A stretch of 64,000 nucleotides of DNA from an uncultured Gammaproteobacteria bacterium (GTDB lineage: Bacteria > Pseudomonadota > Gammaproteobacteria > Poriferisulfidales > GCA-002705445): contig CAJYAP010000001.1 in assembly GCA_913065025.1 (NCBI GenBank), positions 49,545-113,544 of the forward strand, in the 5' to 3' direction. The translations under genes were made by a program, and so were the position numbers. The notes under the pieces are model-generated. The model searched no databases, was not told the origin of the DNA, and was given only the letters and a program-made list of their open reading frames with translations. Positions 1 through 64,000 of the stretch are shown in pieces. The stretch's first letter is position 1. Every line of letters starts with the position of its first letter.

Positions 1-563
1 GTAAGTCTAACCCAGACTTAGAAAAGAAATTTAATTCTCTTGTATTCCCTGGAACTCAAGGCGGGCCTTTAATGCATGTTATTGCTGCAAAAGCGGTTGC
101 CTTTAAAGAAGCTTTAGAGCCAGAATTTAAGGAATATATGAGACAAGTAGTTCTTAATGCAGATATATTAGCAAAGACTATAATTGATAGAGGTTTTGAC
201 ATTGTTTCCGGTGGAACTAAAAATCATTTGATGTTGGTGAGTTTAGTTAAACAAGGTCTAACTGGAAAGGCAGCAGATGCTGCACTTCACAAAGCTAATA
301 TTACCGTCAATAAAAACTCTGTTCCTAATGATCCTCAAAGCCCATTTGTAACAAGCGGTATAAGATTGGGTACAGCTGCAATAACAACAAGAGGTTTTAA
401 AGAAGAAGAAACAGTAATTCTTGGCAATCTAATATGCGATGTCCTTGATAATATCGAAGATGAATCTACTATTAAATCTGTGAAAGAGAAAGTTTTAAAT
501 TTAACTTCTCAATACCCAGTGTATGCAAAATCAGTAGCACTAAATGCAGCAGACGCTGCATAA
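1..563 (+). CDS. glyA: Serine hydroxymethyltransferase, C-terminal part (5' end lies upstream of the window)
   Basis: Open frame from window edge to the stop at 563. Translation (…[65 protein letters not shown]…) matches the conserved SHMT C-terminal domain. glyA-nrdR adjacency is typical. Confidence 0.9.
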
Positions 564-568
564 TATAA

Positions 569-1090
569 ATGCACTGTCCATTTTGCAATTCAGCTGACAC
601 AAAGGTAATAGACTCAAGATTAACCTCTGGTAATTCTCAAGTAAAGAGAAGAAGAGAATGTCTCAATTGTGAAAATAGATGGTCAACTTTAGAAACTGCA
701 GATTTAAATCTTCCGAGAGTTATTAAAAAAGATAACTCTAGGGAAGATTTCTCCGAAAAAAAAGTAGAACGAGGTATTATAAGAGCTTTAAATAAAAGGT
801 CAGTTAATAATGATTCTATAGATACAGCAATTCAAAATATAAAAAATAAATTAAAAGCTCTTACCGATAAAGAAATAATATCATCACAAATAGGTGTGCT
901 AGTTATGCAAGAGCTTAGAGAATTAGATCAAGTTGCCTATATAAGATTTGCTTCTGTATACCATAGTTTTGATGACCTTCAAGCTTTTCAAGATATTATT
1001 AAGATAATAGAAAAAGATCTAAGTCCTGAAATGATGAAAACTCAATTAAAATTAATTGATGAAGAAAATGTAAGTAATAAAAAGAAATGA
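569..1090 (+). CDS. nrdR: Transcriptional repressor NrdR (zinc ribbon plus ATP-cone)
   Basis: MHCPFCNSADTKVIDSRL... is the hallmark N-terminal zinc ribbon. ATP-cone residues follow (KRDGS/REDF-like). Lies upstream of ribD as in most proteobacteria. Confidence 0.9.
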   Translation: MHCPFCNSADTKVIDSRLTSGNSQVKRRRECLNCENRWSTLETADLNLPRVIKKDNSREDFSEKKVERGIIRALNKRSVNNDSIDTAIQNIKNKLKALTDKEIISSQIGVLVMQELRELDQVAYIRFASVYHSFDDLQAFQDIIKIIEKDLSPEMMKTQLKLIDEENVSNKKK

Positions 1091-2181
1091 AAAAGGAAAT
1101 ATATTTTATGGAGTATGCCATTGAATTGGCAAAAAAAGGAATATATACAACTTCTCCAAATCCTTCCGTAGGCTGTATAATAACCGAAGGCAATAAAATA
1201 CTAAGCGAAGGTTATCATCTAAAATCAGGCTCAGATCACGCTGAAGTAATCGCTTTAAAAAATCTCAAGAAAAAAGTTAATAACGAAACATGTATGTATA
1301 TAACCCTTGAGCCTTGTTGCCATACTGGAAAAACTGGACCATGCACTGACACAATAATAAAATCAGGTATTAAAAATATTTTCATTTCTATGTTAGATCC
1401 TAATCCCTTAGTAAAAGGAAAAGGTGTTAAAAAACTTAGATCAAATGGAATTAGCGTAAATATAGGATTATGTAAAGATTTATCAGAAAAAATTAATCGT
1501 GGTTTTATTTCTAGAGTAACAAAAAAAATACCCTACGTAACTGCTAAACAAGCAATAAGTATGGACTATAAAATTACTAACCCAAAAAGTAAATGGATAA
1601 GCAGCGCTCAATCTAGAAAAGATGTTCAATATTTTAGAGCAAAATCATGTGCAATTTTAGTTAGCTCTAAAACTATTATAAAAGATAATTCAAAATTAAA
1701 AATAAAATTAAAGAAAAGTGATTTAAATAATAACGAAAAAATAATCCATCCTATAAGAATTGTGTTAGATACAAATTTAAGTTTAAATATAAATAAATAT
1801 AATATTTTTGAGGGCAAAGAAAAAAAAATTATTTTTAATTCTATATCTACTTCATATAATGAAAATAAAAATATTGATTTTATTAAAATTAGAAAAGATA
1901 AAAATGGTCTTAGGTTAAAAAATATATTTAATATATTGGCTATCAAATACGAAATTAATAATTTATATATTGAGCCTGGATCCAAACTTCTCAATACACT
2001 TGTGTCATATAACCTTATTGACGAGCTAGTTTTTTACAAAAGTCCGGAAATTATTGGTAAGCTGGGATTATCGACTCTTGTTATTAATTCAAAACCTTCT
2101 AAAAATATAAGTATTGTCACAGAATCTATAACGAAAATATCCAATGATGTTAGAATAATATATAAATTTTTGAGAAAATAA
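1087..2181 (+). CDS. ribD: Bifunctional riboflavin biosynthesis protein RibD (pyrimidine deaminase / reductase)
   Basis: CMP/dCMP deaminase zinc motifs HAEVIAL...TLEPCCHTGKTGPC. C-terminal RibG reductase domain. Start overlaps the nrdR stop (ATGA). Confidence 0.9.
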   Translation: MKKEIYFMEYAIELAKKGIYTTSPNPSVGCIITEGNKILSEGYHLKSGSDHAEVIALKNLKKKVNNETCMYITLEPCCHTGKTGPCTDTIIKSGIKNIFISMLDPNPLVKGKGVKKLRSNGISVNIGLCKDLSEKINRGFISRVTKKIPYVTAKQAISMDYKITNPKSKWISSAQSRKDVQYFRAKSCAILVSSKTIIKDNSKLKIKLKKSDLNNNEKIIHPIRIVLDTNLSLNINKYNIFEGKEKKIIFNSISTSYNENKNIDFIKIRKDKNGLRLKNIFNILAIKYEINNLYIEPGSKLLNTLVSYNLIDELVFYKSPEIIGKLGLSTLVINSKPSKNISIVTESITKISNDVRIIYKFLRK

Positions 2182-2780
2182 TGTTTACCGGTTTAATACA
2201 AAAAATTGCTACTGTAAATTCGATAAATAGCCATCACGGCGATTTGCAGGTTATTCTATCTGCAGAAGAAAGTTTTGTATCTACGCTTTCAGATGGGGAT
2301 AGTTTATCTATTAATGGTGTTTGCTTAACTGTATACAACATTAATAAGAATAGTTTTTCTTTTGACGTATCCAATGAAACTCTAGATGTAACTACTTTAA
2401 CTCAAATATGCTCAGGCTATATGGTAAACGTTGAAAGCGCTTTAAGTTTAAATGATAAACTAGGTGGACACATGGTTAGTGGACATGTAGATTGTATGGC
2501 ACAAGTAGTTGAAATTTCTAAAGATGCAAGGTCATATAAAGTGAAATTTAAACTAGAAAATAAAGATTATTTTAAATATATAGTAAGAAAGGGTTCAATA
2601 TGCGTTGATGGTGTTAGCTTAACTGTTAATGATGAATCAAATAATAATTTTTTTGTAAATATAATTCCTTTTACGTGGGATAATACCATTACTAAATATT
2701 ATAAAATTGGAACAATGGTCAATATCGAAATAGATAGAGTTGCCTTACATGTAGAAAAATTATTAAATTATAAGGATTGA
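2181..2780 (+). CDS. ribE: Riboflavin synthase alpha chain
   Basis: MFTGLIQ...ATV N-terminus and a duplicated lumazine-binding repeat (second repeat around GHMVSGHVD). ATG overlaps the ribD stop. Confidence 0.85.
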   Translation: MFTGLIQKIATVNSINSHHGDLQVILSAEESFVSTLSDGDSLSINGVCLTVYNINKNSFSFDVSNETLDVTTLTQICSGYMVNVESALSLNDKLGGHMVSGHVDCMAQVVEISKDARSYKVKFKLENKDYFKYIVRKGSICVDGVSLTVNDESNNNFFVNIIPFTWDNTITKYYKIGTMVNIEIDRVALHVEKLLNYKD

Positions 2781-2789
2781 GAAAATTAA

Positions 2790-3878
2790 ATGTTGTCAAA
2801 TACAGAAGATATACTTGAGGATTTAAAACGCGGAAAAATGGTCTTAATAGTAGATGATGAAAGTCGTGAAAATGAGGGTGATTTCATTATGGCTGCTTCA
2901 AAAGTTACACCTGAAGATATTAATTTTATGAGCAAGTATGCTAGAGGCTTAATTTGCTTAACTCTTACAAGGGAAAGATGTAAGCAATTAAATTTACCAT
3001 TGATGAAAATTGACACTGATTCAAATCATGAAACTAACTTCACAATATCTATAGAAGCTTCAGAAGGTGTAACCACAGGAATATCTGCCTATGATAGAGC
3101 TCATACTATACGTACAGCAGTATTACCTGATGCAACTTCTAACGATATTTCTAGACCAGGACATATATTTCCATTGATGGCACAACCAGGCGGAGTCTTA
3201 ACAAGAGCAGGACATACAGAGGCAGGATGTGATTTAGCTAGGATAGCAGGCTTTGAACCAGCAGCAGTTATCGTTGAAATTATGAGTGACGATGGATCAA
3301 TGGCAAGATTACCTGAACTAAAAGAAATAGCAAAAGAACACAATATAAAAATTGGAACAATTGAAGATTTAATAAAATATAGAACTAAGCATGAAAAGAC
3401 TGTAATTAGAAAAAATGAATCACCAATAAACACTGAATACGGTGAATTTAATTTAGTTTCTTATGAGGATATATTGTCAGATACTGCGCATATAGCTTTA
3501 GTAAAAGGTAATATAGATAATAATCAATCAACATTCGTTAGAGTTCATATACAAAATACCATTAAGGACATTTTACATTCGTCACATCATTCTGGATGGC
3601 CATTAAAAAATGCTATGCAAAGAATAAATAAAGAAGGCAATGGGGTAATACTCATATTAAGATGGAGTGAGTCTGTTAATGCAATAATAAAAGATATTGA
3701 TAAAATTAAGAATACCAATGAAGATTTATCTCAGGATTTTGACAGAAGAACACTAGGTGTTGGCGGACAGATTTTATCTGACCTAGGCGTTACAAAAATG
3801 AAATTATTGAGCTCTCCAAAAACATTTTATGGACTTGGTGGATACGGTTTAGAAATTGAAAAGTATATTACGGAATAA
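2790..3878 (+). CDS. ribB: 3,4-dihydroxy-2-butanone-4-phosphate synthase fused to a degenerate GTP-cyclohydrolase-II-like domain (RibBX type)
   Basis: N-terminal half has canonical DHBP synthase motifs (VDDESRENEGDF, HTEAGCDLARIAG). The C-terminal ~150 aa is GCHII-like in length and position but contains no cysteines, so the Zn ligands CxxGxC...C are absent. Confidence 0.85.
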   Translation: MLSNTEDILEDLKRGKMVLIVDDESRENEGDFIMAASKVTPEDINFMSKYARGLICLTLTRERCKQLNLPLMKIDTDSNHETNFTISIEASEGVTTGISAYDRAHTIRTAVLPDATSNDISRPGHIFPLMAQPGGVLTRAGHTEAGCDLARIAGFEPAAVIVEIMSDDGSMARLPELKEIAKEHNIKIGTIEDLIKYRTKHEKTVIRKNESPINTEYGEFNLVSYEDILSDTAHIALVKGNIDNNQSTFVRVHIQNTIKDILHSSHHSGWPLKNAMQRINKEGNGVILILRWSESVNAIIKDIDKIKNTNEDLSQDFDRRTLGVGGQILSDLGVTKMKLLSSPKTFYGLGGYGLEIEKYITE

Positions 3879-3880
3879 CA

Positions 3881-4345
3881 ATGACTAAAGAAAAATTAAA
3901 TATTATAGTTATTAGATCAGAATTCAACGAAGATATTGTAAGTAACCTGTTTTTAGGTGTTAAAAAATTTTTTGATCAAAAAAAAATACAAAATAAAATA
4001 ACTGAAATAAGAGTCCCAGGAGCTTTTGAATTACCTTTTATGGCAAAACAGGTTATTGAAAAAAGTAATCTTAATATAGATTGCATAATAACTTTAGGCT
4101 GTGTAATTAAAGGAGAGACAGCACACTTTGAATATATATCTAGTGCATGCGTAAGTACGTTATCTAAGCTAACTTTACAGACTAACACTCCCATAATGCT
4201 TGGAGTAATTACGGCATATACAAAAGAACAAGCTATAGCAAGATCCCAAATAGATTTTGATGAGGCGGGCAATTTAAATATTGGGTATAATGCAGCTAAC
4301 GCAGCATTTCAAACTTTGATATCCAAAAAAAATCACAATCTTTAA
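3881..4345 (+). CDS. ribH: 6,7-dimethyl-8-ribityllumazine synthase
   Basis: 154 aa. MTKEKLNIIVIRSEFNEDIV... with the conserved ITLGCVIKGETAHFEY segment of lumazine synthase. Confidence 0.9.
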   Translation: MTKEKLNIIVIRSEFNEDIVSNLFLGVKKFFDQKKIQNKITEIRVPGAFELPFMAKQVIEKSNLNIDCIITLGCVIKGETAHFEYISSACVSTLSKLTLQTNTPIMLGVITAYTKEQAIARSQIDFDEAGNLNIGYNAANAAFQTLISKKNHNL

Positions 4346-4347
4346 AA

Positions 4348-4788
4348 ATGAAGATTAATAATTCCATGCGTAATAATAACCGTAATATTTGGTCGCGGCG
4401 ATTAGCAATTCAAGCAGTATATTCGTGGTCTATTAATAGTTGTGATATTAATGAATTGCATGATGCTTTTAAAAATGATGAAAACTATAACAAGTCAGAT
4501 AATGACTACTTTAAAGATATTATTTATGGTGTAATAAATAATATTTCTGAAATTGATAAATATATTACTGATTCATCTAATATTGATATAAAAACTATTA
4601 ATTTTGTAGAACTTAGTATTATCAGATGCTTTATTTTTGAACTTGGATTTAATAATAAGTTTCCAAATGAAGTACTTTTAGCTGAATCTGTTAAGTTAGC
4701 AAGTAAGTTTGGTGGTCAAGATAGTTATAAGTTTATCAATGCTTTTCTTGAAAACTATATTAAAAGTAATCTTAATGAAAATAAGTGA
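4348..4788 (+). CDS. nusB: Transcription antitermination factor NusB
   Basis: 146 aa. RRLAIQAVYSW motif at the N-terminus. Conserved position after ribH. Confidence 0.85.
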   Translation: MKINNSMRNNNRNIWSRRLAIQAVYSWSINSCDINELHDAFKNDENYNKSDNDYFKDIIYGVINNISEIDKYITDSSNIDIKTINFVELSIIRCFIFELGFNNKFPNEVLLAESVKLASKFGGQDSYKFINAFLENYIKSNLNENK

Positions 4789-5698
4789 AAAAGATATTAT
4801 TAAAATAGTCTCTAACAATAATAATTTTAGAGAAGAAGTCCTTATTCCAATTGGAGAAGATGCTAGCGTCTTATATCCTCAACAGGATTCTTATTTGGTT
4901 AGTACTACTGACACAATGGTTTTTAGAACACACTTTAATAAAGATATTACTCCATATGAACTAGGATATATCGCTGCAGCATCTAATATTAGTGATTTAT
5001 CTGCTATGGGCGCGACACCTGCATTTGCACTTATAAACTTAACAATTGACAAACCCACAAAGGAATATATAAAAGAAATAACAAGGGGCTATAACAAAAT
5101 TTTTAAAAGCTTTCCGGTATCTGTTATTGGTGGTGATACGACATATGGGCCTCCTAGTATAACAATGACATTAATTGGCTATGCAAAAAATAGTAACTTC
5201 ATGCTAACCAGTAACGCAAAAGCAGAGGATAAGATATTTATTTCGGGTGCTATTGGAGAGAGTTTTTTAGCAATGAAAAATAATAATTATCATCTTCCTG
5301 CAATAAGAAATGAACTAGGAAGAGTTTTATCTGACTATGCAAATAGTTGTACAGACATGTCAGATGGATTTTTAGAATCATTAAATAATATAACAGATAA
5401 AAGTAACTTAGGTGCACATATACAAGTTGAAAACATAGCTATTAATAAGAAATTAAAAGAACTAATAGATACTGAAAAAGTATCATGGCAAGATATTCTT
5501 AGTTATGGAGATGACTACGAACTTTTTTTTACAGTAGAAGAGAAAAATTCTTTAATATTAAAGTCAGTGTGTAAAAATATTGGTATAGAAATATATGAAG
5601 TTGGAAACTTAACTCATAATAATGAAATAAAACTGAGCTTCAAAAAAAAGTCTTTGGATATTAATATTAAAAAAAGATTTGAACATTTTAAATTATGA
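4775..5698 (+). CDS. thiL: Thiamine-monophosphate kinase
   Basis: AIR-synthase-related fold (GEDASVL..., GGDTT..., DMSDG). Start set at the internal ATG 4775 (MKISEKDII), which overlaps the nusB stop by 14 nt. The longer ORF from 4709 is an in-frame run-through of the nusB 3' end. Confidence 0.8.
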   Translation: MKISEKDIIKIVSNNNNFREEVLIPIGEDASVLYPQQDSYLVSTTDTMVFRTHFNKDITPYELGYIAAASNISDLSAMGATPAFALINLTIDKPTKEYIKEITRGYNKIFKSFPVSVIGGDTTYGPPSITMTLIGYAKNSNFMLTSNAKAEDKIFISGAIGESFLAMKNNNYHLPAIRNELGRVLSDYANSCTDMSDGFLESLNNITDKSNLGAHIQVENIAINKKLKELIDTEKVSWQDILSYGDDYELFFTVEEKNSLILKSVCKNIGIEIYEVGNLTHNNEIKLSFKKKSLDINIKKRFEHFKL

Positions 5699-6153
5699 TA
5701 AATAAACTAGTAGAATTTATATTAACTGGATTTTATTCAGGAAAGTTAAAATATATGCCAGGAACCTTTGGCACAGTTTTTGGTATTATAATTTATATTG
5801 GTATTGCTAATAATAATTTACAAGACAATATTTTTTTATTATTAATCTTATTCTTTTTTTCTTTAATATTGTTAGATTACTCATATAAAAAAAATATATT
5901 CAAAAATAAAGACGACAAATCTATTGTTATTGATGAAATCATAGGATATTTATTTTTTATGATTTTTTTTGATATTAATGTAAGTAATATTATTATTGGT
6001 TTCATATTATTTAGATTTTTTGATATATTAAAACCTTTTCCAATATCTTTTGTTGATAAAAATATAAAAAATAGCTTTGGCGTTATCCTCGATGATATTA
6101 TTGCAGGTTTTTTTTCAGGAATAGTATTATTTTCAATTAATTATGTTGTTTAA
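5695..6153 (+). CDS. pgpA: Phosphatidylglycerophosphatase A
   Basis: 152 aa membrane protein. YSGKLKYMPGTFGT and DEIIGY motifs of PgpA. Follows thiL as in E. coli. Confidence 0.8.
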   Translation: MINKLVEFILTGFYSGKLKYMPGTFGTVFGIIIYIGIANNNLQDNIFLLLILFFFSLILLDYSYKKNIFKNKDDKSIVIDEIIGYLFFMIFFDINVSNIIIGFILFRFFDILKPFPISFVDKNIKNSFGVILDDIIAGFFSGIVLFSINYVV

Positions 6154-7036
6154 TAAGTCTTTCATTAAATGGCTATATTTTTCTTTATTAGTGATTATGT
6201 TTGGAAGTGCATTTTTATTGATCGAGTTATCATTAAAATCGTTTTCTCCATCGATAATAGCATTGTCTAGAGTATCTATAGCCGCATTGGTATTATTTTT
6301 ATATTCAATGCTTAAAGGTTATTCTTACGGTTTTGTTAAAGATCATTTTATACTATTGTTCATATTGGGGTTATCAGGAACAACCATACCTTTTTATCTT
6401 ATAAGCTGGGCTCAAATGACAATTAATAGTAGTGAAACCGGTATATTAATAGGTTTTATGCCCATTTTTACAATTATTGGTTCTCATTATTTTTTTAAAT
6501 ATGAGCAATTAACAGCAAATAAAGTTTTCGGTTTTATTTTAGGGTTTATTGGTTTGTTTGTACTATTAATAAATAATGAAAATTCTATAAATTTTGAGGA
6601 TAATATTATTGCAAAAATTGCTGTTATATTCGCCGCTTTTTTCTATGCACTAAATGCTTTATTGGTGAAAAAAATTAAAAATATTAAAGTTATTCCTCTA
6701 TCAGCGATTGTAATGATTTTTTCTTCACTGCAATTGTTATTTTTTGTATTAGTAACCTACAATAATAATACATATACAGAAGTAATTTATATTGATTCTT
6801 TAATTGCTCTATTGTTTATGGCTATATTTTCAACAGCTATAGCAACAGTAATTTATTATAAAATTATACATGATTATGGGCCTAATTTTTTAAGCTTAGT
6901 AAACTATCCAATTCCAATATATGCTTTTTTTTCAGGTGTAATTTTTTTAGATGAAAATATTAATATATACTCAATTATTTCTCTAGTGTTAGTCGTTATA
7001 GCTATATACATATCTCAAAAAAATAAGATTAATTAA
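6143..7036 (+). CDS. DMT-superfamily (EamA-like) transporter, about 10 TM helices
   Basis: 297 aa, highly hydrophobic with two internal repeats typical of EamA/RhaT transporters. Overlaps the pgpA stop by 11 nt. Confidence 0.6.
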   Translation: MLFNKSFIKWLYFSLLVIMFGSAFLLIELSLKSFSPSIIALSRVSIAALVLFLYSMLKGYSYGFVKDHFILLFILGLSGTTIPFYLISWAQMTINSSETGILIGFMPIFTIIGSHYFFKYEQLTANKVFGFILGFIGLFVLLINNENSINFEDNIIAKIAVIFAAFFYALNALLVKKIKNIKVIPLSAIVMIFSSLQLLFFVLVTYNNNTYTEVIYIDSLIALLFMAIFSTAIATVIYYKIIHDYGPNFLSLVNYPIPIYAFFSGVIFLDENINIYSIISLVLVVIAIYISQKNKIN

Positions 7037-7691
7037 GTTTTATAAACAGACTAAAATTTTTATTTGTAGCATTTATTGTTAATTTTTTTTCTTTACTGAT
7101 ATGAGCCATTCCATTATAAATTCCATCTGATATTCCACATGAAGCTATTTCAATATTAATACCATATATTTTCTTATTAAGATTAATTAGCTCTCCATAA
7201 TAATTACAATTATTGCTGTCCTTGCCATAAATTTTAAAGTTTTTTATTAAAAAATTATGTTTTACCTGACTCTCGTAAGATTCCCAGTTTTTATTTATTA
7301 TATCACTTGCATCTAATATTTCGTTATCACTGTATTTTACCAAATATATATTCCCATAATCTTTTGCTGGTTCTGTAATCCATTTCCCGCTCATAATATT
7401 TTCGTTAATAATTTTTCCTTTGATTTCAGCAGTTCCAAATTTGCTACCATCCCTAAGATACATAGATAAATTCCACTTAAAATTATCTTCTTTAATATTA
7501 AATTTCCCTTCATATACAACTTTAGCTTTTTCAGTATATGCAGTTGCTATTTTGCCTGATACTAGTCCTGTAAAATCATATTTTCCATGACCATTAATAT
7601 CAAATATGCCTGACCATACCCCATCAAACGATATTGCTTGAGTTGAAAATATTAACATACCTATAATTTTTAAAATTTTTATTCCTGTCAT
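7029..7691 (-). CDS. Hypothetical secreted protein (signal peptide, no recognisable domain)
   Basis: 220 aa. N-terminal MTGIKILKIIGMLIFSTQAIS looks like a Sec signal peptide. No motif I recognise. Lies between the transporter and tRNA-Ala. Confidence 0.4.
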   Translation of the reverse strand: MTGIKILKIIGMLIFSTQAISFDGVWSGIFDINGHGKYDFTGLVSGKIATAYTEKAKVVYEGKFNIKEDNFKWNLSMYLRDGSKFGTAEIKGKIINENIMSGKWITEPAKDYGNIYLVKYSDNEILDASDIINKNWESYESQVKHNFLIKNFKIYGKDSNNCNYYGELINLNKKIYGINIEIASCGISDGIYNGMAHISKEKKLTINATNKNFSLFIKLN

Positions 7692-7746
7692 GATTTTAAA
7701 ACTCTAACATCATTTTTTAATAAATGTTAATATAATGTTGCAAAGC

Positions 7747-7774
7747 TTGACATAGGGTTGCTTTAGCCTAATAT
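7747..7774 (+). promoter_or_regulatory. Near-consensus sigma70 promoter for tRNA-Ala (TTGACA-N16-TAATAT)
   Basis: TTGACA at 7747-7752, 16-nt spacer, TAATAT at 7769-7774. The predicted start site is about 7 nt downstream, just 5' of the tRNA at 7785. Confidence 0.5.
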
Positions 7775-7784
7775 GCAAAAAATA

Positions 7785-7857
7785 GGGGCTATAGCTCAGT
7801 TGGTAGAGCATTTGCATGGCATGCAAAGGGTCGGCGGTTCGAATCCGCCTAGCTCCA
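7785..7857 (+). tRNA. tRNA-Ala (anticodon GGC)
   Basis: Cloverleaf: acceptor GGGGCTA/TAGCTCC with the G3:U70 Ala identity pair; D arm GCTC-AGTTGGTAGAGC; anticodon stem TTTGC/GCAAA with loop ATGGCAT (anticodon GGC); T arm GGCGG-TTCGAAT-CCGCC; discriminator A. The 3' CCA is not encoded. Confidence 0.9.
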
Positions 7858-7874
7858 CAATTTATTTATTAAAC

Positions 7875-8885
7875 ATGAATATAGCTGATAAATTTTCGAG
7901 AAAATTAAGAGATGTTAGGATATCTGTTACAGACAGATGTAACTTTAGGTGTACTTACTGTATGCCCAAAGAAGTATATGATGTAAATTATAAATTTTTT
8001 AAAAAAACAGAGATTCTCAGCTTCGAGGAAATAATAAGACTGGTAAAAATTCTTGCTTCTCTTGGTGTTAAGAAAGTTCGATTAACTGGCGGAGAACCAT
8101 TATTAAGAAAAAACATTCATGTGTTAGTAAAACATATTAAAGAAATCAAAGGTATTACAGATATCAGCATGACTACTAATGGTGTTCTGCTTTCAGAAAA
8201 AAAAGCTTTGCTGCTAAAAGAGTCCGGATTGAACAGATTAACAATTAGCTTAGATTCTATAGACCCCATAAGATTTCAAGAAATAAGTGGCACTAACTAT
8301 CATCCAAACGATGTTTTGTCAGGCATACATAATGCAAAAAAAGTGGGCTTTGAAAATATAAAAATTAATATGGTGGTAAAAAAAGACATTAATCATGAGG
8401 ATATATTACCGATGTTAGATAAATTTAGTGACACTGGTTGCATAGTTAGATTTATTGAATTTATGGATGTTGGTAATGTTAACTTCTGGGAAAAAAAAGA
8501 TGTTATTTCACTGAAAGAAATTTTAAGTATTATTTCTAATAAATATCATGTTAAATCATTAGAAAAAAACTATAGTAGTGAAGTTGCAAAAAGATGGTCT
8601 TATAGTGGTGGAGAATTTGGAATTATAAGCTCTATATCTAATCCTTTTTGCGGAGACTGCTCAAGAATTAGGCTTACTGCTGAGGGTAAACTTTTTACAT
8701 GTTTATTTGCAGATAAATCACATGATATAAAAAAATTAGTGAGATCCTCTGAATCAGATGAAATTATTAAGAACTATTTAATTAATATGTGGAAAGTGAG
8801 GGATGATAAATATTCTGAAACAAGAATGTCTCAAAATGGATTACAAAATATTAAAAAAGCAGAAATGTCTTATATCGGCGGTTAA
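7875..8885 (+). CDS. moaA: GTP 3',8-cyclase MoaA (radical SAM)
   Basis: Radical-SAM CNFRCTYC cluster motif and a C-terminal second Fe-S cysteine triad (CGDCSRIRL...C). Start set at ATG 7875 (MNIADKF). The ORF from 7773 reads through the tRNA and is rejected. Confidence 0.9.
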   Translation: MNIADKFSRKLRDVRISVTDRCNFRCTYCMPKEVYDVNYKFFKKTEILSFEEIIRLVKILASLGVKKVRLTGGEPLLRKNIHVLVKHIKEIKGITDISMTTNGVLLSEKKALLLKESGLNRLTISLDSIDPIRFQEISGTNYHPNDVLSGIHNAKKVGFENIKINMVVKKDINHEDILPMLDKFSDTGCIVRFIEFMDVGNVNFWEKKDVISLKEILSIISNKYHVKSLEKNYSSEVAKRWSYSGGEFGIISSISNPFCGDCSRIRLTAEGKLFTCLFADKSHDIKKLVRSSESDEIIKNYLINMWKVRDDKYSETRMSQNGLQNIKKAEMSYIGG

Positions 8886-9391
8886 TCTTTAAGTCTAGGC
8901 ATTAATTCTACTAAATTACATGGCTTATGTTCTGAATCAAGCTGATATTGAATAATATCTAACCACGCATCCTTGCAAGCACCAGGAGATCCAGGTAAGC
9001 AAAATATATATGTTGAGTTTGCTACTCCAGCAATAGCCCTTGACTGTATTGTCGAAGTTTTAATTTTTTTATATGAAAGACTTCTAAATATTTCACCAAA
9101 ACCATCAATTCGTTTATCTAGAAGAACTTCTACAGCTTCAGGAGTACCGTCAGTACCAGTTACGCCAGTACCTCCTGTTGTAATTACAACGTTAATTTTT
9201 TCTGTATCAATCCAAGATGAAACAATGCTCCTAATTGAGTAGATATTATCTTTAACAATTGCATGTTCAATTGCAGTATGCTCAGCTTCCTCTACTAGTT
9301 CGCAAAGGAGATTACCAGATTTATCTGTTTCTTTCGTTCTAGAGTCAGATATTGTTAAAATAGCTATATTTAGTTTAATTTTTTCATTCAT
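8882..9391 (-). CDS. moaB: Molybdenum cofactor biosynthesis protein B (MogA/MoaB family)
   Basis: 169 aa. GGTG-xT-xDxTPEA motif (ITTGGTGVTGTDGTPEAV) typical of MoaB/MogA. Convergent with moaA, with a 4-nt overlap. Confidence 0.8.
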   Translation of the reverse strand: MNEKIKLNIAILTISDSRTKETDKSGNLLCELVEEAEHTAIEHAIVKDNIYSIRSIVSSWIDTEKINVVITTGGTGVTGTDGTPEAVEVLLDKRIDGFGEIFRSLSYKKIKTSTIQSRAIAGVANSTYIFCLPGSPGACKDAWLDIIQYQLDSEHKPCNLVELMPRLKD

Positions 9392-9450
9392 TAAGTGATA
9401 ATATTATTTATTAATGAAATATACAATAAACAATACTATCTATATAAAAT

Positions 9451-9888
9451 ATGAATTTAGTAGCATTATTATCAAAAAATATTAACCCATATGAGTTGAT
9501 AAGAAGTTATGAATCTAAGAACTGTGATTTAAGTTTATCAGGCGCTCAGAGCTTATTTATTGGGTATATGAGGAAAACTAATGATAAAAGAGATGATATA
9601 TCATCAATGACTTTAGAATTTTATCCTGAAATGACCCAAGGCTATCTTGATAATTTAGCTAAAATAGTAAAAGAAAAGAATAATTTGGATAACGTTTTGA
9701 TAGTTCATAGAATTGGTAATGTTAAGATTGGTGATTGTCTTGTGATAGTTGCATGTTGGTCAAAACATAGAAAAGAATGTATTGACGGTGTTAAATATAT
9801 ATTAGAAGATTTAAAACATAATGCTCCATTCTGGAAGAAGGAATATTATTCTGATGAAAGTTCAAAATGGGTTGAAAAAAATACTTAA
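9451..9888 (+). CDS. moaE: Molybdopterin synthase catalytic subunit MoaE
   Basis: 145 aa. Conserved MoaE segments (GAQSLFIGYMR, LIVHRIGNVKIGDCLVIVACWSKHRKE, APFWKKE). Confidence 0.85.
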   Translation: MNLVALLSKNINPYELIRSYESKNCDLSLSGAQSLFIGYMRKTNDKRDDISSMTLEFYPEMTQGYLDNLAKIVKEKNNLDNVLIVHRIGNVKIGDCLVIVACWSKHRKECIDGVKYILEDLKHNAPFWKKEYYSDESSKWVEKNT

Positions 9889-11135
9889 ATATAGTTTTTA
9901 AATTTTATGATCTTTACCACATCATTTTTATTGGACTTTCCCTTTTCCACAGGTAGATAAATTAAGCAATTGGCGTTATTCATTGAGCTGAGTATTCCAG
10001 ATCCTTGCTCACCAACAGTTTTGACAAAATACTTATTATTTTTCATTGTGTATATTCCTCTCTGTAGTTCAGCTCTTCCTTGTCTTTTCTTGAGATTTGA
10101 TAAAAGTATTGCTTCATCTGTAACAAGCTCGTAACTCTTTCCAGCTAGTAAATATATAGTGGGTAGGACAAATAAGAGGAATGTAATCATAACTGAAACA
10201 GGGTTTCCAGGAAGTCCAAAAAAAATAGTATCTTTTATTTTTCCAAAAGCTAAAGGCCTTCCTGGTTTCACAGCAACTTTCCAAAAATTTATATTACCTA
10301 GAGATTTAACAACATCTTTTATATAGTCTGCATCACCGACAGAAACACCTCCGGTAGATATTACAATATCTGATTTTTTTACAGCTATCTTAAATTTATC
10401 TTTTATATCTCTTATATTGTCTTTTGCATGACCCAAATCAATAACATCTATATTATGTTTTGCAAGCATTCCAGTTAATGTGAATCTATTGCTATCATGA
10501 ACTTTTCCGTATGGAAGTTTTTTATCTACAGGAACAACTTCATCCCCAGATGTAAAGAAGGAAACTTTTATTTTTTTAAAAACTTTTACTTTACTAATAC
10601 CTTGAGATGCTAGAAGACCCATCGATGACGAATTAATAATATGAAATTTTTTAATCAAAACTTTGTTAGGTTTAATATCTTCGCCTGCAAATCTAATATT
10701 TTGATATATTTTTACATTTTTAGAATTTATAATTATATTATCATTATTTAATTTACTAATTTCTTCCTTCATTATTACAATATTGCAGTCTTTAGGTAGA
10801 ACAGCACCAGTCATAATTTTCACACATTCATTTTTCTTGATTTTTCCCTTAAAAGGGGAGCCAGCTAAAGATATTCCAATAATTTTTAGATTTTTATTAT
10901 TTGCTAAGCTTTGGATATTCAATGCATAACCATCCATTGCAGAATTATCATAATTAGGTACTTTTAATTTAGATTTTATATTTTCAAACACAGTTCTGTC
11001 ATGAGAATCAATTAAATTAACATATTCGTAAGTGCTAATTTTTTTAGTTAATTTTTTAATTTTTGCAAGAGCATCCTCAATTAATATTGAATTTGGATCA
11101 TAGTCATCCATGCAGCTATATATTTTTTTCTTCAT
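9885..11135 (-). CDS. moeA: Molybdopterin molybdenumtransferase MoeA
   Basis: MoeA N-terminal and MoCF-biosynthesis domains (SAMDGYAL, ISTGGVSVGDADY, GLPGNPVS). Start set at ATG 11135 (MKKKIYSCMDDYD), which abuts the upstream Smr gene; the 11183 start would overlap it. Confidence 0.85.
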   Translation of the reverse strand: MKKKIYSCMDDYDPNSILIEDALAKIKKLTKKISTYEYVNLIDSHDRTVFENIKSKLKVPNYDNSAMDGYALNIQSLANNKNLKIIGISLAGSPFKGKIKKNECVKIMTGAVLPKDCNIVIMKEEISKLNNDNIIINSKNVKIYQNIRFAGEDIKPNKVLIKKFHIINSSSMGLLASQGISKVKVFKKIKVSFFTSGDEVVPVDKKLPYGKVHDSNRFTLTGMLAKHNIDVIDLGHAKDNIRDIKDKFKIAVKKSDIVISTGGVSVGDADYIKDVVKSLGNINFWKVAVKPGRPLAFGKIKDTIFFGLPGNPVSVMITFLLFVLPTIYLLAGKSYELVTDEAILLSNLKKRQGRAELQRGIYTMKNNKYFVKTVGEQGSGILSSMNNANCLIYLPVEKGKSNKNDVVKIIKFKNYI

Positions 11136-11136
11136 G

Positions 11137-11490
11137 TTAATTAATATTTTTAAGTTGGATATAAACAGCTCCTGTGCCACCATCTCTCTGCTGAGCTGAA
11201 TGATAAGCTAATATATTTGGATTGTATTGTAAATACTGATCTACAAAATTTTTGAGCTTTGGACCCTCAACTCCAGAGCCGTAACCTTTACCATGTATAA
11301 TAATGCCTACTAAATTCCCTTCCATCTGCAGTTTTGGCAGCCATATATCTAAAAAATTTTCTGCTTCAATTAGATTTTTCCCATGTAAGTCAATTTCAAA
11401 GGCTATTTCAAGCTCACCTTTTTTTAATCTTTGAAACCTTTTTCTTTGGAATCCTGGTTTGCAATTTCCAATTATATTATTTTCAACCAT
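11137..11490 (-). CDS. Smr-domain protein (small MutS-related domain)
   Basis: 117 aa. Smr signature LDLHG...HGKG (EIDLHGKNLIEAENFL ... IIHGKGYGSG) in the C-terminal half. Confidence 0.6.
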   Translation of the reverse strand: MVENNIIGNCKPGFQRKRFQRLKKGELEIAFEIDLHGKNLIEAENFLDIWLPKLQMEGNLVGIIIHGKGYGSGVEGPKLKNFVDQYLQYNPNILAYHSAQQRDGGTGAVYIQLKNIN

Positions 11491-11531
11491 AACGCTTCAT
11501 CTAAGTAATAATTTAAGTATAATCATCACAT

Positions 11532-12257
11532 ATGAAAATATTATTGTCCAATGATGATGGTTACCACGCTAGTGGAATTCAGGTTCTAATTAAACAATTA
11601 GAAAAAAATCATGATATTTATGTAGCTGCACCTTCAATAAATCATAGTGCTGGTAGTAGTGCACTTTCTGTTCGTAAAGATATTGAGGTAGATAATATTA
11701 AAAAAAATCATTATATCATCGATGGCACACCTGCAGATTCTGTTCATATTGCCCTAACATGTTTGATTGAAGATAAAATCGACATGGTTGTCTCTGGAAT
11801 TAACCTAGGCGCGAATCTTGGTGATGATGTTATATACTCTGGAACAGTAGCTGCTGCTTTGGAGGGTAGACATTTGGAAATGTCGCCAATTGCATTTTCT
11901 TTGGTATCACAATCAAATATAAGTCTTGAGAAGGCTGCATTTGTAAGTTCAGAAATTATTGAGAAAATAATATCTAACGAAGATATATCAAGGAAAACTT
12001 TACTTAATGTTAACATTCCCGATTTTGATATTGATAACACGTTATTTGATTATACGAGACTAGGTAAAAGAGGCTTACCATTGCCCGCAGTTAAAGTAAA
12101 AGATAACTCTATTTACAAAATAGGTGCAGCAGGTTTGCCCGAAGATAATGGAATTGGTACAGATTTTTACTCGATTGATAACAATAAAATATCTATAACC
12201 CCAATTACTTTTGATTTAACTAATAAAAATATATTAAATATAATTTTAAATAAATGA
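11532..12257 (+). CDS. surE: 5'/3'-nucleotidase SurE
   Basis: MKILLSNDDGYHASGI N-terminal motif. surE-pcm-nlpD synteny. Confidence 0.9.
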   Translation: MKILLSNDDGYHASGIQVLIKQLEKNHDIYVAAPSINHSAGSSALSVRKDIEVDNIKKNHYIIDGTPADSVHIALTCLIEDKIDMVVSGINLGANLGDDVIYSGTVAAALEGRHLEMSPIAFSLVSQSNISLEKAAFVSSEIIEKIISNEDISRKTLLNVNIPDFDIDNTLFDYTRLGKRGLPLPAVKVKDNSIYKIGAAGLPEDNGIGTDFYSIDNNKISITPITFDLTNKNILNIILNK

Positions 12258-12922
12258 GCGTAGATTTTAAAAAGTTTTCAGGAGTAGGCATGACATCTGA
12301 CTCCTCTAGAGAAAAACTTATTTTATTTCTAGAAAAACAGGGTATAACAAATAAAAAAGTTTTGCACTCTATGCGTGTTATTCCAAGACATATTTTTGTA
12401 GATGAAGCTATTTCAAGTAAAGCGTATGATAATACTGCTTTGCCAATTGGAAAGTCACAAACAATATCGCATCCTTTGATAGTTGCTAAAATGACAGAAA
12501 TTATTATGTGTCATAATCCTAAAAGGGTATTAGAAATTGGCACTGGCTCGGGATATCAAGCATCAGTATTATCACTGCTAGCTGATAAAGTTTATACCAT
12601 TGAAAGAATAGAGTATCTTCATAATATTTCAAAGAATCTCTTTAGGAAAATTGGTTTTAAAAATATATACCCTAAATACTCAGATGGTAATACAGGCTGG
12701 CCTCAAAAAGCACCTTTTGATGCGATAATAGTTACAGCTGGAGCAGCAAATATTCCCGATGCATTAATTGATCAGTTGTCAGATAATGGAGGAATACTAG
12801 TATCTCCAGTAGAGAATAATGGAAAACAGTATTTGAAGTCTTTAATTAAAACAGAAGGTAATTATAAAGAAAAAATTCATGGTATTGTTAATTTTGTTCC
12901 TCTACTTAACGGGATTTCATAA
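12254..12922 (+). CDS. pcm: Protein-L-isoaspartate O-methyltransferase
   Basis: SAM-binding motif VLEIGTGSGYQASVLS and PCMT C-terminal region. Start overlaps the surE stop. Confidence 0.9.
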   Translation: MSVDFKKFSGVGMTSDSSREKLILFLEKQGITNKKVLHSMRVIPRHIFVDEAISSKAYDNTALPIGKSQTISHPLIVAKMTEIIMCHNPKRVLEIGTGSGYQASVLSLLADKVYTIERIEYLHNISKNLFRKIGFKNIYPKYSDGNTGWPQKAPFDAIIVTAGAANIPDALIDQLSDNGGILVSPVENNGKQYLKSLIKTEGNYKEKIHGIVNFVPLLNGIS

Positions 12923-13497
12923 TGAAATTTTTTACAAATATATATGATTATGTAATAGGTTTGGCTTATAAAGAAAAAGTTACCAGATATCTTTATGGTT
13001 TAAGCTTTATTGAATCATTTATATTCCCTATACCTCCTGATATTTTATTAGCACCAATAGCTCTTACAAAAAAATATAATTGGATTAAAATTGCCTTTAA
13101 TACAACTTTATTTTCTGTATTAGGAGGATTAGTTGGTTACATAATAGGGCTATATTTGTACGAATCATCAATATTAAATAAAATCGTAGAAGAAAATATT
13201 TTTATTGAGGTTAAAAATCTTTTTCTTGAGCATGGATTTTTGATTATGATAATAGCTGGTTTTACTCCACTTCCATTTAAGGCATTCACAATCACAGCAG
13301 GATATATGTCAATAGCACTAATTCCATTTGTTATATCTTCTTTTATTGGAAGAGGATTAAGATTTTTTATTGTAGCAGCCATATTCCACTATTTTGGTCT
13401 TATTATGGCAAATCGAATTAAAAAATATTTTGAGTACATAGGCCTGATAATTACTTTTATTTTAATATATTTTGTATATCTTAAATACTATGATTAA
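12922..13497 (+). CDS. YqaA/DedA-like (VTT domain) inner-membrane protein
   Basis: 191 aa, 4-5 TM helices, with an FIESFIFPIPPD motif characteristic of the SNARE-associated/VTT domain. Inserted between pcm and nlpD. Confidence 0.55.
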   Translation: MKFFTNIYDYVIGLAYKEKVTRYLYGLSFIESFIFPIPPDILLAPIALTKKYNWIKIAFNTTLFSVLGGLVGYIIGLYLYESSILNKIVEENIFIEVKNLFLEHGFLIMIIAGFTPLPFKAFTITAGYMSIALIPFVISSFIGRGLRFFIVAAIFHYFGLIMANRIKKYFEYIGLIITFILIYFVYLKYYD

Positions 13498-13500
13498 ATT

Positions 13501-14232
13501 ATGAAAAAAAATTTATATTTAATTATATGTTTTTGTACCTTAATATTAGTTTCAGGGTGCACAAAAATACATAAACACTCAGCAAAAGATCCTTATCCTG
13601 AAAAAAAACCAAGAAAAGAAAGAGTTTATTTTACTTATGGTATGAAATCTAAAAAAGCCTCAGCTTCTGGAGATACTTATATTGTTAAAAAAGGAGATAC
13701 TTTGTATTCTATTTCTTTATTGTATGATGTTAATTATATAAAAATTGCAAAATGGAATAATATTAAGAGCCCATATAGAGTATCTATTGGAGACCAGATT
13801 ATTATTAAGTCTAATAAGTACAGAAAAAAAATTACAAAAAGTAAGAAAAAAATAAAATTTGCTAGTAATATAAAATGGGTAAGACCTCACAATGGAAGAG
13901 TTTCTAAAGAATTTTCATACAGCGATGTAGGAAAGAAAGGTATTGATATATCAGGAAATATTGGGGATAAAATTTATTCATCCTCTGGTGGAATAGTTGT
14001 TTATGCAGGAAATGGAATTAAAGGTTATGGAAATTTAGTTATTATTAAACATAACGATACTTTTTTAACAGCATATGCACATACTAATAAAATTCTCGTG
14101 GAAGAAGATAGTGTGGTTGAAAAGGGTGAAGTAATAGCTGAGTTAGGTGATACAGACTCTATTAAGCCGCTCTTACACTTTCAAATAAGAAAAAATGGAA
14201 AATCTGTTGATCCTGAAAAATATTTGCCGTAA
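13501..14232 (+). CDS. nlpD: NlpD-like lipoprotein: LysM domain plus M23 peptidase domain
   Basis: Lipobox LVSGC. LysM (YIVKKGDTLYSISLLYDVNYIKIAKWNNI). M23/LytM region (GIDISGNIGDKIYSSSGGIVVYAG...GNLVIIKH...TAYAHTNK). Confidence 0.8.
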   Translation: MKKNLYLIICFCTLILVSGCTKIHKHSAKDPYPEKKPRKERVYFTYGMKSKKASASGDTYIVKKGDTLYSISLLYDVNYIKIAKWNNIKSPYRVSIGDQIIIKSNKYRKKITKSKKKIKFASNIKWVRPHNGRVSKEFSYSDVGKKGIDISGNIGDKIYSSSGGIVVYAGNGIKGYGNLVIIKHNDTFLTAYAHTNKILVEEDSVVEKGEVIAELGDTDSIKPLLHFQIRKNGKSVDPEKYLP

Positions 14233-14604
14233 TTAATTAAAAATAAAAAAACTTAAAAAATCTCTTTTCTCTGATAATAAAATATTATGACTACTACAGG
14301 CAGAACTTATATTCATTACTTCTACACCAACATTCATTTGGTTTAATTTTAAAATAATTGGTGTTTTATCAATGCAACCTGTATTATTTAGAGCTATAAT
14401 CACTAAGTCTGCATTATTAGATATATTTTTAATGATTAATTCTTTTGTGATATTACTAGTATTTAAATTACATTTAATAATAGAATTTTCAGGAGGAACT
14501 ATTACATTATAGTTATATTCTTTATCTAACACAGTTATAGATGATTTTGTGTAAGATTTAATAATGTTAGAATTTTTTTCTAAAATTTGTTCATTAAATT
14601 CCAT
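14233..14604 (-). CDS. Hypothetical protein (orphan, no recognisable domain)
   Basis: 123-aa ORF filling the gap between nlpD and the aminotransferase. N/K/I-rich with no motif. Could be a genuine small protein or AT-rich noise. Confidence 0.3.
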   Translation of the reverse strand: MEFNEQILEKNSNIIKSYTKSSITVLDKEYNYNVIVPPENSIIKCNLNTSNITKELIIKNISNNADLVIIALNNTGCIDKTPIILKLNQMNVGVEVMNISSACSSHNILLSEKRDFLSFFIFN

Positions 14605-14647
14605 TTAAATAATATAGCACAAATTAATTTCAATTAGTTACTTAAAA

Positions 14648-15820
14648 ATGCCAGAAGAATTTTACAGAATAAATAGACTTCCACCATATATTTTCAACAT
14701 TGTTAATGAGCTTAAGATCTTGGCTAGAAAAAATGGTCATGATATTATAGATTTTGGTATGGGAAATCCTGATCAAAAAACTCCTGATCATATAATAAAA
14801 AAAATGCAAGAATGTTCTGATAAGGATAGTGTGCACAGATATTCTAGCTCTAAGGGTATACCAAGATTGAGAAGGGCGATATCAAACTGGTATGAAGAAA
14901 AATTTAATGTATCTATTGATCCTGAAGAGGAAGCTATAGTAACTATTGGATCAAAAGAAGGTCTTGCACATTTAGCATTAGCAACATTAAATCAAGGTGA
15001 TTCTGTAATTGTTCCTAGTCCTGCATATCCAATACATCCCTACGGTGCTGTTATTGCAGGAGCTGAAATAATATATATTAATGTTCATGATGACGATGAT
15101 TTATTTTTTAGCTCACTTGATACAGCAATTAACAATTCATGGCCTACACCAAAAATGATTATTGCCAATTTCCCGTCAAATCCTACAACAAGATGTGTTG
15201 ATATAAATTTCTTAACAGAGTTAGTGAGAATTGCAAAAAAATATAATATATATTTAGTTCATGATATTGCTTATGCTGACATAGTGTTTGATGATTATAA
15301 GGCTCCATCAATACTTCAGGTAGATGGCGCAAAAGATACTGCTGTTGAATTTTATACATTATCAAAATCATATAATATGCCAGGATGGAGAATAGGATTT
15401 ATGTGCGGTAATAAAAAGTTAGTTAATGCTCTATCAAGAATAAAATCATACTTAGACTATGGAACATACACTCCACTACAAGTTGGAGCAATTGCTGCAT
15501 TAGAGGGCTCCCAAGACTGTGTAGAGGACATTAGATTGATGTACAAAAGTAGAAGAGATTCATTGTGTAAAGGTCTTAACGATATTGGGTGGGCAGTTAC
15601 ACCTCCAAAGGCTACAATGTTTGTATGGAGTGAAATACCAGATAAATACAAATCTCTAGGCTCACTAGAATTTAGTAAGATGTTATTAAAAGAAGCCAAT
15701 GTAGCTGTATCACCAGGCATAGGTTTTGGAAAACACGGTGATGATTCCGTAAGGTTTAGCTTGATAGAAAACGAACAAAGAACTAAGCAAGCTGTAAGAA
15801 GTCTAAAAAGTATTATATAA
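14648..15820 (+). CDS. PLP-dependent aminotransferase, class I (AlaC/YfdZ-like)
   Basis: 390 aa. Fold-type-I aminotransferase with the PLP lysine in SKSYNMPGWRIGF. Lies directly upstream of hom, an arrangement seen in beta-proteobacteria and pseudomonads. Confidence 0.8.
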   Translation: MPEEFYRINRLPPYIFNIVNELKILARKNGHDIIDFGMGNPDQKTPDHIIKKMQECSDKDSVHRYSSSKGIPRLRRAISNWYEEKFNVSIDPEEEAIVTIGSKEGLAHLALATLNQGDSVIVPSPAYPIHPYGAVIAGAEIIYINVHDDDDLFFSSLDTAINNSWPTPKMIIANFPSNPTTRCVDINFLTELVRIAKKYNIYLVHDIAYADIVFDDYKAPSILQVDGAKDTAVEFYTLSKSYNMPGWRIGFMCGNKKLVNALSRIKSYLDYGTYTPLQVGAIAALEGSQDCVEDIRLMYKSRRDSLCKGLNDIGWAVTPPKATMFVWSEIPDKYKSLGSLEFSKMLLKEANVAVSPGIGFGKHGDDSVRFSLIENEQRTKQAVRSLKSII

Positions 15821-15829
15821 TACAATTCT

Positions 15830-17152
15830 ATGAATAATAAAAACAAAATAAATATTGGTGTAGCTGGCCTTGGTACTGTTGGATGCGGAGTAATAAATCT
15901 TTTAAAAAAAAATAAAGTAGAAATCTTCAAAAGAACAGGTTTTGAAATTTCCATAGTAAGTGTTTCGGCAAGTAACAAAGATAAAAAAAGAGACTGCGAT
16001 ATAAAAGGTTTAAATTTTTACACAGACCCATTAGAAATGGTACGTAAGGAAAATATAGATATTCTTGTAGAATTAATAGGTGGTGAAAGTGTTGCTAAAG
16101 AGTTAGTTATAGAGGCTCTAGAAAAAAAAATACATATTGTAACTGCAAATAAAGCTCTCATTGCACTTCATGGTAATGATATTTCAGAAATTTCAAATAA
16201 GCAAGGATGTGACGTTGCATTCGAAGCATCAGTTGCTGGAGCAGTTCCAATAATTAAAGTTATAAGAGAATCGTTGAATGCTAATGAAATTGAATGGGTT
16301 GCAGGTATAATTAATGGAACAACAAATTATATTTTAACAGAAATGTTAAAATCTAAAAAAAACTTTAATATCGTTTTAAAAGAAGCTCAAGATTTAGGTT
16401 ATGCTGAAGCAGACCCATCTTTTGATGTTGGCGGCATTGATGCTGCACATAAATTAACTATATTATCCTCAATATGCTTTGGTATTCCACTTAATTTTAA
16501 ATCAATATATATAGAGGGTATTGAAGATATAGAGCTTGATGATCTAAATTATGCTAAAGAACTTGGTTACGCTATTAAGCACTTAGCAATAGGTAGAAAA
16601 AATAAAGACGGTATTGAGTTAAGAGTTCATTCGTGCCTAATACCTAAAACAAGATTAATTGCAAATGTTGATGGTGTAAAAAATGCTGTAGTAGTGTCTT
16701 CTGATTCGGCTGGGCCAACATTATACTATGGAGCAGGAGCTGGTAGCTTAGCAACAGCGTCATCTGTTGTTTCAGACATAATAGACATATCCAGAAAAAT
16801 TTTATCAAACTCAAATAATATTATTCCTCTTTTAAGTTACCAGAGAGATCAACTTCAAAATAAAAATATATTAAATATTAATGAAATTGAATCTCGATAT
16901 TACTTAAGAATTAGGGTGACAAATAAACCTGGTGTACTTGCAGATATAACTAAGATTTTTGGTAGCAAGTCTATTAGTATAGAATCAATTCTTCAAAAAG
17001 AAGATTTAGTAAATGATGAAAATGTACCAATAGTGCTTGTTACACACGAAGTTATAGAAAAAAATATTATAGATGCTTTAAAAGATATAGAGAAATTAGA
17101 TGTTGTTAAAGGAAAAATTATTAAAATAAGAATAGAAGAGCTCGAATCTTAA
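15830..17152 (+). CDS. hom: Homoserine dehydrogenase with C-terminal ACT domain
   Basis: NAD-binding GVAGLGTVG, catalytic region (ANKALIA...EASVAGAVPII..., GIINGTTNY) and a C-terminal ACT domain. 440 aa. Confidence 0.9.
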   Translation: MNNKNKINIGVAGLGTVGCGVINLLKKNKVEIFKRTGFEISIVSVSASNKDKKRDCDIKGLNFYTDPLEMVRKENIDILVELIGGESVAKELVIEALEKKIHIVTANKALIALHGNDISEISNKQGCDVAFEASVAGAVPIIKVIRESLNANEIEWVAGIINGTTNYILTEMLKSKKNFNIVLKEAQDLGYAEADPSFDVGGIDAAHKLTILSSICFGIPLNFKSIYIEGIEDIELDDLNYAKELGYAIKHLAIGRKNKDGIELRVHSCLIPKTRLIANVDGVKNAVVVSSDSAGPTLYYGAGAGSLATASSVVSDIIDISRKILSNSNNIIPLLSYQRDQLQNKNILNINEIESRYYLRIRVTNKPGVLADITKIFGSKSISIESILQKEDLVNDENVPIVLVTHEVIEKNIIDALKDIEKLDVVKGKIIKIRIEELES

Positions 17153-17153
17153 T

Positions 17154-18539
17154 TTAGGAAATATTTTTTATTATATAATCTTTTACTAGCTCACTACTAT
17201 TTTTTAAATCTATATATTTTTCTTCTGAACTCAGCATACTTTCTAATTTTTTAGGTTGATATGGATATATGCCAATTGAATCTTTTATCGAATTTGGAAA
17301 CTTAGCCGGGTGAGCGCATGCTAGTGCAATATTAATATCATCATTATCTAAGTCACTTAATATATTTAAACTTGTAGCGGTATGAGGATCAGAAGTATAA
17401 TTAAATTTATTATAAAATTCCTTAATAGTCTTTGACGTTAGTTCGTCATTTATACCCTTAGATTTATAATACAATTTTAAATTATTATGTATTTTCCCTT
17501 TAAGATCATACTTTTTATTTATCATAAATGACTTCATTAGCTCAGATAATTTAGATGAATTATAATCAAGAGACTCAAATAGTTGTCTTTCAAAATTACT
17601 TGATATTTGAATGTCCATACTAGGACTAATTGTTCTTTTAACATCTTTAAGCGACATATCTCCATTGGCTATTGTTCTATGCATAATATCATTAGAGTTT
17701 GTTGCCACATATAACTTATTAATAGGTAAGCCCATGATTCCAGCAGTGTGTGCTGCGTAGACATTTCCAAAATTTCCAGTTGGGATAATAAAGTTTACCT
17801 TTTTATCAAACTGCGATGCTTGTAAATATGCCCAATAAAAATATACAGATTGTGAAGCTATTCTTGCCCAGTTTATAGAGTTAATAGCTGATAATGTTGT
17901 TATTTTTTTTAGACCATCAGATACAAATAAATTTTTTACAATATTTTGACAATCATCAAATGTTCCATCAATAGCAATGTTGAATACATTTTTTGAAGTT
18001 ACAGTAGTCATTTGTTTCCTTTGTATGTCAGAGGTTTTATTTTTTGGATGAAGAATAAATATATTTATATTATCTTTATCTTTGCATGCATCAATTGCTG
18101 CTGAGCCAGTATCTCCCGATGTTGCCCCAATTATCGTTATATTCTTATCCTTTTTCTTTAAATAGTATTGAAACAAATTTCCAAGCATTTGTAGGGGGTA
18201 ATCCTTGAAAGCATATGTTGGGCCATGGAAAAGCTCTAGAATATATTTATTACTCTCGAGATTTACTAATGGAGCTACTTTTTCATGAGTAAAAATTTTA
18301 TAGGTATCATAAGCTATTTTTTCAAGCTCTGATTTTGATATTGTGTCTCCAACATAATTTATAAGAATTTTTGTAGCTAACTCAGGGTAGGTAATATCCT
18401 TATTATTAACAATTTCATCAATATTAATTTTTGGCCAGGTTTTGGGCATATATAAACCACCGTCTGAGGCTAAACCTTCTATTATAATTTCATCAAATGT
18501 TTTATCTAATTTAGAATTTCTTGTACTGCAGTAATTCAT
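17154..18539 (-). CDS. thrC: Threonine synthase (long form)
   Basis: 461 aa. MNYCSTRN... N-terminus and PLP-lysine motif FHGPTYAFKD. Convergent with hom, with 1 nt between stops. Confidence 0.85.
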   Translation of the reverse strand: MNYCSTRNSKLDKTFDEIIIEGLASDGGLYMPKTWPKINIDEIVNNKDITYPELATKILINYVGDTISKSELEKIAYDTYKIFTHEKVAPLVNLESNKYILELFHGPTYAFKDYPLQMLGNLFQYYLKKKDKNITIIGATSGDTGSAAIDACKDKDNINIFILHPKNKTSDIQRKQMTTVTSKNVFNIAIDGTFDDCQNIVKNLFVSDGLKKITTLSAINSINWARIASQSVYFYWAYLQASQFDKKVNFIIPTGNFGNVYAAHTAGIMGLPINKLYVATNSNDIMHRTIANGDMSLKDVKRTISPSMDIQISSNFERQLFESLDYNSSKLSELMKSFMINKKYDLKGKIHNNLKLYYKSKGINDELTSKTIKEFYNKFNYTSDPHTATSLNILSDLDNDDINIALACAHPAKFPNSIKDSIGIYPYQPKKLESMLSSEEKYIDLKNSSELVKDYIIKNIS

Positions 18540-18543
18540 TTTT

Positions 18544-19926
18544 TTAGTTTTTCTTTAACGTTAGTTTTTTAGCTAAACCTATGTAGTCTTTTGGCTCTAA
18601 CTTAAGTAATTTAGCTTTTATTGTTTTATTTAAATCGGATTTATTAATAATATCTTTAATTACGTCTTTATTTATTTCTTTACCTCTCGTTGCTTCCTTA
18701 ATAATATCGTAACTGTTGTCTACATTGTGGTATCTCATTACCGTCATTATTGGTTCAGCTAATATTTCCCAACTCATAGCTAAGTCTTCATTTATTTTTA
18801 AAAGATTAATATCAATTTTATTCATTCCTTTAATTAGCGACGATATTGATATATAAAAATGTGAATATATAACACCTAAATTTCTCAGAACCGTCGAGTC
18901 TGTGAGATCACGCTGAAGTCTTGACGACATTAATTTTCTACTTATTGATTGAGAAAGAGCAGAAGTAATCTCTAAGTTACCCTCAGCATTTTCAAAGTTT
19001 ATTGGGTTAACTTTATGTGGCATTGTGGAAGATCCAACCTCAGATTTAATATTTTTTTGTTTAATGTAATCTAACATTATATAAATCCACATGTCCTTTG
19101 AAAAATCTAAAAGTATATTTGAGATCATAGTTATATCGTTAAGAGATTCAGCAAGCCAATCATGATTTTCTATTTGAGTTGTATATTGATTTTGTTTGAG
19201 ACCTATACTTTTTAGAAATTTTTTTGTCTCAATATCCCAATTTATTTCAGGAAGAACAAAATGATGCGCATTGTAGTTCCCAACAGCTCCATTCATTTTT
19301 GCAAAAATATCTCTCTTTTTCATATATATGAATTGTTTTTCAATTCTCGATGTGAATACCTTTAACTCTTTACCAAATGATGTTGGTGATGCTTTTTGGC
19401 CATGTGTCCTTGATAGCATTGGTATGTTTGCGTATTTAATTTCATATGTTTTTATAATCTTACAAAGATCACTAATTTTTTTAAGAAGAATTTCTCTAGT
19501 ATCTTTGTACATCAAAGCATATGAAATATTATTAATATCTTCTGATGTTGCACAAAAATGTATTAGTTCTTTTTTATTTTTAAGAGTTTTGTGACTATCG
19601 AATTTACTTTTTAGAAAATACTCCACAGATTTGACATCATGATTTGTTTTTTTTTCTATATCTTTTATTTTAATAGCGTCTTTTATACTAAACTCTTTAT
19701 CAATTTTTAGTAAATAGTCTTTTTCAGATTTATTTAAACTAAATTTTTTCTTAATAGGAGCTAACGAAGATAAAAAAATAAACCACTTTATTTCAATATA
19801 GAGTCTTTTTTTAATTAAACCATATTCACTATTGATGTCACTTATTTTTTCATCAATTTGTGATGCATACCTTCCGTCTATTGGAGATATCGCTTTTAGT
19901 GAGAATTCATTATTTTTATTAGTCAT
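18544..19926 (-). CDS. purB: Adenylosuccinate lyase
   Basis: 460 aa. SPIDGRY motif near the N-terminus and the fumarate-lyase signature SSTMPHKVNPI. Confidence 0.9.
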   Translation of the reverse strand: MTNKNNEFSLKAISPIDGRYASQIDEKISDINSEYGLIKKRLYIEIKWFIFLSSLAPIKKKFSLNKSEKDYLLKIDKEFSIKDAIKIKDIEKKTNHDVKSVEYFLKSKFDSHKTLKNKKELIHFCATSEDINNISYALMYKDTREILLKKISDLCKIIKTYEIKYANIPMLSRTHGQKASPTSFGKELKVFTSRIEKQFIYMKKRDIFAKMNGAVGNYNAHHFVLPEINWDIETKKFLKSIGLKQNQYTTQIENHDWLAESLNDITMISNILLDFSKDMWIYIMLDYIKQKNIKSEVGSSTMPHKVNPINFENAEGNLEITSALSQSISRKLMSSRLQRDLTDSTVLRNLGVIYSHFYISISSLIKGMNKIDINLLKINEDLAMSWEILAEPIMTVMRYHNVDNSYDIIKEATRGKEINKDVIKDIINKSDLNKTIKAKLLKLEPKDYIGLAKKLTLKKN

Positions 19927-20005
19927 TTGTTAAGTTTGCAGTAGTAATATACGCTTAGATTATACTATAATTATATTAATAATGTTAAATAAGAGATATA
20001 ACAAT

Positions 20006-21397
20006 ATGAAAAAATCAAAAGTTAGTTATAGAATAGAAAGTGATAGCATGGGTGATGTAAAAATACCTAAAAACGCTTTGTACGGCCCACAAACTCAAAG
20101 AGCAGTTGATAATTTTGTTGTTAGTGATCTTATTATGCCGAAAGAATTTATCATAAGTACATTATTAATTAAAATAGCGGCAGCAAAAGCAAATTATAAA
20201 CTTGGTCTTTTAAATAAAAATATATCTGTTGCTATAACTAAAAGCGCTCAATTTTTAATTGAGTCATATGATGAAGGTAACTTCCCAATAGATGTATTTC
20301 AAACTGGTTCTGGTACAAGTACAAATATGAATGTAAACGAGGTAATTTCTAATATTTCAAAAAATAAGTTTAAGGTAAAAGTTCACCCAAATGATCATGT
20401 TAATATGTCGCAAAGTTCTAATGATGTAATACCTACTGCAATTAACCACTGCGCATATAGTCTAGCAATGACTAAATTACTTCCATCATTAAATACACTA
20501 TCTAAAGACATTGGTGCTAAAGAAAAAAAATTAGCTAGAGTTGTTAAAACTGGTAGAACGCATCTAATGGATGCAATGCCAATAACTTTTGGTCAAGAAT
20601 TATCAGGTTGGAGAGCTCAAATAGATGATAATATATCTAGTTTAAAAAATTGTCTTAAAAGGCTAAAAAGACTTCCTATTGGTGGAACCGCAGTAGGTAC
20701 TGGAATTAATGCCCATAAATTTTTTACAAAAGAATTTTTAAAGGCTTTAAATAATGGCAATAAAATTAAATATGTAGATAAAAAAAATAAATTTGAAGGC
20801 TTAAGCTCTCAAGACGATTCTGTTATATATAGCTCTCACCTTAAATCTATTGCGGTTTCTTTAATTAAGATATCTAACGATTTAAGATGGATGAATTCTG
20901 GACCAGGGTCTGGCATTTCGGACATTACTTTAAAAGCTTTGCAACCAGGTAGTAGTATTATGCCTGGAAAAGTTAATCCTGTGATATCAGAGTCTTCAAT
21001 AATGGCTTGTGCTCAAGTTATTGGAAATGACACCACAATAATGATTTGTGGGCAGTCAGGAAATTTTCAACTCAATGTAACCTTGCCAATTATTGCTTAT
21101 AATATTATTCAAAGTACAAATATAATTGCTAATATATCAATTAGCCTTGCAAAAAAATCTATTATTAATTTTGAAGTAAATAACTCTGCTATTCAAAAAT
21201 CTGTTAGCTCAAATCCAATTTTAGTAACAGCTTTAAATAGGATTATTGGTTATGAAAAAGGTGCTTATATTGCAAAAAAAGCATACAAACTTGGAAAACC
21301 AATTATTGATGTAGCGCTTGAAGAAACTAACTTGTCAGAAAAAGATCTAAAGAAAATATTAGATCCTTTAGCACTAACAAAAGGTGGCATAAAATAA
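20006..21397 (+). CDS. fumC: Class II fumarate hydratase (aspartase/fumarase family; FumC more likely than AspA)
   Basis: GSGTSTNMNVNEV and GSSIMPGKVNP signatures. The N-terminal GPQTQRAVDNF resembles the FumC 'AQTQRS' segment rather than the AspA 'VHTLRA' segment. Start chosen at the internal ATG 20006 (MKKSKVSYRIESDSMG), which aligns with the FumC N-terminus; the ORF opens at 19982. Confidence 0.7.
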   Translation: MKKSKVSYRIESDSMGDVKIPKNALYGPQTQRAVDNFVVSDLIMPKEFIISTLLIKIAAAKANYKLGLLNKNISVAITKSAQFLIESYDEGNFPIDVFQTGSGTSTNMNVNEVISNISKNKFKVKVHPNDHVNMSQSSNDVIPTAINHCAYSLAMTKLLPSLNTLSKDIGAKEKKLARVVKTGRTHLMDAMPITFGQELSGWRAQIDDNISSLKNCLKRLKRLPIGGTAVGTGINAHKFFTKEFLKALNNGNKIKYVDKKNKFEGLSSQDDSVIYSSHLKSIAVSLIKISNDLRWMNSGPGSGISDITLKALQPGSSIMPGKVNPVISESSIMACAQVIGNDTTIMICGQSGNFQLNVTLPIIAYNIIQSTNIIANISISLAKKSIINFEVNNSAIQKSVSSNPILVTALNRIIGYEKGAYIAKKAYKLGKPIIDVALEETNLSEKDLKKILDPLALTKGGIK

Positions 21398-21398
21398 T

Positions 21399-24035
21399 TT
21401 AAGCAGCTATTTGTTTTAATACGTATTGTAAGATTCCACCACTTTTAAAATATTTAACTTCTTGAGGAGTATCTATTCTAACATTTACCTCAAATAAAAT
21501 TTTTTCTTTGCCATTGTCTGCTTCAATTTTTACAGTTTTTGCTTCACCGCTTTTTATTCCACTTATAGTGAATTCTTCTGTTCCATTCAAACCATGAGTT
21601 TCTGCATTCTCACCTTCTTTAAACTGAAGGGGAAGTATCCCCATACCAACAAGATTAGACCTGTGAATTCTTTCAAAACTCTCTGTAAGTACAGCAGCTA
21701 CGCCTTGCAGCTTGGGACCTTTTGCAGCCCAATCTCTAGACGACCCACTACCATATTCTTTACCTGCTATAATTATTGTTGGAACTGATTCTTTTTTATA
21801 TTCCATTGCGGCATCAAAAATCGCCATTTCTTTATTTGATGGCATATGAATTGTATACCCACCTTCAATATGAGGTACAAGTTTATTTTTTAATCTTATA
21901 TTGGCAAAAGTTCCTCTCATCATTACTTGGTGATTTCCTCTTCTTGAGCCGTATGAATTAAATTGATTTGGATTAACATTCTTACTAACTAAATATTTAC
22001 CTGCAGGACTATCTTCTTTGATATTTCCTGCTGGGGATATGTGGTCCGTAGTAACAGAGTCACCTAAGTATGCGAGTACTCTCGCTGATTTAATTTCGTC
22101 TATTACTAAATCTTTATCAGACATATTTTCAAAATATGGTGGGTTTGCTATATAAGTTGAATCGTCCCACTCATACTGATTATTTTCTGTGACATCAATA
22201 TTTTTCCATTCTTTTTCACCGTCATAAATATTCTCATAAGACTTTCTGAATTGTTCAGAAGTTAGGGAAGACTTTAATATTTCATTAATTTCAGTGTTAG
22301 AAGGCCATATATCTTTTAAAAATATATCTCTTCCGTCCTCAGTAGTTGAAATCGGTTCTGATGTAATATCAATATTCATTGAACCAGCTATTGCATATGC
22401 TATGACTAAAGGCGGAGAAGCCAAATAATTTAATTTTACTTCGGCATGCACTCTTCCTTCAAAGTTTCTATTACCAGATAATACAGAAGCAGCTACTAAA
22501 TTATTTTCTTTTATTCCATCACTAATTTCTTTAATTAGTGGCCCTGAGTTCCCTATGCATGTTGCACAACCGTAACCAACATTATGAAAACCAAGTTCTT
22601 CCATTGGCTTTAGAAGATTTGAATTTTTTAGATACTCGGTTACAACCATTGATCCTGGGGCAAGAGAAGTTTTTACCCATGGTTTTCTTTTAAGACCAAG
22701 AGCTCTTGCTTTTTTTGCAACTAGTCCAGCAGCAACCATAACTCCAGGATTTGATGTATTTGTACATGATGTAATTGCTGCAATTACAATATCTCCATTA
22801 TTAATTTTGAAGTTTTCACCATCAATAATAATTTCTGATGCTTTATTTTTTGGATCCATTATTTTAAGTTCTTTTCTGCATGATGCTTTAGCATCTTTTA
22901 GATTAATTCTATCCTGAGGCCTTTTTGGTCCAGCTATTGAAGGCAAAACTTTGGATACATCTAGTTCTATATTCTCTGAATATACCGCATTATCACAATC
23001 AGATCTTGTTAGACCAACAGTTTCTGAATATTTCTTTATTAAATTAATCTGGTTTTCGCTTCTATTAGATAATTTCATGTAATCTAAAGTTTCTTTATCA
23101 ATTGGGAATATTCCACAAGTTGCTCCGTATTCTGGAGCCATATTTGCTATTGTGGCTCTATCTCCTAGGGACAAGTTGTCAAGTCCATCACCATAAAATT
23201 CAACAAATTTACCAACAACCCCATGATTTCTAAGCATCTCAACAATATTTAAAACAAGGTCTGTAGCTGTTATACCTTCAGAGACTTTTCCTGTTAGTTT
23301 AAATCCAACCACTTTTGGGATTAACATAGAAATTGGTTGTCCAAGCATTGAAGCTTCTGCTTCAATTCCACCTACACCCCAACCAAGAACTCCAATACCA
23401 TTTATCATGGTTGTATGAGAATCTGTTCCAACAACAGTATCTGGATAAGCATAGTTACTTCCATCAATATTTTTAGTAAAAACACATCTTGCTAAGAACT
23501 CTATATTTATCTGGTGTACAATACCTGTGTCAGGTGGAACAACTTTAAAATTTGAAAATGCTGACTGCCCCCATTTTAAAAATTTATATCTTTCAGAATT
23601 TCTTTCATATTCAAGCTTAGCATTTAAATCAAATGCTTTATCACTTCCAAAATTATCTACCTGAACAGAATGGTCTATAACTAGTTCAGCAGGTTGCAAA
23701 GGATTTATATCATTCGGACTTTTACCAAGTTTTTTAATAGCATCTCTCATAGCCGCCAAATCGACAACTGCAGGGACACCTGTAAAATCTTGCATCAGCA
23801 CTCTTGCCGGTCTATAAGCTATTTCTTTAACTGTTGCATAATTATGCCAATCAATTATTGACTCAATATCTTTTTTTGTAACAGTCAAATCATCCTCATT
23901 TCTCACAAGATTTTCTAACAAAATTTTTATTGAATAGGGTAGTTTATCTACACCTTTAATTTTTGATATGTCAAATATAGTATAGTTTTCTTTTCCACAT
24001 GTTATTTCTGTTTTTGTATTAAAGCTATTCTTCAT
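21399..24035 (-). CDS. acnA: Aconitate hydratase A
   Basis: 878 aa. Fe-S cluster ligand region (SCTNTSNP, CATCIGNSG) and swivel domain. Convergent with fumC, with 1 nt between stops. Confidence 0.9.
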   Translation of the reverse strand: MKNSFNTKTEITCGKENYTIFDISKIKGVDKLPYSIKILLENLVRNEDDLTVTKKDIESIIDWHNYATVKEIAYRPARVLMQDFTGVPAVVDLAAMRDAIKKLGKSPNDINPLQPAELVIDHSVQVDNFGSDKAFDLNAKLEYERNSERYKFLKWGQSAFSNFKVVPPDTGIVHQINIEFLARCVFTKNIDGSNYAYPDTVVGTDSHTTMINGIGVLGWGVGGIEAEASMLGQPISMLIPKVVGFKLTGKVSEGITATDLVLNIVEMLRNHGVVGKFVEFYGDGLDNLSLGDRATIANMAPEYGATCGIFPIDKETLDYMKLSNRSENQINLIKKYSETVGLTRSDCDNAVYSENIELDVSKVLPSIAGPKRPQDRINLKDAKASCRKELKIMDPKNKASEIIIDGENFKINNGDIVIAAITSCTNTSNPGVMVAAGLVAKKARALGLKRKPWVKTSLAPGSMVVTEYLKNSNLLKPMEELGFHNVGYGCATCIGNSGPLIKEISDGIKENNLVAASVLSGNRNFEGRVHAEVKLNYLASPPLVIAYAIAGSMNIDITSEPISTTEDGRDIFLKDIWPSNTEINEILKSSLTSEQFRKSYENIYDGEKEWKNIDVTENNQYEWDDSTYIANPPYFENMSDKDLVIDEIKSARVLAYLGDSVTTDHISPAGNIKEDSPAGKYLVSKNVNPNQFNSYGSRRGNHQVMMRGTFANIRLKNKLVPHIEGGYTIHMPSNKEMAIFDAAMEYKKESVPTIIIAGKEYGSGSSRDWAAKGPKLQGVAAVLTESFERIHRSNLVGMGILPLQFKEGENAETHGLNGTEEFTISGIKSGEAKTVKIEADNGKEKILFEVNVRIDTPQEVKYFKSGGILQYVLKQIAA

Positions 24036-24057
24036 TAAAATTTATCCTTGTTTTAAA

Positions 24058-24666
24058 TTAACTAAAAAAGTTGTCGCACTTACTGAGAATTTCTTTTCTC
24101 CTAAACATCAGCTGCCATTTTGATCCACCATGATATTCCCACAAAAAGGTAGCTCTTATCCCACTTAACAATAAAGCTCTTATTAAAGAAGAATTTTTCT
24201 CTAAATATTCTTTTTTCCCAGATATTACAACTCTAGGCCTGATGATACCTATATATTCTGTATAAATTTCTTCAGAATATGTAACTAGGTCATTTAGATT
24301 TGTAGCTATCATACTATCTTCTTGGTAATTATCAATTTTTTTTCCGATCAAACCTTTTAAGTCACTGATTTTATTTATATTTTTTTGTATCAAAATTATA
24401 TTTAAAGCATACTTTTGCATAGTAATTATTGATATATTGTTTTTACCTTTTAGAATTTGTTTTAAAAGATTATGACCATCCATTAGATTTTTACAATCAC
24501 CATATATGTCTTTTGTTTCAAAAGTATTTTTTAAATAAATACTTTTGAGAAGATTCTCTGATGCCGATAAAGCATCATAATCTGTGGTAGCTATTTTATT
24601 AACAAGATAAACACTCTGAAGCAAAGCCGATAAAGAAAAAATATAATTTCTGTCGATTTTAATCAT
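24058..24666 (-). CDS. hflD: HflD-like protein (high-frequency-lysogenization protein D family)
   Basis: 202 aa, immediately downstream of mnmA and overlapping it by 8 nt, exactly as hflD follows mnmA in enterobacteria. Sequence similarity is weak, so the call rests mainly on position. Confidence 0.5.
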   Translation of the reverse strand: MIKIDRNYIFSLSALLQSVYLVNKIATTDYDALSASENLLKSIYLKNTFETKDIYGDCKNLMDGHNLLKQILKGKNNISIITMQKYALNIILIQKNINKISDLKGLIGKKIDNYQEDSMIATNLNDLVTYSEEIYTEYIGIIRPRVVISGKKEYLEKNSSLIRALLLSGIRATFLWEYHGGSKWQLMFRRKEILSKCDNFFS

Positions 24667-25738
24667 TTGTTATTATCCCGCCACCTAAACATTTATTACC
24701 ATCAAAAATCACAAGCGACTGGCCTGGAGCTGGAGCTCTTATAGGTTCTTGAGATTTAACAGAATATAAATTTTTACTTATTTTTACTATGGTGCATTTA
24801 TATTTTTCTCCAAGATGCCTAATTTGGCATTTAAGATTTTTATTTAAAATATCATTATTATTATTAGTTATAATTTCTAAAGCATTAATTAAAATAGTTT
24901 TGTGAAATAAAAGAGGATTTGAGTTTCCCTGACAAACGTAAAGATTATTGTTTATTAAATCTTTTTTATATACATACCAAGGCAAATTTTTAGTATTTTT
25001 CATACCTCCAATTCCTATGCCTTCTCTCTGACCAATTGTTGTATAAAACATACCATTATGTTTTCCAATAATCTTATTATTTTCATCTAATATATTACCG
25101 GAAATGTTTTTTATATAATTACTAATAAAATCTTTAAATTTTTTATTGCCGATAAAACAAATACCCATACTTTCCTTTTTGTTATGTGATTTAAAACCTG
25201 AGTCTTTTGCAATTTTTTTAACTTCTTTTTTTTCTATATCAGAAAGTGGAAATATAACTTTTGATAATTGATCCTGACTTAATGTGTGTAAAAAATAAGT
25301 TTGATCTTTGCGAATATCCTTGGGAGTTGTAAGATAATATGCAGAATTTTCAATAACTATTTTTGCATAATGCCCAGTTGCTATTTTGTTTGCACCAAGG
25401 CTTCTCGCATGATCTGTAAAAACTTTAAATTTTATATATTTATTGCATAGTATATCTGGGTTTGGTGTATATCCATTTTTATAGCTATCAACAAAATCTA
25501 AAAAAATATTATTCCAGTATTCGTCAGAAAAATTAGCTGTATGGAGCTTAATATTTAATTTATCACAAGCATCTTTAGCATATATTAAATCTTCTTTGGC
25601 ATTACAGCCATTGGAATCATCCTCATCCCAGTTCTTCATAAATAAAGCTTCTACATTAAAGCCCTGATCATGCAAAATTTTTAGTGATACGGTTGAATCA
25701 ACTCCACCAGATATACCTATAATAATCTTTTCATTCAT
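24659..25738 (-). CDS. mnmA: tRNA-specific 2-thiouridylase MnmA
   Basis: PP-loop IIIGISGGVDSTVS and the catalytic cysteines of MnmA. 359 aa. Confidence 0.9.
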   Translation of the reverse strand: MNEKIIIGISGGVDSTVSLKILHDQGFNVEALFMKNWDEDDSNGCNAKEDLIYAKDACDKLNIKLHTANFSDEYWNNIFLDFVDSYKNGYTPNPDILCNKYIKFKVFTDHARSLGANKIATGHYAKIVIENSAYYLTTPKDIRKDQTYFLHTLSQDQLSKVIFPLSDIEKKEVKKIAKDSGFKSHNKKESMGICFIGNKKFKDFISNYIKNISGNILDENNKIIGKHNGMFYTTIGQREGIGIGGMKNTKNLPWYVYKKDLINNNLYVCQGNSNPLLFHKTILINALEIITNNNNDILNKNLKCQIRHLGEKYKCTIVKISKNLYSVKSQEPIRAPAPGQSLVIFDGNKCLGGGIITND

Positions 25739-26187
25739 TTTTCTAATAAACTACTAATAATTTCTTTGGGAAATTTTTTACCAGCATTGTAATCATCTAT
25801 GCATTTTATAACCATATTGCTTCTTAAATTAATGTTTGGATTTAGTATCGCATCTCTTGGGAGCCATATTTTTCTTATAATATTTTTATCTAGTTCTCCG
25901 TTGGCTATCTCTTGTTTAATTGAGCATTTAAAGCAAAACCTAAGCCACATATCGAGAGAATTTTTATTTCTTTCTTGATATATCCCAACTAAATAATCAA
26001 CTTTAACTTCGTATAAAGTTTCTTCTAGCGTTTCTCTTATGCAACCTTCTTCTAGAGTTTCATGTTCTTCTAAGTGTCCTGCTGGTTGGTTAATAACTTT
26101 TGTATCATTAACATATTCTTCAACAAATAAAAATTTATTATCTTGTTCAATTATTGATGCAACTGTAATGTGAGGTACCCATGACAT
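25735..26187 (-). CDS. NUDIX hydrolase (NudJ-like by position)
   Basis: Nudix box GHLEEHETLEEGCIRETLEETLYEV. Sits upstream of mnmA, as nudJ does in E. coli. Confidence 0.7.
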   Translation of the reverse strand: MSWVPHITVASIIEQDNKFLFVEEYVNDTKVINQPAGHLEEHETLEEGCIRETLEETLYEVKVDYLVGIYQERNKNSLDMWLRFCFKCSIKQEIANGELDKNIIRKIWLPRDAILNPNINLRSNMVIKCIDDYNAGKKFPKEIISSLLEK

Positions 26188-26204
26188 TTTATATCTTTGA
26201 AGTT

Positions 26205-26423
26205 TTATCTATCTCTAAAGGTAATTCTACCTTTAGTTAAATCATACGGTGTTAACGCAACTGTTACTTTATCGCCAGTTAAAATTCTTATGTAATTTTT
26301 TCTCATTTTCCCAGAGATGTGCGCAGTTACAATATGCCCATTTTCTAATTCAACTCTGAACATAGTATTTGGTAGAGTATCTACAACAGTTCCTTCCATT
26401 TCTATATGTTCTTCTTTCGCCAT
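26205..26423 (-). CDS. infA: Translation initiation factor IF-1
   Basis: 72 aa, essentially identical in pattern to E. coli IF-1 ([65 protein letters not shown]). Confidence 0.95.
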
Positions 26424-26572
26424 AATTTTTGTTTGATAAAATTAAGTATTGTATTATTTTTGTTTTTAAGTTAAAAAACTTAATAGAAAGTATAGCAGAA
26501 TTTTTTTTTATTAGTATATATGCTTTAAACGAAAATATAGTTTTGTAAATTTAATTTCATGGGGACAAATAA

Positions 26573-27499
26573 ATGAGTTTAGGTGTGTTATTTCCAGGGC
26601 AAGGTTCTCAAAGCATAGGTATGTTAAAAGATTTAAAATCATCTTACAGTATTGTTTCTGAAGTATTCGAAGAAGCCTCTGACTTATTATCATGTGATTT
26701 ATGGAAAATCACGAAAAATGGACCAGAATCAAAAATTAATGATACAGAATTTACACAGCCAATTATGTTATGTGCTGCATTCTCTATATGGAAAATATGG
26801 AATGAGGAGGGTGGAGATTCTCCTATTTATATAGCAGGACATAGTTTTGGTGAGTATACGGCTCTTTGCGCATCAGGGTCTTTAAAATTTAAAGATGCTA
26901 TAAAACTTGTTAAAAAAAGAGCTGAGTGTATGAAAAACGCGCCTAAAGGCAAAATGTCAGCAATAATTGGTATTGATTTTCATAAACTTAAGCAGTTGCA
27001 TGAAGAAAATACTTTAAGTGAAGTTAGTATTGCTAACATTAATGCTCCTGGCCAAATTGTAATATCCGGCACTGAAGAAGGTGTTTCTCAACTATCAGAA
27101 TTGGCTTTGTCAAATAAAGCAAAAAGAGTCATACCAATCCCTGTAAGTGTAGCAGCACATTCATCATTAATGATTGATCAGTCAAAAATATTCAAAGATT
27201 TTGTTGATAAAGTTAAAATTTCTGATCCAACCATACCAGTTGTTAATAACGTTGATGTAAAGTGCGAGATAAACGAGGCATTAATAAAAGACGCATTAGT
27301 TAGACAATTATACTCGTCTGTTAGATGGGTTGAAACTATAGAGTATATGGAACAAGAAGGTGTTGATTTTATGCTTGAATTAGGCCCTGGCAAGGTTCTC
27401 ACATCTTTTAACAAAAGAATTGATAATAGTATAAACTCAATATCTGTATCAGATTCTAATAGTTTAGAAACAGCACTGGAGACATTAGGCAACTTATGA
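26573..27499 (+). CDS. fabD: Malonyl-CoA:ACP transacylase
   Basis: FPGQGSQ and the active-site GHSFGEY motif. First gene of the fabD-fabG-acpP-fabF block. Confidence 0.9.
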   Translation: MSLGVLFPGQGSQSIGMLKDLKSSYSIVSEVFEEASDLLSCDLWKITKNGPESKINDTEFTQPIMLCAAFSIWKIWNEEGGDSPIYIAGHSFGEYTALCASGSLKFKDAIKLVKKRAECMKNAPKGKMSAIIGIDFHKLKQLHEENTLSEVSIANINAPGQIVISGTEEGVSQLSELALSNKAKRVIPIPVSVAAHSSLMIDQSKIFKDFVDKVKISDPTIPVVNNVDVKCEINEALIKDALVRQLYSSVRWVETIEYMEQEGVDFMLELGPGKVLTSFNKRIDNSINSISVSDSNSLETALETLGNL

Positions 27500-28239
27500 G
27501 TGATAAAAAAATAGTGTTAATAACGGGAGCTACAAGAGGAATAGGTCTGGCTATAGCAAAAGAAATGGCCAAAAATAATTATATAGTTCTTGGAACTGGA
27601 ACAAGTAAAAGTTCGGCAACATTGCTAGAAAACGTGTTTGAGAAACATAATATTGATGGTAAAGCTTATATATTAGATATTAAGAGTCAGGAATCTGTTA
27701 ATAAGCTGTTTGATAGTATTAATGTGGACTATTCAAACACTCCTGATATTTTAATAAATAACGCAGGAGTTACTAATGATAGCCTATTTATACGTATGGA
27801 TGAAAATCAGTGGTTAGATACCATAGAAACAAATATAAATTCTTTATATAGAGTCTCAAAAACATTTGTTAAACCTATGATAAAAAAGAGAAATGGAAGA
27901 ATCATATGTATATCTTCAGTTGTTGCTAGTACTGGAAATGCCGGGCAAACTAATTATGTAACAACAAAGTCAGGTATGATAGGATTCTGTAAATCTTTAG
28001 CTAGAGAGGTTGCTACTAGAGGAATTACAGTTAATTGCGTTTCGCCTGGTTTTATAGAGACTGATATGACCAATAAACTTAATGATGTGCAAAAAGAGCA
28101 AATTTCAAAAAATATCCCAATGAATAATATGGGTAATCCAGATGATATTGCATATGCAGTATCATTTTTAGCTTCAGACAAGGCGTCTTATATAACTGGT
28201 GAGACAATAAATGTTAATGGAGGCTTATTCATGCAATAG
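27496..28239 (+). CDS. fabG: 3-oxoacyl-ACP reductase
   Basis: SDR with TGATRGIGLAIA, NAG and the YxxxK (YVTTKSG) catalytic motif. Confidence 0.9.
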   Translation: MSDKKIVLITGATRGIGLAIAKEMAKNNYIVLGTGTSKSSATLLENVFEKHNIDGKAYILDIKSQESVNKLFDSINVDYSNTPDILINNAGVTNDSLFIRMDENQWLDTIETNINSLYRVSKTFVKPMIKKRNGRIICISSVVASTGNAGQTNYVTTKSGMIGFCKSLAREVATRGITVNCVSPGFIETDMTNKLNDVQKEQISKNIPMNNMGNPDDIAYAVSFLASDKASYITGETINVNGGLFMQ

Positions 28240-28320
28240 TAATCATTTCTGGATTATCTTGCATATATTTAATAGAATGAGCCAGTTTTTAAACAAGCAT
28301 GACAACAAATAGGGGACAGC

Positions 28321-28554
28321 ATGAGTAATGAAGATAGAGTAAAGAAAGTAATAATGGAGCAATTGGGCGTGAAAGAAGATCAAATTACAGAAAATGCTTC
28401 TTTTGTAGATGACCTTGGTGCAGACTCATTAGATACTGTAGAACTAGTTATGGCCTTAGAAGAAGAATTTGATTGCGAAATTCCCGATGAGGAAGCGGAA
28501 AAAATAACAACTGTCGCGCAAGCTAATGCGTATGTGCAAGCAAATAGTAAATAA
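28321..28554 (+). CDS. acpP: Acyl carrier protein
   Basis: 77 aa, with the phosphopantetheine-attachment motif [20 protein letters not shown]. Confidence 0.95.
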
Positions 28555-28586
28555 GTTTAATATATTCATAAATAAATAAATTTAAG

Positions 28587-29837
28587 ATGACAGATAATAC
28601 CAGAAGAGTAGTAGTTACAGGATTGGGTATAGTTTCGCCTGTTGGTTCATCCATAGACAAAGCATGGGAAAATATAAAAAATGGAGTTAGCGGCATAAGA
28701 AAAATTAGTTCTTTTGACGCATCTGGTTTCTCTGTTCAAATATCTGGGTCAGTAGTTGACTTCAATGCAGACGACTATATAACTCCAAAAAATCAAAAAA
28801 AGATGGATACATTTATTCATTACGGTATTGGTGCCAGTGTAATGGCCATTAATGATGCTGGTTTGGAAATTAATGAGGGTAATAGCGACAGAGTTGGAGT
28901 GTCCATTGGATCTGGTATTGGTGGATTGCCATACATTGAAAAAAATTATGGAAACTTCTTGAACAGCGGCCCAAGAAAAATATCACCCTTTTTTGTACCA
29001 AGCTCAATTATTAATATGGTTTCAGGAAATTTATCCATAATGTACGGAATAACAGGGCCAAATTTGTCCTTAGTTTCGGCATGCGCTACTGGAACACACA
29101 GCATAGGCGATGCTGCAAGAATGATAAAACATGGTTATGTTGATTGTATGATCGCTGGAGGCGCAGAAATGGCGACATGTCCTCTGGGCATAGGTGGTTT
29201 TGCATCTGCAAAAGCTCTTTGTTCAACAAATAATGAAAGCCCAGAAACGGCAAGCAGGCCTTGGGATATTAATAGAAATGGCTTTGTTCTTGGTGACGGC
29301 GCTGGAATTATGGTTCTTGAGGATTATGAGCATGCCAAAAAACGCGGCGCTAAAATTTATTGTGAAATAGTTGGTTTTGGAATGAATAGTGATGCACACC
29401 ATATGACTCAGCCGGCAGCTGGTGGAAGCGGTGCTGCAAAATGTATGAAGCAAGCATTAAAAGAAGCTTCATTAAATGATGATGAAGTAAATTATATAAA
29501 TGCTCATGGAACATCAACACCTGCAGGTGACAAAGCAGAAACAGATGCCATAAAAACAGCCTTAGGAATTGATAATGCAAAAAATACACCAATAAGTTCA
29601 ACAAAATCAATGATTGGACATTTATTAGGGGCTGCAGGAGGAGTGGAGGCTGTATTCTGTGCGTTATCTATTAAAGACAATGTGATTCCTCCAACAATTA
29701 ATTTAAATGATCAAGATCCTGAATGCGATTTAGATTACGTGCCGATTAATGCAAGAGAAGCTGATATAGAAGTGGCAATGTCTAATTCTTTTGGTTTTGG
29801 TGGTACAAACGGCACATTAATATTTAAGCGTATGTAA
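28587..29837 (+). CDS. fabF: 3-oxoacyl-ACP synthase II
   Basis: 416 aa. Active-site Cys context (SACATGTHSIGDA), His-His (HGTSTPAGD...GHLLGAAG) and the C-terminal NSFGFGGTN. Confidence 0.9.
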   Translation: MTDNTRRVVVTGLGIVSPVGSSIDKAWENIKNGVSGIRKISSFDASGFSVQISGSVVDFNADDYITPKNQKKMDTFIHYGIGASVMAINDAGLEINEGNSDRVGVSIGSGIGGLPYIEKNYGNFLNSGPRKISPFFVPSSIINMVSGNLSIMYGITGPNLSLVSACATGTHSIGDAARMIKHGYVDCMIAGGAEMATCPLGIGGFASAKALCSTNNESPETASRPWDINRNGFVLGDGAGIMVLEDYEHAKKRGAKIYCEIVGFGMNSDAHHMTQPAAGGSGAAKCMKQALKEASLNDDEVNYINAHGTSTPAGDKAETDAIKTALGIDNAKNTPISSTKSMIGHLLGAAGGVEAVFCALSIKDNVIPPTINLNDQDPECDLDYVPINAREADIEVAMSNSFGFGGTNGTLIFKRM

Positions 29838-29839
29838 TA

Positions 29840-30658
29840 ATGAACCTAGTTAATGGAAAATCTAGCTCAAGTATTTCAATATTTGATAGAGGTTTTCTTT
29901 ATGGTGATAGCATATTTGAAACAATACTAGTAATTAATAAAAAACCTAATAACTTAAATCTTCATCTGAAGAGAATAAAATCAGGCTGTTTATCATTAAA
30001 GATAAAAAATTTAAATTATAGCTTACTCTCAAAATACATCAATAAAGCATTAATTAATGAAAAAAATTGCGTACTAAATATTAACATTACCAGAGGAACA
30101 GCTAAAAAAAGAGGTTATAATATTAAATTCTGTCCACTTAGGCCTAATATTATTTTAACAACAAGTAAAATACCAAAATTTCCAGCTTCATACAAAACAA
30201 ATGGAATAAAAACAAAATTCTCGAGCATGAAGCTAAGTAATAGTCCTAATTTATCAAAAATAAAACATTCGAATAGACTTGAGCAAATAATAGCAACAAA
30301 TGAAATAACAAAAAATTTTCCAGAACTAATACTATGTGATCAAAAAAATTACATAATAGAAGGTATATCAAGTAATATATTTTTTATTAAAAAAAATATT
30401 TTTTATACTCCTATGATTCATGAGAGTGGAGTTGATGGTGTAATGAAATCACTGATAATTAAAATTCTTAAAAAAAATAATTATCAAGTTTTAGAAAAAG
30501 AAATTAAGAAAGAAGAGGTAAAAAATTATGACGGAGCCTTTTTTTGTAATTCTGTTCGCTTGATTTGGAATATTAAATCTATAGAAAAACTAAAATATAA
30601 AGAAAATAAATTTATAAAAAATATTATAGAGTTAGTTAATAATGAAATATATAAATAA
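29840..30658 (+). CDS. pabC: Aminodeoxychorismate lyase (fold-type IV PLP enzyme)
   Basis: 272 aa, fold-type IV. In the conserved position after fabF and before mltG, as E. coli pabC. Confidence 0.7.
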   Translation: MNLVNGKSSSSISIFDRGFLYGDSIFETILVINKKPNNLNLHLKRIKSGCLSLKIKNLNYSLLSKYINKALINEKNCVLNINITRGTAKKRGYNIKFCPLRPNIILTTSKIPKFPASYKTNGIKTKFSSMKLSNSPNLSKIKHSNRLEQIIATNEITKNFPELILCDQKNYIIEGISSNIFFIKKNIFYTPMIHESGVDGVMKSLIIKILKKNNYQVLEKEIKKEEVKNYDGAFFCNSVRLIWNIKSIEKLKYKENKFIKNIIELVNNEIYK

Positions 30659-31637
30659 ATTATCTTTGCCAAGAACTATAATCTTAATTTGTGTAATTTC
30701 TATATTATCTTTTTTTTCATATTTAAATTATTCTCTGAATAAAAATATTTATAATTACGAAAATTTTTCTTTTCAAGTTAATTCTGGTGAAAGCGTAAGT
30801 AAAGTTATTAATAAATTAAAAGAAAAAGGTTTAATAGATTCAGATTTGAGAATTAAAATTATCTCTTATATTTACAATATTAAGCCTCGTTTTATAATTG
30901 GAAAATATTTAGTTGAAAAAAATGAAACTGAAAACACTCTGTTAAGAAAACTTCTTACCGGCCAAGTAATTCAGAACTTTATTACTATTATTGAAGGTAG
31001 CACATATAAGGAAATTCTTTTAACCTTAAAAGATAGCAAACTCATAAAATTTAATAAGAATATTAATTATTCTGAAAAAATATTTCCGTCAAAGATTAAA
31101 TTTGTTACGCCGGAAGGAACTTGTTTCCCAGATACTTATAAATTCTCCTCTGGAATATCAGTTGACAAGTTTCTAAGTAATTGTTCAAGAAATATGGAAG
31201 ATATATTAATGAAGTACTGGAAAGCGCGTGATTATTCATTGCCTTATAAAACTCCTTATGAAATGCTTATTATGGCTTCTATAATTGAAAAAGAAACATC
31301 AGATTTTTATGAAAAACCTATTGTAGCAAGTGTTTTTATTAATAGATTAAATAAAAAAATGCGCTTACAAGCTGACCCAACAGTAATTTATGGTATAAAA
31401 AATTTTAATGGTGATATCACAAAAAAAGACTTAATGGCAAATAACGAATATAATACCTATAGAATTAATGGTCTGCCAAAGACTCCAATATGCTCGCCTG
31501 GTGAAAGATCTATAGAGGCAGCTAGCAAGCCTGCGATTAGCGATTATTTATATTTTGTAGCTAATAATAAAGGCAAGCATGTTTTTTCAACAAATTATAA
31601 AGATCATGTTAAAGCTGTGAATAAATATCAAAAATAA
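30642..31637 (+). CDS. mltG: Endolytic murein transglycosylase MltG (YceG family)
   Basis: N-terminal TM helix and YceG domain, with a conserved ...LQADPTVIYG... region and a YLYFVA..GKHVFS.NY..H C-terminal end. Confidence 0.8.
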   Translation: MKYINKLSLPRTIILICVISILSFFSYLNYSLNKNIYNYENFSFQVNSGESVSKVINKLKEKGLIDSDLRIKIISYIYNIKPRFIIGKYLVEKNETENTLLRKLLTGQVIQNFITIIEGSTYKEILLTLKDSKLIKFNKNINYSEKIFPSKIKFVTPEGTCFPDTYKFSSGISVDKFLSNCSRNMEDILMKYWKARDYSLPYKTPYEMLIMASIIEKETSDFYEKPIVASVFINRLNKKMRLQADPTVIYGIKNFNGDITKKDLMANNEYNTYRINGLPKTPICSPGERSIEAASKPAISDYLYFVANNKGKHVFSTNYKDHVKAVNKYQK

Positions 31638-31640
31638 ATT

Positions 31641-32273
31641 ATGAAAAAAGGAAAATTAATAAGTTTTGAGGGAATTGAAGGAGTAGGAAAAACAACTACG
31701 ATAAAATCCATAAAGCTATTTTTAGAAGAAAAGGGTATTCAGGTTTACTGCACACGCGAACCTGGCGGAACAAAATATGGTGAGTCTTTGAGAAGTGTTT
31801 TACTTAATAATAAATCAATTATATCGCCTGAAGCAGAACTTTTACTTATGTTTTCGATAAGAAATCAGCATATCGAAGAAATTATAAAACCAAAATTATC
31901 TGATGGTATATGGGTGTTGTGTGATAGATTTATTGATGCATCAATTGCATACCAAGGATATGGAAAGAAAGTTAGTATAAAAAAAATTAAATTATTAATT
32001 AATAACTTTACGGAAAACATTATACCAGATATAACTATATTCTTTGACCTTCCATATGATTTAGCAAAAGAAAGATTCCCTAAGAATAAAAAAAAAGATA
32101 GATTTGAAAATTTAAATAGCATGTTTTTTGATAATGTTTATAAAGGCTATTTAAAACAAGCTAACGAGAATAAGAAAAGAATAAAAATAATCAATGCGAA
32201 TTGTGATAAAAAAGAAGTCAATAATCAAATCATTTTAGAATTAAATAAAGCTTTTAAAGAGATAAAACTATAA
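31641..32273 (+). CDS. tmk: Thymidylate kinase
   Basis: P-loop ISFEGIEGVGKTT, DRF motif and LID region. 210 aa. Confidence 0.9.
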   Translation: MKKGKLISFEGIEGVGKTTTIKSIKLFLEEKGIQVYCTREPGGTKYGESLRSVLLNNKSIISPEAELLLMFSIRNQHIEEIIKPKLSDGIWVLCDRFIDASIAYQGYGKKVSIKKIKLLINNFTENIIPDITIFFDLPYDLAKERFPKNKKKDRFENLNSMFFDNVYKGYLKQANENKKRIKIINANCDKKEVNNQIILELNKAFKEIKL

Positions 32274-32939
32274 ATTACTATATAATATTTTTTTTTCGAG
32301 AATTGCAGTCAGTAAAACAACCTCATTGAAGCCATTTTTTTTTGCTTCTATAATATCTGATGTGCATCCAATACCACCTGATATTATTATCTCAGCGTTT
32401 GGGAATAGTTCCTTTGCGTAGTTAGCGTTTTCTTTATTAATACCATTTTTCATGCCAATATTATCTAAATTCATTGATATAACTTTCTTTGGAGTTAAAT
32501 ATTTGTAATTATTATTTTTTTTAATTAACTTTTTGTTTTTAAAATCTAATGAGAGTATTAAGTTTGAATATCTTTTGTTCACTAGATCTATATAATCCTC
32601 ATAAGTCTCGGTAGCTACAACCTGTATATAATTAGTATTTTTATATCGATTTAATTGACTGTATTTTCTAACCCCGTTATCTATAATAAAATTAATATTA
32701 GGAAATTTGGCCAATATTTTATCTATTAAACTACACTCACTTTTAAAATTCACAATAGAATCTAAATCTGCTAAATATATTGTGTTAAAATGATGAATCG
32801 AGAGTAGATATTGTATGAATGCTAATGGATCAGAACTTGGTGATAGTTTTTTTGAAATTTCACTATAATTACGCTTTTTTCCTTGCATAGCAGTAACCAC
32901 TTTATTATTTTTTAGATCTATAGCTGGTATTAACTTCAT
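32268..32939 (-). CDS. HisA/HisF-like (beta/alpha)8-barrel protein, archaeal COG1411 type (MfnB / 'orf19'-like)
   Basis: 223 aa. Starts MKLIPAIDLKNNKVV, the HisA-type N-terminal phosphate-binding motif, and ends with a glycine-rich ISGGIG segment. The rest of his biosynthesis is absent here. Its 3' end overlaps the tmk stop, and its start is 6 bp from the divergent ATP-grasp start. Confidence 0.55.
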   Translation of the reverse strand: MKLIPAIDLKNNKVVTAMQGKKRNYSEISKKLSPSSDPLAFIQYLLSIHHFNTIYLADLDSIVNFKSECSLIDKILAKFPNINFIIDNGVRKYSQLNRYKNTNYIQVVATETYEDYIDLVNKRYSNLILSLDFKNKKLIKKNNNYKYLTPKKVISMNLDNIGMKNGINKENANYAKELFPNAEIIISGGIGCTSDIIEAKKNGFNEVVLLTAILEKKILYSNL

Positions 32940-32945
32940 AAAATT

Positions 32946-33926
32946 ATGGATATATTAATTTACGAACATATTTTAGGAGGTGGTTGTAATGAAAACCCTT
33001 CCCCTGCAATACTAAATGAGGCAAAACTCATTGTTAGATCATTAGTAGATGATTTAACAAGAGAATATCCTGACTCCAAGATATCACTATTAACAAATAA
33101 AAAAAATAAAAATATATTAAGTAACATAAGTCTAGTTTTTATAGATCACTCAGCAAGTTTAATATTTAATATTGTTTCAAATATAAAAAAAAACGATAAG
33201 GTTTTAATCTTAGCTCCTGAAGAAAATGAAATTATGTACAAGATTGTTAAGGATCTCGAGTCAGAAAAAATTAGTTTAATCAATTGCTCCAGTGATTTTA
33301 TTTATAAAACAACATACAAAGTATTAACAAATAATAACTTAATAAATTCTAATAAATATATTATTAAAATTTATAGCAGCTATAAAAATATTGATAAAAA
33401 TCAAAGTATAGTTGCAAAATCTAATGATGGTCTTGGCGCTGAAAAATTATTTATCTTTAAAAATAGAGAGGATCTTGAGAATAATGAGAAAAAATTACTA
33501 GAAAAACATATTTTTCAAGAATATATAATTGGTGATGTTGTTGGTATAAATATTATCTCAAGTTTTGATAAAATTAATATTCTTTCAGTAAACAAGCAAG
33601 TTTATAAAAAAAATTCTAAAAATGAAATTTTTCTTGAAAAAATTATTTTTGGTGAATTTAATAACATGATAGATATATTTAAAATTTTTGTAAGAAATAT
33701 ATTAGGTAATTTTAGTGGTTTTTATGGATTTATAGGTATTGATGCTATTATAACAAATGATAAGAAAATATTATTTCTTGAAATAAATCCTAGGCTTACT
33801 ACTTCATATATAGGTCTTCATAAAACTTTAGGATTTAACCCTATAAAACTACTTTATAAACAAGATTATAATTATGATGTTAAAGACAATAAAGTTTTTT
33901 CGGTAGATATTACAAATGACAAGTAA
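32946..33926 (+). CDS. ATP-grasp ligase (COG1821-like; MfnD / 'orf21'-like)
   Basis: 326 aa. C-terminal ATP-grasp signature ...ILFLEINPRLT... and an upstream glycine-rich loop (GFYGFIGIDAI). Confidence 0.6.
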   Translation: MDILIYEHILGGGCNENPSPAILNEAKLIVRSLVDDLTREYPDSKISLLTNKKNKNILSNISLVFIDHSASLIFNIVSNIKKNDKVLILAPEENEIMYKIVKDLESEKISLINCSSDFIYKTTYKVLTNNNLINSNKYIIKIYSSYKNIDKNQSIVAKSNDGLGAEKLFIFKNREDLENNEKKLLEKHIFQEYIIGDVVGINIISSFDKINILSVNKQVYKKNSKNEIFLEKIIFGEFNNMIDIFKIFVRNILGNFSGFYGFIGIDAIITNDKKILFLEINPRLTTSYIGLHKTLGFNPIKLLYKQDYNYDVKDNKVFSVDITNDK

Positions 33927-34950
33927 AATTTTCTTAGGTTGGGATATTGGAGGGGCAAACACAAAAGTTTGTGTATTCGAAGAAAACTTTAACATAATCG
34001 ATATGCATGTTAAGAATATTACGATATGGAGTAATTTTTATAATCTAAATAATTTTTTCAAATATATTTCTTCATTGTATAGTTCATATGATATTTATAA
34101 TTATATTACAATAACTGCAGAATCATGTGATAACTTTAAAAGTAGACATGCTGGAGTAAATCAAATTTTAAATAACTGTGATTTTTATATTTCTGGAAAA
34201 AAATATTATTATACAAATGATAATTTATACATAAAATACGATGAAGCAACTGCTAATCCAGAACGTCTATATTCAACAAATTGGATGCTTACTTCACATT
34301 ACTTAAATAATTTAAATGAAATAAATTTAATTATTGATATGGGGTCAACAACAACCGATTTTATTTATAAAAATATGAGTATAAAAGATAATATAAATGA
34401 TTATAGTAGGTTACTCAATAACACGTTGTTATATGCAGGAGTTGTTAGAACGCCACTAGCAATGATTTCTGAGAAAATAGAATTTTCTTCTTGCACAATA
34501 CCTTTAATTAAAGAAGTATTCGCAACTACTGGTGATATATTTAATATTACTAATGATATAGATTTTAGTAAATTAGATTACAGCGGTGCAGATAATTTGG
34601 ATTATACAAGAAATAACTCATTTATAAGATTATCAAGATCAATCGGGCTTGACTATGATAAAAAAAATGAACAAAAACTAATTCACCTTTGCGAGTCTTT
34701 TAAAAAAATACTAATGAGTTTAGTATTAAATAATATACGTCTTCTTTACAATGACAATTTAGATGAAATTTCACTTGCTTCAGTCGGCGAAGGAAGATTT
34801 TTAGTTGAAGATTTGGCAATTATAAATAGTATAAAATACAAAGATATAGAAAAAGAAAACTTTTTTTCAATAAAAAATGTAGATGATAAACTTGTTTATA
34901 AAAATTTAACTTCAGCTCTAGTTGTTATGAATTATTTTAAAATTAAATAA
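33916..34950 (+). CDS. ASKHA-fold hydantoinase-like protein ('H4MPT-linked C1 transfer pathway protein' family; MfnF / 'orf22'-like)
   Basis: 344 aa. N-terminal LGWDIGGANTKV is the ASKHA/hydantoinase-A phosphate-1 motif, and a second ...IIDMGSTTTD... motif follows. Overlaps the ATP-grasp stop by 11 nt. Confidence 0.55.
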   Translation: MTSKIFLGWDIGGANTKVCVFEENFNIIDMHVKNITIWSNFYNLNNFFKYISSLYSSYDIYNYITITAESCDNFKSRHAGVNQILNNCDFYISGKKYYYTNDNLYIKYDEATANPERLYSTNWMLTSHYLNNLNEINLIIDMGSTTTDFIYKNMSIKDNINDYSRLLNNTLLYAGVVRTPLAMISEKIEFSSCTIPLIKEVFATTGDIFNITNDIDFSKLDYSGADNLDYTRNNSFIRLSRSIGLDYDKKNEQKLIHLCESFKKILMSLVLNNIRLLYNDNLDEISLASVGEGRFLVEDLAIINSIKYKDIEKENFFSIKNVDDKLVYKNLTSALVVMNYFKIK

Positions 34951-34955
34951 CTAAT

Positions 34956-36296
34956 ATGAATAAGATTAAAATACAATATTATAAAAATTCATGTATATAT
35001 GGTGAGTTTATAAAAAAAAATAATTGGTTTATTTATTTAGACAGTTGTAACGATATTGGATCTTTTGGAACCTACGATATATTATCTTGCAATCCATATA
35101 TAAAAATGACAAGTAATGGTAATTTTATAAATATAGAAAACAATGGCGTTAAATCTTCATTTTACGATAATCCTTTTGATGTTATAAAAAAATACTATAA
35201 ACAAAATAATATTAATTCTGAGTTTCCATTTAGCTCAGGAATGATTGGATACTTTGGCTATGATGCACTAAAAACAAGTAAATCTGAAAATCAGGATTTT
35301 CCTGATATCGCAGTCGGTTTTTATGATTGGGCTATTGTTGTAGATCATAATAAAAAAGAAACATATGTTGTATATAAAAAAATTAATACTTTTATCGATA
35401 AAATAGTAGACTATTTTAGTATAAGAAATACTTTTGCAGATAAAAAAACAAAATATAAGTTTTTCAATTTTCATCAAAATACCTCTAAAAGTAATTATAT
35501 TAAAGATGTATTGCTAATTAAAAAATATATTAGTGATGGGGACTGTTATCAGGTAAACTATTCTCAGAATTTTTCTGCAAAGTATGATGGTGATCCATGG
35601 GATATTTATAAAGATATAAGAAAATTAAATCCAGCCCCGTATTCCTCTTTTTTTAGTTTTGACAATAAGTATATTATTAGTTCATCTCCAGAAAGATTTA
35701 TTTCTATTAATAATAATTGCGTTCAAACAAAACCAATAAAAGGAACTCTCAAAAGATTACCGGACCCAAAAGAAGATTTTAGCCAAATTGATATTCTTAA
35801 AAACGATGAAAAAAATTTAGCTGAGAATCTTATGATTGTTGATTTATTGCGAAATGATTTAAGTAAATGTTGTATGCTAGGAACTGTTAAAGTGAGCAAA
35901 TTATTTGAGATTGAAAGTTACGCATCAGTTCATCATATGGTGAGCACTATTGAAGGTAAGCTCGAAAAAAACAATACTTCTATCGATATACTTGAAGCTT
36001 GTTTTCCTGGTGGATCAATTACTGGGGCACCAAAAAAACGTTCTATGGAAATAATTGACGAATTAGAAAATCGCAATAGAGGGGTTTATTGCGGATCAAT
36101 AGGATATTTTGATGAAAATAATAATATGGACACCAATATATGTATAAGAACTATTATGTTAACTAAAAATACTATAAATTTTGCCGCAGGAGGCGGAATA
36201 GTCCATGATTCTAACCCGGAGGATGAATATTATGAAAGCTTAGAAAAAGTTTCTATATTTATTAAATATTTTTCTAATGGGGATTTTAAATGGTAG
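34956..36296 (+). CDS. pabB: Aminodeoxychorismate synthase component I (chorismate-binding enzyme)
   Basis: 446 aa. Chorismate-binding domain motifs SPERF, PIKGTLKR (a lysine here is the PabB hallmark; TrpE has alanine), GAPK and CGSIGYF. Lies 5 nt downstream of the ASKHA gene. Confidence 0.75.
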   Translation: MNKIKIQYYKNSCIYGEFIKKNNWFIYLDSCNDIGSFGTYDILSCNPYIKMTSNGNFINIENNGVKSSFYDNPFDVIKKYYKQNNINSEFPFSSGMIGYFGYDALKTSKSENQDFPDIAVGFYDWAIVVDHNKKETYVVYKKINTFIDKIVDYFSIRNTFADKKTKYKFFNFHQNTSKSNYIKDVLLIKKYISDGDCYQVNYSQNFSAKYDGDPWDIYKDIRKLNPAPYSSFFSFDNKYIISSSPERFISINNNCVQTKPIKGTLKRLPDPKEDFSQIDILKNDEKNLAENLMIVDLLRNDLSKCCMLGTVKVSKLFEIESYASVHHMVSTIEGKLEKNNTSIDILEACFPGGSITGAPKKRSMEIIDELENRNRGVYCGSIGYFDENNNMDTNICIRTIMLTKNTINFAAGGGIVHDSNPEDEYYESLEKVSIFIKYFSNGDFKW

Positions 36297-36889
36297 TTGT
36301 TAAGATTGGAGGTAGCCTGCAATCAACAAAATATATTCGGTATTGGATTAAAGCAGTAAAGTTAAATAGAAATACAAGCTTCTTATTAGTTTTTGGTGGA
36401 GGAAAGTATGCTGATGAAATAAGACGACAGCAAAAAATAAAACTATATAGCGATTACGAAGCTCATAAAAATGCTGTTAATGCTATGAAAAGTTTCACAA
36501 AAGATTACTCAAATGAGCTTAAAGATTTTTTATATATTAAGTCAGTTGATAGCATTAAAAAAAACTACAAAAAAAGAAAGCTTTTAACATGGCTGCCATC
36601 TGTTAATGAGGTTGGTAAACTCAATATACCTTTAGATTGGAATGCTACATCAGATTCTATTGCTCTAGCAATCGCAAAAAAAACAAACTCACCATTAATT
36701 ATTGTGAAGTCTTTGAAATTTAATTCAAAAAAATATATGAATAGTTTTTTCTTAAAAGACCAAATTTTGGATAAATATTTTTCTGATAATTATAAACTTC
36801 ATGATCAGAAGATATCAATAACTTCAAGAGATAAATTTTATAAGCTTAAAAAAATTTGTAAAGATTTTTCAAGAAATATTAATTGTTAA
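36290..36889 (+). CDS. Amino-acid-kinase-fold small kinase (COG1608-like; MfnE / 'orf20'-like)
   Basis: 199 aa. N-terminal VVKIGGS plus second glycine motif LLVFGGGKYAD, typical of the carbamate/amino-acid kinase and isopentenyl-phosphate-kinase fold. Overlaps the pabB stop by 7 nt. Confidence 0.5.
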   Translation: MVVVKIGGSLQSTKYIRYWIKAVKLNRNTSFLLVFGGGKYADEIRRQQKIKLYSDYEAHKNAVNAMKSFTKDYSNELKDFLYIKSVDSIKKNYKKRKLLTWLPSVNEVGKLNIPLDWNATSDSIALAIAKKTNSPLIIVKSLKFNSKKYMNSFFLKDQILDKYFSDNYKLHDQKISITSRDKFYKLKKICKDFSRNINC

Positions 36890-37907
36890 TATTTCTGCTT
36901 AATAATATAGCTATCCATTTTGTGTCATTATTACTCTCAAGTGCTATTTTCATTATCATTGTTAATGGAACTGATAAAAGCATCCCAACAGGTCCCAACA
37001 GCCAACCCCAAAATATTAACGATAAAAAAATTATCAACGTTGATAGACCAAGTTCTTTACCAAGGTACTTGGGTTCTACAATACTCCCCATGACAACATT
37101 TACTATCAAATATATTAGTGCAACTAGTATTGCGTAATAAAAATTTAATTGCACTAAAGCTATTAATATTGCCGGTATCGAGGCTATAATGGATCCAATA
37201 TTTGGAATATAATTTAAAAAGAAAGCTATTAATCCCCATAAGATTGCATGGTCAAGCCCTATAATCATTAATGAAACATAAATTAGCATGCCTGTGATAA
37301 TGCTAACAATTGTTTTAATTGTAAGATATTTATTCATATTTTCACTAAAAGCGTAAAAATTTGTAATTGATCTATCGCTATTGTTAAAAGCTAATTTAAG
37401 TTTCTTTGAAAACCCAGCGGCTTCTAGAAGGGTGAACATAACGATAAAAAGTATTAGAAAATAATTTGTTAAAACATTTCCAAATGCACTTATTGTGTTT
37501 GCTACTGACTGTATTAAGAATGATGGGTCAACATAGTCGTATAAAAAATTAGAGTCAACATTAATATCATATTGTTTTAATGTTGATGAAATATTACCAA
37601 TCTCGTTATATATTTTTTCTTTATATTCAGGTAATGACTTTCTAAAGCTGTTTAATGATGAGCCTATTAATGCAGCAATACTTAAACTAACTGAAATAAT
37701 TGTAATTAGTACTAATGATACCGATATTGGTGTATTAATTTTTTTAGACTGAAAATATTTTAACAGTGGAAAAGATATTAATGCTATAAACATGGATAAA
37801 AAGAAGGGGACTACAATCTTATCCGCTATCTTAAGTCCAGCAAATATTATTATTAATCCACTAATAGTTAGAATTGTTTTATATACTGCACTATTCTTGC
37901 TCTGCAT
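36879..37907 (-). CDS. AI-2E family (PerM/YhhT, UPF0118) transporter
   Basis: 342 aa with about 8 TM helices. Conserved C-terminal region GLLGPVGMLLSVPLT. Confidence 0.7.
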   Translation of the reverse strand: MQSKNSAVYKTILTISGLIIIFAGLKIADKIVVPFFLSMFIALISFPLLKYFQSKKINTPISVSLVLITIISVSLSIAALIGSSLNSFRKSLPEYKEKIYNEIGNISSTLKQYDINVDSNFLYDYVDPSFLIQSVANTISAFGNVLTNYFLILFIVMFTLLEAAGFSKKLKLAFNNSDRSITNFYAFSENMNKYLTIKTIVSIITGMLIYVSLMIIGLDHAILWGLIAFFLNYIPNIGSIIASIPAILIALVQLNFYYAILVALIYLIVNVVMGSIVEPKYLGKELGLSTLIIFLSLIFWGWLLGPVGMLLSVPLTMIMKIALESNNDTKWIAILLSRNINN

Positions 37908-39123
37908 CTTTTTTTAATCTAATTTTTAATATTATGTACCCTATAATACCAGATAAAATAGAACCAAAGAATATTCCTGATTTAGAATATTCTTGCCCGA
38001 AACTAGCTACAGCAGCACTCTCAGGGAAAGCTAACGCATTAATAAACAGACTCATTGTAAATCCTATACCGCAAAGAAATGATACACCTAAAATGTCATA
38101 TATAGTCATATTACTTGGTAAATTGCATAATTTAAATTTAATAGAAATATATGTTAGTAGCGTTATTCCTATAGGTTTACCAAGTAGTAATCCAAGCATT
38201 ATACCCATAGGCACTGTATTTGAAAGAGACGCAAAACTAATCGAGTTTAAATTAATATCTGCATTAAAAAATGCAAAAAGCGGAAGTATAATAAATCCAG
38301 AAAAAGTATGAAGTTTTTCTTCCAAGTATCTGAGAGGAGAGTGGTTGGTTTTTTTAACAGAAAAAGGAATAGTTGCTGCTAAAATTACTCCAGCAATAGT
38401 AGTATGAACCCCTGAATGTAAAATAAAGTACCAAAGAAATAACCCTAATAAAATATATATACTTATAATTCTTACGTTAAATAAATTAATTACCATTAGT
38501 ATTAAAAATGTTGCTAAAGCATAAAGTAAATATATGTATGATATTTCAGCAGTATAATAAAGTGCAATCACCATTACTGCACCTAAATCATCGATTATTG
38601 CCAATGATAATAAAAAGATTTTTAAGCTTACAGGAACTCTATTTCCTAAAACAGATAAAACTGCTAAGGAAAATGCTATATCAGTTGCAGTTGGTATAGC
38701 CCAACCAGCCATAGCTAACGGTTGGTCTTTATTAATAAATATATAAATTATTGCTGGAACAGCCATTCCTCCAACAGCAGCAATCCCAGGCAACAAAACT
38801 TTAGAGAAAGTGGATAATTGCCCATTTATCATTTCTCTCTTTAACTCAAGTCCAATCACGAAAAAAAATATAGCCATCAAACCATCGTTTACCCAGTGAT
38901 GAACGGTTTCTTTAATAATGAATTCATCTATCTTTATGGACAAATATGTATTTTTTACTGAATAATACAAGTTTGAAAAATCGCTATTAGATAATATTAT
39001 TGCCAATAAGCTAAATATTATAAGGAGCACCCCTGAAGATGATTCTGTTTTTAAAAATTTTCTAATAAAATTACTAGAGAAAATTTTAGAATTAAACTTA
39101 AGTGTTTCTTTATTTATTATCAT
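37891..39123 (-). CDS. nhaA: Na+/H+ antiporter NhaA
   Basis: 410 aa. NhaA signatures (FFF.IGLE.KRE, ..D.GA..VIA) and 12 TM helices. Confidence 0.85.
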   Translation of the reverse strand: MIINKETLKFNSKIFSSNFIRKFLKTESSSGVLLIIFSLLAIILSNSDFSNLYYSVKNTYLSIKIDEFIIKETVHHWVNDGLMAIFFFVIGLELKREMINGQLSTFSKVLLPGIAAVGGMAVPAIIYIFINKDQPLAMAGWAIPTATDIAFSLAVLSVLGNRVPVSLKIFLLSLAIIDDLGAVMVIALYYTAEISYIYLLYALATFLILMVINLFNVRIISIYILLGLFLWYFILHSGVHTTIAGVILAATIPFSVKKTNHSPLRYLEEKLHTFSGFIILPLFAFFNADINLNSISFASLSNTVPMGIMLGLLLGKPIGITLLTYISIKFKLCNLPSNMTIYDILGVSFLCGIGFTMSLFINALAFPESAAVASFGQEYSKSGIFFGSILSGIIGYIILKIRLKKDAEQE

Positions 39124-39186
39124 AATTCAGACATTATATGTAACTTATGTTAACTTTTGTAAAATAATTATAACAAAAATACTGAA

Positions 39187-41604
39187 ATGCAGGAAAATTA
39201 CAACCCAAAAAGCATAGAAAAAAAAATACAGAATGATTGGTATTCAAATAAAACTTTTGAAGTAAAAGAGGACTCAACCAAAGAAAAGTTTTATTGCTTG
39301 TCTATGTTTCCGTACCCTAGCGGAAATCTCCATATGGGGCATGTTAGAAACTATACTATTAGCGATGTTTTTGCAAGATATCACCGAATGCTTGGAAAAA
39401 ATGTTCTCCATCCGATTGGATGGGATGCATTTGGCCTTCCAGCAGAGAATGCTGCCATGGATAATAATTTGTCTCCAAAGGATTGGACTAATACAAATAT
39501 TCAAAATATGCGAGAACAACTTAAGTCTATAGGCTTTAGTTATGATTGGAGTAGAGAAATTTCAACCTGTTCAGAAAAATACTATAAATGGGAACAATGG
39601 TTTTTTATTGAGCTATTTAAAAAAAATCTTGTATATAAGAAAGAATCACTTGTTAATTGGGACCCTGTAGATAATACAGTTTTAGCTAACGAACAAGTTA
39701 TTGATGGCAAAGGCTGGAGATCTGGAGCCGATGTTGAAAAAAAGAAGATTTCTCAGTGGTTTTTAAAAACCTCTAGCTACTCAGATGACCTTTTAAAGGA
39801 TCTTGATGAATTGAAGGGTAATTGGCCTGATAACGTTATTACTATGCAAAAAAACTGGATAGGAGAATCTCATGGAGCAGAAGTTGTATTTGAAACATCT
39901 TTAAATATTGTAATTAATGTATTTACCACACGCCCAGACACTATTTTTGGCGTTACGTTTATCGCTATAGCTGCAGATCATGATTTTATAGAAACTTGTG
40001 ATAATAAAGTTAAAAGTTATAGCCAACATCTTTTAAAAAATGATAATGATAATAAGCGTGACAAAAATGACCCTAATGGGTTGTTTACAGGTATATACGC
40101 AACACACCCCATAACAAAAAAGTTAATTCCAGTTTGGGTTGCTAACTATGTCCTTACAGGCTATGGAACAGGTGCTGTTATGGGCGTCCCAGCACACGAT
40201 CAAAGAGACTACAATTTTGCGCATAAATATAATATTGATGTAATAAAGGTAATAGATAGTAAAAATTCAGATGAAGACGTTTATACAGGGCATGGTAAAA
40301 TAATTAACTCATTACATTTCAATGGTTTAGAAAGTAAACATTCATTAGAATCTATAATAAAATATATCGCAGAAAATAATTTTGGCAAGGCAGTAAAAAA
40401 TTACAAATTAAGAGATTGGGGAATATCTAGACAAAGGTATTGGGGTTGTCCAATACCAATTATATACAGAGAAGATGGCGAGGTTTTAGCTGTAGAACAA
40501 AGCGAACTTCCAATTAAACTTCCGGAAGATATTGATTTTTCAACAAGCGGAAACCCTTTAGAGAATCACCCTACATGGAAGCACACAAAATGTAGTAAGA
40601 CTGGATTAAAAGCGATAAGAGAAACAGATACATTAGATACATTTTTTGAATCAAGCTGGTATCAGTCTCGCTTTTGTAGTCCAGATAATACAAAAAAAAT
40701 GATAGGTGATGAGGCTAATTATTGGCTTCCAGTTGACATCTACATAGGTGGTATAGAACATGCTGTACTTCATTTACTGTACGCTAGATTTTTTCATAAG
40801 CTACTTAGAGATCATGGGATATTAAATTCAAACGAGCCTTTTAAAAAATTAATAACACAGGGAATGGTTTTAAAAGATGGATCTAAAATGTCCAAATCTA
40901 AAGGTAATACTATTGATCCAAAATTATTGATAGACAAATACGGAGCTGACACGGTAAGACTGTTTATTATTTTTGCTGCACCAGTAGAAAACTCACTTGA
41001 ATGGTCAGACCATGGAGTTGAAGGTTCTCATAAATTTTTGAATAGGCTATGGACTACAGGATATAAAATTAAAAATTTTACCAATGAAGTCAGAGATGTG
41101 AAAAATGAAGATGAGAAAAAATTAAAAATAATTACAAATAAAGCTATTGTGAAAATAACCGATGATTATGGCGAAAGAGCAAGTTTAAATACTGTTGTAT
41201 CAACGTGCATGGAAATGCTTAATAGTATAAATCAATCTATACAATCTAACTCAGTAAGCACCATCGCAATATTTGATGCGTACAAAGTATTAATATCACT
41301 ACTAATGCCAATAACACCTCACATATGTGAAGAGCTATTTAAAAATTTAGGACTAGCTTACGATAATACTTGTGTTACATGGCCTAAAGCTAACAAAGAC
41401 TTTATTAAAGACGATAATATGCTGATAATCATCCAAATAAATGGAAAAGTAAGAAAAAAAATTGATGTTAAATCCAATACATCTCAAGAAAAAATCGAGA
41501 AATATGTTTTATCTCTTGAAGATATTAAAAAATACACGAATAGTAAGGAAATAAAAAAAATAATTTATATAAAAGAAAAACTTGTTAATATAGTAGTAGA
41601 ATGA
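39187..41604 (+). CDS. leuS: Leucyl-tRNA synthetase
   Basis: HMGH ([15 protein letters not shown]) and KMSKS (KMSKSKGN) class-I motifs and a CP1 editing domain. 805 aa, shorter than the E. coli enzyme. Confidence 0.9.
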
Positions 41605-42083
41605 AATTATTAAAAAGAATCACCACTATGTGTTTACTCTTGTCTATAGCCTTGCTTCAGGGTTGCGGTTATAAGTTGGGAGGTTTAGAATCAATCGGTG
41701 ATAATTCATCTAAAACCGCATCAATAAAACTTATCTCACCAAAATCTTTAAAACAGAAATTTGTTAACGCTGGCTTTAAATTAGATGAAAATAAATTTGA
41801 ATTTTTAGTCGAAGTAGAAGGACCATTTCAAAAGAAAGAGACTTCGTCGATAACTAGTTCAGCTACAGAAAGAGAATTCACGCTTACAGTAACAATGATC
41901 GTATCCGTTACTAATGACGCCGGAAAAGTCTTAATTGATAGAAAATACTTATCTAAATCAAGAGATCATACATTTTCATCATCAACAATTAATAGTTCTG
42001 AAAGTGAAGAAAATATTATCAACGGTGAAATTAATAAATCTTTAGAAGTTGATATTATTAATATATTGCGAAGTGTAATTTAA
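41601..42083 (+). CDS. lptE: LPS-assembly lipoprotein LptE (RlpB)
   Basis: 160 aa. Lipobox LLQGC followed by GYKLGG. Conserved position immediately after leuS; start overlaps the leuS stop. Confidence 0.6.
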
Positions 42084-42094
42084 AATTTAATGCA

Positions 42095-42790
42095 TCAGTT
42101 TTTTGGTGATAAAAACTCTCTATATAAATAACCAATTAATGATGTGCTAAGTATTGTGAAAAATATTTGAAGAAATATTGAAATTAATAAAAAAACTTCT
42201 TTAAACTCATAAAATTCTGAATAATAGGAAATAGCTATATTTATTAGCAAATACGGGATTACGATTAAAATATAAAAAAAATAAATTTTCAAAGATTTTC
42301 CTCTTGTTAAATTATACGAATCTTTAAGATTTTTTTTTATATTACAAGCTGCCGCTGGAAGTATAAACATAATTCTTGAATAAATATAAATCATGTATAT
42401 AAGAAACGCATATAAATATAATGTTATTTTTGATATTTCTTCAGGAAAAAAAGGAGATAATATTATAATGTGTAATATATAGATACCAATAACGCTTGCT
42501 AGTAAATAAAATATTCTGTTCAAAAAAAGCTTTGTATAATTATTATTTAATATTTCAAAATAATTATTACCTATTCCTTTATCTAAAATAATATTTCTAA
42601 AAATATTTACAACTACTGGCGCTGAAATAATTAAATAACCAATAAAAAAAAGTAGTACCAAAAAAACATTTTGAGCGAGCATAACTAGAAATTGACTTAG
42701 TATTAGATATACGAGTAATGGAGTATAATTTTTCCATGATATTTTTATAAAATAAAAAGTATATAAAAGTGATTTTAAAACTATTCTCAT
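42095..42790 (-). CDS. Hypothetical polytopic membrane protein
   Basis: 231 aa with about 6 TM helices and no recognisable motif. Overlaps the start of the upstream dehydrogenase gene by 4 nt, so probably the same operon. Confidence 0.35.
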   Translation of the reverse strand: MRIVLKSLLYTFYFIKISWKNYTPLLVYLILSQFLVMLAQNVFLVLLFFIGYLIISAPVVVNIFRNIILDKGIGNNYFEILNNNYTKLFLNRIFYLLASVIGIYILHIIILSPFFPEEISKITLYLYAFLIYMIYIYSRIMFILPAAACNIKKNLKDSYNLTRGKSLKIYFFYILIVIPYLLINIAISYYSEFYEFKEVFLLISIFLQIFFTILSTSLIGYLYREFLSPKN

Positions 42791-43671
42791 TTATTTTTTT
42801 CTTTCACTGTTAAGTAGTATGATGAAGAGTCTTTTTCACTATGACCATTTTTATTACATTCATTCATGTATTGTGTCACTAAATTCGTTCCTTTTAAATT
42901 AAGTTTCTTTTTTACAGAAATACCTCGTGCAATTCTAAGGTCCTTCGCATGAAGTTTAGTTTTAAATCCTGGCTTATAATTTTTATTTAATATTCTTTCT
43001 CCATGTGTCTCCAGAGCTTTACTTTTAGCAAATCCACCTAACAATGCCTCGCGAACATTTTTTTTATTTACCTTAAATTTGTCTGCAATTATAAAAGCTT
43101 CGCTGATAGCATGAACTGTTTGGGCAACTATAATTTGATTACAAGCTTTCGCTACTTGTCCTGACCCGGATCCCCCGATATGGGTAATTTTTTCACCGAG
43201 TATTCTAAATATCGGCATTATCTTTGTTACAATATTTTTTTTACCCCCGATCATAATTGATAATTTTCCTTCTATAGCGCCAATTTCTCCTCCAGAAACG
43301 GGTGCATCAATAAGTGATATTTTATTCTTTTGCAGAACTTTTGAGATATTAATCGTTTCAATTGGGCATATTGTACTCATATCGATAATTATTGATGGTT
43401 TATTTTTTTTCGCAATCAGGCCATCCTTTCCTATTAAAAGTTGTTTTACATCACTTGTTTCAGATACAACAAGAATTAAAATATCTATTTCACTATAGAA
43501 GTCATCAATACTATGAATAATTTTTATTCTATTTTTTTTTATAAAGCTGTGATTGTTTTTGTTACGTACATAGCTGTATACGTCATATTTAGACTTAATA
43601 AGGTTTTTTGCCATTGGTAAACCCATAATTCCTGTGCCAATAAAACCAATTTTTGTTTTTTTACTAATCAT
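42787..43671 (-). CDS. NAD(P)-dependent 3-hydroxyisobutyrate-dehydrogenase-family oxidoreductase (HIBADH/GarR-like)
   Basis: 294 aa. N-terminal Rossmann motif IGFIGTGIMGLPMAKNL plus the HIBADH-family catalytic region (DAPVSGG, GSGQ..K..NQ). Confidence 0.7.
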   Translation of the reverse strand: MISKKTKIGFIGTGIMGLPMAKNLIKSKYDVYSYVRNKNNHSFIKKNRIKIIHSIDDFYSEIDILILVVSETSDVKQLLIGKDGLIAKKNKPSIIIDMSTICPIETINISKVLQKNKISLIDAPVSGGEIGAIEGKLSIMIGGKKNIVTKIMPIFRILGEKITHIGGSGSGQVAKACNQIIVAQTVHAISEAFIIADKFKVNKKNVREALLGGFAKSKALETHGERILNKNYKPGFKTKLHAKDLRIARGISVKKKLNLKGTNLVTQYMNECNKNGHSEKDSSSYYLTVKEKNK

Positions 43672-43718
43672 ATATAAAATAATTTTAGTTTAATGTTTAA
43701 TAGGTTAATATAATTAAA

Positions 43719-44747
43719 ATGCAAATATATTACAATCAATTAGATGCTAAATTAAAAGATAATATAATGCCTATCTATATAATTGCTGGTAATGAGATAT
43801 ATCAAGAAGAAGTATGTATTGAAAAAATTTTAAAAAAAGCGCAAGAAGCTGATTTTCATGATCATGAAGTTATTTATGTAGAAAAAACTTTCGATTGGGA
43901 TAACCTCAGTTCTATAAATTCAAATCTATCGCTTTTTGCTAATAAAAAAATTATAGAGCTACGATTTCTTACAAAAAGTGTTGGCTTGAATGCTGAGAAA
44001 AAAATCTTAGAAATGATAGATAATTTTTCTTCTGATAATATTTTAATTTTTAGACTTCCTGAACTAAAAGCTGCAGATTTTAAAAAAAAATACTTAGGCA
44101 TTAAGAGTGATAATGTTGGCTTGATAAGACTATTTCCTTTAACAAAGAAAAATATGATAGATGAATTAAATATTTCTTCAAAAAAATTAAATTATAAAAT
44201 TAATTCAAACTGCATCAACTTTATTTCAGATTTATATGAAGGTAATATGATATCTGCAAATCAAGCACTTATTAAACTAGATTTGATGATTAAAGATAAC
44301 GAGGATATTAACCTTGAATTTCTAAAGAAAGTTTTTTCAAAAGATGTTGACTTTGAGGCAAGCAATCTTGTAGATTATGCAATCGAGGGTAATCTTACTA
44401 AGATCAATACATGTGTTAACTTCCTTAAAGAGAATAATTATCCAACTCAATATATTATATGGTCATTTATTAGGTCTTTCAGAGCTATTTTATTTAATCT
44501 TGATTCTTTAGCTAATGGAAAAACTAAAGAAGATATATTAAGAAATATATGGCCTTACGAGAGAAAAAATTTGATGTCATTTTCTTTAAAGAAGCTTTCG
44601 CAAAAAAAGATCGAAGCTTACCTTGGAATTCTTGTAAGAATTGATATGCAATCAAAAAATGTACTTGATGGTAATATATGGGATTCAATACAGGACTTAT
44701 CTATTTCCGTAGCAAAAAATAAACTTTCAGTTATCAAATATACTTAA
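43719..44747 (+). CDS. holA: DNA polymerase III delta subunit
   Basis: 342 aa, delta-subunit N-terminal domain pattern (IYIIAGNE..Y). Expected neighbour of the leuS-lptE block. Confidence 0.7.
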   Translation: MQIYYNQLDAKLKDNIMPIYIIAGNEIYQEEVCIEKILKKAQEADFHDHEVIYVEKTFDWDNLSSINSNLSLFANKKIIELRFLTKSVGLNAEKKILEMIDNFSSDNILIFRLPELKAADFKKKYLGIKSDNVGLIRLFPLTKKNMIDELNISSKKLNYKINSNCINFISDLYEGNMISANQALIKLDLMIKDNEDINLEFLKKVFSKDVDFEASNLVDYAIEGNLTKINTCVNFLKENNYPTQYIIWSFIRSFRAILFNLDSLANGKTKEDILRNIWPYERKNLMSFSLKKLSQKKIEAYLGILVRIDMQSKNVLDGNIWDSIQDLSISVAKNKLSVIKYT

Positions 44748-44753
44748 TATAAT

Positions 44754-46016
44754 GTGTTTATGAAAATTAAAGAATATGTAAAAAATATATGTGTTAATGC
44801 TAAATCCTCTTCCCAAGAAATTTCTTGTCTGTCAGAAAGCGAAAAAAACACCATTTTAGAGTCATTAATTGATGAGATTAATTTATATAGAAATAAGATT
44901 AAAGATTCAAATACTAATGATATCGAGTGTCTCAAAACAACTGACAATTTTAATAATGCTTTTGTCGATAGATTATTGATAGATGATCTAAGAATTGACT
45001 CTATGATTAGCAGCATTAAAGAAATTATAGAATTTAAAGATCCAGTTGGACAGATAAAGGATATCGAGTTAATGCCTAGTGGCATTAAAGTTGGCAAAAT
45101 GTCTATGCCATTAGGTGTAATTGCTATGATTTATGAATCAAGACCCAATGTAACAATTGATGCATCAGCGTTATGCATTAAATCAGGTAATTCCATTATA
45201 TTAAGAGGTGGTTCTGAATCCATTAATACAAATATAGTTTTATCAGAGTGTATAAAAAATGCCTTAGTTAAGAATAATGTAAGTGAAAATATTGTTCAAT
45301 TAATTGATAAAACTGATAGAGATATTGTTAATGAATTATTAGTTCAAAATAAATATATAGATATTGTCATACCAAGGGGAGGAAAGAATTTAATTAAACT
45401 CGTTGACGAGCTAGCGTCAATTCCTGTTCTTAAGCACTTAGACGGTATTTGTCATGTTTTTGTGGACCAACATGCCGATATAAGCAAGGCGTTAAAAATA
45501 GCTGTTAATTCTAAAACACAAAGGACAGGAGTTTGTAATGCAATGGAAACATTAATAGTAGATTTTCATATAGCTAAAGAGTTCTTGCCTTTATTAGCTA
45601 AGGAATTAAAAACTCATAATGTTGAATTAAGAGGCTGTAAAAATACAAAGAGTATTTTAAATCAAGTAAAGCAAGCTTCTGAATTAGATTGGAGCACAGA
45701 GTATTTAGATTCAATTTTATCGATAATAGTTTTAGATGGATGTTCTGAAGCTATCAAACATATTTCAAAGTATGGCTCAGGACATACAGATGTTATAGTA
45801 ACCGAAAATAAAGAAACAGCAGCTATGTTTTTAAGAAATATAGATTCTAGCTCGGTAATGCATAATGCCTCATCAAGATTTGCAGATGGATTTGAATATG
45901 GCTTGGGTGCAGAAATTGGAATTAGCACAAATAAACTCCATGCAAGAGGCCCCGTTGGAATTGAGGGTCTTACGAATGAAAAATTTATTGTTTTAGGTGA
46001 CGGAAACATAAGGTAA
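44754..46016 (+). CDS. proA: Gamma-glutamyl phosphate reductase
   Basis: 420 aa. Aldehyde-dehydrogenase-like fold with catalytic Cys context (TGVCNAMETLIV) and the C-terminal ...SSRFADG..YGLGAEIGIST. Confidence 0.85.
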   Translation: MFMKIKEYVKNICVNAKSSSQEISCLSESEKNTILESLIDEINLYRNKIKDSNTNDIECLKTTDNFNNAFVDRLLIDDLRIDSMISSIKEIIEFKDPVGQIKDIELMPSGIKVGKMSMPLGVIAMIYESRPNVTIDASALCIKSGNSIILRGGSESINTNIVLSECIKNALVKNNVSENIVQLIDKTDRDIVNELLVQNKYIDIVIPRGGKNLIKLVDELASIPVLKHLDGICHVFVDQHADISKALKIAVNSKTQRTGVCNAMETLIVDFHIAKEFLPLLAKELKTHNVELRGCKNTKSILNQVKQASELDWSTEYLDSILSIIVLDGCSEAIKHISKYGSGHTDVIVTENKETAAMFLRNIDSSSVMHNASSRFADGFEYGLGAEIGISTNKLHARGPVGIEGLTNEKFIVLGDGNIR

Positions 46017-46020
46017 TTTA

Positions 46021-47125
46021 ATGGCTAAAACTGACAATGATTACGAATCCCAAATTTCCAAAATTGGGAATCAAATAGATGAGATCAGGAGGTTTCTTTG
46101 ACATTGAGTCAAAGAAAGGAGAAATCATTAAGCTTAATGAGTCATTACAGGATGAAAATATTTGGTCTGACAGAGAAAAATCTTTATCTATTTCAAAACA
46201 AAAATCTGTTTTAGAAAAAGAATTGAATGAATTTAATGCAATATCCTCTGATTTTATTCAACTTAAAGAATTCAAAGAGCTTTATGATGATGACCAATCG
46301 CTAGAATTAGCAGAATATTTAAATACTGAAATTAAAAAAATGAATCTTTCAGTTCAAAAATTATCCTTTATTAAAATTTTTAGCGGAAAATCTGATGATT
46401 GTAATGCTTTTCTTGATATACAGTCTGGCTCAGGCGGAACAGAAGCCCAAGATTGGGCTGAGATACTCTTAAGAATGTATTCAAGATGGGGTGAAAAACA
46501 TGATTTTGATATCGAAACTATAGATATAACTAGTGGAGAAGTAGCTGGAATAAAAAGTGCTACACTTAAATTTAATGGTAAATATGCCTTTGGTTGGTTA
46601 AGAACAGAAACTGGAGTACATAGATTAGTAAGAAAATCTCCTTTTGATTCAGGTAGTAGAAGACATACATCTTTTGCTTCAGTATTTGTTTCGCCAGAAA
46701 TAAATGATGATATTGAGATAGATATAGACCCAAGCGATCTAAGAATTGATGTATTTAGAGCAAGTGGTGCTGGCGGGCAGCATGTAAATAAAACTGAATC
46801 TGCTGTTAGAATTACGCATATAAAATCTGGAGTAGTAACTCAATGTCAAAATGGTAGGTCTCAACACAAGAACAAAGATACCGCAATGAAGCAGCTTAAA
46901 GCAAAGCTGTATGAAATAGAAATGCAAAAAAAAAGAAATGAACAGGACAATATAGAGAATGAAAAAGCTGACATAGGATGGGGCAGCCAGATAAGGTCAT
47001 ATGTTTTAGATCAATCAAGAATAAAAGATTTAAGAACAAATATAGAAACAAGCAATACGCAATCAGTTTTAGATGGTAATATTGATTTATTTATAGAAGC
47101 AAGTTTAAAAAAAGGTGAAAAATAA
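46021..47125 (+). CDS. prfB: Peptide chain release factor 2, with programmed +1 ribosomal frameshift (join 46021..46098, 46100..47125)
   Basis: Frame 1: ATG 46021 ... AGG AGG TTT CTT TGA C (MAKTDNDYESQISKIGNQIDEIRRFL*). The canonical CUU-UGA-C shift site with an upstream AGGAGG SD-like element is at 46087-46102. Frame +1 continues DIESKK... through GGQ (SGAGGQHVN) to the stop at 47125. Confidence 0.9.
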
Positions 47126-48609
47126 TGGAAGATAAAAAAAATGATTCTCACAGACTAATTTTAGAAAGAAGAAAAAAATTAGATATTCTTAAGGAATCTG
47201 GAAATAATTATTTAAATAACTTTTCAGGAAATATAAGTTGTAGGGAAATTAAAAAAATATCTGAAAATGAAAATGAAAATGTTATTGGTAATGATAGTAA
47301 AAAATTTATCGTCATGGGTCGAATGATGTCTAAAAGAATTATGGGTAGATCAAGTTTTGCAAATATTAAAGATGAATCTGGCTCAATCCAATTTTATATT
47401 GATAAAAAAATATTTTCAGAAGATCAGTTTAATATTTTCAAAAATTCAGATATTGGAGATATTATTTATGTTGAAGGACATATTTTTAAAACCAAGACTG
47501 AAGAGTTAACAATATTTGCCAGTGATTTTAATGTGGTTACAAAATCACTGAGACCTTTGCCAGAAAAGTTTCATGGCTTATCTGATCAAGAAACTAAATA
47601 CAGAAAAAGATACCTAGATTTAATTTGTAATAAAGATAGTTGGGATACATTTAATGATAGATTTAAAATAATTAAGTCAGTAAGAAATTACTTTGACAAT
47701 AAGGGTTTTATTGAAGTTGAAACTCCAATGATGCAAAAAATTCCTGGGGGTGCATCCGCAAGGCCTTTTGTAACTCACCATAACACCTTAGATATAGATT
47801 TATTTATGCGTATTGCTCCGGAGCTATATCTTAAAAGATTAATAATTGGGGGATTCGAAAAAATTTATGAAATAAATAGAAACTTTAGAAACGAGGGTGT
47901 TTCATCTAAACATAATCCTGAATTTACAATGATCGAGTTCTATCAAACATATTGCAATTATAATGATATGATGAACATTACTGAAGATCTATTGAGACAC
48001 GTTGTTAATGATGTAAAGGGCACTTATTTAATAAATTATCAAGGGCAAGATTTAGATTTTGGAAAACCCTTTAAAAGAATAACTCTAAAGGATTCAATTT
48101 TAGATTATGAGCCAAAACTAAGTAAAGCCGATATTGATGATTCTGAAAAAATCACTAGTTATTGCAAAAAAGAAAATATTGATATTACTGGTTACTCTTC
48201 ATTAGGTGAGATTCAGTTTGCAATTTTTGAAAAAACTGTAGAACCAAATCTTATTGAGCCGACTTTCATTACTGAGTACCCAATTGAAGTTTCCCCATTA
48301 GCTAGAGTCAATAATGAAAACTCACTTATAGCAGATAGATTTGAATTTTTTATTATGGGTAAAGAAATTGCAAATGGCTTTTCAGAACTAAATGATCCTG
48401 ATGATCAGAGAAAAAGATTTGAAAATCAAGCTGCTCTAAAAGAGGGAGGTGATGATGAGGCAATGTATTTCGATGATGACTATATTGAAGCTTTAGAATA
48501 TGGGATGCCGCCAACAGCTGGTGAAGGTATTGGCATAGATAGACTTGTTATGATTTTAACTGACTCACCATCAATTAGAGACGTATTACTATTTCCTCTA
48601 ATGCGTTAA
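47125..48609 (+). CDS. lysS: Lysyl-tRNA synthetase (class II)
   Basis: 494 aa. OB anticodon-binding domain and class-II motifs 1-3 (..FRNEG.., ..GGF.R..EI.., GxGxGxDR: GEGIGIDRLVM). Start overlaps the prfB stop. prfB-lysS operon as in E. coli. Confidence 0.9.
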   Translation: MEDKKNDSHRLILERRKKLDILKESGNNYLNNFSGNISCREIKKISENENENVIGNDSKKFIVMGRMMSKRIMGRSSFANIKDESGSIQFYIDKKIFSEDQFNIFKNSDIGDIIYVEGHIFKTKTEELTIFASDFNVVTKSLRPLPEKFHGLSDQETKYRKRYLDLICNKDSWDTFNDRFKIIKSVRNYFDNKGFIEVETPMMQKIPGGASARPFVTHHNTLDIDLFMRIAPELYLKRLIIGGFEKIYEINRNFRNEGVSSKHNPEFTMIEFYQTYCNYNDMMNITEDLLRHVVNDVKGTYLINYQGQDLDFGKPFKRITLKDSILDYEPKLSKADIDDSEKITSYCKKENIDITGYSSLGEIQFAIFEKTVEPNLIEPTFITEYPIEVSPLARVNNENSLIADRFEFFIMGKEIANGFSELNDPDDQRKRFENQAALKEGGDDEAMYFDDDYIEALEYGMPPTAGEGIGIDRLVMILTDSPSIRDVLLFPLMR

Positions 48610-48615
48610 CTATTA

Positions 48616-48759
48616 GAAGCCTAGAAAAGCTAAAATAATTAATATAACAAATAAAATAAATAAAAAAATAATAGGACCAAGCATTTCTTTATTTTTTTGA
48701 TTAATATAAATAAATAATAATAAGATTATTACTAGTATTATTATTAAATATTTAATCAT
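48616..48759 (-). CDS. Possible 47-aa small membrane protein (MIKYLIIILVIILLLFIYINQKNKEMLGPIIFLFILFVILIILAFLGF)
   Basis: Translated by hand from the minus strand of the lysS/ygfZ convergent spacer. Two hydrophobic helices. Could be chance in AT-rich DNA, and no RBS was evaluated. Confidence 0.15.
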
Positions 48760-48760
48760 C

Positions 48761-49747
48761 TTAGCTTACTCCTTTAATAATTTTTATTTCAGAGTTATCA
48801 TTTATTATAAGTTTTTTATCTTCCATTTCTTTTCTCAGTACCGCTAAGCATAAATAATTTTCATCATTAACTTTTGATATGTTTATTATATCTCCAGCAT
48901 CTTTATTATTATCAGCACTAATAACTTTATCAGAGTAGCTAAAGTTTTCTTTTGATGCAATTTTTAATACATACAGTGATTTTTTTGATTCACCTAAATA
49001 GTGTGTTCTTGCAACAATTTCTTGCCCTGGATAACATCCTTTAGTGAAAGAAACCCCGTCAAGTAAATCAAGAGAGATCATTTGCGGAGTGTATGCTTCT
49101 ATTTTTGATTCTTGTAAAAATGGTATATGGTTTTCTATATCAAGGTAATCCCAAGAACCGTAACCCAATAAATTAGAGTTATTGACATCTATTATCGAAT
49201 TAATATCTTCATTATTAGTTAATATAATGGTCTGATTGGGTGAAATCTTAAATAATATAGAGTTGTTTATTTTTTTAGCTTCATTTCTATCCAGCGTTAT
49301 GTTTTCTGCAAAATTAATTTTAGTATTGCTAGATACCCCTATCAAAACATCATTTATGATTTCAAACTCTACTTTAGACATCATTTTGTACATGTTGAGT
49401 TTTTTTAATAATGGCTGAACAGTATCTAAAGAGGTATATAAGTAATATTCTTTATCTAGTTGAAATATATAGAATATTGATATTAGTCTTCCCTTTGGAT
49501 TACAGTACCCTGACAAAATACCAGTATTATTTTTTAACTCTTTAATGTCATTTGTAAATTGTGTATTTAGAAAATTTTGTGTATCTTCACCTTTGCATTT
49601 TACCAGTACTTTGTTGTTAAGTAATGATACAGATTGCTGATTTATAACTTTTTCAATATCTTTTTTAAAAATATTGTTATATTTTAAACCATAATTATCT
49701 ATAACAGCATCATTGGTAATGAATTTTTTAAAGAAATCGTTTATCAT
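48761..49747 (-). CDS. ygfZ: Folate-binding tRNA-modifying protein YgfZ (GcvT-like fold)
   Basis: 328 aa with the family-defining KGCYPGQE motif near the C-terminus. Divergent from the sdh operon. Confidence 0.75.
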   Translation of the reverse strand: MINDFFKKFITNDAVIDNYGLKYNNIFKKDIEKVINQQSVSLLNNKVLVKCKGEDTQNFLNTQFTNDIKELKNNTGILSGYCNPKGRLISIFYIFQLDKEYYLYTSLDTVQPLLKKLNMYKMMSKVEFEIINDVLIGVSSNTKINFAENITLDRNEAKKINNSILFKISPNQTIILTNNEDINSIIDVNNSNLLGYGSWDYLDIENHIPFLQESKIEAYTPQMISLDLLDGVSFTKGCYPGQEIVARTHYLGESKKSLYVLKIASKENFSYSDKVISADNNKDAGDIINISKVNDENYLCLAVLRKEMEDKKLIINDNSEIKIIKGVS

Positions 49748-49791
49748 AATAAGCTTTATTGGTATTTAATTATTTATAATTTAGGAGAAAA

Positions 49792-50172
49792 ATGTCACTA
49801 TCTAAAGTTCCATTATCACCGCATTTGCAAGTATATAGATTACCCCTTGTTGCTCTTGTGTCAATATCACATAGGGTATGTGGTGTTATAAATGGTATGG
49901 GTTATGCATTATTTATAATATTCTTAATATCGATTGCATCAGGTTTTGAAACCTATAATATTAGTTACATTGTATTTACAAGCACTATTGGCAAGATTTT
50001 ATTGAGTTTATGGTTGTTTTCTCTTTATTTACATATTTGTAATGGTGTAAGACATTTATTTTGGGACTTTGGTTATGGCTTTAGTGGAAATTCACCATTA
50101 ATATCATCACTTTTAGTAGTTTCATTTACAGTATTATTAACTGGTAGCACGATATTACTTTATTTGATGTGA
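49792..50172 (+). CDS. sdhC: Succinate dehydrogenase cytochrome b556 subunit
   Basis: 126 aa, 3 TM helices, haem-ligand histidines (ISHRVCG). First gene of the sdhCDAB operon. Confidence 0.7.
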   Translation: MSLSKVPLSPHLQVYRLPLVALVSISHRVCGVINGMGYALFIIFLISIASGFETYNISYIVFTSTIGKILLSLWLFSLYLHICNGVRHLFWDFGYGFSGNSPLISSLLVVSFTVLLTGSTILLYLM

Positions 50173-50192
50173 AAGTTTTAAAGGAGAACTGA

Positions 50193-50534
50193 GTGTTACA
50201 CGGAAAAAAGCATTGGCTTTATCACAGACTATCAGCAATTTTACTCTTACCATTGATTCTTTGGTGTATATACTCCTTAAGTCTTGTCCCCGAAATAACA
50301 TATCAAAATATGGTTTTATGGACTAGTAAGACTGAAAATTATATATTTTTATTTATATTAATAATAATTTCAGTTCGTCATTTTCAACTTGGAATACAAG
50401 TTATATTAGAAGATTATGTCTCAGATAAAAAAACACGTGATTTTTATATAAAAATAATAAATATTACATATTATTTGTTATCTTTTTTAGGTATAGCTTC
50501 GATAACAAAAATATATTTTGGAGTGCATATCTAG
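50193..50534 (+). CDS. sdhD: Succinate dehydrogenase hydrophobic membrane anchor subunit
   Basis: 113 aa, 3 TM helices. Sits between sdhC and sdhA. Confidence 0.65.
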   Translation: MLHGKKHWLYHRLSAILLLPLILWCIYSLSLVPEITYQNMVLWTSKTENYIFLFILIIISVRHFQLGIQVILEDYVSDKKTRDFYIKIINITYYLLSFLGIASITKIYFGVHI

Positions 50535-52322
50535 ATGAATAAAGATTACGAAATGATTACACATGAATATGATGTAATAGTTGTAGGTGCTGGTGGTTCT
50601 GGTTTAAGAGCAACTTTGGGAATGGCAACGGAAGGTCTGAAAACAGCATGTATAACTAAAGTTTTTCCTACAAGAAGTCACACAGTTGCAGCTCAAGGAG
50701 GGATGAGTGCTGCGCTAGGTAATATGGGTGAAGATGATTGGCGTTGGCATATGTACGACACTATAAAAGGCTCTGATTGGCTTGGAGATCAAGATGCAAT
50801 TGAGTATATGTGTAAAGAGGCAATACCCTCTGTTATTGAGCTTGAACATTACGGAGTGCCTTTTTCTAGAACAGAGGCAGGCAAAATATATCAAAGACCC
50901 TTTGGCGGAATGACAACAAATTATGGTGAAGGTACAGCCCAAAGAACATGTGCGGCGGCCGATAGAACAGGGCATTCAATTCTTCATACTCTTTACCAGC
51001 AGTCTTTAAAATATAAAGCAGAATTCTTTATAGAGTACTTTGCTATAGATCTCGTTATGGACAATGGGCAGTGTACAGGGGTAATAGCTATCGATTTAGC
51101 TACTGGTAAATTACATCACTTTAAAGGTCATGTCACATTATTAGCTACTGGAGGTTATGGAAGAGCCTATTTTTCTGCTACTTCAGCTCATACATGTACT
51201 GGAGATGGAAGTGGAATGGCTCAAAGAGCTGGCATTCCTCTTCAAGATATGGAGTTCACTCAATTTCACCCAACAGGAATATACGGGGCAGGCTGCTTAA
51301 TAACAGAAGGTTCTAGGGGAGAGGGAGGTTATCTTACAAACTCAGATGGTGAAAGGTTTATGGAAAGATATGCCCCAAACGCCAAAGATTTAGCATCAAG
51401 GGATGTTGTAAGCAGATCAATGACGATCGAAATAAATGAGGGAAGAGGTGTTGGAAAAGAGAAAGATCACATAGAGCTTCATTTGGAACATCTTGGGAAA
51501 GATGTCATTAATGAAAAGCTGCCTGGAATTGCAGAGTCTGCAAGAATATTTGCCGGAGTTGATGTAACTAAAGCTCCAATTCCAGTTATCCCAACCGTTC
51601 ATTACAACATGGGAGGCATACCTACAAATTACCACGGAGAAGTTCTTAGTCCAACAAGAGAAAATGAAGAAAAAATAGTGCCAGGTTTAATGGCAATCGG
51701 GGAAACCGCATGTGTATCTGTTCATGGAGCTAATAGATTGGGTTCGAATTCACTCTTAGATCTAATTGTTTTTGGAAGAGCAGCTGCAAAACAAGCTGCT
51801 AAGTTAGTTGAGCCTGGAGCAAAACATAACGATAGCAATAATGAATCTGTAGATAAAATAATAAATCGTTTGGACAAAACTAGATTTTCTTCAGGAAAAA
51901 ACCTACCTTCAGAATTAAGACTAAGGCTTCAGAGAGAAATGCAAAAAAATGTTGCTGTTTTCAGATCTGAAGAAACATTAGAAGAAGGAAGAAAAAATAT
52001 ACATTCTATTTATAAAGATTTTTCTGATATAAATCTTAGTGATAATTCCATGAAATGGAATACAGAGTTATTAGAGACTTTAGAGTTAGAAAATTTATTA
52101 ACACAAGGAATAGTTTCTGTAGAATCTGCTTATAATAGAAAAGAATCTAGAGGGGCACATGCTAGAGATGATTTTCCAGATAGAAACGATAAAGAATGGA
52201 TGAAACATACAATTGCATCAATTGATGACGATGGTATAGTTGATATTAGTTACAGAAAAGTAATACTAACGACTCTAACGGATGAAGTTGAAGCTGTCCC
52301 GCCAAAAAAGAGGGTTTATTAA
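50535..52322 (+). CDS. sdhA: Succinate dehydrogenase flavoprotein subunit
   Basis: 595 aa. FAD-binding [11 protein letters not shown], covalent-FAD histidine context ([10 protein letters not shown]), and [13 protein letters not shown]. Confidence 0.95.
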
Positions 52323-52324
52323 AT

Positions 52325-53110
52325 ATGGCTGAATTTACATTACCTTTAAATTCTATAGTAAAAACTGGAAAATATTTTAAGTGCAAAAGTGCAGATAAAA
52401 AAAATATTAGAGTTTTTAAAATATATAGATATGACCCAGATGACGAAAAGAACCCACGGGTTGATTCTTATGAAATAGATACCACTGATTGTGGACCGAT
52501 GGTTCTTGATGCGCTACTTAAAATAAAAAATGAAATTGATACAACGATTACTTTTAGAAGATCTTGTAGAGAGGGTATTTGTGGTTCATGCTCTATGAAT
52601 ATTGATGGCAGAAATACTTTAGCATGTACTAAGAGTATAGATGAAATTGCAGGAGATATTAAAATTTATCCCCTACCTCATATGGCCGTATTAAAAGATT
52701 TGGTTACTGATCTTACTGACTTTTATAAACAGTATGAATCCGTACAACCGTGGCTTCAAGCTGAAGAACCAAAAGACTTGTCAACAGAAAGACTTCAATC
52801 CAAAGAAGAATTAGCGGAATTGGATGGCTCTGACGAATGTATTCTTTGCGCTTGTTGCTCAACAAGTTGTCCTAGTTATTGGTGGAATAGCGATAAATAT
52901 TTAGGGCCAGCAACTTTAATGCAAGCTTATAGATGGATAGCTGATTCTAGAGATGAACATCAAAAAGAAAGATTAGAAAATCTTGAAGATACTTTTAAGT
53001 TATACAAATGCCATACTATTATGAATTGTACAAATGCGTGCCCAAAAGGACTAAATCCAGCTAAACAAATCGCAAAGATTAAATCTTTAATAGTGTCCAA
53101 TAAGATCTAA
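52325..53110 (+). CDS. sdhB: Succinate dehydrogenase iron-sulfur subunit
   Basis: 261 aa with 2Fe-2S (CREGICGSC), 4Fe-4S ([11 protein letters not shown]) and 3Fe-4S ([12 protein letters not shown]) cysteine clusters. Confidence 0.9.
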
Positions 53111-53111
53111 C

Positions 53112-53357
53112 ATGGATGATAAAGAGGTCTTGTGGAAATGCAGAAGAGGAACTAAAGAGTTAGATATTTTAATGTTAACTTTTTATCAAAAATTTTATAA
53201 AACAGCTTCAAATTCACAAAAAAATGGTTTTATAAAATTATTATCATTAGAAGACCCAATAATTTATGATTTATTATTAAATAAAATATCTTTAAAAGAC
53301 ATTGCAGTAAATGAAATTGCTGATATGATACGTAATATGAGTTTAAAGAGTAGTTAA
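53112..53357 (+). CDS. sdhE: FAD assembly factor SdhE (YgfY family)
   Basis: 81 aa with the WKCRRGTKELD (RGxxE) motif. Directly after sdhB. Confidence 0.65.
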   Translation: MDDKEVLWKCRRGTKELDILMLTFYQKFYKTASNSQKNGFIKLLSLEDPIIYDLLLNKISLKDIAVNEIADMIRNMSLKSS

Positions 53358-53444
53358 TGCTTTTGCTCATACACAACAAATTAGATAAATAATAATAAAT
53401 TATATAGCTAATTTTTTTTGATTAATACAATATAGAAGAAAAAT

Positions 53445-53660
53445 ATGTCAGATAGAGAAAATGGTACGGTTAAATGGTTTAATGACTCAAAAGGTTATGG
53501 TTTTATACAAAGAGAAAGCGGTAAAGACGTTTTCGTTCATTTTGGGGCAATTAAAATAGAAGGTGATGGATACAGAACTTTAAAAGAAGGTCAGGCTGTT
53601 GAATTCACAGTTACAGAAAGCGAAAAAGGTTTAACTGCTACAGACGTAGAAGCTAAATAA
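53445..53660 (+). CDS. Cold-shock protein (CspA family)
   Basis: 71 aa. RNP1/RNP2 motifs ([20 protein letters not shown]). Confidence 0.9.
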
Positions 53661-53696
53661 TTTAAATCTGCTTTAAATAACTACAAATTTTATCTA

Positions 53697-53725
53697 CTGC
53701 AAATTTATTTGCAGTATTTAATTTT
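53697..53725 (+). terminator. Rho-independent terminator after csp
   Basis: Hairpin CTGCAAA-TTTA-TTTGCAG (7-bp stem, positions 53697-53714) followed by TATTTAATTTT. Confidence 0.5.
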
Positions 53726-53856
53726 AGAGAAATTTAGAATTAGATTTTATCCTTATTAAAACCTAATAATAATACATCTTTAGAAAAATTTTTAAACAAT
53801 TAAGTTTAAAATGCATCCTATTATTATTAAAATAGTTAGACACAAAATTAATTGCT

Positions 53857-54333
53857 GTGTATTATATTTTTATGATACAAGCATTCCAAATAAACTCAGT
53901 AAGTAAAAATAATTTTATTTCGCTAATGATCTCTTATGAGAAAAATTATAAAGATTTTTCAAAATTAGTAGATCTTAGTATTATTACTGAAAGCAATATT
54001 TCTAAAAAATTCGAATCATCAACAGGGCATGTTGACAAGAAATTGTCACTATCTGTTGAATTAGTAACGAATCATACTGCTCAAGTTAGATTTGCATATA
54101 ATTTTTTTTGCAATAATACTTATATTAATTATGTTGATTTAAAAATTTACTTCGATTCTAGGCAAGCTGAGATCATAAATACTAATGATAGTAAATCTAC
54201 GCATACAGCTACTGATATTAACAAATACCATAACATGAGACTTAGTAAATGGTATAAGAACTATTTTCTTTCCATATGGCTTAAAAACTGCATAAAAAAT
54301 GGTTATTCATTTGATGCTCAGTCTGAAGTATAA
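53857..54333 (+). CDS. Hypothetical protein (orphan)
   Basis: 158-aa ORF upstream of metX with no recognisable motif. The true start is uncertain, and it may instead be leader sequence. Confidence 0.3.
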   Translation: MYYIFMIQAFQINSVSKNNFISLMISYEKNYKDFSKLVDLSIITESNISKKFESSTGHVDKKLSLSVELVTNHTAQVRFAYNFFCNNTYINYVDLKIYFDSRQAEIINTNDSKSTHTATDINKYHNMRLSKWYKNYFLSIWLKNCIKNGYSFDAQSEV

Positions 54334-54365
54334 TCGCATCATTCTTAAAATTATTTTATTAAATT

Positions 54366-55487
54366 ATGTCTAATGAATTTATAGTTAAGGGTATAACCAA
54401 AGCCAAACTTCCAAGTGACTACGGAAGTACTGGCTTTAAAATGTTTAAAGGTTCAATTCTTAACAGTGTTGAAGTTGCTTATGAGACTTGGGGAAAACTT
54501 TCTGTTAATAATGATAATGTAATACTTTTATTCACTGGATTATCACCTTCATCACATGCAGCATCATCAGATAAAAACAATGAAAAAGGTTGGTGGGAAT
54601 TCATGATAGGTCCTAACAAACCTATTGATACTAAAAAATATTATGTTGTATGTGTGAATTCACTTGGTAGCTGCTTTGGTTCAACCTCGCCAGCTTCAGT
54701 TAATAAGGAAACTGGTGACGTTTATGGTCTTAATTTTCCAGAATTATCTATTGAAGATATTGCTAAAGCAGGACACTCTGTTCTCCAAACTTTAGGAATT
54801 GATTATGCTCATACTGTTATGGGTCCTTCAATGGGCGGGATGACAGCTCTTGCATACGCTTTATTATATCCGAACAGTTTATCTAATCTTGTTGTGATAT
54901 CAGCAGCTGCAAGAGCACTTCCTTTTACGATTTCAATTAGGTCGCTACAAAGAGAACTAATCAGAAGTGACCCTTTATGGAATGAGGGGATATACGATAA
55001 AGAGACAGCGCCACTAAACGGTATGAAGCTAGCAAGAAAGCTTGGGTTAATGTCTTATAGGGCGGCAAATGAATGGCGTGAAAGATTTAATAGAGCTAGA
55101 CTTCCTAAATCAGAAAATAAAAAAATGTTTGATATTGAGTTTGAAGTTGAAAATTACTTAAACCATAATTCAAAAAAATTTGTTTCTATGTTTGACCCTA
55201 ATTGTTATTTGTATTTATCAAGAGCTATGGATTTATTTGATGTTGCAGAGCATGGTGGGACAGTAAATGCAGGTTTGGCAAAAATTCATACGAAGAAAAA
55301 TTTAATAATAGGTGTTGAGTCAGATATTCTTTTTCCTATTGATCAACAAGAAGAGCTCGCAGAAGGTTTTAAAAAAGCAAAGAAGAATTTTAAATTTGAA
55401 AAACTAAAGTCAATTCAAGGTCATGATTCTTTTTTAGTTGATGAAAAAAATTTTTCAAAAGTTATATATAATTTTTTTAACGACTAA
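54366..55487 (+). CDS. metX: Homoserine O-acyltransferase MetX (alpha/beta hydrolase)
   Basis: 373 aa. Nucleophile elbow GPSMGGM, and MetX-typical N-terminal region (E.WG.L...N.ILL..GLS.SSH). No metW follows. Confidence 0.8.
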   Translation: MSNEFIVKGITKAKLPSDYGSTGFKMFKGSILNSVEVAYETWGKLSVNNDNVILLFTGLSPSSHAASSDKNNEKGWWEFMIGPNKPIDTKKYYVVCVNSLGSCFGSTSPASVNKETGDVYGLNFPELSIEDIAKAGHSVLQTLGIDYAHTVMGPSMGGMTALAYALLYPNSLSNLVVISAAARALPFTISIRSLQRELIRSDPLWNEGIYDKETAPLNGMKLARKLGLMSYRAANEWRERFNRARLPKSENKKMFDIEFEVENYLNHNSKKFVSMFDPNCYLYLSRAMDLFDVAEHGGTVNAGLAKIHTKKNLIIGVESDILFPIDQQEELAEGFKKAKKNFKFEKLKSIQGHDSFLVDEKNFSKVIYNFFND

Positions 55488-55490
55488 AAA

Positions 55491-56789
55491 CTAACGATCT
55501 TTTAATTCCGTATAGTTAGTTTTATCTTTACCAGTATATAACTGTCTAGGCCTTCCAATTCTAAAATTTTTGTCTTCAATCATTTCGTTCCAGTGTGCTA
55601 CCCAACCTACAGTTCTGGCTAATGCAAATATAACTGTATACATACTTTGTGGAACGCCAATAGCTTTTAATACAATTCCTGAATAGAAATCTACATTAGG
55701 GTATAGTTTTCTGGAAACAAAGTAATCATCCTCTAAAGCATATTTTTCAAGTTTCATTGCTATGTCAAATAAAGGTTTATTTGGGTTATTTTCATCAAGT
55801 TTATCTAAGTATTCATGCGCGATTTTTTGTATTATTTTAGCTCTTGGGTCATAATTTTTATATATTCTATGACCAAAACCCATCAGCCTAAAAGAATTTT
55901 CTTTGTCTTTTGCCATATTTATATAATGCTCTACATCTTTATCAGAATTTTTTATTTCTTCAAGCATATTTATTACTGCTTCATTTGCGCCACCATGGGT
56001 TGGGCCCCATAAGGTCTGTATACCAGCTGCTATGGCAGCATAAGGACTTGTTTCAGAACTGCCCGATAGTCTAACAGTCGAGGTAGATGCATTTTGCTCA
56101 TGGTCAGCATGAAGTAAAAATATTACATCCATAGCGTTAGACGATAATTTTTTTTGTTCTTCATTAATATTTGGAAATGCCATATTTATAAAATTTTCTG
56201 CTATAGATAGATGCTTGTTGGGTTCTTGAAATTTCACGCCTAATATGAAATTTAATATCCACGCGGACATTACTGGAACAGATGATATTAGTTTCACTGT
56301 TGATTGGTATCTATAACCTTTATTTTGTATATTGATATCATCATGATATTTTGCTGATAAAAAACTTAAACAAGCTGTCATTACTGCCATTGGATGGCTA
56401 CCTTTGTCAAATACTTCAATAATTTTCTTAACTGATGGGTCGACATTAAAGTTATTAGATATATCATTAGAAAAATTATCTAACTCTTTGTTATTTGGTA
56501 ATTTATCATTTAAAAGTAAATAAGCTGTCTCAATAAAATTACTCTTTTCTGCAAGCTCTTCTATTGGATAGCCTCTATACCATAATTTTCCTTCATTTCC
56601 GTCAATGAAAGTAATTTTACTCTCACAACTTGATGTTGCCATAAATCCAGGATCATGAGATAAATACCCTAAATTTTTCTCTAAAGCTCTTATATCCACT
56701 ACATTTGGGCCCAATATTGAGTCAAGCACGGGAAGTTCTGTCTCGTTATTTGATTGACCATCTATTATTGTAATTTTTTTATTAGTCAT
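55491..56789 (-). CDS. gltA: Citrate synthase (type II)
   Basis: 432 aa. Catalytic His/Asp contexts (GFGHRIYKNYDPRA, ...HGGANE...). Confidence 0.9.
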   Translation of the reverse strand: MTNKKITIIDGQSNNETELPVLDSILGPNVVDIRALEKNLGYLSHDPGFMATSSCESKITFIDGNEGKLWYRGYPIEELAEKSNFIETAYLLLNDKLPNNKELDNFSNDISNNFNVDPSVKKIIEVFDKGSHPMAVMTACLSFLSAKYHDDINIQNKGYRYQSTVKLISSVPVMSAWILNFILGVKFQEPNKHLSIAENFINMAFPNINEEQKKLSSNAMDVIFLLHADHEQNASTSTVRLSGSSETSPYAAIAAGIQTLWGPTHGGANEAVINMLEEIKNSDKDVEHYINMAKDKENSFRLMGFGHRIYKNYDPRAKIIQKIAHEYLDKLDENNPNKPLFDIAMKLEKYALEDDYFVSRKLYPNVDFYSGIVLKAIGVPQSMYTVIFALARTVGWVAHWNEMIEDKNFRIGRPRQLYTGKDKTNYTELKDR

Positions 56790-56892
56790 AATTATAAGGA
56801 TATTATTGCTCTAAATAATATTTTATTCGTTTCCAGTGTATTCATTAAGGAAAACCATATTATCACAATTATGGCTATTATTTAAGAAGACT

Positions 56893-57426
56893 TTATTTAT
56901 TCATATTTAGGTAATTAATTATAAAAGTTGCAATGTCAGACGGATTATTAATATCTAGCTTAGTTAAATTACGTTTAACCTCGATATTCGTATCAGTGGC
57001 TACTGCGATTATATTATTATCTTTATTACTCAATAAACCCCTATTTTTGCCTATTTCTTCTCTATATAATTCAATTTTAGGAAAATTCTCTGCTTTAAAG
57101 CCCTCTACAAGGGTAATATCACTTTCTATTTTATCAAGAATATTTAACAGATCATTTAAACTTAACTCATCGTTACTATGATTTTCATGCATTAATGCCC
57201 ATCTATTTGACGACGATATAAGCATATTTTCAGCACCAGACTTTCTAATTTCATAACTATCTTTACCAGGCTCGTCAACATCAAAATTATGATGTGCGTG
57301 CTTTATCACCGAAACTCTATAGTTTGATTTTTTTAAGATACCTACAATCTCTTTTATAAGTGTAGTTTTTCCAGTTCCACTATAAGCCGCAAAACCAATT
57401 AATTTTTTATTTTGAATTGTACTCAT
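56893..57426 (-). CDS. mobB: Molybdopterin-guanine dinucleotide biosynthesis adapter protein MobB
   Basis: 177 aa. P-loop IGFAAYSGTGKTTLI. Overlaps and follows mobA. Confidence 0.75.
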   Translation of the reverse strand: MSTIQNKKLIGFAAYSGTGKTTLIKEIVGILKKSNYRVSVIKHAHHNFDVDEPGKDSYEIRKSGAENMLISSSNRWALMHENHSNDELSLNDLLNILDKIESDITLVEGFKAENFPKIELYREEIGKNRGLLSNKDNNIIAVATDTNIEVKRNLTKLDINNPSDIATFIINYLNMNK

Positions 57427-57991
57427 TAAGTTGTTCTGTAGTATTTATATTATCAAAGTAGGTCGAGTTTTCATTAAAAAAGATATACTGATGGTTATTA
57501 TTTTGGTACCAAATATCAATTTTTCTATCTCCATTTGCAAGATAATCGTGAAGTGATTTAACTTTTTCTTTGGATACTAACATAAATACAGGCTGCGATC
57601 TCAAACCGTTATGTGCAATATAAACATCTTTGCTTTTATCAGCTTCATCAATCATTTTTTGGATAACCTTCCAGGAAAAATTTGGGCAATCACACGGTAA
57701 AGTAATTAAGTAATCTGTTTTGATCATTTTCAATAAACTATATATACCAGCTAAAGGGCCTTGAAAATTATCTAAACTATCTTTAATAACAGGATAATTG
57801 TATGACTTATATTTATCTATATTTCTATTTGCATTAATTATTATATTTGATGTTTTTGCTGCAATTTTTTCTAAGAGATTTTCAATTAAAGGAGTTCCAT
57901 TTACAAGCACAAGACCTTTATCTTGATTATTCATTCGTGTAGCTTTACCACCAGCTAAAATACCAACTGATATATCATTTATTGTTAACAT
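57407..57991 (-). CDS. mobA: Molybdenum cofactor guanylyltransferase MobA
   Basis: 194 aa. N-terminal ILAGGKATRM (GTP-binding LAGG.S.RMG-like) and a PCD.P motif (LPCDCPNF). Confidence 0.75.
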   Translation of the reverse strand: MLTINDISVGILAGGKATRMNNQDKGLVLVNGTPLIENLLEKIAAKTSNIIINANRNIDKYKSYNYPVIKDSLDNFQGPLAGIYSLLKMIKTDYLITLPCDCPNFSWKVIQKMIDEADKSKDVYIAHNGLRSQPVFMLVSKEKVKSLHDYLANGDRKIDIWYQNNNHQYIFFNENSTYFDNINTTEQLNEYNSK

Positions 57992-58066
57992 AAAACACCT
58001 CTGTAGAATTGCAAAATATTACCTTATAATAGATATGCTTTAATAAAATTATGGAGTAAAGTTATT

Positions 58067-58366
58067 ATGAATGATAGCAATAAAAATCTTACAATGGAAA
58101 TTCAGTCAGAAGTTTTTGAAATGCTAATAAAGCATTTGCAAAATAAAACAGAAGTTCAGAATATAGATTTGATGAACCTAGCTGATTTTTGTAGAAATTG
58201 TTTATCAAAATGGTATGTCTCTGCCGCTAAAGAAAAAGGTATTGACGTATCTTACGATGATGCAAGAGAAATTGTTTATGGCATGCCGTACAGTGAATGG
58301 AAGAATTTATACCAGAAAGAAGCAACAAAAGAACAGCTAGATAAATTTAACTCTAGAAATAAATAA
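58067..58366 (+). CDS. DUF1244-family small protein (CxxC)
   Basis: 99 aa with ...LADFCRNCLSKWY... matching the conserved DUF1244 core. Its stop abuts the moeB start with zero spacing. Confidence 0.5.
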   Translation: MNDSNKNLTMEIQSEVFEMLIKHLQNKTEVQNIDLMNLADFCRNCLSKWYVSAAKEKGIDVSYDDAREIVYGMPYSEWKNLYQKEATKEQLDKFNSRNK

Positions 58367-59128
58367 ATGCAATTTACACATCTTGATGACAAAGACCTTC
58401 TTTTTTATTCAAGACATATTCTATTGCCCAATATTGGAATAGAAGGACAGCAAAAGCTAAATTTGGCTGAAGTTACTATTTTTGGTTTAGGTGGTTTAGG
58501 TAATTTACTTTCTATCTATATAGCTTCCTCTGGTATTAAGAAAATAAATTTAGTAGATTTTGATGTTGTAGAAGAAACAAATTTACAAAGGCAAATAACT
58601 TTCACTTCTAAAGATTTTGGTACATTAAAAGTTGATGTTATTGAAAAATTTTTAAAAGAAAAATATCCAGATATTATTATCAAGAAATACCCTAAGAAAA
58701 TTACAAAATGCATTCAAGTAGAATCAATAATAGAAAACTCAGATATAGTACTAGACGGAACAGATAATTTTGTAGTTAGAAAAATAATTAATAAAGCATG
58801 TTTAATAAAAAATAAAAAACTTATTATAGGAGCAGTGGAAGGTTATTCAGGTCAACTTATGACAGTAATACCAGATAAAAGTGCATGCTATGAATGTGTT
58901 TATGAGAATTTAATTGATAACAACTCATGTTCAGATACAGGAGTTCTAGCTCCTTTAGTTGGAATGATAAGCTCAATGATGGCTATTGAATGCATAAATA
59001 TAATTACTGGCAACAAGTCTTCATATGAAAATAAATTATTAATTATTAACGGGTTAAATGTATCAGTTGATATAATGAGTACAAAAAGAAACAAAGCTTG
59101 TGAAACAAGCTGTATAAAAATTAAATGA
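58367..59128 (+). CDS. moeB: Molybdopterin-synthase adenylyltransferase (MoeB/ThiF family E1-like)
   Basis: 253 aa. Nucleotide-binding GLGGLGN and CxxC...CxxC zinc motifs (CYEC ... C.D.G). Confidence 0.8.
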   Translation: MQFTHLDDKDLLFYSRHILLPNIGIEGQQKLNLAEVTIFGLGGLGNLLSIYIASSGIKKINLVDFDVVEETNLQRQITFTSKDFGTLKVDVIEKFLKEKYPDIIIKKYPKKITKCIQVESIIENSDIVLDGTDNFVVRKIINKACLIKNKKLIIGAVEGYSGQLMTVIPDKSACYECVYENLIDNNSCSDTGVLAPLVGMISSMMAIECINIITGNKSSYENKLLIINGLNVSVDIMSTKRNKACETSCIKIK

Positions 59129-59409
59129 AGAAAGATAATAGGCCTAAGACAAAAATAAAAAAACCTGAGCCAAAAAATAAAGAGTCGATAGACTGGATTA
59201 TTTGGGCTGCCTGGGCAGATAGAATTACTTTTGAGGAAATTTTTGAAAAAACAAATATTGCAGAACCTGAAGTTATAAAAATTATGAGAAGAAATCTTAA
59301 ACCATCTTCATTTCGACTTTGGAGAAAAAGAGTCAGCGAAAAGAGTATAAAACATAGAAAAAAATTTGTTAATGAAAGAAAAAATTTAAAACGGAATACT
59401 TTTTTTTAG
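59125..59409 (+). CDS. TIGR03643/DUF2805-family small basic protein
   Basis: 94 aa, Lys/Arg-rich, with the conserved IIWAAWADRITFEEI core I associate with this family. Overlaps the moeB stop by 4 nt. Confidence 0.45.
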   Translation: MKKDNRPKTKIKKPEPKNKESIDWIIWAAWADRITFEEIFEKTNIAEPEVIKIMRRNLKPSSFRLWRKRVSEKSIKHRKKFVNERKNLKRNTFF

Positions 59410-59843
59410 CTTAATAGTCTATCTTTTGCAGCATTTATTTTTGCCGCAATATCTTTTGACCCACCTTTATCTGGATGATGTTTTTGCATTTCTCTTTTGT
59501 GAGCAAATATAATCTCCTGCTTAGATGAGTTTTCACTTACTCCTAGTATAGCGGCGGCTTCTTTTCGAGACATATTATTTGAGTTTTTTCGCTGATTATT
59601 ATTTTTATAGCTTGATGTAAATCTCTTAATTATTGGCAAATACCTGAATATGATAAATAATTTTTTTATAATCGGTATTAAGGCAACAATTAATGCAGAT
59701 ATCCAGTGAGCTTTTCCGGTGGCTACTAAGTATAAAATTATTATGGAAAGTATAAAAAATAGGAGTTTAGGTCTACTTTTTATTTTTTTTGAAGCATAAA
59801 TTATTGATATTATTGCTAAAATTAAAGTAATTATATAAATCAT
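59406..59843 (-). CDS. Membrane-anchored J-domain protein (DjlA-like, short)
   Basis: 145 aa. Two N-terminal TM helices and a C-terminal J domain with the HPD tripeptide (QKHHPDKGGS). Confidence 0.6.
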   Translation of the reverse strand: MIYIITLILAIISIIYASKKIKSRPKLLFFILSIIILYLVATGKAHWISALIVALIPIIKKLFIIFRYLPIIKRFTSSYKNNNQRKNSNNMSRKEAAAILGVSENSSKQEIIFAHKREMQKHHPDKGGSKDIAAKINAAKDRLLS

Positions 59844-59945
59844 AGATTTAAATTTTTTTCTTGTATATTTTAAGTTATTTAGAGATTATATAAACATAAT
59901 AACAAGAACAACAATAATAAAATTAATGAATATCGAGGAAATATA

Positions 59946-60812
59946 ATGAAAGTTAAAATAAAAGCATGTGACCAAAATTTAGAAATAAACTTAGAGGAAT
60001 ACGGTAAAGGTAAAGGAGGAACCCCAATATTATTTGTTCATGGAATTCCAACAAATGCAAGATTATGGAGGCATGTTCAAAAAAACTTAGAGGGAAATTT
60101 TCATTCATATGCTATGGATATGGTTGGATATGGCCAATCTTCAATGCCGCTAGATGATTTCGAGCATACATTTAATAATCAAGCTGAAGCTATTAAAGCT
60201 GTTATAGAAGAATTGGGCATAAAAGGCAACGTCATCTTGGTTGGACATGACCATGGTGGGGGTGTATGCCAGGTATTCGCTTCTAAATATTGTGATCATA
60301 TTAGTAGGTTAGTTCTTTTAAACCCTGTAGCTTATGATTATTGGCCAGTATTAGAAGTAGAAGCTTTTAATGGGTTAGTTGGGGCTAGCGATGAAGTTTT
60401 GGCTGGAGCAATGCCTGGAGCAGTAGCTCAATTTGCAGGCTTAATGAGAACAGGAAGTCACGATAAAATTGCTTTTACAGACAAAAATGTAAAAGAAAAC
60501 TACTTGTGCCACTGGGGAAGAGATGGTTTAACAGGTTTTAAATCGCTAGTTAAAATATGTTCTCAGCCAACTAACGAAGAAACTTTGGCAGTCGATCATA
60601 AGAAAATTACATGTCCAACTGCAGTCTTTTGGGCTCTACATGATGCATGGATGCCAAAAGAATCTGGCGAACGATTAAAGCAAGATATTGCAGGTCCTGT
60701 TAGATTACAGTTTATAGAAAGAGCAGGGCACTGGTCTCAAGAAGACAGGCCTGATGAAGTTGCTGCATTAATTGAAGATTTTATAACTGAGTGGGAAGGG
60801 GTTAAAATATAA
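59946..60812 (+). CDS. Alpha/beta-fold hydrolase (haloalkane-dehalogenase / epoxide-hydrolase-like)
   Basis: 288 aa. HGIPTNARLW oxyanion region and a nucleophile elbow context VGHDHGGGV (a Gly-x-Asp-x-Gly variant suggesting an Asp nucleophile, as in dehalogenases and epoxide hydrolases). Confidence 0.65.
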   Translation: MKVKIKACDQNLEINLEEYGKGKGGTPILFVHGIPTNARLWRHVQKNLEGNFHSYAMDMVGYGQSSMPLDDFEHTFNNQAEAIKAVIEELGIKGNVILVGHDHGGGVCQVFASKYCDHISRLVLLNPVAYDYWPVLEVEAFNGLVGASDEVLAGAMPGAVAQFAGLMRTGSHDKIAFTDKNVKENYLCHWGRDGLTGFKSLVKICSQPTNEETLAVDHKKITCPTAVFWALHDAWMPKESGERLKQDIAGPVRLQFIERAGHWSQEDRPDEVAALIEDFITEWEGVKI

Positions 60813-60848
60813 CTCAGCTAGATTATTCCTAACTAAGTCTACTTTTCT

Positions 60849-61823
60849 TTAAAGAAGATCTAGAACAGAATCTCTTTCGTTAAGAAGTTCATTCTCAGTA
60901 GTCTTTATATAATCGTTTAAAACTTCCGAAATAGCTAAGTTACCTATTATTGAATAGCTTCCATTTGAACAAACCGAAGGAAATGAAAACATTAGGTTTT
61001 CAGAAATCCCAAAAGGATTGCCATTTGAAATTTGACCAATACTTAACCAATCATTATTTCCTAAAACCCAGTCTCGCATATGTGTAATTGCTGCATTGGC
61101 TGCTGATGCTGCAGAAGATAAACCTCTTGCTTCAATGATTTCAGCGCCTCTTTTTTGTATTCTTGGAATAAAATTATTTGTATACCAATCTTCATTCATA
61201 ACTTTTTTAATGCTATTCCCAGATACCTCAGCATACGATAAATCTGGTACCTGTGTATTTGAATGATTACCCCAAACAATTATTTTTTTAACTTCATTTA
61301 TGGTTACATTAAATTTATTTGCAACTTGTGCTAAAGATCTATCATGATCAAGACGCATCATCGATGTGAATTGCGATGGTTTAATACTTGGAGCATTATG
61401 CATTGCGATTAATGCATTTGTATTAGCTGGATTACCCACAACCAATACTTTGATATTTTTATTGGCAACTTCATCAATAGCCTTGCCTTGTGGTTTAAAT
61501 ATTTTTCCATTGTCTTTTAATAGGTCTTTTCTTTCCATGCCTTTCATTCTGGGTTTTGCACCTATAAGCAAAGCAAAATCACATTTATCAAAACCTTCTG
61601 TAAGATCAAACGTTGTTGTAATTGAATTGAGAAGAGGAAATGCACAATCCTCAAGCTCGTATTTAACACCATTTAGTGCGCTCATTGCTGGCTCAATATC
61701 TATCAGCTTAATATTTACCGGCTGATCAATACCCAACATTTGCCCTGATGCTACTCTAAATATTGCAGAATAAGCGATATTTCCTGCAGCCCCTGTTATT
61801 GCAACGTTAACTGGTTTTTTCAT
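60849..61823 (-). CDS. mdh: Malate dehydrogenase (LDH-like 'type 2' / cytosolic-Thermus type)
   Basis: 324 aa. N-terminal MKKPVNVAITGAAGNIAYS (GAAGxI) and IWGNHS motifs typical of the NAD-MDH type-2 family. Confidence 0.85.
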   Translation of the reverse strand: MKKPVNVAITGAAGNIAYSAIFRVASGQMLGIDQPVNIKLIDIEPAMSALNGVKYELEDCAFPLLNSITTTFDLTEGFDKCDFALLIGAKPRMKGMERKDLLKDNGKIFKPQGKAIDEVANKNIKVLVVGNPANTNALIAMHNAPSIKPSQFTSMMRLDHDRSLAQVANKFNVTINEVKKIIVWGNHSNTQVPDLSYAEVSGNSIKKVMNEDWYTNNFIPRIQKRGAEIIEARGLSSAASAANAAITHMRDWVLGNNDWLSIGQISNGNPFGISENLMFSFPSVCSNGSYSIIGNLAISEVLNDYIKTTENELLNERDSVLDLL

Positions 61824-61836
61824 TTTATTATTTTAC

Positions 61837-62958
61837 CTATTGTTTGTGTTCTTTTTTCATGTATTCGCTTGACTGCATTTCATTAAGTCTGCTTTTTGTT
61901 CTTTTGAAATCACTATTTATTTTTTTTATATCGCAAAGATTATCAATTGCTACCTTAGCTGAAATTATAACCTTAACATTTCTATCGTAAAATTCATCAA
62001 TCATATTAAGAAATCTTCTAGCTTCATCAACCAAATCATCGTTCATTTCTGGGACACCTGAAATAAATACGTTTTGATAAATTTTTGAAATCTCTATGTA
62101 GTCATTTTGTGATCTCCCATCACCGCATATCACATCAAATTTAAACCAAACTGTATTGGACGATAAAAACCGAACATCAATATCTCTATTATTAACAGAA
62201 ATTGTTGCGCCTTCAAATACCGGTTTTCTTGTAAACCAGTTAAACCAGTCAGGCGCTATTGAAGAAAAATATTGCTGCATATTTAAATCAGTTTGTTCAT
62301 CATTTGGATAATGATATGTTCTAACATTTCCAAACTTTAATAGCCTATAATCCTTATTACTGTCTAAATGTATAATTTCTGAATTCTCTTCTATTAACTT
62401 TATTGCATATGTAAATTTTTCTCTTTGAAGTCCTTGTGAGTATAAATTTTTTGGCTCCGTATTTGATGTAAAAACTATAGTAACTTTGTTTGCAAATAAT
62501 CCTTTTAGAAGCTCTCCTAAAATCATTGCATCTGCAATATCATTAACAATAAATTCATCGAAGCATAAAACGCTTATTTCTGAGGATATATCTTTTGCAA
62601 TAACATCTATTGGGTTAGTGATATCTTTCTTCAAATTTAACTTTTCATGGATGTCATTCATAAATCTATGAAAATGAATTCTTTTTTTATCTTTTATTGG
62701 AAGCTCCTTGAAAAACATATCCATTAAAAAAGTCTTTCCTCTTCCAACGTCTCCATACAGATATATACCTTTGCTCTTAGAATTCTCACCTTTTCTAAAT
62801 AAATTTAAGCCGATATTTCCAAGTATTGATTCGCCTGGATTTCTAATTCCAAGTATTCGATTATATAATTCTTGAAAAGAATTAATGGTTTTTTGTTGCT
62901 CAGGATCCATAAAGAAATCATTTCTTGAACTCAGAGCTTTATATTCATCTATTAACAT
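61837..62958 (-). CDS. zapE: Cell division protein ZapE (AFG1-like ATPase, YhcM)
   Basis: 373 aa. Walker A GDVGRGKTFLMD, Walker B (VLCFDEF), AFG1-family architecture. Confidence 0.75.
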   Translation of the reverse strand: MLIDEYKALSSRNDFFMDPEQQKTINSFQELYNRILGIRNPGESILGNIGLNLFRKGENSKSKGIYLYGDVGRGKTFLMDMFFKELPIKDKKRIHFHRFMNDIHEKLNLKKDITNPIDVIAKDISSEISVLCFDEFIVNDIADAMILGELLKGLFANKVTIVFTSNTEPKNLYSQGLQREKFTYAIKLIEENSEIIHLDSNKDYRLLKFGNVRTYHYPNDEQTDLNMQQYFSSIAPDWFNWFTRKPVFEGATISVNNRDIDVRFLSSNTVWFKFDVICGDGRSQNDYIEISKIYQNVFISGVPEMNDDLVDEARRFLNMIDEFYDRNVKVIISAKVAIDNLCDIKKINSDFKRTKSRLNEMQSSEYMKKEHKQ

Positions 62959-63029
62959 AATATGATTGCAGTCTATATTTGAAACGAATAAAAATACAGC
63001 TCTTACACTTAATTTTCAAGGAATTATTA

Positions 63030-64000
63030 ATGGTTATAACTAGATTTGCACCAAGCCCTACAGGAAATTTGCACATTGGCGGTGCTAGGACAGCTTTATT
63101 TAACTGGTTGTTTGCAAGAAATCAAGGTGGGAAGTTCCTTTTAAGAATTGAAGATACTGATAAAGTTAGGTCTGAAACCAAATATGTCGAAAGCATACTA
63201 GAGTCTCTTGACTGGTTAGGAATTGATTATGATGACAGTCTGGTATATCAAAGTGATAGGTCTGACAAATATACTTCGGCTATAGATAAGTTACTGGCTT
63301 CCGGAGATGCGTACTATTGTAATTGCTCCAAAGAGGAGCTTGATAAACTTAGATCAGAACAGCAAAAATCAGGGCTAAAACCAAAATATGATGGAAGAAA
63401 TAGAGAGTTATCTTTAGAAAATGGCTCTGATACAGTTGTAAGGTTCAAAACCCCATTAGAAGGGGAGATTACTCTTGAAGATACATTAAAAGGCAATGTT
63501 TCAGTTAATAATAAAGAACTTGACGATTTAATCATACAAAGAGCTGATGGAACCCCAACTTATAACCTAACAGTAGTTGTTGACGACATTGATATGGGCA
63601 TAACAAACGTTATTAGAGGCGACGATCATCTTAATAACACTTATAGGCAGGCCCATATGATGAATGCGCTAGGGTATAAAATTCCAACTTACACACATAT
63701 ACCTTTAATTATGGGTGACGACAGGAAAAGGTTGTCAAAAAGACACGGTGCAACAAGCACATATGACTTTAGAAAAGAAGGATTTCTTCCAATATCAATA
63801 ATTAACTATTTAGCAAGATTAGGTTGGTCTGAGGGTAACAAAGAAAAATTTACCTTAGAAGAACTTATAGCTTTATTTAATCTAAAAAGTTTAAATAAAT
63901 CATCTTCAATATTTGATTATAAGAAGCTTAATTCACTTAATAAATATTTTATAAAAGAACTTCAAATAGATGATATATATAAAGAATTTATTCATTTAAC
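63030..64000 (+). CDS. gltX: Glutamyl-tRNA synthetase, N-terminal part (3' end beyond the window)
   Basis: MVITRFAPSPTGNLHIGGARTALFNWLFAR... class-I HIGH motif. The ORF stays open to the window end, so it is absent from the six-frame ORF list. Confidence 0.85.
   Translation, partial: MVITRFAPSPTGNLHIGGARTALFNWLFARNQGGKFLLRIEDTDKVRSETKYVESILESLDWLGIDYDDSLVYQSDRSDKYTSAIDKLLASGDAYYCNCSKEELDKLRSEQQKSGLKPKYDGRNRELSLENGSDTVVRFKTPLEGEITLEDTLKGNVSVNNKELDDLIIQRADGTPTYNLTVVVDDIDMGITNVIRGDDHLNNTYRQAHMMNALGYKIPTYTHIPLIMGDDRKRLSKRHGATSTYDFRKEGFLPISIINYLARLGWSEGNKEKFTLEELIALFNLKSLNKSSSIFDYKKLNSLNKYFIKELQIDDIYKEFIHL

Follow-up and report, generated by a model that had tools for sequence, protein, structure and literature searches.

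Methylofuran is a one-carbon carrier that is used together with tetrahydromethanopterin (H4MPT). In Archaea, MfnD is a tyramine--L-glutamate ligase, and MfnE phosphorylates [5-(aminomethyl)furan-3-yl]methyl phosphate. Among the bacterial proteins, Orf22 is MfnB, Orf21 is MfnE and Orf9 is MfnF (Hemmann et al. 2021, PMC8141765), and mfnD is orf1 (Chistoserdova 2016, PMC5020050); of the organisms analysed that produce tyramine-type methylofuran, most had an MfnD homologue (PMC8141765). Orf17, a HisA/HisF-family protein of unknown role, is required for methylofuran in M. extorquens, and the orf17 mutant was without methylofuran and still made dH4MPT (Hemmann et al. 2021, PMC8141765).

The window, a stretch of 64,000 nucleotides, contained five genes of this kind (Table 1), flanked by tmk on one side and an AI-2E-family transporter gene on the other. 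The upstream neighbours were fabD-fabG-acpP-fabF-pabC-mltG-tmk. The ORF listing confirmed the reading frames and motifs given by the first-pass annotation. The 3' ends of tmk and orf17 overlapped by 6 nt in window coordinates, and the start codons of orf17 and mfnD were so close that any promoters must be within coding sequence. The full-length five-gene set was found at the same site in three relatives (L011, L016 and L146) whose LeuS was 58-76% identical to that of the window; the tmk-orf17 junction was also found in L011 and L146, and the module genes were full-length even in relatives at 37-43% identity. Since the five genes were full-length and in the same place in divergent relatives, they are real genes and not chance ORFs. 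The G+C content of the module (24-25%) was near that of the flanks (25-31%), so the module was not compositionally foreign; this and its retention in relatives agreed with the earlier view that it was no recent transfer.

Table 1. Features of the module and its upstream neighbourhood in the window.
Feature	Position	Strand	Description
pabC, aminodeoxychorismate lyase (Aminotran_4)	29840..30658	(+)	Pfam PF01063
tmk, thymidylate kinase	31641..32273	(+)	PF02223
orf17, Orf17/MJ0703-type HisA/HisF-family TIM barrel	32268-32939	(-)	223 aa, MKLIPAIDLKNNKVV...ISGGIG
gap between divergent orf17/mfnD start codons	32940..32945	no strand	six bases
mfnD-like ATP-grasp ligase (orf1)	32946-33926	(+)	326 aa, ILFLEINPRLT
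mfnF-like ASKHA/hydantoinase-A-fold gene (Orf9)	33916-34950	(+)	344 aa, GWDIGGANTK
pabB, aminodeoxychorismate synthase component I	34956-36296	(+)	446 aa
mfnE-like small amino-acid-kinase-fold kinase (Orf21)	36290-36889	(+)	199 aa, VVKIGGS / FGGG

Families were assigned by Pfam and NCBIfam profile matches of the window ORFs, which bore out the archaeal-type, H4MPT/methanofuran-linked families proposed earlier; all four Mfn/hisAF_rel matches scored under the NCBIfam curated equivalog cut-offs. The MfnD-like protein matched PF02655 ATP-grasp_3 (73 bits, Pfam) and, over its full length, NF040722 MfnD_Meth (75.6 bits, under the cut-off of 400). PDB 3df7 was also matched, and E92, K125, K158, N281 and R283 were invariant across 17 orthologues. 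The MfnF-like protein matched TIGR03123 'H4MPT-linked C1 transfer pathway protein' (203 bits, cut-off 244), NF040623 MfnF (146 bits, cut-off 520) and PDB 3c0b (E = 1e-28), with D10-x-G12-G13-x3-K17 and D141-x-G-S-T-T-x-D148 invariant across 17 orthologues. The MfnE-like protein matched PF00696 AA_kinase (30.5 bits, Pfam), NF040622 MfnE (57 bits, residues 1-139 only, under the cut-off of 300) and PDB 7qrh (E = 1e-9); K5, G7-G8-S9, G36-G37, H59, D122, K140 and D161 were invariant across 12 orthologues. MfnD had been proposed for the ATP-grasp enzyme, MfnF for the ASKHA protein and MfnE for the small kinase, and the best curated matches agreed; judged from sequence, these genes are the bacterial orthologues of the three mfn genes. 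By the published equivalences (PMC8141765, PMC5020050), the module is orf17/orf1/orf9/orf21, without a furan synthase, and the M. extorquens names orf19-orf22 used earlier were incorrect.

The orf17 product matched PF00977 His_biosynth at 76.9 bits (Pfam), and its top NCBIfam match was TIGR00734 hisAF_rel (88 bits, under the cut-off of 180). The residues D8, D58, D87, E111, D132 and G188-G189 were invariant across 15 orthologues. The first-pass annotation had taken this barrel for MfnB; that identity was rejected, because BLASTP gave E = 25 against Azoarcus MfnB and E = 4e-22 against Azoarcus Orf17. Island-bearing genomes encode Orf17 plus a separate MfnB. Like HisA and HisF, the orf17 product belongs to the PF00977 (beta-alpha)8 fold family and has two conserved Asp residues (the N-terminal D8, and D132) together with the C-terminal GG phosphate-binding motif. 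However, it reached only 51-65 bits with the HisA equivalog models (cut-offs 229-243), it has no his gene context in the window, and the TIGR00734/Orf17 family is tied genetically to methylofuran, not histidine (PMC8141765).

The module pabB matched TIGR00553 PabB at 381 bits, which exceeds the cut-off of 328, and pabB held the same module position in L014, Ca. Thiodictyon (L021), L053, L102 and L077. The pabC product was 63-69% identical in relatives L011 and L146. The window pabC occupied the usual pabC-mltG-tmk position.

The module had been described as rearranged, but the same order and orientation of orf17(-), mfnD, mfnF, pabB and mfnE were found in Ca. Thiodictyon syntrophicum pTs485 (NZ_CP020372.1) and in the metagenomic islands L053, L102 and L077; the five-gene order was also identical in L014/L015, despite only about 30% identity. 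In pTs485 it directly adjoined fae-orf7-orf5-mch-orfY-mtdB-mptG, and in L053 fae-PTPS-orf17(-)-mfnD-mfnF-pabB-mfnE was contiguous. Azospirillum and Azoarcus had an orf17(-)|ATP-grasp|hydantoinase-like core within their full Fhc/H4MPT islands, and in Azoarcus this core was followed by the kinase and mfnB. In tblastn, the Azospirillum ATP-grasp adjoining orf17 matched the window MfnD-like gene (E = 6e-21), and Azospirillum OrfY/MyfA gave no match to it. The window proteins shared invariant motif residues with the island-embedded orthologues. At the family level, the identities of orf17, mfnD, mfnF, pabB and mfnE are established by sequence criteria, with their motifs and conserved order.

Proteins of the Azospirillum island and of a close relative were used as tblastn queries against the window with 10 kb of flanking sequence at either end. 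None of fae, mch, mtdB, mptG, fhc, mfnB, PTPS and holB was found in these 84 kb of the window species, in line with the earlier statement that island genes were missing from the window. The metagenome-assembled genome GCA_018675635.1 had 20 genes around the module in the same order as the window, with housekeeping proteins 70-87% identical to those of the window. On the same 590,524-bp contig, about 40 kb from the module, it carried mptG-mtdB-orfY-mch-orf5-orf7-fae-PTPS-holB; the module and an H4MPT island co-occur in this syntenic relative. A second mtdB, in L141, was 71% identical to that of GCA_018675635.1. The genes mfnB, mfnA, mfnC and fhcABCD were not located, GCA_018675635.1 included. 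The earlier suggestion that an H4MPT pathway is encoded elsewhere in the genome was thus correct for the relative, and the window species itself presumably has the island. The order GCA-002705445, to which the host probably belongs on circumstantial grounds, is a low-G+C sister to SAR86; genomes of 1.1 Mb encoding a complete set of H4MPT genes have been reported for two of its families (PMC8371827 supplement). The host genome was streamlined, marine and of about 28% G+C.

We propose that the module occupies the usual holB slot after tmk because of one inversion. An inversion of some 40 kb in an ancestor, broken at tmk|holB and at orf17|PTPS-fae, would have exchanged the module and holB, and the tmk/orf17 junction would be its left junction, at the normal holB site. 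The location of holB beside fae-PTPS in GCA_018675635.1 is the outcome predicted by a single inversion, and the fae-PTPS-orf17(-)-mfnD contiguity of L053 matches the pre-inversion arrangement that the model requires. The module appears to have been separated from the rest of the pathway by an old chromosomal inversion. The first-pass annotation had the module replacing holB, which held for the slot; a functional replacement was rejected, since holB has only moved about 40 kb in the relative.

The module is probably the orf17|mfnD-mfnF-pabB-mfnE subcluster that is conserved in bacterial H4MPT/methylofuran islands, displaced by inversion, with the pathway encoded elsewhere. The four unusual genes and pabB are a standard methylofuran-core gene set; the type of system is already known, and the host is new. 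Judged from their M. jannaschii orthologues, the MfnD-like protein would ligate glutamate to tyramine, the MfnE-like protein would turn aminomethylfuran methyl phosphate (F1-P) into its diphosphate form, and the MfnF-like protein would join the diphosphate and gamma-glutamyl-tyramine into the ether-linked methylofuran core. Orf17 may act in some early methylofuran step. These substrates, and a methylofuran of the tyramine type, are what the orthology suggests. PabB, with PabC encoded four genes upstream of the module, would supply p-aminobenzoate for H4MPT via MptG, and for folate. The methylofuran product would serve Fhc/H4MPT formaldehyde oxidation.

It is unlikely that the H4MPT/Fhc island was lost and the five genes were kept for another purpose, or only for pabB. 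Such a loss would fit the empty 84 kb, and whole-pathway loss is known in planktonic relatives of other methylotrophs (PMC5020050). FAA-hydrolase was followed by an amine oxidase gene and a DUF1365 gene in the window lineage and by adh_short-YkuD-holB in GCA_018675635.1, so synteny is lost at the very point where the island would be expected. However, the four non-pab genes were full-length with invariant motifs in the relatives compared by LeuS; at a genome size of about 1.1 Mb, useless genes would not be expected to persist in this way. The island of the syntenic relative, the mtdB of L141 and the complete gene sets in two families of the probable host order also argue against loss.

Still less probable is a role in pterin/pABA chemistry, in which the MfnE-, MfnF- and MfnD-like proteins would be analogues of FolK, FolP and FolC in a folate/H4MPT branch or for another pABA-derived cofactor. 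This would account for the embedded pabB, which lies inside the operon across many gammaproteobacterial lineages. The chemistry would be formally parallel (-CH2-O-PP formation, SN1-type condensation with an aromatic nucleophile, glutamate ligation), and the lack of a furan synthase in the module is in its favour. In 2005, Chistoserdova et al. reportedly obtained mutants of several archaeal-type genes without dH4MPT. According to a survey from 2026, FolK/FolP are predicted to be lacking in many marine streamlined groups, SAR86 included (PMC13408713); the host, however, more likely belongs to the SAR86 sister order than to SAR86. Moreover, the top profile matches were MfnD, MfnE and MfnF and not Fol enzymes, the Azoarcus kinase directly adjoins mfnB, and the orf17 mutant that lost methylofuran kept dH4MPT (Hemmann et al. 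2021, PMC8141765).

That the barrel is the 4-HFC-P synthase MfnB, and the module alone encodes MfnB, MfnD, MfnF and MfnE, is hardly credible: both proteins are TIM-barrel-type enzymes, which is its one support, but the BLASTP and PF00977/TIGR00734 matches point to Orf17, and Orf17 and MfnB are carried separately by island genomes and treated as different by Hemmann et al. 2021 (PMC8141765).

Comparison with the archaeal pathway showed that MfnD, MfnE and MfnF of the M. jannaschii MfnA-F set were the top curated matches for three window proteins, and the solved structures 3c0b and 3df7 are of archaeal homologues. The window scores were far under the equivalog cut-offs, however, and MfnA, MfnB and MfnC were absent from the window module. 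The archaeal pathway yields methanofuran, whereas bacteria make methylofuran, which carries a polyglutamate side chain (PMC8141765). In pTs485, L053, L102 and L077 the module abuts fae directly (in L053 PTPS intervenes between fae and orf17, which agrees with the breakpoint in GCA_018675635.1), whereas its neighbour in the window lineage is tmk. The 'archaeal-like' cluster of methylotrophic Proteobacteria (orf17, orf9, orf21 and orf22 of M. extorquens; orf1, that is mfnD, of M. flagellatus) differs in that the subcluster here is parted from fae, mch, mtdB and mptG, and the window proteins had only 22-26% identity with their Azospirillum counterparts; the two nevertheless have in common the same families, an island pabB, the divergent orf17|ATP-grasp-hydantoinase-like core and the motif residues.

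The module consisted of the five ORFs described in the first-pass annotation, and an ORF listing confirmed their positions and quoted motifs: a HisA-like gene (orf17), an ATP-grasp gene (mfnD), an ASKHA gene (mfnF), pabB, and a kinase gene (mfnE). The HisA-like gene was convergent with tmk and divergent from the ATP-grasp gene. The four genes from the ATP-grasp gene through the kinase gene overlapped or were 5 bp apart, and the last of them overlapped a convergent AI-2E-family transporter gene. With gene packing this tight, promoters and terminators must fall within coding sequence. The G+C content was 24–25% in the module and 25–36% across the window. The window formed part of a marine metagenome contig 179,842 bp long (ERZ802847, NODE_2), which ran on for about 65 kb past the 3' end of the window, and many Tara, ENA, and Logan contigs carried the same proteins.

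Features of the window and of comparison loci; family scores are in bits, with the curated cut-off in parentheses
Feature	Position	Strand	Details
glyA, 3' part	72–563		truncated by window edge
ORF	1087–2181		public gene call starts elsewhere; 357 aa
ORF, 220 aa	7029–7691	-	public gene call; no Pfam match on record
MoaA/radical-SAM ORF, 370 aa	7773–8885
tRNA-Ala(GGC)	7785–7858	+	inside first 86 nt of the MoaA ORF; Rfam 69.9; ARAGORN
moaA, MoCF_biosynth gene, moaE, moeA	7773–11183
orf17 (HisA-like)	32268–32939	-	PF00977 barrel; best NCBIfam TIGR00734 hisAF_rel 88 (180)
tmk and orf17, overlap	32268–32273		convergent, 6 nt
orf17 and mfnD, between start codons	32940–32945		divergent, 6 bp
mfnD (ATP-grasp)	32946–33926		PF02655 73 (23); top NCBIfam NF040722 MfnD_Meth 75.6 (400)
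mfnF (ASKHA)	33916–34950		Pfam weak match only; best NCBIfam TIGR03123 203.2 (244.1); NF040623 MfnF 145.6 (520)
pabB	34956–36296		TIGR00553 381.3 (328.4)
mfnE (kinase)	36290–36889		PF00696 30.5 (24.9); top NCBIfam NF040622 MfnE 57.3 (300)
mfnE and transporter gene, overlap	36879–36889		convergent, 11 nt
ORF, 231 aa	42095–42790	-	public gene call; no Pfam match on record; 51–61% identity in relatives
ORF, 328 aa	48761–49747	-	public gene call; no Pfam match on record
mobB, mobA, ThiF/MoeB-like gene	56893–59128
PTPS-family gene (PF01242), 373 aa	L148, 13426–15467		locus in GCA_018675635.1; between fae and holB
PTPS-family gene (PF01242), 373 aa	L053, 8370–9473		metagenomic island; between fae and orf17
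mtdB homologue	L033, 141–1079		no other island gene nearby
mtdB homologue	L048, 2–649		no other island gene nearby

The best curated families of the ATP-grasp, ASKHA, and kinase proteins were MfnD, MfnF/TIGR03123, and MfnE, as the first-pass annotation had proposed, though all three scored below the cut-offs. TIGR03123 and NF040623 were the top-scoring families of the ASKHA protein and covered its full length. Its DxGGxxxK and DxGSTTxD motifs were invariant among 17 sequences, including H4MPT-island orthologues, and its gene adjoined the mfnD and mfnE genes as in H4MPT islands. The ATP-grasp protein did not reach the equivalog level of NF040722; from the name of this family, we infer a training set of mainly methanogen sequences. 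Azospirillum queries for the paralogues OrfY/MyfA and Orf5/MyfB gave zero matches in the window, and the Azospirillum ATP-grasp protein adjoining orf17 did match, so the MfnD-like protein was distinct from both paralogues. The kinase likewise gave no equivalog-level, full-length match to NF040622, which aligned with residues 1–139 only. It carried the N-terminal KxGGS and GGG motifs, with K5, G7, G8, S9, G36, and G37 invariant among orthologues, and its gene followed mfnF and pabB as in the syntenic loci. PabB passed the equivalog cut-off. Relatives of the MfnF-, MfnD-, and MfnE-like proteins with solved structures (3c0b, 3df7, and 7qrh) were uncharacterised archaeal proteins.

The HisA-like protein was closer to TIGR00734 than to HisA or HisF, and its gene was divergent from mfnD, both as in Orf17/MJ0703. 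BLASTP analysis revealed similarity to Azoarcus Orf17 (E = 4e-22) and no similarity to the bona fide Azoarcus MfnB (E = 25), and a tblastn search with Azospirillum MfnB gave no match in the window or in the sequence on either side of it. The earlier identification of this barrel as MfnB was thus refuted at the sequence level, and a furan synthase was absent from the module. This mapping and the orf19–orf22 naming that went with it were wrong because the literature names the genes otherwise. In M. extorquens, Orf22 is MfnB, Orf21 is MfnE, and Orf9 is MfnF (Hemmann et al., 2021, PMC8141765), while mfnD has been equated with orf1 (Chistoserdova, 2016, PMC5020050). Orf17, a PF00977 protein and MJ0703 homologue, is essential for methylofuran and dispensable for dH4MPT (PMC8141765). 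The module provides a compact, conserved context for Orf17/MJ0703 that could be put to use in biochemistry.

The module had been described as rearranged; comparison with other genomes showed that its order was canonical. The same order, with orf17 on the opposite strand, was found in loci L014 and L015, although the proteins were only about 30% identical; these contigs also carried transaldolase- and RuMP-pathway-type families (OMP-decarboxylase-like, SIS). In the annotated plasmid pTs485 of Ca. Thiodictyon syntrophicum, the genes mptG-mtdB-orfY-mch-orf5-orf7-fae were directly followed by the same five genes. In Azospirillum and Azoarcus replicons, the inverted orf17, the ATP-grasp gene, and the hydantoinase-like gene lay within complete Fhc/H4MPT islands, and in Azoarcus the kinase gene and mfnB came after them. 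The five-gene order was repeated in the metagenomic islands L053, L102, and L077, and the motif residues were unchanged between the window proteins and the island-embedded orthologues. In L127 and L114, a second AT-rich group (29–31% G+C, labelled 'Gammaproteobacteria bacterium'), orf17-mfnD-mfnF-pabB lay beside fae and was followed by mfnB-DUF447 instead of mfnE, so the tail of the module differs by lineage. L127 also had a 461-aa ORF at the place of DUF6513 in Azoarcus.

The claim that the window lacks fae, mtd, mch, fhc, and mptG was borne out. With Azospirillum island proteins and proteins of a close relative as queries, no fae, mtdB, mch, mptG, orfY, orf5, orf7, fhc, mfnB, PTPS, or holB gene was found in 84 kb (the window with 10 kb on each side). 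To search metagenomes, the MtdA/MtdB motif DxNAxPPxGIxG was back-translated with an AT bias; all 120 loci returned encoded MtdB homologues. About thirty of them had a G+C content of 24–33%, the majority with H4MPT island genes. Cluster names put most of these AT-rich islands in lineages other than that of the window: contigs with alphaproteobacterial or Rickettsiales labels, and a second gammaproteobacterial group in which the module adjoins fae. When compared by identity with references from Alpha-, Beta-, and Gammaproteobacteria, the AT-rich islands could not be assigned taxonomically. Only two of the 120 loci, L051 and L141, belonged to the clade of the window.

Among the other loci, L040, L106, L115, L107, and L063 (24–27% G+C) and L139 and L049 (28%) were extremely AT-rich marine contigs with H4MPT/Fhc genes, L106 covering fhcCDAB through mfnD. 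The Mch and Fae clusters of these contigs were labelled 'Alphaproteobacteria' or 'Rickettsiales bacterium', and they are probably TMED127/Methylaequorales methylotrophs (PMC12542740). The MtdB homologues of L033 and L048, both AT-rich contigs, were about 34% identical to Azospirillum MtdB; their neighbours, viewed by eye, looked like Lrp/AsnC-type regulator, small GTPase, PhoU/PiT, and gyrase genes, a hint that these contigs might be archaeal.

In L051, a PTPS gene, not orf17, followed fae, and the proteins were 97–100% identical to those of MAG GCA_018675635.1. Contig JABGXU010000007.1 (590,524 bp) of this MAG carried the module at about 414–419 kb in the exact synteny of the window, from acn through holA. 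Identity to the window was 70–87% for housekeeping proteins, 46–55% for the module proteins, and 66% for PabB. At about 454–462 kb, on the strand opposite to the module, the same contig carried holB, PTPS, fae, orf7, orf5, mch, orfY, mtdB, and mptG, an island without its own orf17, mfnD, or mfnF. Thus, the syntenic relative has module and island in one genome. The window lineage carried the block FAA-hydrolase-Dus-ABC_tran-ABC2 (77–85% identity) about 37 kb from the module, as far away as in the relative; beyond it were an amine oxidase gene and a DUF1365 gene, unlike in the relative. L141, a 1.1-kb Tara contig, encoded an MtdB 71% identical to that of the relative, with an apparent mptG end and orfY start seen by eye at its flanks, which indicates that at least one further member of the clade has the island. 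A supplementary statement in PMC8371827 credits the order GCA-002705445 with 'complete sets' of H4MPT genes, the sole support for fhcABCD and mfnB in the genome that carries the module.

The island-free 84 kb could also come from a species that lost its island and kept the module as an orphan or for another purpose; beside the two clade members with island genes, this is unlikely. That the Mfn-like enzymes act on pABA or pterin substrates is suggested by the pabB gene embedded in the module and by a formal parallel to FolK/FolP/FolC, and is quite improbable. Slightly less credible again is that the conserved placement of pabB within mfnD-mfnF-[pabB]-mfnE reflects shared chemistry and not just co-regulation, the Mfn-like kinase, condensing enzyme, and ligase of this streamlined lineage taking a pABA/pterin-type substrate and forming a non-orthologous FolK/FolP/FolC-like route or an unknown pABA-cofactor route; if this were true, part of the predicted folate auxotrophy of marine bacterioplankton would be an annotation artefact. 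SAR86 is predicted to be without FolK/FolP (PMC13408713). A SAR86 host with a folate bypass was demoted because the same module occurred inside bona fide H4MPT islands, the syntenic relative had an H4MPT island, and the G+C content was 31–40% in SAR86 versus 28% here.

The reading of the module as part of methylofuran synthesis can be set out by orthology. The MfnD-like ligase would form gamma-glutamyl-tyramine, the MfnE-like kinase would convert F1-P to F1-PP, and the MfnF-like enzyme would join F1-PP and gamma-glutamyl-tyramine into APMF-Glu, the ether-linked methylofuran core. Orf17 would have a putative early role, and the furan precursor would have to derive from MfnB and MfnC encoded elsewhere, neither of which was located. 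PabB, with PabC, is predicted to supply pABA for H4MPT (via MptG) and for folate. An MfnD homologue is present in most tyramine-type methylofuran producers analysed and missing from most tyrosine-type producers (Hemmann et al., PMC8141765), so its presence in the window suggests a tyramine-type methylofuran.

The position of the module after tmk, in the slot of holB, was confirmed, but a special replacement of holB was not: in the relative, holB had moved about 40 kb, directly after fae-PTPS, and one inversion suffices. The E. coli order is pabC-mltG-tmk-holB, which we take to be the usual gammaproteobacterial one. In L053, fae-PTPS-orf17-mfnD-mfnF-pabB-mfnE was contiguous, with orf17 inverted. 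Flipping the relative's orf17–holB segment of about 40.7 kb restored both tmk-holB on one strand and the L053-type island order. Because both canonical arrangements return at once, a single inversion with breakpoints at tmk|holB and orf17|PTPS would account for the position and orientation of the module beside tmk. The window shared the tmk|orf17 junction with its relatives L011 and L146. In L016, which had diverged furthest among the relatives, the module and downstream synteny were kept, but the contig stopped inside orf17. The inversion would thus be old. The PTPS gene marks its breakpoint. Typical single-domain PTPS/QueD proteins are shorter than the 373 aa of this one, a possible bypass of FolB that would feed the pterin branch.

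The G+C content was about 28%, and an MltG about 42–44% identical to those of Alteromonadales indicated a deep split from named Gammaproteobacteria. The lineage is probably the order GCA-002705445, a low-G+C sister group of SAR86 that is under-recovered by Illumina sequencing. Molybdenum-cofactor genes were retained in two clusters of this tiny genome. They would suit a Mo/W formate dehydrogenase acting after Fhc, but an enzyme of this type was not seen. The tRNA gene within the 5' end of the moaA ORF of the public gene calls indicates that the moaA start is probably over-extended.

These results place methylofuran core-biosynthesis genes in a marine gammaproteobacterial lineage that is abundant and uncultured and has a genome of about 1.1 Mb, and they suggest H4MPT-linked formaldehyde oxidation there as well. 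Retention of the module despite extreme streamlining supports C1 oxidation as a core trait. Compared with known systems, the module is not of a new kind: it is the part of the bacterial H4MPT island that serves methylofuran synthesis. The host is new and ecologically abundant, and one small new detail is the proposed inversion, which would have divided the island and moved holB away.
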